DNA of 60,876 nt, filler included, from Dirinaria sp. TL-2023a (taxonomy: Eukaryota), in NCBI GenBank assembly GCA_051941275.1. It is 12 parts of 12 records of this genome, joined end to end, with 100 filler letters (N's around TTAATTAATTAA, not from the genome) between each part and the next. Parts side by side here need not be neighbours in the genome. Positions count along the whole stretch, not along the records: positions 20,416 to 25,398 come from JAVEBF010001741.1; 11 more parts are not named here. One strand, 5' to 3'. Shown piece after piece: positions 1 to 60,876 of the stretch. The translations under genes and the position numbers were made by a program. The notes below the pieces were generated by a model. That model did not search any database. It was not told the origin of the DNA and saw nothing but the letters and a program-made list of their open reading frames with translations. The stretch's first letter is position 1; each line of letters starts with the position of its first letter.

Positions 1-235
1 GCATAATGGCGATGACAGTGTGGCCCGCGTCGATGAGACTCTCCACGTACCCACGAACAAGCGCTGTGTCGGTGGCGAGGTCGGTGTTGGGAGGTCTAGC
101 ACCGTTCATCGAGGGAAGGGGAGGCACGTGGACTTCATACCCTTCATCCTTCAGAGAGCTTGTGAATTTCGAGTATGTGCCAGGTGTGTGCCAGGCTCCG
201 TGCACGAGGACAATTACGGGCTTGCTTGCGGCCAT
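1..235 (-). CDS. Alpha/beta hydrolase (Abhydrolase_6-like), 5' part only, running off the window start
   Basis: ATG at 235 opens MAASKPVIVLVHGAWHTPGTYSKF...GYEVHVPPLPS...DLATDTALVRGYVESLIDAGHTVIAIM, open to base 1. The HGAW oxyanion motif is present and the sequence ends just before the expected HSxGG nucleophile elbow. Absent from the ORF track because there is no stop codon. Confidence 0.85.
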   Translation of the reverse strand, partial: MAASKPVIVLVHGAWHTPGTYSKFTSSLKDEGYEVHVPPLPSMNGARPPNTDLATDTALVRGYVESLIDAGHTVIAIM

Positions 236-2207
236 GATCGATATAATGGCGGGTGTTCGATAGTCAAAACGGGTGCAATTAGTAGAAGGATAGGAGATAG
301 AGGCACTTATTTAATGTCTCATCGTCGACAAGGCGGCATAGTTGATAGAATATGAGGGTGAGCGTATCGATAAGCGTGGTGTATGCCGACAGACTGATCT
401 CCTAAAGGGATTCAGCGTCATCCTTGTCGTCGGTCCAATCTTTGATACAATATTCTCAAGTTGCTGCCTACCTTAAGGTGCCGGGACAGCTCGCTGCTAG
501 CAGGGGATGTGCCTTCGTCTTATCCCTTCTAAGCCTACCTAAGTGGTTGCCTTAAGCTTACATACAGGCTTCGGCTACGTTCACAACCCCCTCCTCACCT
601 CCTCTCTTCAACCTCACGACCTGTCTCAGATTTGAATGATCGATCGTTCGCTCCATTTTTCAACCACTCAAGAGGCATAGTATCAAAATTATGTTGCTGC
701 TGCTCAAGCAATCATGATGAATGTCAGAATGTGCACTTCTCGCAGAAACTTTGGGAGTGTCTCGGATAAACTTTGAGCCGAGAGCCGAGACACCTTATAA
801 AGTCAACTATAGTTTCATGTTTGTCCCTCGGTCGCATACATCATACTCTTCTTTAAGTTCTACAAGTGTTGAGACAGTGAGTGCTCTGCACAAGAGGAGT
901 ATTGAACGATTGATGATGTAAATATGAGCCAGGTCATGGGGTCGGACGAAGGGGGTTGTTGGTGGAGGGAGGGGGGTGTGTGCCTAACGGGAGCCGATAT
1001 CAATGAATTAAAAATCCATATTCTTGTCGTTTCAAACCTCCACAGAACTGGTGTTTGCGATATGATGGAATAATCTTAGGCGACCAGTGAGGAGGGTTCG
1101 CAGGTTCCGATTAGTATGCCCCTCGGACCATTTTTTCCCCTCCTGACCGGGGTAAGTGGCCCAAATCGGCGAGTCGAATAGCCAACGCCTTGGTTACGGT
1201 ATCTACCTTACCTAGGTTAGGCAGGTGGGGTTCATCTAGTGCATTGGCGATGAAGCTTGTCTGAACGCATATGGGAGTGGACTGTGGCTTGGTGTGGACG
1301 GTATGACCTGATGCGAAATTTGTGCAACCATCCTACCACAGACTTTTATGCACGGGTAGTGCTGATATTCGGATATACCTCGAGCTCATCTAGATCAGGT
1401 TTGTCCAAAGAAGCGCCAAATGTTCCGCAGTACCCCTAAAAAGCACGATGGGAATCTGCGAAACCTTTCCAGTCCTTACACCCCCTACTACACACCTTAT
1501 TCCGCACCCCCTAAAACTTAGGAACTAGGATAAGAGCGTGTGCCGACTCCATCTTTGTGGCAAGGGGGTGCGGATATCGAAGTAGGGGGCGCGGCATACC
1601 GTATGTAGCAAGGGTTTTCGAGGACTGCTGGCTCGCTGGGCCTATGAGCATTTGCGCTGCATGAAGACGCTAACTCTTGGCACCTTGTATTTAATATTTA
1701 TGCTACCTCGTACTTCTCAATTCCACCCCTAGTGCCATCACTGTCTTCAATAAGACGCATAATTTTCTACTCACGCTCGAAGAGTGGCATGATGCTACAA
1801 TGATGGAATTCTGTGAGCAGGCATGAGAACGGACTCTACACGACTACCGTACTTGCTGCAGGGGAAACGACCCGAGATTGGTTGGCGCTGGTGGCTTGAG
1901 ATTCAGACAACATGGGTGGGCTGGTCGTAGGTAATGATAGGTAATGATAGACAGCTGCGGTGTAACAATGAATTTCATCTCAGCTCGATGTGGCTGGCTG
2001 AGCGCTCCCCCAGAGACCACTGGGCAACGATGATCACCAGAATGGACTGCTCTATATTGAGCTGCCTCGTGCTGATACCCAGAAGGCTTGTACGTAATCC
2101 CAATCTCAATTGATGCCTCGCCGCTTTCCTGCAACATTAAAAGCTTTCTACTCGCACCTACCCAATACTTTACTACCTCTATTGGGTTTCATTGTAACAT
2201 GCGCAAC

Positions 2208-4124
2208 ATGGCTCCCCTACGTTTACTTTTCCCGATAGCGGCTCTGTTCTTTGAGATGTCGCACTGCTCTGTTGCTGCCATTTCCGAAATCGGCGCCGCG
2301 GATTGGGCTGCGTTAAATGCTTCAGTCAATGGCAGGCTCTTTACGCTGAGGCCGATGGCTTACCCCTGCTACACCAGCTATAATGGCGTGGCAAAGCCTG
2401 TCGACAAGCAGGCGTGTGCCGAGATCAGCGCCAAGAAGACCAATGTAGAATATCTCGCCGGACAGGCTGGTGGACTTATTGTGTATTGCCTCACAGATCA
2501 GAAGTTCGCGTGGCCGCGTTGTAGCTGACGTAGGTTCGAAATCTGACAGGGGAACTGGGGCGTCTGTCAAGCAACGAATGCAGGCTGCCCGATCTCGCCG
2601 GTTGCTGGGCAGAATGGCGAGATCAAGGGTGACTGTGTCCAGGGAAGCGTGGCAGACTTCTACATCGATGTCCAAGCGGTGTCCCAAGTTGAGGAAGCGC
2701 TCAAATTCGCCAACAAGAACGGTATCCAGGTGGTTGTCAAAAACAGCGGGCACGACTACCTGGGACGAAGCACTGCTCCGCACTCCCTTGCTCTGTGGAT
2801 GCACAACTTACAACCGCCCATCAAGCTTGCCGAGAAATTTGTCCCAGAAGGTTGCAAGGATGCTGTGGGGAAAGTGGTCACCTTCGGCGCCGGGCAGCAG
2901 TGGGGTGGCATCTACAAATTTGCTGATGCCAAAAATGTGACGGTACTGGGCGGCTCGAGTGCGACCGTCGGAGCAGCTGGCGGCTGGATCACTGGAGGCG
3001 GTCACGGCATGCTGTCCCCCGTCTTCGGACTCGGCGTGGATAATGTACAGCAATTCAAAGTCGTTCTGCCCAACGGGACCTCGGTCACGGCGAACCGCTG
3101 CAAGAATCCGGATGTTTTCTTCGCCCTTCGAGGAGGAGGTGGTGGTGGTACCTTTGGCGTAATCACGGAGATGTCTACAACCGCGCATGAACAAGTGACG
3201 CTCCAGGTAATCAAGTCTCCTCGTCAGCTTCTCGTCTTACCCTTCAAGCAATGGTTAACATACGTCTGCCTCTAGTACGCAAAGATCGATCTTCGCAGCC
3301 TGAACAAACCACAATTGCGAGACTTCCTTAAGGTCCTAGCCGCCAACTCGAATCGCTGGGTGGCCGGCGGCTGGGGGGGAGACTCGTATCCCATCTCTAA
3401 GCGAAGTATCCGGCTCGTCAACCCGCTCCTCAACTCCAACGCGGCCGCTTTATCCTTGAAGCCATTAATCGACTTCGCCAACTCCCTTCCTAAGCAGGGC
3501 AAAGTCACCATGACGACATACCCGTCGTGGTACCAATTCTATGAGGCCAATCTTGCCAGCGACTATGCCAACAGCGGCAATTGGGGTACCATCATGTCGT
3601 CGCGCTTAATCCCCGCTTCTAATTTTGAGGGGACGCAGAACCAGGATCAGCTAGTGGACGCTATTCTTACAGGCGCCGAAACCGATGCTGGCAGCCCCAT
3701 GATTTACCCCATGCTCTGCATGTCCACGCCGGTGCGCACACCCGACGATGGCTCCGCTCTCACGCCCGCGTGGCGTAAGTCCACGTGGCATGTTATGTTC
3801 ATCACGCAATGGGACCCTGCCCAGACCACGGCGGAGAAAATTCGCACCGCCTTCGTCAGTGTGCACAAGGCCATGGACCCTCTGCGCACGCTGACGCCGT
3901 CGACGGGTGTGTACCTCAACGAGGCCGATATACTCGAGGTGGACTCGCCGCCTTTGATCTGGGGGCCCCAAAAATACCAGAGGCTGCTGAAGATCAAGGG
4001 TGAGCTCGACCCGAACAAGGTGCTACAGGTGCGTGGCGGTGTAGGCTCGGATCCAACGGCACGGATATTCGAGTGCTATCCGAAGACGGAAGCGACTCCC
4101 ATGTTCCATGAGCAGCTCAAATAG
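2208..4124 (+). CDS. Secreted FAD-linked oxidoreductase, BBE/VAO (FAD_binding_4 + BBE) family, about 592 aa, 3 exons
   Basis: Exons 2208-2480, 2550-3206, 3276-4124 with GT..AG introns, frame consistent. Signal-peptide-like N-terminus, KNSGHDYLGRS (covalent FAD His), GGWITGGGHG, FALRGGGGG, YLNEAD and WG..Y.RLL.IK...DP. Alternative ATG at 2199. Confidence 0.9.
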
Positions 4125-5010
4125 ACGGCATGGCTGCTGTGCTACGATCTCGGATTACGGGGGGGAGACTTAAAGAGATGACCCGCCGACTAATCATATC
4201 TGCATTGGAAAGAGAAAGTAGTTGGCGCTACCGACCTTGGCAAAAAGACCTGTGAAGTCCGAAAAACATATTCCAATAATCAAAGTCAAAAATACCATTG
4301 CAGCCGATGAGCACTTCCATCGTTCGGATTTTGTAATAGTATAGCATCAGGGCAAAGATTTCGTAATCCGGCGCCTGCAGAATGTAATCCAAATAGATTT
4401 ACTTTTACTTTACAAATCGTGATCTTTACATACACCAAATCTCAATATCTGATATGCCTCCTGTAAAACCGCATACTCAACACCCCCAACAACATTTCCT
4501 AGATAGGTTGACCAAAACGGTCTAGCTTCTAGACTAGGCAACCTTACCTCAACACCACTAAGGGTAAATAGTGCCCACAAATGCTTTTCCATAGACTTGA
4601 GACAATACATGCTACATACACATACATAGGTGCCATTGACTCGTTGGCCTACAAAATCTGACACCTCCTCCCCTGCGTGTAATTGCAGCTCGATCGCGTT
4701 CCCGCATTTCTATCATTGAATCCCTAATCCATGCAGCTCAAGCGTGACACTGTTCCTCGACTCCCCCGCACGGCGGCGAGTCTGAACTAAATCAATCATA
4801 ACATTATTATCGCGGCTAGATAGAATTTTCCTGTAAGCTCCATCTGCTAACCGTATCCCATCGCCTTCCGAATGTCCTCTATCGATGCTTGTCGCGTCCG
4901 ATGCTCTCAGATATAAATTTCTACGGTTATGTCCTAACGAAATCCTCTTGATTTCAGAGATGGTGAAAAGTATTCTCGATCATCAGTGCGAAAATTGACT
5001 ACTTGCCCCC

Positions 5011-5110
5011 NNNNNNNNNNNNNNNNNNNNNNNNNNNNNNNNNNNNNNNNNNNNTTAATTAATTAANNNNNNNNNNNNNNNNNNNNNNNNNNNNNNNNNN
5101 NNNNNNNNNN
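5011..5110. other. Artificial contig linker N44-TTAATTAATTAA-N44 (first of 11)
   Basis: Identical 100-bp spacers also at 10117-10216, 15220-15319, 20316-20415, 25399-25498, 30479-30578, 35556-35655, 40630-40729, 45697-45796, 50761-50860 and 55820-55919. The 12-mer places a stop codon in all six frames. Confidence 0.98.
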
Positions 5111-5280
5111 ACTAATAGATTATCCGGTATTTCCCTTCATTCTGAATCATGAGTGGGCACAAAATTCGCGCGTCCCATCCACTCAAAAGGCGCAATATTC
5201 TTACGACCGGGAGACTCTGCTTTCTATTCAGTCCAGGTCTGAAGCAGAAAGTAATTCTCTTTCTTTGTTTGATCAATAAG

Positions 5281-6033
5281 ATGGTTCGCGTGGGAGTTCT
5301 GTTGCCATTTCTTAATTTCTTTTCTGTTTTCGTGGCTGCATTGCACATCAAATTGGAAGGATCAAGTCAGCACCTCAATAGCACGGCGCATACCCTAACA
5401 CCACGCAACCTTCTTCCCAACACCGATATGGTCCTCCGACAATGCAATACGCTTACAGTCGTTTTCCCCAGCGCCATCGCCTACAGCGGTTTGGTAGATC
5501 TCTACATGGCAGTCCTCGATTCTGTGGTGAACGACTGGAGTGTGCGTATTCCTCCATCGGACGTACTGTTCATCACGTCTGGCTCGTGGCAGTTACTGTT
5601 CGTTGCCGACACGTTGGGAAAGCCGATACCCTGGGATATAATTCGAGAATTCTGCATTTACATGCTTTCGTGGACTAATCAAGGTTACTTGGGGACCTAT
5701 GATCAAGGTTATTGGAACCAAGCAGGCACATTTGGGGTTTATGCTGGATTGAGACTTGACTGTGCGCTTATTGATGTTGGAATAAGCGGCCAGAAGGCTA
5801 ATTATGTGCAGCATAAATACGAGCATGTTTTTACAGGTCAACAGCTTTTTTTATCTCCTTTTACTGAAGCCGGCCATCAAGCTAAGAACTCAATTCCGAT
5901 AGTACAGCTTTTTCAAAAGTCTTCGAAGCTGAAGTTGTCGCACAATTCGAGCTCAACAATAGAAGAAAAGATACGGGTCTCAACTGAGACGTATCCAGGA
6001 GTGCTAGCTCGCCGCGGGACAGACAAATGCTGA
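5281..6033 (+). CDS. Putative secreted protein of unknown function
   Basis: ATG 5281 begins a hydrophobic signal-like segment MVRVGVLLPFLNFFSVFVAA, then a propeptide ending ..LTPR, then a globular-looking region (IPWDIIREFCIYMLSWTNQGYLGTY). The last ~90 codons look less protein-like. Confidence 0.6.
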   Translation: MVRVGVLLPFLNFFSVFVAALHIKLEGSSQHLNSTAHTLTPRNLLPNTDMVLRQCNTLTVVFPSAIAYSGLVDLYMAVLDSVVNDWSVRIPPSDVLFITSGSWQLLFVADTLGKPIPWDIIREFCIYMLSWTNQGYLGTYDQGYWNQAGTFGVYAGLRLDCALIDVGISGQKANYVQHKYEHVFTGQQLFLSPFTEAGHQAKNSIPIVQLFQKSSKLKLSHNSSSTIEEKIRVSTETYPGVLARRGTDKC

Positions 6034-7862
6034 TCAGCAGATAGCATCATCCCATTTGCACTGCACAGCAACAAGCCATCGATGGTCCGATGGTTCGGCG
6101 ACTCACGAGGAACTTGCAGAAAGGCAAGGCTTGGAGCATGTCAACTGCTAGGTATCTTGAGAAGTGATCTCATGCAGCTCGCTGTGCTGGAATACTTTTC
6201 TTCAGCCGTCGCTACTCTCGGGAGTAGTACTCGTACTTGGATCCGGTCGCAAGAGCCCGAGATGCTGAATTCATCTTCTTGACATCGACCTCTATAACAG
6301 GGCCCAATATACGGAAAAGCTAGACTTAATTAGCTTATCTGATTTCTTCAGCTTCAAGTTAACGTAGACCGGTTCGACCGGCCCACGCTTGAATAGATCA
6401 GCATCATAAGTCGTCATTCTGTACCATCACAGCGTGGTAAGAAAATCGGTAAACGTAGCTATACGACACAAAGGCTCTTCAAGCGAACGTGCTTCTACGA
6501 AACGAGACTATGAAGGCTTTTAAAGAGCCGAAGAGGATAAATAACTAGAGGTACCTTATGTAAAGGCTAGAATCGCAGAGCCCCCCCGACTTCCTGAAAG
6601 GTGAGGAGGATGGGGACTCATTAACAAAGGCACTATCATTAATATTAGCTCTAGGTACCGAAAAGCATCACACGTATGTACACGTGGACTCACGTTGGAG
6701 AATAAGTAGACCATTTTCACCCTGCACCAGCATAAATTACACAGTGTAGGCGGAGGCGACAAGCGATACGCGAGCGCATCGGTGGTGGTTTAACTCGGTA
6801 AGCATTATTATTGCATAGCATATTTGTCAAATCTGTAATGGTTCCCCGACTATCAATGGACTCAGTAGGATTTGACGACATGAACCGATACAACATGATG
6901 CATGTAGGAGAGGAGATAGGAATCAGAATAGAGAAGAGCGAGATCTCTGCATGACACTCAAGTTCATGAAACCGGAAGCGCGAGGCGGCAAAACTTCGGA
7001 CCTCGGGATCTCAACTGCCAAGTCCGGCTTGAAACCCTAACCCCAAACGCTCTTCTGCCTACCTTACCTACCTACATGTAAATACCTAAGGTACCTTAGC
7101 CTAACCGAGTAGGAGGTCCGCGACGAGAGTTTCTGATTGATAGATATTATTATTTCCCACTTCAACATGCGTGACCGTGTCGAGGTGGCAGAACTTTCAC
7201 TTTGTACTAGTAATTGATCTCTTCGCCCTTGTTCGATTACCTCCATCATTATGCCCTTCATGTAGATCAACATTTTATCACAGTCCCAGGAGTACTGAGC
7301 CAGAGGAGGTTCGTACCTTCCCCGGCCGCTATCGTGCTCGCGGGATTTGCCCGCCCGCACGATGGTAAAACCACGAACTCATTTTGCAAGCCTCGGGATC
7401 TTTTCGGCGCGGCTGAGCTGCTTCGAGAGGAAGGCGGTCTGCGGACGGTACATCGGTTAAGAATCAATTTAAATGGAGCTTCCGCTTGCGTCTTACGATT
7501 AATAGCATCAAGGCATCAAGCAAGCTCAGAAGAGGTTATGCTCCGAGGGACCAATTCTTAGGCCGATCATCATCTTAACAACTTATACGGCATTCATTGG
7601 ATGCTCACTATTGTCCAGATTCGGCAGGCGTTGACCTCACTCATCAAATTGTGTGAGGCGAGACGTACCCTGACAACCAAAGATGATAGCTACCGAAGTG
7701 TGTGTGGAGCCGCAGGATCTTGAAGACCGGCAGCGCAGAACAGCACAGTTGAGGCCGATGCTGAAAGTAGAGGACTATCAGTATGATGACGATATATAAA
7801 ATGTTGCATACCCCATCTAGCGATATTTGAAGGAGTCCATAAAATCAGCATTGCATGGAAAT

Positions 7863-9796
7863 ATGAGTTCTCGGCTCAGGGTAGGATTGAGCACCAAATT
7901 CCACGAATATGCGCGCTGACCTGTTGATGGGCTTATATAGGTGCTTACAATCTTTCTGGCTTGTACATTCCGAAGCGTTTACGGTGCTGCTGGATTCAGA
8001 ACCGTCGGTTCTTCAGGATGCGCCTCGCAGATGGTATTTATCCCGCCGAATACCACCACAGCCGTTTTTGTCGACAATTACCACGAAAATTACGGCGGCC
8101 CGGGAGTGAATCTGCAAGACGGGACACCGTCAAAAACATCCTACGTCTACCCAGGCACCAGTATCTCGGTTTTCGGTACAGAATACAACCTTCAATCCAA
8201 CCAATTGCGGCCGGTGAAGCCATCCAGCAACAGCTTCTGCTCGGCTGGCGCTTTCTACCCTGATGGAACTCTTGCCAACGTGGCCGGCGCAGAGCCAGGT
8301 CCTTCCGGTGTCGCGGAAGGCTTCAACAAGATTCGAACGTACGCTCCAGGACCGTGTAGCGGGAACTGTTCGCAGGATTGGATTGAGCTCAGTGTAACTT
8401 TGCAGCATGAGAGATGGTACCCTTCGGTCCAGACGCTTGTGGACGGCAGTGTTCTCATTGTTGGCGGCGCTGATGCTGGCGGGCTCGTGCTGAACGAGGT
8501 CAGTATCAATGTCCCAACTTACGAGATCATCTACCAGGACCAGAGAACGCCGCCAGCACCTGTCAGTCTTCCGATTTTGAACTTCACGGCAGAGCAGAAT
8601 CGTAAGTAGGGGAATCTGACCTCGGCATTTCTTGGACCTGCCTTGGGATAGTCCACTAATTAGTTGCCGCAGTTACTCCTGGCAAATCTTACAATCTGTA
8701 CCCGATGCGTGAGTCCTCCGCTCGCGGCCTGTTATGCACGAAAGCTGACCTTGAAATAGTTTACCTTCTACCCAATTCTGTCGCCACGAACCAGGTTTTC
8801 ACCGTCGCTGGAAACCAGTCCATCATTTGGGATTACACGGCGAATTCCCTCGTCAAGGCTCTTCCAGACACGCCGTTACAACCACGGACCTTCCCTTCAT
8901 CCGCAACTTCCGTCCTCCTCCCGCTTCAAGCACCCGACTACATCCCATCCATCCTTGTATGCGGTGGCTCTTCAGGGGACATACCCAACCCAGTCGCTCT
9001 GGCTGACTGCTACACCATCTCCCCCAACGACCCGTCGCCAACCTGGTCACCCACGGACTCCCTCCCCAACGGGCCCCAAACAATGTCTGACGGCATCCTC
9101 CTCCCGGACGGCACAGTTCTCATCATCAACGGCGCCCGCACGGGTTGCGGCGGGGGCTTCATGGCCGACGACCCCGTCCTCGAGCCCGTGATCTACAACG
9201 CAACTGCCCCGCCCGGACAGCGCTTCACCACCATGCCTGCGAGCACCATCCCACGCCTCTACCACTCCGTCGCCATCCTTCTCCCCAGCGGCGAAGTCCT
9301 CGTCTCCGGCTCCAACCCGGCGGTCTTCTACAGCGCCGACGGGAAAGTCGGTCCCGGCTGGCCGAACTTCGAGAACAACGGGCACGAATGCGCGCTGCAG
9401 CAGCAGCAACGCAACACCTCCGCCTACCCGACCGAGTACCGCGTCGAGATCTTCTCGCCGCCTTACATGGATGCTGCTTCGGCGCGGCCCGTGATTGTCT
9501 CCAGCCCGCGCGATGTAGCTTATAACAACAGTTTCACAGTTCAGGCAACATTAAACGACCAACCAATACAAGGTGAAACAAAGATCGTGCTCAGTAACCC
9601 TGGATTCCACACGCATGGACAAGGAATGGGCCAGAGGATGGCGATGCTGGGATTCGAAGCGCAGCAGAGCGGGGCCGGGGCGTTGGTGGTAAACGCGCCA
9701 AGGGACGCGAGCGTCATGCCGCCTAGCCAATATCTTTTATTTGTGACGGTGGATGGGGTACCGTCTGAAGGGGTTTGGATCGAGGTGGGCCACTGA
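7863..9796 (+). CDS. Copper radical oxidase / glyoxal oxidase (CAZy AA5_1-like), secreted, about 583 aa, 4 exons
   Basis: Exons 7863-7880, 7941-8601, 8673-8708, 8760-9796 (1752 nt, in frame). FCSAG (crosslink Cys), RWYPS, NLYP (crosslink Tyr, on the 36-bp exon), PRLYHS, SGSNP, YPTEYRVE and GFHTHG are all present. Confidence 0.92.
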
Positions 9797-11427
9797 GGCA
9801 AAGCGCCACAGCACTTTACAAAACATTTGGAGTAATGTAATTATTCAGATAAATCTGTCAAATCGAAATGGGCTTTCCCCTTTTTTCCTACAAAGTGTTA
9901 TACCACATCGAACTGTATCTCTCTATTGAATCCAACCCGTCACTTTTAGTAAAGATCAGATACCCACTTAGGAACAGACCTATATCCCGCTAGGCAACCA
10001 AAACCCGCTCATCCACACTTGCCTAATTCCATCCATAGACCTATCTAGACCAGTTCGTCTCGACGATCGCCAAACCGGCCCGTCATCACTCGTTTCTCAA
10101 AACCGCCGGCAATGATNNNNNNNNNNNNNNNNNNNNNNNNNNNNNNNNNNNNNNNNNNNNTTAATTAATTAANNNNNNNNNNNNNNNNNNNNNNNNNNNN
10201 NNNNNNNNNNNNNNNNGGGTGTTCTATTTCTCAAAAAGACTTTACCTTAAACCCATCCCGACCTCCTTCTTTGCGACCGTTTGATCGCTCTCCGTGCTCC
10301 TGTCCTCCTGCTGCTCCGCCTACTTGACTGACCCTCCCATCCACTCGCCCATCATTACCTTGAATTCTTGATTCATGCAGCCAACTTCAGCCGATCCGAG
10401 CCTTTAGAAGGTGCTAATTCGGGCCATCAGCGTGACTATCTTGACCGGGAATTGCAGGGAACCCCCCTTGTGCGGATGCGGCCATCATAGGAGGGGCAGA
10501 CGATTTGAAGCTCGAGCGCAAAACGTTGAGGAAGAAAGCTCTGGACAGTTGGGGAATTACGGATATCTGGCATGCGAAGCGCGACATTATTGCTTTTCAT
10601 CAACCATAATCAGGCAGTTTGAGAGCAACGTTCCCCCCCCGGCTGCTCATCTTATGCTAAGCGCAGTCATGGAATACCACCATCACTTCGCTTAGTCGCA
10701 GCTGGAGGCCGTCGCCGTCCAACAAGATTCTCACAGTCCCAGTACATGACAGCTGAACCCACGAGGCTGAGCGTATCATCTCACTGCAGTCGTTGCCTAC
10801 GCTCAACCCTTGGTTTGACTGTTCGACCGGATCCTCTATAATAAATTTCTCCCATACTCAGGTACTGGGAGTTCCCGTCCTGTCGGAGGTTCGCTGCCCT
10901 GGACTATCGGTAGAACTCATACTCGTACCTAATCCTCTAAATCGGGTAATGTTCTTCTAAAATCGCACTTTCCTTGGCTTTCCATCTCGAAAAGCCCCGA
11001 AGACTGCTTTCACCTCAAAAGTCCCTCGGTTGACCCCAACTGACTCCGGTCTCTTATTAAAAGAAAAGATATTTTTCCCTCGTTTGACTAAGGTGCTGAC
11101 CGGGGTGGGAGATCTGTTGCGGGCGGATCTGGGTTGCATCACCGAAGGTTATCGCTCATCAAAAACGTGCTTTTCCACGTGTGTTGGGGGGACAGTCATC
11201 ATCATCATTATCATCATCATCGATCGTCTGACTACCTTTAAAAAGTTCCACCTTTTATATTCAACCTCACTTCTTTATTTACTTGCGACTTCCCTTCCTT
11301 CCCTCCCTCTCTCGCTGGCTTCGAACAACACCTTCCCTCTACAAATACCCGAAAGCGAGCCGGTGCTTGCTGGTCCTCCTGCAAGCTCGAGCTACGACCT
11401 TAAGACCGCATCCAACTCTCCAGCAAG

Positions 11428-13150
11428 ATGTCGAATACAACCACCACTCGCATCTGGGAGTCGCCACAACCCAATGACTCCCCATCGGCCAACAACTCCT
11501 CTCGGGGTGGTCAGCTTCCGTCTATTGCAACTCTTACCAACAACCTGCCTGCCGGTGCCCCTGCCCAAGTTTCTTCTCCAGTCAATCCACCAAACAATCG
11601 GGACTCGGATCAATGGCCAAGTCAACCGCAGAGCACTCGTAAGCCTTTTCATCCAGTCTCTTCTCATACAGCCTTTGGTGCCTGGCTCATGCCCATGAAT
11701 TCTTGCAACATCTCATCGACAGCCAAAGCTCGATGACGTGCCTGCTGACCCCTTTTTTAGGCTCATCGGCATACTCGTCCGGCTTCAACTATTATCAGTC
11801 TTCGGGGCTAAGCTCTCCTCACCGAGCCTCGAATTCCAGCCAACTGGCAACGACTTCGCACCCCGCAGACTACCCTTTCGGTAACTCCCAGTCTTCACCT
11901 GGCTTTGCTCCACATCATCAGAGTCTAGGCCTGCCGAACCTCAACCAGTACGCTGACGGCTCTCAATACCGCAACAGCCACGAATTCCCCCCTCAAGAAT
12001 CCCGCCGTAGCAGTCTTGGCAGTCAGGTCAACAGCGGCTTCAATAATCTCCACCTCAATGGCGCACCGTCCCCTTACGCTGGCAGTACGAATGCCTCTCA
12101 GAGCTCTATCGCCCTGAGTCTTCAGCGTGAACGAGGTATGCCCCCGGCTGTCAATGGCTTACGAAACTCTCGAGCATCGTCGAACATGCAGCAGCCGATG
12201 TCGCCGTTGAGTCCTCTTCCCGGCGAGAGTCGCCAAGCATTCTCGTCGAGGACCGCTCCTGTCATCAGTGCGAATCCAATCAGAGAGGTGTACAACGCCG
12301 ACAAACCTACCGCTGGTCAGCCTTATGCCTTCCCGGATCCGGACATGTCAAACAGGTCCAGTGGTAGTGCAGATGATCCTCGCTCGGCCACTACCGCTAT
12401 GTCTCGACGCAACAGTGACCACACGTCAGTCACAAGCAGCATCTTCACTACAGACTCTCGTTTGCCTCCGGGCCAGCATAGGCTGGATGACGGTCAGTTT
12501 TTGCAGTTCCGTACACGTATAGCTTTCGCTGATAGCGGCTTCTTCCAGAAATGTCTGGTACCCATCACCATACGCTCCAGCATAAGCAAGTCAGCCAATT
12601 GACAGGAGAATCGGACTCCCCCGATGCCACTTCCCCATATAGCCGGACACCAGCTCTACGAGCGAGCCACAAGCTCGCTGAGCGGAAGCGTCGGACGGAG
12701 ATGAAGTACCTCTTTGATGGTCTCCGGAATCAGATCCCAGCAAGCCACGGTAGCAAGGCTAGCAAATGGGAGATTCTCTCCAAAGGTAAATCTTCCCAAT
12801 CATCTTAGTCTTCCAACCTGCTTTGACCTAGACTTACCCTATCCTTAGCATCTGATTATATCAAATCTCTCGAGAGCTCCAATGTTCAAGGCCGACAAGC
12901 GCAAGAGCAGTTGAGCATCGCGGATCAAGAGCTGCTGCGAATAAGGCGCGAGAACGAAAGCTTGCGTCACGAGAATCATCGGTTATTCCAAGAAATGGAG
13001 CATTTCCGAACCGCCCCTCCGCCGGCGGCTAGCCATGCACCGCCTATGGTTTATGGTAGCCAAGCTGACCCTTCGCGCTCACTGCCGCCGCTTTCAAATG
13101 GAGCGCCGACGGGTATGCAGGGCGTGCAGTATACGGATGAGCGTCGCTAG
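11428..13150 (+). CDS. bHLH transcription factor, Esc1/DevR(Hpa3)-like, about 493 aa, 4 exons
   Basis: Exons 11428-11638, 11761-12492, 12549-12785, 12849-13150 (1482 nt). bHLH SPYSRTPALRASHKLAERKRRTEMKYLFDGLR...SKWEILSKASDYI is followed by a coiled coil. Confidence 0.88.
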
Positions 13151-14180
13151 GACGGGACTGGGCAAGATAGGACCAAGAAAATGGACCCTTCTTCCTCCAA
13201 CACCGCCTGTTCGAGCGAATGGAACCTACCGTCCACCTGTTCTCTCTGTGATATCTTTCATCATCTACAATCTTCGGCACGGCTTGTATCAAAAGTTATT
13301 CTCATCGATCCGATCGGTATTCGTGTATTACATGGCTTGGTGGCTTTTCGTCTGGACATGCCTGTCCTACGCGTCCTCGACCGATTCATGTACGGCTGCT
13401 ACGCGATTATGGGTGGCACGAAATCTGTTCTGAAAAAAACATTTGCATCGGCTGCGTCTCTGTAACTTTGTGCGCATGTTATACCTTCCTTGCTGCGAAT
13501 ACCCTTGATTTGGCACACCTGCTGCAACGACGGATTCTTCTCGGTCCAGGCGATATGTGAGATGGACGTGTAATGGGATTTGACAGCGTGGCATGACCGA
13601 GGGAAATGTCGTGCGATGGATGACTGGCGGGTTCGCGCCAGGCGCTGTTCGTTGCAAGGGCTTCTGCTTCCGGGGTGTTTCGCGCTCTGGCCGAGCCTGT
13701 ATGACTGACTTGTTTGTAAGACGGTCTGAAGGAAGGAAGGAAGAGTGCGGTGAGAGAGCCGGCTTTCACCTCTCTGCTTCTTCGCTGTATGTAGATGTAA
13801 TGTTTTATAGATTTGCTATTGTTCACTACCTTCCACTTCCAGTAAATCGTTTTTTGAAGTTATCGTGTGTTGTTATTATATCATACTACCTTATGCATGA
13901 AAAGCTCGGCTGTCTCAAGTGCCCGGAGAGAAGTCCACTCATCAAACTCACCCACCTGCCTAACCAAGCACCCGAACCTCAATTACTCGACGGGATATGT
14001 ATATAACAGCAGCGGGTCTCATATCCAGCATGAAAAGGGTCACGGCAGCTGTTGCAGCATACCGGCCGCCTTGAACAACGCAACTCCAGTGTAAACGTGC
14101 TCTCAAACATCCCCCACCTCCCCCACTCGAACGAACAAACACAAGCACATCCCCAATCCCCACAGAACGCTCCTACAGCA

Positions 14181-15219
14181 ATGTCTACCAATGGCGCGGC
14201 CATGAACGGCCAACTGCCCAACACCAATGGCACGAATGGCACGAATGGCACGAGCCCAATGGCTCCAATTCCAGAATCCAACCCTCAAGCCTTTGACTTC
14301 CGCAGTATGATACACCACCCTCACCCCCTCTCTATTTCCTTCCCCTAGCATAAACCAAAAGTAAAGGAAAAGAAAATCAGAGCAATCTAACATACCTTCC
14401 TTAACCAGGCGACGTCGTAACGCGGCGCACGCCCGCAATGACGGCCTCGATCCTCAGCACGAGCGAAGGCGACGACGTCTTCGGCGACGACAGCACGACC
14501 TCGGCCCTGGAAACGTTCATCGCGGAGCTGACGGGGTTCGAGGCCGCGCTGCTGGTCATGAGCGGCACGATGGGGAACCAGCTGTGTATAAGGACGCACA
14601 TGACGGCGCCGCCGCACAGTATTGTTGCGGATGCGCGGAGCCATGTCATGGGCTGGTACGTCTATCTTCTTCCCTGAGTTGAGGTTTTTAATGACGGGAA
14701 TATATATAAATACAGGGAAGCAGGCGGCCTAGCCTCTCTAACCGGCGCCCTCGCGATCCCCATCCACCCATCAAACGGGCACCACCTGACCCTCCCCGAT
14801 CTAAAATCCCACACCATCCTCTCCCACGATATCCACGCCTGCCCCACGACCTTACTCACTCTCGAGAACACCCTCAACGGCACCATCCTGCCCCTCTCCG
14901 CCCTCTCCTCCATATCAACCTGGACCCGCTCCCTGTCGCCCCCCCTCAAAATCCACCTCGACGGCGCCCGCCTCTGGGAAGCGTGCGCCGCCGGCGCAGG
15001 CTCCCTGGCTCAATACTGTTCGCACGTCGACAGCGTCAGTCTCTGTTTCAGCAAAGGCCTCGGCGCACCGATCGGCAGCATTATTGCCGGCTCTGCCACG
15101 TTCATCCAGCGCGCGCGTCATATCAGGAAGGGCCTGGGCGGCGGGATAAGGCAGGCGGGATGGATCTCGGGTCCTGCGCGCGTGGCTGTGGATGAGACGT
15201 TCTTGGGCGGGAAGTTGGG
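14181..15219 (+). CDS. GLY1: Low-specificity L-threonine aldolase (PLP), 3' truncated at the linker
   Basis: Exons 14181-14304, 14409-14655, 14716-gap. Motifs FDFRSDVVT, GDDVFGDD, SGTMGNQL, LENTLNG, HLDGARLW and SLCFSKGLGAPIGS (PLP Lys). N-terminal NGT tandem repeat. Confidence 0.9.
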
Positions 15220-15319
15220 NNNNNNNNNNNNNNNNNNNNNNNNNNNNNNNNNNNNNNNNNNNNTTAATTAATTAANNNNNNNNNNNNNNNNNNNNNNNNN
15301 NNNNNNNNNNNNNNNNNNN

Positions 15320-15350
15320 CCGCCCTTCGCCCCGCCCTTCGCCCCGCCCT
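15320..15350 (+). repeat. Short GC-rich tandem repeat (CGCCCTTCGCCC-like) at contig start
   Basis: ccgcccttcgccccgcccttcgccccgccct read directly; probable cause of the assembly break. Confidence 0.7.
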
Positions 15351-16843
15351 TTCGTCCATGTTCCGTCCCTTACTAGCCTTGCATTGCCAGCCACATCCGG
15401 TTCGGTGCTGACATGGCGTTCTGATGCTATTCCTGGCAGAAGAATTACGGCGGAATGGAACGTTTTATAGTCATACTTTAGGTTCTCTTCCAGAATTGAA
15501 GCAGCCGCCTGACGGAGTTCGATGCATTTTTTCACGGCAGAAAACGGTGGTGGGTGGGCAATCGTCACGGAAAAGGCCGTCGCCGCAGCCAAGGAAGGCT
15601 GTGCACATCCCAAGACTAATGATCTGCCGGGACTCAGATTCTGCACGTCATCCATAATGAGATTCTTCGATTGTTGAACTGGCTTCTGATGCTGTCATAT
15701 CCTAGCTCGGTTACTCCAATGGCCTGCTTCGTTGGTGTTCAGACACTTGGCGCAGCGGCAGTGGTGTGCGGAGTATAGTCAAGCACGACGATTTCATCGT
15801 CCGCTATCACCATACCACGCCCTCGAAACAACAAATCAGTTCGGCTCCCTTTCATTTGGAGACGCTAGCGACCTTGACACATGGCACCAATTTGAGCTGC
15901 TCGACACCACTCAAATCCCACGACGTTCATTGATTTGGAAAACAACCTCGGTCACGATCCACGTGCTGCGGAGCCGATGGATCAACCGCTCTTGACTTTG
16001 GGCATATCCCCTTCTGTACGCGATGGAACTCTGTGGCTGGCACAGGAGCGCAATGCAATCCGCCGGCAGATGTGTCAATGCTCTGTGATGAGCCGTACGT
16101 TCCAGAGATGTTGGACTATCGTAGCTCGAGATTTGCAGGCAAGTTTGAACACTATACGAACGCGCCAAGCCTCCCCTGAATAAAGTGTCCGGGGTTTTTT
16201 GCAGACTGCAAGCATGCCGCTTGGTCGCTAAATCTTCCTAAGGCGTGTAGGTTGTGTATTCACATAAATTAGACCAAATTTTGTTCTTCGTCTCAGGTTT
16301 GTACTAAGCAGCGTTCGTCTCAATTATTGGATCGGTCTCACCGTGCTCCACGGTAGTGTCATTCGTAGCAGACGTATGGCGCATGTAGGATCTTTTTTTC
16401 TTTTCCCTTTTCGTCAAGCATTCCTCCGTGAAATTGATTACCTCGGCTTCAGATGCTAAATGAAGTCGTGAAGCCCTTGGCGTTGGATCGAGAAGATGGT
16501 GTGCTCCAAAAAATCAACAGATAACTACCTTATGCAACAGTATGATTGAACAACGCCGCTGATGTGGACCTGACAGGAGTTCGCGCGAGCAATACCGCTC
16601 ATGCCGAAGACTAGCACATATTAGCTTTCCTGGGAGATTTGCTTGCCTCGGGGAAGTCCATTCCAAAGGGTATATAAGAAGCTTGAGGAACCCTTCCAGG
16701 ACGACATCCAAGGTTCAAAGTTCAAGGCCCCCCTACACTTTCCTTCTCGACAGTAACACTTGCGAGCAGCTATCCAAGCCCTTGCGGAGTAACTATATCT
16801 GTCTTCAGAAAGTTGTCCACAATCCGTCCTCTCATCAGAAAGC

Positions 16844-18233
16844 ATGTATCTCACAATGACTGTTACCAATGGCACCGAGAGTGAAACGGTCACAGTACCT
16901 GCAGTCATGGGCCAGAAATACGAGACTGTCATCACACCAACGAAGGGCGTTCACGCTTCAGAACGTACAAAGGAACCAACTCTAAATGGGCATTTGAACG
17001 GCGTATCCCAGCCGCCCAACGAAATCACCGTGAACGGTGGCCTTAGCCTGCCAGCAATCCCCACTGTCGACGGCAAGACCGAAGTTGCTACTCCACCAGG
17101 TCAACTCAACGGGCATACGGATGACTTGAAGTCTCTGCAAGCCTTCGGCAATGGCCATGTGGACGAAGACCTGCTCCCATCTACAAAGCTTCAGCGGCTC
17201 CTCAAAGAAACGGACGAAATCATAGTCTGTCCAGGTGTCTATGACGGCTTCTCGGCCCGTATCGCGCTTTCTGTGGGATTCAAAGCAATGTACATGGTAA
17301 GCTGCACTCCAACTCTTGTTGACCAACCTTCGAAGCATTTGCTCATATCAGCCAGACAGGAGCAGGAACCACGGCTTCACGGCTTGGAATGGCTGACTTG
17401 GGCATTGCTCAGCTTCATGACATGCGTGAGCATGCCGAGATGATTGCCAACTTGGACCCTAATGGAACCCCACTGATAGCAGATATGGATACGGGCTATG
17501 GTGGTACGTCCTATGACTCGTGCTTTTTCGGTTGCCCATCCTCCTCTCCTCTCGCTCTCCACCCAACCAAATACTGCATAACAGAGTCTGTGCTGACCCA
17601 CCTTGCTCAGGCCCTATCATGGTCACCAACGCCGTGAATCAATACATCCGTGCTGGTGTTGCAGGCTTTCACATTGAAGATCAAGTGCAACACAAGCGCT
17701 GCGGCCATTTGCAAGGCAAAAAGGTCGTCGAACCTGAGGTCTACCTTTCCCGCATCCGAGCCGCCAAAGCAGCCAAAGACAAAGCACATTCGGACATCGT
17801 CCTCATCGCTCGTACAGATGCGAACCAACAATACGGTTACGACGAATGCATATCTCGTCTGAAAGCTGCGCGGGACATCGGCGCCGACGTCGGTCTGCTC
17901 GAGGGTTTCACATCCAAAGAACAGGCTCGACAAGCAGTGCAAGATCTAGCACCATGGCCTCTGCTGCTCAACAGTGTAGAGAACGGACACAGCCCGCTGA
18001 TCACCGTGGACGAGGCGAAAGACATGGGCTTCCGCATCATGATCTTCTCGTTCGCAGCTTTGGCCCCCGCGTATACGGCTATCAAGAGCACTTTCGAAAC
18101 GCTCAAGTACAAAGGCGTTACAGGAACCCAGAAGGAACTGACACCAAAAGTTCTGTTCGATGTCTGCGGCTTGCAAGACTCGATGACGATCGACGCCAAT
18201 GCTGGAGGACTCGCTTTCGCAGGAGGTGTATAG
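16844..18233 (+). CDS. oahA: Oxaloacetate acetylhydrolase (ICL/PEP mutase superfamily), about 407 aa, 3 exons
   Basis: Exons 16844-17296, 17356-17503, 17611-18233 (1224 nt). Motifs CPGVYDG, TGAGTTASRLG, ADMDTGYGG, HIEDQ..KRCGHL and IARTDA. IMIFSFA carries the Ser reported to distinguish OAH from Pro-containing DMML-type paralogues. Confidence 0.88.
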
Positions 18234-21200
18234 GCAAGCCAGAGGTACCGCAGGCAGTTATTGGCCGTTTCAGACTTTGACCGAATGCTTATTTCATTTC
18301 CTGCGAGCTTGGCAAGATTAAGTGTCATTTAGAATTCAATGTTAGTAATCGTACTGATTTGACATTGCGTATCATAATACTTTACCCTTGCCTCTACCAC
18401 CAATGACAAGCGACAGGGGTATAAAGACCTGCAATCTGTTCCTCGGCATTTTTCCGCTGGCAATACTACATTGTCAGCAGTAGCGCACCTGGTGCAAGCT
18501 GCACCGGTTGCCATCGTTGAGTATCGGGTGCTCGATGGCCCCGGCTGCCGGTTTTTCGTTTTCCAACTCTAGAGAGGCAGATTTATGCAATATTCCTGTT
18601 ACTCATTGACTGTCCGCACAACCAAGCGCACAGGACTCTACAATTCCTTCGTGATACACAAAAGATATTCCTTGTAGTTTTGGGCTGTACCGAACAAATC
18701 TCTCCAAGCGCAATCTCACACCCCGCAAGTTCAATGCCGGCAGGTATCGCGTGTCAGCAGCGTGGGACACCGTCGATCAGTCATCGTGGACATGAGATGT
18801 TAGTAGATTATTCCGAGCCCATGATTGGAGGGAGGAGAAATGGGGACCCTGTAAACCACCCACAAACCGCCATGCTTCTTGCAATGTACGTATCCTTGTT
18901 GCACATCTCTCGGCAGCATCATGGATCTGCTTGCTGCTCCACTCCCCCTCATGCACGCTCCTGGGGTTTCGACGAGTTTCACCCTTCTCCGCGCAGGTAA
19001 TGCACGCACACGAGTCAAATTCATGACGCGGACGATTGGACCAGAATCATTTGTCCACTGAGCGATCAGATGTGGCCAAGACAACGAGTTTGTCTATGAT
19101 GAGCCTATCTTTGAAACTGCAGCAATTTTTCTTCCGGATGATGCCTTCGTCACATCTGCAATATTTTTCAATACCGTGATGGAGGTCCAGACGCGGATGA
19201 AATAAGGTATGTCCCGTACTAAGGTACTTTCCGGTAAGTGCGTCCAGCAAAATGATGGTGTCATACCAAGACCAACTAATTACCTTAACCAATTAGGCCT
19301 AGTCCATCTACGGACCTCTGCCCGCACCCACCCTCTACAAAACCCAACCCACCACCGCGGCATTTGGTCCGCGTGTGTATGTGTGTATGTGTGCTCATTA
19401 CCGGGTTGGTGGGTGGCAGGAGTGAACCTTCTTTGTATGATCCTTCTCGAACACGAAAGACCGTCGAGATAGGCACACCTCCCACCGACCGGAACGGGCC
19501 GTGTCTCAACAATATCCAAACGGAACATGCTTAAAGGTAAAGGATAGTAGGGGGAGTAGCCCCCCACCGAGCCCGCACACCCAAATGAAAACTTCACCTC
19601 ATGCGAGAAACTGTTCTCGTCGTGCAAGATGGAGGCAGTCGGCGAACCCGCCTTGGTGACCCTGTCCAAAAACTCTCTGGTTACTCTCTCCGTAATTTGC
19701 TGTTTTCCCCCTTTCTATTACATAAGAGCAATCGCCGGTTCGGACCAAAATTCCGTTAATAATAATGGGGGAGTGGATTCAAGTGTGTTCTGCCTCGTTA
19801 CTAAAAGCGCCTTTCCCGAAGGGTTCGCATTTCCTTTGATAATGAGTTTTGCTGCACGATCATCTATGATTGCTAGCTACCTTCTGGTCCTCTCTCCCGC
19901 CTCCCTCAAATTCCGCTATGGCAATTCATAAGCGCCACAAGAGCTGCAAATAACGACTTTACATACAAAATGACAATCGAAATCTCATCAAAGCCATTTA
20001 AAAAAAAAAAAAAAAAATCTCCACGCCAGAAACGCAGACCACAAATCAACAATCTCCACCATCAAATTCCCGAAACTTGTATTCAGCTCTCTTCACGCCA
20101 CTCGTCATTGCGCACGATTGCACCACCTTTACATAGAAAAGCACGTTCCAAAACCGTCCTCTCCTCTCCGCAGATACAACGAGGACTCTTCGCAGCTCTA
20201 CAGCCGAAACTTAAGCAACCCCATTTTTTGCCCCGTGACGAGGAAGGGGGGAAGAAAATCGAAACTTCGAACCCAGTGACGCAAGACAAAAAAGTGACAG
20301 CTTTCTATTGACTTCNNNNNNNNNNNNNNNNNNNNNNNNNNNNNNNNNNNNNNNNNNNNTTAATTAATTAANNNNNNNNNNNNNNNNNNNNNNNNNNNNN
20401 NNNNNNNNNNNNNNNGGTGGCGAGACAGCATTGTGTTGCTCACAAGGAGTTTGTCAGTGTTCATCGAAGTGATGTGGACAAAGAATGAGTTGAGTCATGT
20501 TTCGTGAGATATCACAATCGCATTGTTTGACGGGTTCGATGCTGCGATTTGAACACTGGCCTCTGAGTTCCGGATCTATCAGCAGCCGCATGCTAATAAA
20601 AGGGGGATTTTCAGCAAATTAATTGTGCTTGGGATTCGTGAATTAGCATAAATCGCTCCGAGTTCGTACCACCTGTGGATTCCGAAGGTACTTGCTGACG
20701 ACTTCGCTTCCAATCCGGGACGAGTAAGCCATTTGGCATTTTTTGAGAGCTAAGTCTGGGGAGTGAACTGTATCGTTCAAGTCACAAAACCCTCTGCTGG
20801 TGGAAACAGTGTTGCAGCAAGTAGTTGAGGATAGCCAAGATTTGAAACTTCCATACCTCGGCAAGAATGGACGATTGGTCTGTTCATAAGTGCATTCAAT
20901 TCGTCCATTTCTATCGTTCGTGATACTGATCAACTTCAACGGTGTGACTATTCAAGGACGCCATTTCCTTGCTGAACCAGTCCGTCATCAATTCGTGGAT
21001 ACGTTTCATCATGAGTTGCTGGTCTGCTTGGCAAACGCTTAGAATGGGCACCTCGACACGGCGTGTGAGAGTAGCGATGATACTATCGGAGGAAGAGCAC
21101 CTCAGCGTGACTGGCATTGGCGAGTGGGTGCTATATCAAAAACGCTGGTGGAAGGTTCGGCTTACTTCTAATAGCAAGTCCGTAGCTGTGTGATGTAGAC

Positions 21201-21312
21201 TTGTAATGGGTTTTGTAGGCTCGATGAGGATGAATCTTGTATAATATCTTCCTACGAGGCATATTTCACCATTTCGCAAGCCGGCGAATCCCTACTCAGA
21301 TGACTAAAAGTG

Positions 21313-23736
21313 TCACTTGGACATATTTAGCCCTATCTGCTCAAAGACTTCCTTGAAATTATCTGGATCGGTAGCATCAATGAAGTAGCAATATAATTTC
21401 CTGCCGGGCCGTTTATCAAGGCTCCGAAACGAAGTGGCAATATACATGCGGAGACTATTGCTGTCCGTGATGCCGGCGGAATCCGGGAAGAAGTCGGAGA
21501 AAGGGTGTATCTTGAGATTCTCTTCGAACACATCATTCTTCGTAAAGAGAAGGACAATAGGGTTCCCGACGCAAGCGGCGAATTGCTTGAAATCGCTCAT
21601 GTCGGAACTCATCTGATTCTGGAGGAATCGATTAATTAGGCTTTGTTCCCTTTGCCGTATTTACTTACTAATTTGTTAGCGTCCGATGAGCGACGACAAT
21701 ACCCTGACAGCGCCACAGTGTATAGAAAGTAATCAACACTGTGATGCAACATAGGCCATTCTCCAAACCGTCCGAACCGTTCGCCGTTGTCGATGACTTT
21801 GTATAGAACAGATCCAAGTTTGTATGTGAATTGACGCTGGGAGAAACTCTTTCCAGACCTGGCACAGAATATGTCAATATTGGCAGCAGTACATTCATCT
21901 ACAAAAAGTAACCCAATTCGAGATGACAAGCTATGGCTTCATTTAGCGGCGTGTCCAGGCGCGATCGAGTCTGTAGACATACAATTCAATATTGTCGTGA
22001 AGTCCGTCCGAATCCTCCAAGCGCATCAGACGACAAATGCTCGGATCAAGTAGAAGCGTGCGAAACGCTAATACGTAAGGGACAACAGATTCATAGGAAA
22101 ACGATGCCTTCCGCTGCGTTTGAAGGTAACATCCATGAAAAGAGTTAATCATTTTTAAAGACTAAATCTCGCATCAGGTCTGTCCTAAATTGTTGCGGAA
22201 ACCGTGTATACGAACTTGGTGTGCCTGAGTACCTAGATCAATTCCAGAATCATCAACTCTGAAAGAGACCAAGATTGATGCAGACACCAGATTACCCAGA
22301 ATCGTAGTCCGAGCCTCTTCTTTTTCGCCGTCCGTGAATTCGTGTCCTTTCAGCGCGCGTAGGTGTTCAAAAATCGTGGTTTTGCCTGACAACGAGCTCC
22401 CTAAGGCAATAAATCTATCAGCACTCTGGTACCGCAGTGGCTGACTCATTTGCTTGATACTCTGATTGATGAAGTCCGGTCGGCTACTGCATGGCCTGAC
22501 TTGACAAATTGGAGTGAGAGAAGCAAGTCCCAAATCACAGGACATCGCTACCAATTCATTATCGGAGTGGGAACATCACTTTCACCGATGGGTGAACTAC
22601 TTCCCAGAAAGTCAATTTGGAAGAGCTGACCTTGAATTGGGATCTCTAGGGAACGATAGTGCCGGATGGCTGATCGAAGTTTAAATTGAGGGCCGCGTAC
22701 TGCAGTGGGTCTCAGTGGACCAAAGGCTTGTCGTTTACCAATATCAAAAGCACGCGAACGGTTCAGAGCTTGTTCCCTGTTTGGAGGTGATGTATAGTGC
22801 TGGGCATTGGTAAGTTCAGTCGCCACTATTGGCAGCGAAATAACGGAAATATTGGACACATTGGCAAGGCTCAGCCCCGAGAGGCAGGACCATCCGAAAG
22901 ATGGTGCTGTAGAGGATTGCAAAGACATGAGTGAGTCCCTCCACCTCACTCGAGCATATGCTCTAGATTGTCTCAGATCCCGTTCAAACGTAAACTCTTT
23001 CACGGCCGTCACTGTCGATTCGCGTTCTTCCTCCAGAGTTGGATCACTCGCCTTCCGCGGTGACTGGATGGTCGATACGTCGTCTTCGTCTTCAGCCTCT
23101 TTCAACGAAGCTGTAGGTCGTATTGTTCGTTGGGAGGACTCAAGGTTCAGTATCCGTGAATACAGGTCTTGATTGTTCTGCACCAAATCTCGGACAAGGC
23201 TCGTAAGCGTCTCGACAGAAGTTGTAGCCTGGTCGACGGAGGCACTGTATTGAGGGACAGGTCAGCTCAGACGGAGTGGTATGTAATCTCGAACTGGCGA
23301 AGATGTACCATGTCAGGGTTGTGAGCATTAAGTTTAAAGACTGCTTCGAAGAATTTAGACGCAAACACAGCCTCGCCAATACGGGCTCCTTCTTCATCCA
23401 CGCTATTCGACTACCAAGCCGTGTGGGTGTGCCATCATTCAAGGACTCGACCGTCTCTTCAAGCTCCGAAAAGGTCATCACACAGGCTGTCAGTGTCACC
23501 ACGACCTGCTCCACCATGATGAGAGCAGTGCGCGATCGTGAGCCAGCTCTTGTTCCTAGAAGGAAAGCCTGTAGTTGCGCCAGACAGGCGCTGATGTCGG
23601 ATACCTCTTGTAGAACGTCATTGGCGAGTTTGGGGGCATCTTTTGTGCCCCGGACGAAGGTGGTCAAGACCGACGAGACCTTTGCGGTAGCTCCGAGCAG
23701 GCCCACAACTGACGCCGCTACTGAGAGAGGATCCAT
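21313..23736 (-). CDS. HeLo-like (Helo_like_N / fungal STAND N-terminal) domain fused to a divergent G-alpha-like GTPase domain, about 657 aa, 6 exons
   Basis: Exons 23736-23309, 23244-22631, 22400-22216, 22161-21983, 21930-21669, 21618-21313 (1974 nt, all GT..AG, open frame). N-terminus MDPLSVAASVVGLL..DAP..EV..L..L. C-terminal half has EIPIQGSSLSGKTT, DIFCAR, VIDNGER, LLFTKND and FIDATD, collinear with G-alpha G1-G5. Confidence 0.8.
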
Positions 23737-37484: not shown

Positions 37485-38648
37485 AATACAAGTGGGTTGT
37501 AGTAGAGGATGTTAATGTCGCTTGCAGTTTTGTGTCATGGGAGGTTTTTCAGATAATGTTCTAAATGATCAGAATATAGAATGAAGGAGGGAGACGATTG
37601 TACCTCTACTTGGGCCTACAAGACGCAGGTAAAAGGCTATGAAATTCACCCACTGGTTTCAATTTGGTATATTGGCCGAAGCAGGGTATCTCATTCGCAA
37701 ACGCATGCCATGCTCCCTGTTCGCATGACGCAGAGAAGCATCCCCGGCTCGGCGTTGTCCTTGCGGCCACCCACATGAGGTGTCACAGATTGTGCGGCTG
37801 ACGCTGTAGCTATGTCCGACCGATCCTTGCTAGCTGAGAGCATTGCCATCACTTCATTACGCCGAGTCAAATGCGTTCCCAAAGAGACGAGGCAGAATGT
37901 GGCCGCTGATGCGGTCCTAACTGGCGCGCTTGGCGAACAAGGCAACTGGGCTAAGGTAAGATTACTATGTACGGAGATCGACGACATAAGTCCTGGCTAA
38001 GTGGCTAGCGTCACGTACGCCAAGGCCAGTCGTCCAGGTAACTACAGGTAGACTTTGAAGAGCCTGGGTAGCAAATTGGAACGCTCGGGTGATAATATTA
38101 GGTGGTCCCCTAGGCGACTTTCAGCTGACTCCACCTGTAGCATTGACCGCGCTAGCCAGGACTTATGGCGCGGACCTCCGTATCTGGATACAGTAACACT
38201 CCTCCGAGCTCCCAACCGTACATACGTATGATTGATCGTCATCCAGCAGCATTTCAGGCTACCTTAGTTGCGTTCACCCCATCAATGGTTCCATTATTCC
38301 CGAACCATGCACGTACGAAACCATTTGCAGTGACCCAGCAAAACCGTTCGTCAATGACGCACTTGTGCTGCTATGTCCGCCAGATCCGAGTAGATCGACA
38401 TCAGCCCCTCCGGAGGCGTATGCCTCAATGCGCATCTTGAAACAGACCTTGCAGTCGAGGTTACAATTCGAAGTCATAAGACCGCCGCCTGGCGCAACTT
38501 GAGCCAGCGCTTTGCCTTCCTTTCCCTTGCTGCCAGCGAAGGTCGCTGATCCCGGACTATTTTGCCGATGCGTCCGATGTAAAGCCCCAGAGTGAAATTC
38601 GACATTCGCGCGTATCCTTCTGCTTCCGCTATAGCTTACAGGTTTGTT

Positions 38649-40249
38649 ATGGCTTATACTTTGGGAATTTTGGGGGCAATTGCCACAATATATTCGATCT
38701 CATATGCTCTCCGAGCATGGTCATTGCGTTCTCGTTTCCGCAAAGCTTCGCATCAATTTGGCTGCAAGCTACCAATACGTTATCCTAATTGGGACCCGTT
38801 CTTAGGCATAGACCTTTTCGCCATCCTCCGCCAGGCTGATCGTCATGGGCGGCGTTCACTTGCTTACGCGAATCTCCACAAACATTATGGAACGACTTTC
38901 GAGATGAAGGCTTTGAGCGTTTCCATACAAACCGCAGACGCGGAAAATATTCAGGCTATATCAGCTACAAAATTCAACGACTTTGGTGTCGGTCCGATAA
39001 GAGGCAACATTGGTGCCCCATTCCTGGATCGAGGTGTCTTTACAGATGATGGGGAGTTCTGGAAACATTCCAGAGCGCTTATACGGCCTACTTTCAATCG
39101 AGCGGGAATCGCAGACCTGAACAGCTTTGAGCGACATGTTGGCCGTTTCTTAGCTCTTATTCCAAAAGATTCAAGTGCTTTCGATATGCAGCCTTTGGTG
39201 AAAAGACTGGTGAGCTCCCATTGTCCTTGTTGTGTTTAATAAGGGATTTAATGCTTTGCTCTCAGTTTCTAGACACCTCTAGTGAGTTTCTTTTCGGGCA
39301 ATCGATAGAGTCGCTTCTCCCACAGACTCCATTCGACACTGCAGAGTTCATGAAAGCATTCGATTACTCTCTACTTGGGTTGGCACTTCGACTCCTTGCC
39401 GGACCTCTCAAATTCCTCTTTTTCTTCGACCCAACTTGGAAAAAGGCCTATACTAAAGTTCATGCCTTTGTTGATAGGCATGTAGCCCATGCAATCGAGA
39501 AGCATCGAGAGATCACCAAAGGTGGGAAACCTATCAGTCATGCTGCGCCGCCAAAGTACATCCTCCTTCACGAAATGGCAGCAGAAACTCAGGATCCTTA
39601 TTACTTGAGATCACAGATCTTGAACGTCTTCTTTCCCGCACGGGATACAGCAGCGATTGCCTTTGGTAATATCATGTTCGAACTCGCCCGACAGCCGCGA
39701 ATTTGGCAGGATCTCCGCGCAGAGGTCCTTCGTATTGGCTCGCAGATCATCACTTTTGAGCTTCTTAAGAGTCTTAAAGTTGTCAAAGCTGTTATCAACG
39801 AAACACTCCGTTTGCATCTTCCAGCATCACGGATAACCCGTGTCGCCCTTCGGGATACCGTACTTCCTGTCGGCGGCGGCGGTGATGGAAGATCGCCACT
39901 TTTTGTGACCAAGGGCCAGCTGGTGGAAATGGACCTATTCACGCTTCAGAGAGATCCTGATATTTGGGGTCACGATGCGCACGAATTTAAGCCAGGCCGT
40001 TGGGACGAAGGCCGGCCGTTGTGGGAAGCTAAGTGGCAGTATGAACCTTTCTTAGGCGGCATGCGTATGTGTCCAGCTCAAGGTCAAGTCCTCCTGCAGC
40101 TTGCTTATCTACTAGTAAGAGTGACTCAAGAATTTGAATCTATAGAGAATAGGGATGAGGAGATTAATTACATAGAAGAGATAAAGATGACAGTGGAAAG
40201 TAGGAATGGCGTCAAGATTGCACTAATCCCAGCTCAGTGCAGCGATTGA
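38649..40249 (+). CDS. Cytochrome P450 (CYP52 clan-like), about 514 aa, 2 exons
   Basis: Exons 38649-39209 and 39266-40249. N-terminal anchor, GVFTDDGEFWKHSRALIRPTF, I-helix FFPARDTAA, ETLRL, FKPGRW and heme motif PFLGGMRMCPAQ. Confidence 0.93.
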
Positions 40250-40729
40250 GTAGGTACGAATCTCGAAGTCTACCTATGTGCTTTAGAATGAGTGCAGGCA
40301 AATCATCACTTGGTTGTGCGAATTTCTTCAGCCGCGCCTTGCATCTCAACCTCCGCTACCTCCTTTAGAGATCATAGATGTACTCTCAGACCTTTCAATA
40401 GCCTACGGTCAATACTTGAAAGATTGACATGGCTGGAGAAGCGGCGTTATTACGAACCTGAAGGCGTATAGGTTCATGAGGGATGCATGCAGCGAATATG
40501 CACCATGTTCAGGGTCACGGCCCACGCTGATGTTACCATTATCTCATAGAGATAGATAAGTGGCGCTTTAGCCTTTGATTTAATAATTTCTATCCCTAAA
40601 TGCCATTCAGATGAGCAGTAGTGAATTAANNNNNNNNNNNNNNNNNNNNNNNNNNNNNNNNNNNNNNNNNNNNTTAATTAATTAANNNNNNNNNNNNNNN
40701 NNNNNNNNNNNNNNNNNNNNNNNNNNNNN

Positions 40730-40978
40730 GTACAGAAGAGGGAGGCTACGCAATCGCTGTTTGTGACCCCGCAGAGCCATGCTGAGCTTGTGAGAGACAC
40801 GGTGGCGGTTTTGGAGTCGTATAGTAAGGGGACGCCGGAGAGTTTGAAGAAGTTTTATACGGCGAGGGAGAGGATTGCGAGAGAGGATGCGGGGGGCGGT
40901 CGGAGCGGTGGTGGGGAGAATGCACCGCCGACGGGGCAGGGGTATGATGCTAGTCGGGATCCGAGGCTAAGGAGGTAG
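40730..40978 (+). CDS. 3' end of an unidentified gene truncated by the linker
   Basis: Frame open from contig start: VQKREATQSLFVTPQSHAELVRDTVAVLESY...YDASRDPRLRR*. Confidence 0.55.
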   Translation, partial: VQKREATQSLFVTPQSHAELVRDTVAVLESYSKGTPESLKKFYTARERIAREDAGGGRSGGGENAPPTGQGYDASRDPRLRR

Positions 40979-41387
40979 GTGCTATTATGGTGCTATTTGA
41001 ACAGGTGGCGTTCTCTCTGCATTTGCGGATTGGGGAGGTTTTTGGGGTTTGCGTACAGGTTAAGAGCAAGAGGCTATGGAAATATAGCGTAGAGTTCAGC
41101 CATTGACTAGCGATGATCAGACAGAAAGTGCGTCTAAGAGGCACCATTGTATTTCATTGGGGGTTTACGTCTGTTTAGAGGACACATCCAATCAGCTTCT
41201 CGGCGCGCTGGGTCTACGAATGATTCCTGGATTCAAGGTCAAGAATTCAATGTATTAGGAACTCCTATGGAAAACTTATATAGTAGAAATGAAGATGAAA
41301 AACAAATCCAGCCTCAGAGCCAAAAGGGGAAAAAGTTAAGTGGACAAATACAGGGAGAAAAGAACAGGGAAACGATAAATGAAACCA

Positions 41388-42178
41388 CTAAGAGCTGCCA
41401 TTGATCTTGTGTTCGGAATCCTCCTCTTTAACAGAGCCGAGCGAGCTTCCCTCTTCGACCCCGCTAAAGCCGACCTTTCTACCACGGTCTTGACTCGCAT
41501 CCCTGGCATCCGGCACGCTTCTGCCCTCCAGATGCCACTCCTGGATACTGCGGATGATGTCCACAGCCAGCTGCCCATTCTTCTTCAACGCCCGCTCCCA
41601 ATGGGGCGGCATCGAATCCGCCAGAGTAAGATACCTGGCAACGCTACTAACCATCATCTCCCGCATCTGATTATCTTCCCCCGTGTTCGCGTACACATAT
41701 TGCACCCGTCGCAACCCTGGATACGTCTCGTTGTTGTGGTAGAACGCTCGGACTGTCTCCACCACATCTTCGGCTAGTTTGGCCATCTCGAACTTCTCGG
41801 CCAGGAAGTAGAGATCGAGCAGTGGGCCGACATCCTTTTCTTCCTCTGGGTAGCGCAGCGCTTTTGAATAGAGCCAGCCTACGAGCAGTTCGAAGGGGAG
41901 ATCGTCGGATTCAGGGACTCCGAAAGTCTTGGACGAGGCGCTCTGGCTTTTGTTGTTGTAGAAGGTGCGTGTAAAGAAAGGTGAGTGATAGCATAAAAGC
42001 TTTTCGTGGAGAACCCAGTGCGTCGACTCCGGACCGATGTAGATGTCTACCAGGCTGGTGGAGAGGAGCCTTTGGAAGGTCTTAGTACTTGTAACTACCA
42101 ACTGAGAATGCGAGAGGGGAGGGGCATGAGATGCACGCACTCGTTGAGAGGCTTCTCGGGCTTCTCAGTGTCGGACAT
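41388..42178 (-). CDS. BTB/POZ-domain protein
   Basis: Short first exon MSDTEKPEKPLN (ATG 42178, donor gtgcgt), then LVDIYIGPESTHWVLHEKLLCYHSPFF..FELLVGWLY..LLDLYFLAEKF, typical of fungal BTB proteins. The first acceptor is uncertain. Confidence 0.85.
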
Positions 42179-42686
42179 GGCTTCCTCCTTGATTCTATCG
42201 CTCGCGGTATGGAGGGAATGCGCAATTGCGTACTTATGGTATAACACAGGAAGGATGTACTGGATATGGAGTCGAAGTGAAATGAGCAACCGAAGAGCAA
42301 AGCCAAGCCCGCAGAGTAATCGAACAAGATTTCTGTAGTTTAGGATGACGGGGAGGTTGGGTTTGATGTTGTCCCCAGGCCAAGGAAGTGGCTCAAGAGT
42401 GGCTGGGCGCCCGAATGACGTCCTTGGACCCTGAATCGAGGCTCGGGACTTGCCGCAGCCTAAGGTGGGTAAGACCCTGAGAGTTCGGCTTCTCTTGGCA
42501 GCAGCTTCAAGAAAATAATGGGGCCTACGTTCTTTAATGTACTAAGTCTGTCAACGATCAAAACATCTGATCGCGGTTGAAGAGGGATTCTTGTACTGTC
42601 TTATGCCGTCGCAGCAAATTCATTCATGTAGCCTCAGCCACAGGTCCTTCATCTGACGAATGGCTTCTCTTGCAAATAGGTAAGGT

Positions 42687-45250
42687 ATGGAGTTATCAAG
42701 CTTTCCGGATTGGACGAAGATAGGACGGCGTATTGGTAAGAGACTTCGAGATATACTGGATCCGCCCAAAAACACTGGACCTTCAAAAGAAGAGAGACGA
42801 GAGCAGCGCCTTCGCGATGTCTTGAAAGGCTTCACTTATTTTGATACTTTTGACGAAGTATTCAATTGGACTCGAGACGATGTCCACCCAGTACAGCCAG
42901 CAAACACACCTTTGCTGAAGCGGTCCCGGACTGCTGGCCACACTCAAGCAGGTCGACGCGCAAAATTAATCTTGTGCCATGATTACCATGGGGGCTACCA
43001 TGATTATGAAAGCGTCCGCCCGGATGTCCTGCAGAATGAGCTATATAGCTGTCACTATCTCCAGTACGTGGACACATTCATCTACTTCTCCCACAAGCTG
43101 GTGTCTTGTCCACCACCAACATGGATCAACTTATTACACCGCAATGGGGTAAAGGTGCTTGGTACTTTTATAGTCGAGCCGCAGACACAAGACATTGAGC
43201 GCATGCTGGAATGTGAGGATCGCAAATACACCGTTGCGCATAAGTTAGCCATGATGGCGGATGCTCTAGGTTTCGATGGGTGGCTGTTGAACATTGAACA
43301 GGAGTTTCCAGATCATGTCCCAAACCTTACTACGCAGTTATGTGACTTTATTTATGAGCTAAAACGATACCTAAGTCGAGATAAGTCGGTTATCTGGTAC
43401 GATGCGTTGAACACTGATAATGAGGTTGAATACCAAAACGGCCTTACGACAAAAAACGCAGCCTTTGCTAAAGATGCAGAGGAGCTATTGACCAACTACA
43501 AGTGGACCACAAGAATTCTCCAAGAATCTACAGCCGTTGCCGAGGATATCGGTATCAGCTCTTTATCAGTATCTTTTGGGATCGACGTCTGGGCTCAGAA
43601 TACAAACATGCCAGGTCCACCAAGAGTCACTTACCCTGCTAAAGGTGGTGGAGGTACAAACACTGGCTTGGTAAGCAGCAAATTTCTTATTTATCCTCAT
43701 TTTGGGCAATTAAGAATGCCTCCAGATTTATTTCCCTTCCCCGCTCTTACCAAGTCACTCGAGCAATGCCTTCTTTTCTACTCTTTTTGGGCAGGCTATT
43801 GATCAAGCCTGCTGCATCAATGTGAAAGCTATGTCTCTAGGTCCATTGTCCCGTCAAAATTTGCTGGCTTTGCCATTTGTAGGATGATTTCCAAACTTGC
43901 ACGCTTTGAAAAAGAGAACTACCCTGTATGATTGTTTGAACTATAGTCTGCGCCAGCAGAGTTTTGACTTTCCCTCAGGCGGTGAGGGCCCTCGCGCAGG
44001 CAAGCTTTTCTGCCACAGTATTCGCACCTGCCTGGACTCACGAACATTTCTCAACCGCCCTGCCAGTAGAGTCGGACTGTAGGCGTAGAGCGTCAATTGC
44101 GTCTCAGGTTGATCGCTCGATGTGGGAAGGATTTACCTTGCCGAAAGACCTTGGCTGCGATTGCCACAAAGGCAAACCACATCATACTGCTGAATACCAA
44201 AAATGCCCCATAATCGAGTGGGCCGTGGAATACCCAGCCGGATCGGAATCATATCTGCAGACCGACTTTGTTCAGCCTTTTCGAACCTGCGAGAACGGGA
44301 TCTATTCTGCTCTAGGCTCTCAGGCGGTCTTGCCCCATCTTCTACCCGTGCCAGCCGCAGAATGGGAGAATCTAAGAGGTGACGATGCCAGAGAATGTCT
44401 TTATGCGTGCTATGAAAATGATTCATTTTGTATTCGAATCAAGTCTATTGAAAACAACTCCAGCAGCAAACAGGGAAGGACCAATACGGACAATATCGAT
44501 GACTCTTCCATGCGCGATCATCTACGATTAGCTCTCTTCAAGCTTGACATGATTTGCAACGGCAGCCTTCATGCAATCATCGAGTTTAACGACTTGGAGA
44601 CGTCGACCGCTAAAGGCTTTTACTTCGCATATGAAGAATTGCGCTCGAGAAAAATGCAACATCAATATCACGAGATCCAATCCACGGAGTTGGGACATGC
44701 AGCAATTACACTGCAAGCCGCCGGCGATGCGGATTCGCGACTCGTTGAATGTGGAGTGTATTGCCAAGCATTTCCCACAGCACGGTCATTCGATCCATTG
44801 CTCAGGATCAGCTCGCTTTGCATCAAACCGATTCAACACATTGATCCCAAGTTCGAGGTCGTGAACGTTCAGACAAAACGGGAGGAGCGAGATGGCGTCG
44901 CCGAGACTTGGATTACATGGGAGTGGCAAGACTCCGTGAAGAAATGGCCAAGGAGTTTGTCCAACGTTTTGCCCTGGAGCTCGACCACAGGGCCCTTCGC
45001 ATACTTCAGCGTCGAAATCGACGGCAAGGAAGTTGGGAGAGCTCACTGTCTCCAATTTCCCTTGCGCAAGGAAGACTTGGAGGAGGGCGAGGGGGAGGAG
45101 GTGGTGGTAGGTATTGGAGGTTATGTATTCGGGAGCGGTACCTGTGTGAGGAGGACGTCGGTATTGTCGGTCAGTCGAAGCGAATTGCGTCTGGAGGTGG
45201 TCGGTAGTGACTGGTGCTTGTTGGCTGAAAGATCCGAGGGTCGTGGATGA
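42687..45250 (+). CDS. Cytosolic endo-beta-N-acetylglucosaminidase, GH85, about 751 aa, 2 exons
   Basis: Exons 42687-43670 and 43979-45250 (308-bp intron). Motifs LCHDYHGGY, FIYFSH..PP..W...HRNGVKVLGT, GFDGWLLNIE (catalytic NxE), VIWYDA, TNY.W, GIDVW and FAPAWTHE. No signal peptide. Confidence 0.9.
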
Positions 45251-45659
45251 CTGATGCTCGATGGTGTCATCGCTTACCCGATTCGGCGACCAACCGAGTG
45301 ATGTGGGCATGCAGATGGGGACCGTGGGAGAAATGGATCTAGACCGATTCCATACAGAGTTATCCGGGCGACTGGGCACCTTACCTTACTTTATGCTTCG
45401 ATAGCAGCATTAATATTCTTGATGATTCTGATGAACAAGGTGTATGAAGAATTATCCCGCTTGTGCATAAATGGCTCCCCAATGTACTGTACCTTAATTG
45501 CTTCCACTATTTGAGTACAAGGTATCTTTTGATGTAATCTTACCATAGATGATCACTCACCTTAACCACCCACACGCCTCGCACCGCAGTCGCACACCAT
45601 GATTTGGTAGGTTCGGATTAGTTGAAACGTCCAAGCTTGGGACCCTTTTTGGCTGCCCT

Positions 45660-45696
45660 GCCTCTCTCCCCCTGCCTCTCTCCCCCTGCCTACTCT
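45660..45696 (+). repeat. Pyrimidine-rich tandem repeat (CCTCTCTCCCCCTG) at contig end
   Basis: Two full units plus a partial unit immediately before the linker. Confidence 0.7.
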
Positions 45697-46246
45697 NNNN
45701 NNNNNNNNNNNNNNNNNNNNNNNNNNNNNNNNNNNNNNNNTTAATTAATTAANNNNNNNNNNNNNNNNNNNNNNNNNNNNNNNNNNNNNNNNNNNNGGTG
45801 TTTGAATGTAATTGTTTAGAACATGGTAGTAAGAGCTCAAGTCTCAGGTCTACTTCCGCCATCGTGGCTACGATTGCAGGTTGCATGTGTTTGCTCATTG
45901 AAAGTTCTAACAGATGTGTGATGAGCCTTGCCCACGAGTCTCAGATCTGAATCCATTGAAGCTTTCGCGCAGGAGCGTGCCAAGCACGAATTAGCCTCTG
46001 CATCGCTCCTGAGGCGATGGATCCTATGAATCATCAAGAACAGACCTATTTTTTATGTTAATTTCCCCTTTTTCCGTAGTCCTGATATGACTATCTAGCC
46101 CACTGTTCTCATCTCGAATCTTGGCCCAACATAGAATTGTTGCCAATGTTTTATGTCAGCTTGGGCGTTGGTGTGTGGGTGCGTCGATGTTCTCGGTAGC
46201 TGGTAGCTGGCTGAGCCTTGTCTTCCTCTTGCGATTGCTCATTTTT

Positions 46247-47888
46247 CTATGTATCCTGAACATGTGTTTGCGCTTCTTTGTCTTGCGATGCTGGATGCTC
46301 CTCAAACTTGTCGTCCATTGGCTCTACGGCCGGGCTTACTCCATTCGTTGCCAGGGTATCTTCCGCTTGTTTTTGAGATTGCTTGCTTGTAAATGGCTGT
46401 CCTGGATCGTCCTGCGCTCTTTCATCCTGGGATTGTTCGTGCTCTCCAATCCCCTCTTCCATTTGCTCCACGGTGGGGCTTGCTCGGTTCGTTGCGTGTT
46501 TGCTCTCTGCCTGTTCTAATTGCTGTTCTTTACTACCTCTGCGTGCCATCTTTGAATCCTTGACAGCTGAAGGAGATACATCTACTGACTCGCAATGCTT
46601 TCGCTTTTTGGGTTGCTCTTGGTTTTCTTGTGCTGCTTCCTCCTGCGAATTACGGGTACTCTCCTGTTGACTGATTTCTTCTTCCATTTCCTCCATCCCA
46701 CTTACCTCCTGATCATCGATACTCCCACATACCTGGTCTTTCTCCTGCCGCAGAGTATCCGGGATGTCATGAACAAGAGCGTCAAACGCAATTAAGTTGC
46801 TCTCTTGAGCTTTGGCCTCTTCGACCCACTGCGACTTACATCGCCATAGGACGTCGGCGCTCAGAGCCATTTCGTCGAGAACGGCTTTCAGATATTTAGA
46901 GGGAAGGTTGCTCATCGCTTCACGCAGCTCACTTGAGCTAGTATAGTTCTTTTTTTCCTGACACCATCTGCGTTCTGCCTTTACAAAGCGAATGGTATAT
47001 ACCTCGTCGTTCCCGGCACGATAGCAACACAGAATATTCTTCATGTCACTCATCATGGACTTAACCGCTTCCTCAGTAGCTTCCTCTACAAATGTAGCCC
47101 CTGCTGTGATATTCAGCGGCTGATCATAAAAAATCAGAGTGCTTCCTTTGCATACCATCCTCAAGCATCCTATAAGCTTCCTCCGGGTGGATGGTGGCTT
47201 TATCATCCAGTGCACGCTGCATATTCTGTCTGACCTGCGATTTCAGGCTCTCCACTTTAAATGGTAATCTTTTCCATCGTGTGTAGCAAATAAAGTCCTT
47301 GATTCTACCACATGAGCGCTGATAATTGGCTAATCGAGCCGCGTCACTTTTGATCAATGTAGTGGCACCATGACTAAAATCATCATCCTCAGGTGGCGAA
47401 AGGTGGTCATTTTTACTCGGGCCTGCAAGGAGTATGTATTCGATATCAAAACCATCCTCGCTCGCTACGTCTTTCAAACGGCTGAGAAATCCACTCAAAG
47501 TACCACATCCGGCTTCGTAAACCCACGCCCAATCAGGAAAGCAAAAATCCTGTTTCCAGAGCATGGAGCGCTCCTCCCGGCCGAATACGAAACTGCCGCC
47601 TGCCTTTTCGCATTTTCTAATGACATGTTCATCGCCAAGGGGTCGAATGATAGCTCCGATCACATTCAGACCGTGAGCACCATGGTAGAAGGTATGCTTC
47701 AGTAGGCGGAGGTGCCCTCGGTGAGGAGGGTTGAAAGACCCATTGTAGATTATGATGCGGTTGAGGCGCATACTGTCAAGCTGTGGAGCTGAGCGGGTGG
47801 GTGGAAAGATGTGCCCTTTTGGAACGTGGCTGGGATGCTTCGGCTCGTAATCATAGATTTTCTGTATGTACTGCTCCAGCAAGGCCAT
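46247..47888 (-). CDS. HxGH nucleotidyltransferase (cytidylyltransferase-like) domain protein with long acidic/Gln-rich C-terminus, about 529 aa, 2 exons
   Basis: Exons 47888-47156 and 47103-46247 (1590 nt, in frame). RIIIYNGSFNPPHRGHLRLL, an ER..LW segment, LAGP, and a distal TSSSELR resembling the family SSS/T motif. The tail contains a PKKRK NLS-like sequence. Confidence 0.75.
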
Positions 47889-50369
47889 GTTCCTTGTATC
47901 TCAAGGCTTATCCCCTCGCCGACTGGGTTGAACTTGATTTCACAAGCTAAGGTGAGAATGTTTTGCAAATGTATTCCGCAGTGTGTTATCCTATTATTTC
48001 GGTGTGCCGTAATCTCTGCGAGCTAGTGGCTACTAGCGTCTCCTGGATGGTCACATATCGGCCTCAACCTTGCTCGTAACTTAGATTCCTAGCGTTCATA
48101 ATTCTTATTGTACTTCAACAAGACTTGTTGACTCTAGCGCGATTCTTCTTCGTGACTTTCTCACGGTTGTCCTGACAACCTCTCAGACAAGTCATCCGCG
48201 CGATGCCAAAACATGCGTCGTCTACACCGCCTTACGAAGTTTGGTAGAATGTTATGTAAAGTCACCCCTAGGAATGTTTCTTTCGTGACATCTCCAGGAC
48301 GTGGTACTAACGCTCAGGGGCGGCTACGATAGGATAAGTAAATCATAGCATGCTTGCTGTCCTAGTGCGACATTATCGATCTGAAGTCATATCGTTCGCT
48401 CTGTCTTCATCTCGATACGAGGAAAGGTTGCGAATTTCCAGAGACGGCAAAGATCTCTCTTCTGCGATTATCCAAAGCAGCGCCCTCCCACCACACGTAT
48501 GCCCGCCAGTCCAAGTTTCAAATTTCGCAGCGTTTTCTAATGACCTTTAACTTGTCAATTCGACCAATCCAGCTGATGAGAATCATTAGATTGCTTCTCC
48601 GAGCGACTACTCTGTGTAGTATCAAGAGGATAAAATCACCACCGACATCAGACTTCCCTGCGGTGGGCTCGATTTGCAGCTCCTTACGATTACGCGATCT
48701 CGTCAGTTAATCTGCATATTGATCTCAACTCTTGCTGCTACTATCGAAGGCTGTGTCACACACTGGTATTCATGTGGATGAAAAGGAATACTCTAGCAGC
48801 CTCTCTGTCTGATCAACAGTTCAACTTTGGGACCGATCATGGGGGATAGGGTAAGATCGCTGCAGGCGAAAGGCTCCTATTTTCAGGCTCGGTATTGATA
48901 AGGGGTTCTAATCAGTGCTCGCAAGTCGCGCCTCTGATTGACTGATAACATGTGCAATTGATGAGTGTGGAAGTCTCAAGTTTGCCGAAATATGCATGAA
49001 ATAAAGTAAGATTACCTAAGGTACGCCCTTGGGCCTAGACTGCTGACTAAGCAAAAGTACGGTAAGCGCCAAGAGCGCTTTTCGCCTTGCCCGTCCTAGC
49101 TCCTGAGTACCTATCTCTTCGCCAACCATCGTCCAGGCTTCTACCTGCATATAAAAGGCGCTGGTGAAGATCTCATCCAACTTTCCTGCTCGTCATTTGG
49201 CAGATTGCTTTCCTCCGCCGTTGGTTGCTACCAGAATTTGGGCGACAAGACCGCTTCTTCTGCTCGGATTCCCAGGATGCATTGGAGACTTTTGCGTCAC
49301 ATCGCTGAACTCGAGCCAGCCTCTCAGCACTTAGAAGTCCGGCATGTTGCTTTGCGCAAGAGAGTATGAGGTCAGACTCATTGAGAAGTTGCGGATTCTG
49401 CCAGTGGCATTTGCAGAACGATCCGCCCGCTGTCACCACCTTTGTTCGAGCCTTGGGCGGGACTGGGTTTAGAATTGATATCATTAGCTTGTAATAGTAA
49501 GCCATTGGCGCAGAAAATCGCCAAAGATGTTGTATAGACGCCGCAATCAACCAAGCCACCTGAGTGCACCATCAAGAAACGGTCGTTCGGAGCTTGATGC
49601 AAGCATCGTACCACGCTAGCGCTCGGCACGTTTGCTGTCACATCATGCCAGCTAGCCACATCTGCCTCTTTCGTCAAAAATTCAGCCAGCCACAAGGAAT
49701 TAACTGCTAAGATGGTAGCGTCTCGCCAGATTCACGGCATCTTTCCGTCGCAATTGATGAGTTCAGTATGATAAGAACGTACTTTTTATATTAGGGCGAA
49801 GTTTCTGATACTGCGTCGTAGAGAGAAGACAGAGCGAGCGCTGCGCCTGTCTGTATCCCTACAAAACCAAGCTCCAAGGTAAATGATTCAGATCTTTCTC
49901 TGAACCTTCTTGTCTCAAAAGTACTAGATGTAACGTCCGTAATCTTTTTGCAGGCTCGCCTTTATTGGTTCTGCCGAGGAAAGCTGTGAATGTAACCCGC
50001 ATACTGAAGCCATCTGATTTCGCTAGCTCATGCTATTGGCAAAGAGCGCTGCTGTGGCTTGATTGTTCAGCTTTGCTTTTCTAGCCACTGAGGTAATGAG
50101 TGTCTGACATGCTGCGAGTCAGGCTTGTGATCGTAGCGAAGCATTGAGGCATAGAGTATGGTCCAGCGGGGTTGCAATCGTGATGAATGCAACCCTCAAG
50201 CACGCTCTATCAATCACATTAACATAAAGCCATAGTCTATGACCCATCTCGAAGCTTCCGCAACTCAGGAACCACCGCTTTGTTGGCACATCTATCTACC
50301 CATCAGCATTCCGCACCCATTCAAACTCGAATAGCTTCTCTTTTAAATCTAAGACAGTCACTTCGCAAC

Positions 50370-50586
50370 ATGAAGCTCAACAAGCTGGCAACAGGTCTCA
50401 CTGCCTTTCTGACAGTACCTCTCACTGCTGCTCCGACTCCTGCGCCTTTTGAGGTCACTCTTTCGATTGACCCGGCTATCAAATCTTCTCAGCAGCCTTC
50501 GGACATCCAACTTCGGTTTGTAGGCGCACCGCCCTCAACCTTTTACGACATCAAGGCAAAAATGGATCACACACCTTTCCAGATAG
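50370..50586 (+). CDS. Small secreted protein, first exon (3' structure unresolved)
   Basis: MKLNKLATGLTAFLTVPLTAAPTPAP signal-like start, LRFVGAPPSTFYDI, possible donor gtccgt at 50587. The contig ends at 50760. Confidence 0.5.

Positions 50587-60876: not shown

Follow-up and report, generated by a model that had tools for sequence, protein, structure and literature searches.

The window, i.e. the whole stretch of 60,876 nucleotides of Dirinaria sp. TL-2023a that was analysed, contains on its minus strand (23736..21313) a gene of six exons. Removal of the introns, all with GT..AG borders and with sizes of 64, 230, 54, 52 and 50 nt, yields one reading frame for 657 residues, which starts at the ATG at 23736 and has a single, terminal stop. 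The number of exons, the length of the frame and the end coordinates agree with those of an initial sequence-only reading, in which the product was taken to be a HeLo-like domain fused to a divergent G-alpha domain. The features of the gene are:

21313..23736, minus strand: whole coding region of the fusion gene (open frame; all five introns spliced out in a close relative's RNA contigs)
23309..23736, minus strand: exon 1, residues 1–142 plus 2 nt, with the MDPLSVAAS start and the predicted four-helix bundle of the HeLo-like domain
23245..23308, minus strand: intron 1, 64 nt, GT..AG (RNA joint 23244/23309 in 4/4 runs)
22631..23244, minus strand: exon 2, part of the 657-aa frame
23127..23244, minus strand: start of exon 2, predicted fifth long helix of the N-terminal domain, brace-like, to about residue 182 (PigL_N match in ORF P0151 of the close relative; model of homologue P0091)
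22803..22901, minus strand: middle motif SFGWSCLS...SLANVSNISVISLPI, residues 258–290 (conserved in relatives)
22631..22790, minus strand: end of exon 2, alphaN-like segment and strand beta1 (LEIPIQ) of the G-alpha domain (alignment of homologue P0023 with Gq)
22401..22630, minus strand: intron 2, 230 nt, phase 1, GTCAGC..TTAG (RNA joint in 4/4 runs)
22216..22400, minus strand: exon 3, P-loop GSSLSGKT (residues 348–355) and start of the helical domain (G-alpha match of 24.6 bits)
22162..22215, minus strand: intron 3, 54 nt (spliced in some RNA contigs, retained in another)
21983..22161, minus strand: exon 4, remainder of the helical domain (RNA contigs and frame)
21931..21982, minus strand: intron 4, 52 nt (RNA joint 21930/21983 in 3/4 runs)
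21669..21930, minus strand: exon 5, switch I (ARSGKS) and degenerate switch II (DNGER, residues 516–520) (G-alpha match of 15.2 bits)
21619..21668, minus strand: intron 5, 50 nt, GTAAGT..CCAG (RNA joint with net loss in 2/4 runs)
21313..21618, minus strand: exon 6, TKND (residues 582–585), DATD (residues 637–640), shortened alpha5 and stop (G-alpha match of 58.6 bits)

The RNA contigs derive from four runs of one sample in one study, labelled as a lichen metagenome, and are 90–99% identical to the window; for the relative that they represent, the identity is 93–96%. Intron 2 splits a Gly codon just before the P-loop, and its removal joins the two halves of the protein; in all four runs the RNA joint (22399/22630, cut at +1) skips 230 nt, as the sequence-only reading had predicted for this intron, and the junction is read straight through by ORF P0151. 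Positions 22458–22554 inside the intron are without cover among the RNA contigs aligned which, being contigs only, leave room for rare isoforms with intron 2 kept or with a start inside it. One contig of 1801 nt covers 23857..21675 and runs from exon 1 to exon 5 with introns 1–4 removed. For intron 3, the joint in run X4 (22161/22223) skips 61 nt with 7 letters between, i.e. a net loss of 54 nt with diverged flanks, and the joint in run X2 has 52 letters between; record 9 of run X3 is unbroken from 22173 to 22399, the intron being retained. For intron 5, where the flanks of the joint (21600/21675) are likewise diverged, 74 nt are skipped and 24 letters intervene, which leaves 50 nt as the net loss. 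The HeLo-like and G-alpha halves thus share one transcript, so that the objection of two separate genes fails. Both halves form a single expressed gene for a 657-aa protein, with expression taken from the RNA of the close relative.

Shorter introns at the same junction (53, 83 and 131 nt), with RFIALG as coding sequence, were ruled out by the RNA joints and by stop codons in orthologous loci. An intron at the position of intron 2 is also found in loci L002, L007, L008, L013, L030 and L041, and an intron at the boundary of beta1 and P-loop was observed across the family. In orthologous loci, the exon before the P-loop ends in EIAILG, versus LEIPIQ in the window.

Exon 1 matches the Pfam family PigL_N/Helo_like_N (PF17111) with 27.3 bits (E 2.9e-6), at the gathering cut-off of 27.2. 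The spliced ORF P0151 scores 26.4 bits over residues 1–209, which is under the cut-off, and paralogues range from 15 to 35 bits, with P0039 and P0091 at 15–17. By profile score, the match of the window protein appears borderline, with significant E-values, and it agrees with the HeLo-like character that had been ascribed to the N-terminus, against the objection that such similarity might be lacking. In the AF2 model of exon 1 (pLDDT 85.3), four long helices are predicted at residues 3–30, 36–59, 75–100 and 106–141, and a fifth, at 146–182 with high pLDDT, in the model of P0091. The helical pattern of an N-terminal domain of about 160 residues was hence recovered, but its proposed extent was not, since five helices reach to about residue 182. 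A sequence search identified 125 ORFs similar to exon 1; among 102 sequences, M1, D2, P3, S5, A8 and L13 are conserved in at least 90% and G12 is invariant. The domain starts at Met1, and its first helix is conserved and hydrophobic, with hydropathy in the transmembrane range (19-residue Kyte-Doolittle mean of 1.67, residues 6–24). PigL_N domains also occur in proteins without a known death function.

Structural alignment of the exon 1 model with VIA-align gave a Z of 11.3 for MLKL 4btf (rmsd 2.6, 100 aligned), with 10.1–11.3 for MLKL structures, 10.8 for the MLKL N-terminal domain 6ux8 and 8.5 for AtMLKL3. Plant CC domains gave 11.0–11.9 (Rx), 10.6–11.1 (CC-R of NRG1.1), 10.6 (NRC2) and 9.1 (MLA13), and generic helical bundles match or exceed a Z of about 11 (IncA 13.8, dynactin 12.8, Cbl 12.2). 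Of the structural likeness to HET-S and MLKL that had been suggested for comparison, that to MLKL was therefore found at values which generic bundles equal, while the HET-s HeLo domain is absent from the best 50 VIA-align matches in either list. Foldseek gave no match for the N-domain model at E <= 0.001. In part of the published work, at least, HeLo and HELL domains are described as relatives of MLKL's four-helix bundle and as having an N-terminal helix that targets and permeabilises membranes, and HELL domains as cytotoxic.

The middle motif is flanked on one side by an acidic, disordered linker and on the other by the G-alpha part. It is conserved in P0039, P0045, P0091, P0077, P0023 and P0152, and was matched in 52 of 58 metagenome loci, among them loci without G-alpha. 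The AF2 model of full-length P0091 has a mean pLDDT of 58.3, with values below 50 for the linker, for the middle motif and for the helical domain.

The Pfam G-alpha profile (PF00503) is matched by exons 3, 5 and 6 with the scores listed above. The match of exon 6 (E 7.4e-16) lies above the cut-off of 48.8 bits, so that, of the two profile matches expected beforehand, this one was found above its cut-off and that of exon 1 to PF17111 at the cut-off. The profile positions are colinear (30–83 for exon 3, 162–222 for exon 5), and full-length homologues score 124–154 bits. The closest G-domain homologue, P0023, aligns to residues 5–342 of Gq (7dfl), alphaN included, with E 1.5e-23, and the model of full-length P0091 matches transducin and Gi at E about 5e-12. 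The elements of a G-alpha are present in order, i.e. an alphaN-like segment and a Ras-like core with the helical insertion; the latter corresponds to about 125 residues between the P-loop and switch I, where P0023 aligns to Gq, and had been noticed in the sequence-only reading.

The G-alpha domain is divergent, as had also been recognized, in a specific manner. Its nucleotide-binding motifs GSSLSGKT, TKND and DATD are intact, and GK[ST] and [NT]KxD are mostly kept across loci. The DxxGQ motif is lost, with DNGER in its place, and in switch I the Arg is kept and the Thr replaced by Lys. The catalytic Gln is kept in none of 27 informative loci (30 aligned, 3 gapped). The protein begins with MDPLS and accordingly has no MG(C) lipidation site, in agreement with the earlier reading, and the G domain is internal. 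Its C-terminus, in alignment with the canonical P0057, is 8 residues short, and the end of the receptor-coupling tail is missing. Given the retained P-loop and TKND, the G-alpha-derived domain is probably still able to bind guanine nucleotide; lacking DxxGQ, the catalytic Gln, the lipid anchor and the C-terminal tail, it is probably unable to hydrolyse GTP or to couple to a receptor. In the window copy, degeneration has gone further than in the orthologues (DNGER versus DVGGRR or DAGARR, and the Lys at the position of the switch I Thr), so that its G domain may not respond to nucleotide at all.

The fusion is a conserved multi-paralogue family in lichen-forming fungi, and a protein atlas points to other Ascomycota too; its architecture and the membership of the window gene in the family can be regarded as virtually certain. 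A search with exon 6 gave 247 database matches, and of 12 database proteins found in this way seven also match exon 1, with 48–57% identity; between paralogues the identity of the G domain is 30–37%. A metagenome scan, with a profile from a 29-row alignment, yielded the 58 loci mentioned above, 34 of which have a G-alpha 0.5–1.3 kb downstream on the same strand, with up to five fusion loci in one assembly. Both halves are found in a single uninterrupted ORF in P0152 (467 aa) and L050:1425-2939 (505 aa). One subfamily of fused proteins (L030–L052) is near-canonical, having kept alphaN, beta1 (KILLLG), the P-loop (GAGEGGKTT), DxxG and both Arg and Thr of switch I. In other relatives the same N-terminal module precedes a LIM, Ras or ankyrin C-terminus, which makes G-alpha one of several interchangeable partners. 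One atlas cluster, with 94 Ascomycota members, has been named automatically as G-alpha; another, of 77 Ascomycota members, combines PigL_N with Ras/Roc at a score of 0.83 (below 0.9, and hence a lead only), as does locus L051. Database labels of family members are either "hypothetical protein" or an automatic G-alpha name. No second copy of the gene was detected by tblastn within the window, and no NLR or amyloid-motif gene was seen among the neighbours checked, all of which are housekeeping genes.

The N-domain is the best-conserved part of the protein, with 2 of 142 amino acids different from the close relative in exon 1 against 6 of 61 in exon 3. A FastTree analysis of the C-terminal half of the G domain included 23 fused and 14 free sequences; five of 19 free candidates, in which the switch I pattern was not found, were left out, and some of the stitched HSPs cross introns. 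In this tree the degenerate fused types separate from the free G-alphas, and the near-canonical fused types cluster with the free P0057. Given the long branches, the tree is compatible with a single fusion followed by fast divergence as well as with several fusions. In the tree of the N-domain (43 rows), types i and ii group in a clade with support (96/93), support for the backbone is weak, and LIM-type loci occur at two positions.

Compared with known systems, the fusion protein shares with HELL proteins (HELLP) and HeLo-like NLR N-termini the position of the domain at Met1, the hydrophobic first helix, the bundle with a fifth helix (predicted here), and a putative effector preceding the regulatory module. 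In those proteins the latter is an amyloid motif or a NACHT/NB-ARC with repeats, whereas the fusion protein has a G-alpha. The sequence-only reading had suggested that G-alpha replaces the NACHT/NB-ARC regulator, a view which the results do not bear out: neither a NACHT/NB-ARC NTPase nor C-terminal repeats were found with Pfam in any exon or in the homologues, the window protein ends with the alpha5 helix of G-alpha, and the N-terminal module also pairs with LIM, Ras and ankyrin. Lacking a STAND NTPase and a C-terminal repeat sensor, the layout is not NLR-like, and MLKL would be the nearer analogy. Like MLKL, the fusion protein has a (predicted) N-terminal four-helix bundle, a long connecting helix and a C-terminal enzyme fold from which catalytic residues are missing and which could work as a conformational switch; the fold is that of a kinase in MLKL and of a G-alpha GTPase in the fusion protein, which in addition has a low-confidence linker of about 110 residues and the conserved hydrophobic motif between its domains. 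No kinase-fold match was found with Pfam in the exons or homologues. We consider the resemblance to MLKL to be one of layout only, an analogy rather than membership.

Canonical fungal G-alphas, of about 350 residues, have the same order of motifs as the G domain of the fusion, but the fusion has about 295 extra N-terminal residues, and lacks MG(C), DxxGQ and the last 8 residues. The extra-large G proteins of plants (XLG1-3), which are linked to immunity, also have a long extension before a G-alpha-like domain and degenerate GTPase motifs. Their extension consists of a nuclear-localisation and Cys-rich region, a HeLo-like bundle being present in the fusion only, and there is no sign of common descent. 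The PigL_N-Ras/Roc fusions and a norovirus NTPase, reported to have an MLKL-like N-terminal bundle (bioRxiv 10.1101/2023.03.17.533118), likewise have a four-helix-bundle type of domain before a P-loop NTPase; their NTPase classes differ from that of the fusion, and the viral case is unrelated in descent.

From published work on HeLo and HELL domains we infer that the protein may have an immune, allorecognition or cell-death role. We propose that the G-alpha-derived domain would act as a conformational lock on the N-terminal bundle, and that a change of nucleotide state, a binding partner or a modification of the G domain would release it. The first helix could then insert into the membrane and permeabilise it, the outcome being a regulated death of the cell, a defence reaction or a response to non-self. 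As an explanation of the whole, we give an even chance to an MLKL-like executioner that has a GTPase-dead G-alpha module as its gate; the gated membrane-executioner mechanism as such we hold with slightly less than even confidence. A broader possibility, which we regard as rather doubtful, is that ascomycetes have recruited the G-alpha fold, GTPase-dead and independent of receptors, to gate an MLKL-type pore-forming domain or to act as bait for it. If true, this would define a family of single-chain "G-protein necroptosis" executioners with several paralogues per genome and with G domains from near-canonical to fully degenerate, and would place a third mode of control over HeLo-like killers next to amyloid templating and NLR oligomerisation.

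Other explanations have to be weighed against the gated executioner. The one that survives best, albeit unlikely, is non-lethal signalling, in which the N-domain merely anchors or localises a non-canonical G-alpha at the membrane for receptor-independent signalling, comparable to plant XLG proteins. With the motifs kept in L030–L052, at least some members look like working nucleotide switches; with the lipidation site missing, another membrane anchor would be needed; and the automatic name of the 94-member atlas cluster is G-alpha. However, none of the informative loci has the catalytic Gln, the window copy is without receptor tail and DxxG, and the strong conservation of the N-domain along with its swappable partners fits an effector better than an anchor, as does the cytotoxicity of HELL domains described in part of the published work.

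A less probable explanation, for which we see only a small chance, is that of an integrated decoy (also raised in the sequence-only reading) or guard, in which the G-alpha-like part is a bait for toxins or effectors of competitors and its modification releases the HeLo-like executioner. This would agree with the layout, in which a copy of a frequent target of toxins is joined to an effector, and with a G domain that evolves faster than the N-domain (6/61 versus 2/142; 30–37% versus 49–57% identity), as well as with several paralogues per assembly that diverge in a graded manner from near-canonical to degenerate. The window copy and most loci have also retained the Arg of switch I, which would fit as well. 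Several known toxins that modify G-alpha act at the catalytic Gln and the C-terminal tail, and it is these target sites that are missing, which argues against a bait.

Very improbable is that the window gene is a decaying copy, with a functionless G domain and a useless product. Features that could be read as decay are DNGER instead of DVGGRR/DAGARR, the Lys that replaces Thr in switch I, and the proline of the beta1 sequence LEIPIQ (versus EIAILG), but they occur in an intact frame of 657 residues with intact P-loop, TKND and DATD, the relative with the same features has fully spliced mRNA, and amino-acid changes are few compared with a nucleotide divergence of 2–7%. Finally, a reading as two adjacent genes, a HeLo-like one ending at 22548–22550 and a stand-alone G-alpha-like one from an ATG near 22449, could account for the exon 2 frame continuing to a stop at 22548 and for the in-frame ATG with a beta1-like RFIALG just upstream of the P-loop (which raises the PF00503 score from 24.6 to 31.7 bits), but is already contradicted, with hardly any probability left to it, by the exact skipping of 22401–22630 in all four runs with 22458–22554 uncovered by the RNA contigs aligned, by the single-ORF fusions P0152 and L050, and by a pair of stop codons that orthologous loci have immediately upstream of the corresponding VLVVLG and that make the RFIALG reading a by-product of the T-rich intron end.

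The literature searched on HeLo and HeLo-like domains together with heterotrimeric G-alpha gave no description of the fusion, and PF17111 and PF00503 occur together in no paper among the matches listed. The earlier statement that no functional description of this architecture was known accordingly stands for the literature searched. A survey of G-alpha architectures, reportedly that of Anantharaman et al. in 2011, may bear on novelty. As members are labelled as hypothetical proteins or, automatically, as G-alpha, genome surveys may list the family among the ordinary G-alphas. Two ways of activating HeLo and HELL domains are known, one in which an NLR acts on them through amyloid templating and one in which they form part of an NLR; in MLKL, a four-helix bundle is gated by a dead kinase; and G-alpha subunits are receptor-coupled signal switches. 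A HeLo-G-alpha family would add a new control logic to fungal regulated cell death, and would represent a new, non-signalling use of the G-alpha fold. Its members are seen mostly from lichen-forming fungi, for which the question of non-self recognition and partner control arises.

The fusion gene (21313-23736), which combines a HeLo-like N-terminal domain with a divergent G-alpha domain, is a single gene on the minus strand, starting with an ATG at 23736 and consisting of six exons with a total coding sequence of 1974 nt for a protein of 657 residues. Its reading frame has one stop only, at its end, and all five introns (64, 230, 54, 52 and 50 nt for introns 1-5) have GT..AG borders. The 657-residue, six-exon frame that had been put forward from the sequence alone was borne out, with the acceptor of exon 4 (22162/22161) placed by RNA evidence.

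Exons of the fusion gene
23736-23309, minus strand, exon 1
23244-22631, minus strand, exon 2
22400-22216, minus strand, exon 3
22161-21983, minus strand, exon 4
21930-21669, minus strand, exon 5
21618-21313, minus strand, exon 6

The RNA evidence comes from four runs (X1-X4) of one sample from one study, labelled lichen metagenome, and consists of assembled contigs, not reads. These runs contain 15-22% of the sampled words of the window, and at 21100-24000 the contigs are 90-99% identical to it, so their source is a close relative, not the same strain. Intron 1 (joint 23244/23309, 64 nt skipped) and intron 2 (joint 22399/22630, 230 nt skipped, which with the cut moved by +1 gives the intron 22401-22630) are removed in all four runs, and intron 4 (joint 21930/21983, 52 nt skipped) in three of them. 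Intron 3 is seen in X4 as the joint 22161/22223, with 61 nt skipped and 7 diverged letters between (net loss 54 nt), and in X2 as 52 letters between 22113 and 22223, while for intron 5 the joint 21600/21675 (74 nt skipped, 24 diverged letters between, net loss 50 nt) was found in two of the four runs. One contig (X2 record 6, 1801 nt) spans 23857 to 21675 with introns 1-4 gone, and two others (X1 record 3 and X3 record 7) connect exons 5 and 6 and extend to 21100 in the 3' untranslated region. The gene is expressed as one transcript. Since these joints, in contigs of a relative from one sample, run across the introns, separate transcripts for the two halves are refuted, as the sequence-only reading of one gene had it, and two separate genes, contradicted by the RNA evidence, are hardly credible. 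Intron 3 (22162-22215) is kept in X3 record 9 of the relative and spliced in other contigs; the database ORF P0151 (428 residues, on a contig of 1599 nt) is the intron 3-retaining form, which crosses junctions 1 and 2 and stops within intron 3. This retention in the relative may reflect alternative or incomplete splicing. The relative also has an in-frame insertion of 18 nt (six residues) behind 22754, in the exon 2 linker before the alphaN-like segment.

The 3' end of intron 2 (22401-22460, minus strand) reads in frame as an ATG followed by RFIALG right before the P-loop, which mimics the beta1 strand of G-alpha; with this stretch included, the Pfam G-alpha score climbs from 24.6 to 31.7 bits. 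Several shorter introns at junction 2 would also leave the frame open, and in homologues this position is occupied by a hydrophobic beta1 strand. Models with a coding RFIALG or a shorter intron 2 are ruled out by the RNA joints. Two stop codons precede the corresponding stretch (VLVVLG, VLVFLG) of orthologous loci, whose true beta1 strand (EIAILG) is located at the end of exon 2. The likeness of RFIALG to beta1 is a by-product of the T-rich intron end. An intron between beta1 and the P-loop is common to all six metagenome loci inspected (L002, L007, L008, L013, L030, L041).

Exon 1 matches the Pfam family PigL_N (PF17111, formerly Helo_like_N) with an E-value of 2.9e-6 and 27.3 bits at a cut-off of 27.2, and the spliced ORF P0151 of the RNA relative scores 26.4 bits over residues 1-209, so that by profile score the match to the HeLo-like family is significant, yet at threshold. 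The AlphaFold2 model of exon 1, based on 102 aligned relatives, is confident (pLDDT 85.3, pTM 0.79), with predicted helices at residues 3-30, 36-59, 75-100 and 106-141. A Foldseek search of this model against the PDB gave no match at E <= 0.001. Comparison by VIA-align to 48,161 representative chains, in which Z-values below about 13 are common among helical bundles, ranked MLKL (4btf) third, at Z 11.3 and an rmsd of 2.6 over 100 aligned residues, with the Rx CC domain (11.0), the MLKL N-terminal domain 6ux8 (10.8), NRG1.1 CC-R (10.6), MLA13 (9.1) and AtMLKL3 (8.5) among the other matches; a second comparison over the Foldseek top 1000 gave 11.9 for Rx, 11.1 for NRG1.1, 10.1-10.9 for MLKL and 10.6 for NRC2. 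As unrelated bundles reach equal or higher Z (IncA 13.8, dynactin 12.8, Cbl 12.2), the predicted fold is consistent with the MLKL/CC/HELL class, short of proof. The first helix has a hydropathy of 1.67 over residues 6-24, which is in the transmembrane range; in the aligned relatives G12 is invariant, and M1, D2, P3, S5, A8 and L13 are nearly so.

In the C-terminal half, exons 3, 5 and 6 match Pfam G-alpha (PF00503) colinearly at profile positions 30-83, 162-222 and 252-329, and exon 6 alone scores 58.6 bits, above the cut-off of 48.8. P0023, which belongs to a Heterodermia metagenome-assembled genome and is the nearest G-domain homologue with a full sequence, can be aligned with Gq (7dfl) over residues 5-342, alphaN helix included (E 1.5e-23), indicating that a whole G-alpha, not a fragment, is fused behind the N-terminal module. 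The AlphaFold2 model of the full-length paralogue P0091 has a mean pLDDT of 58.3; confidence is high for the five N-terminal helices (up to residue 182) and for the C-terminal half of the Ras-like core, and falls below 50 in the linker, middle motif and helical domain. The PDB entries that this model matches best are structures of G-alpha (1tag, E 5.3e-12). For the G domain, the residue numbering and the roles of motif positions in Gi are textbook knowledge. The window protein has a P-loop GSSLSGKT (residues 348-355), a G4 motif TKND (582-585) and a G5 motif DATD (637-640). Switch II reads DNGER (516-520) in place of the G-alpha DVGGQ, and switch I retains the Arg and has a Lys at the Mg-binding Thr position. 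The protein is without lipidation site, and its C-terminus is 8 residues short of the end of the canonical G-alpha P0057.

Residues 258-290 (22803-22901, minus strand), located after the acidic linker and before alphaN, form a hydrophobic motif with strong conservation, SFGWSCLS...SLANVSNISVISLPI. Pfam gives no match for this motif, and its confidence in the model is low. It is also found in relatives without G-alpha, being present in loci with LIM and Ras domains; no match was found in the ankyrin loci L057 and L058.

An exhaustive phmmer search with exon 6 against 1.84 billion representatives gave 247 matches at E <= 0.001, 26 of them at E <= 1e-10, many being single-exon ORF fragments. Both PigL_N and G-alpha were detected at E <= 0.001 in four proteins (P0045, P0051, P0055, P0115) of 20 longer hits scanned among the 150 matches listed. 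When 12 exon 6 hits were aligned to the window by tblastn, six (P0039, P0045, P0051, P0055, P0091, P0115) covered exon 1 end to end with 49-57% identity, at 30-37% for exon 6, and P0077 matched exon 2, exon 6 and, at 48% identity, the final 56 residues of exon 1. P0045, P0023 and P0055 are from lichen-fungus genomes (Polycauliona, Heterodermia, Villophora) and are named hypothetical proteins. In a protein atlas, P0039 and P0045 adjoin a cluster of 94 Ascomycota proteins (score 0.95), the representative of which (644 residues) is automatically named 'GNA-3 G protein alpha subunit'; a weaker lead (score 0.83) is a cluster of 77 Ras/Roc proteins, 12% of which have PigL_N. No second family member was found in the window by tblastn.

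Of 223 candidates from the exon 1 search, 125 ORFs reached E <= 0.001; most of these are about 143 residues long and thus end at the end of exon 1. A metagenome scan with 29 close N-domains returned 58 loci, many of which are the same gene in sister assemblies. In 34 of these, G-alpha similarity follows the exon 1 match on the same strand, 544-1308 nt away, with up to five such loci in a single assembly (a metagenome may hold more than one fungus). The other 24 loci show no such similarity, six of them extending under 2 kb downstream; scanning 33 ORFs from 11 of these loci identified LIM domains (L016, L044, L045, L049; below cut-off in L020), Ras (L051), ankyrin repeats (L057, L058) and an NmrA gene, probably a neighbouring one (L053), and no domain match in the scanned ORFs of L018 and L035. 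The fusion is found in one uninterrupted ORF in two relatives, P0152 (467 residues) and L050:1425-2939 (505 residues, from MDPLS into the helical domain). The occurrence of LIM, Ras or ankyrin domains in place of G-alpha suggests that the N-terminal module is a modular effector whose C-terminal partner can be exchanged.

Switch II was read in 30 loci by tblastn alignment to P0057, three being gapped, and the catalytic Gln was found in none of the 27 informative loci, its position being taken by Arg, Thr, Glu, Val or His. Database members have the same loss (DVGGS, DVGGT, DVSGT). GK[ST] and [NT]KxD are mostly retained in the family, and a subfamily (L030-L052) is otherwise near canonical (KILLLG, GAGEGGKTT, ARRKTDGI, DVAGTR); the most degenerate G domains are those of the window's type and its sister type. 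Between the window and the RNA relative, nucleotide divergence is 2-7% per piece, with residue differences at 2 of 142 positions in exon 1, 4 of 204 in exon 2 and 6 of 61 in exon 3; between paralogues, too, the N-domain is the better-conserved half.

Near the fusion gene, neighbours checked by Pfam include three housekeeping genes, with no sign of an NLR or amyloid-motif partner gene; four other neighbouring ORFs have no Pfam match.

Neighbouring genes with a Pfam match
26414-27532, minus strand, S-adenosylhomocysteine hydrolase
17517-18233, plus strand, PEP mutase/isocitrate lyase family protein
14678-15217, plus strand, beta-eliminating lyase

Runs of 44 N's occur in pairs about every 5 kb (22 runs at 5011-55919) and cut some neighbouring ORFs; they look like masking, not assembly gaps.

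According to two reviews (PMC12881547, PMC10197012) and a further paper (PMC9815663), HeLo and HELL domains are related to the MLKL four-helix bundle, target and permeabilise membranes via their N-terminal helix, and become active either through amyloid templating or by forming the N-terminus of an NLR. No amyloid motif and no STAND NTPase is present in the fusion protein, and the best-fitting layout is that of MLKL, with an executioner bundle, a connecting helix and a catalytically dead enzyme fold as lock; on these grounds we propose the G-alpha-derived domain as the lock. It would keep the N-terminal bundle inactive, and the bundle would be released by a change of nucleotide state, a partner or a modification. 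We regard such MLKL-like gating as a tentative reading, with chances a little short of even. A non-lethal, membrane-anchored and receptor-independent G-alpha is an unlikely explanation. An integrated decoy for agents attacking G-alpha, really a sub-case of the MLKL-like gating, seems improbable, and a decaying copy very improbable.

The gene is one expressed unit of two domains which has lost GTPase and coupling features and belongs to a conserved family. Among the open-access papers searched, none was found to mention G-alpha or heterotrimeric G proteins alongside HeLo or HeLo-like domains; the PigL_N plus G-alpha architecture already occurs in public protein collections, with names that say little about it. 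That HeLo-like effectors can have a swappable partner is already known; G-alpha as such a partner, and the family-wide loss of its catalytic Gln, are new as far as checked.
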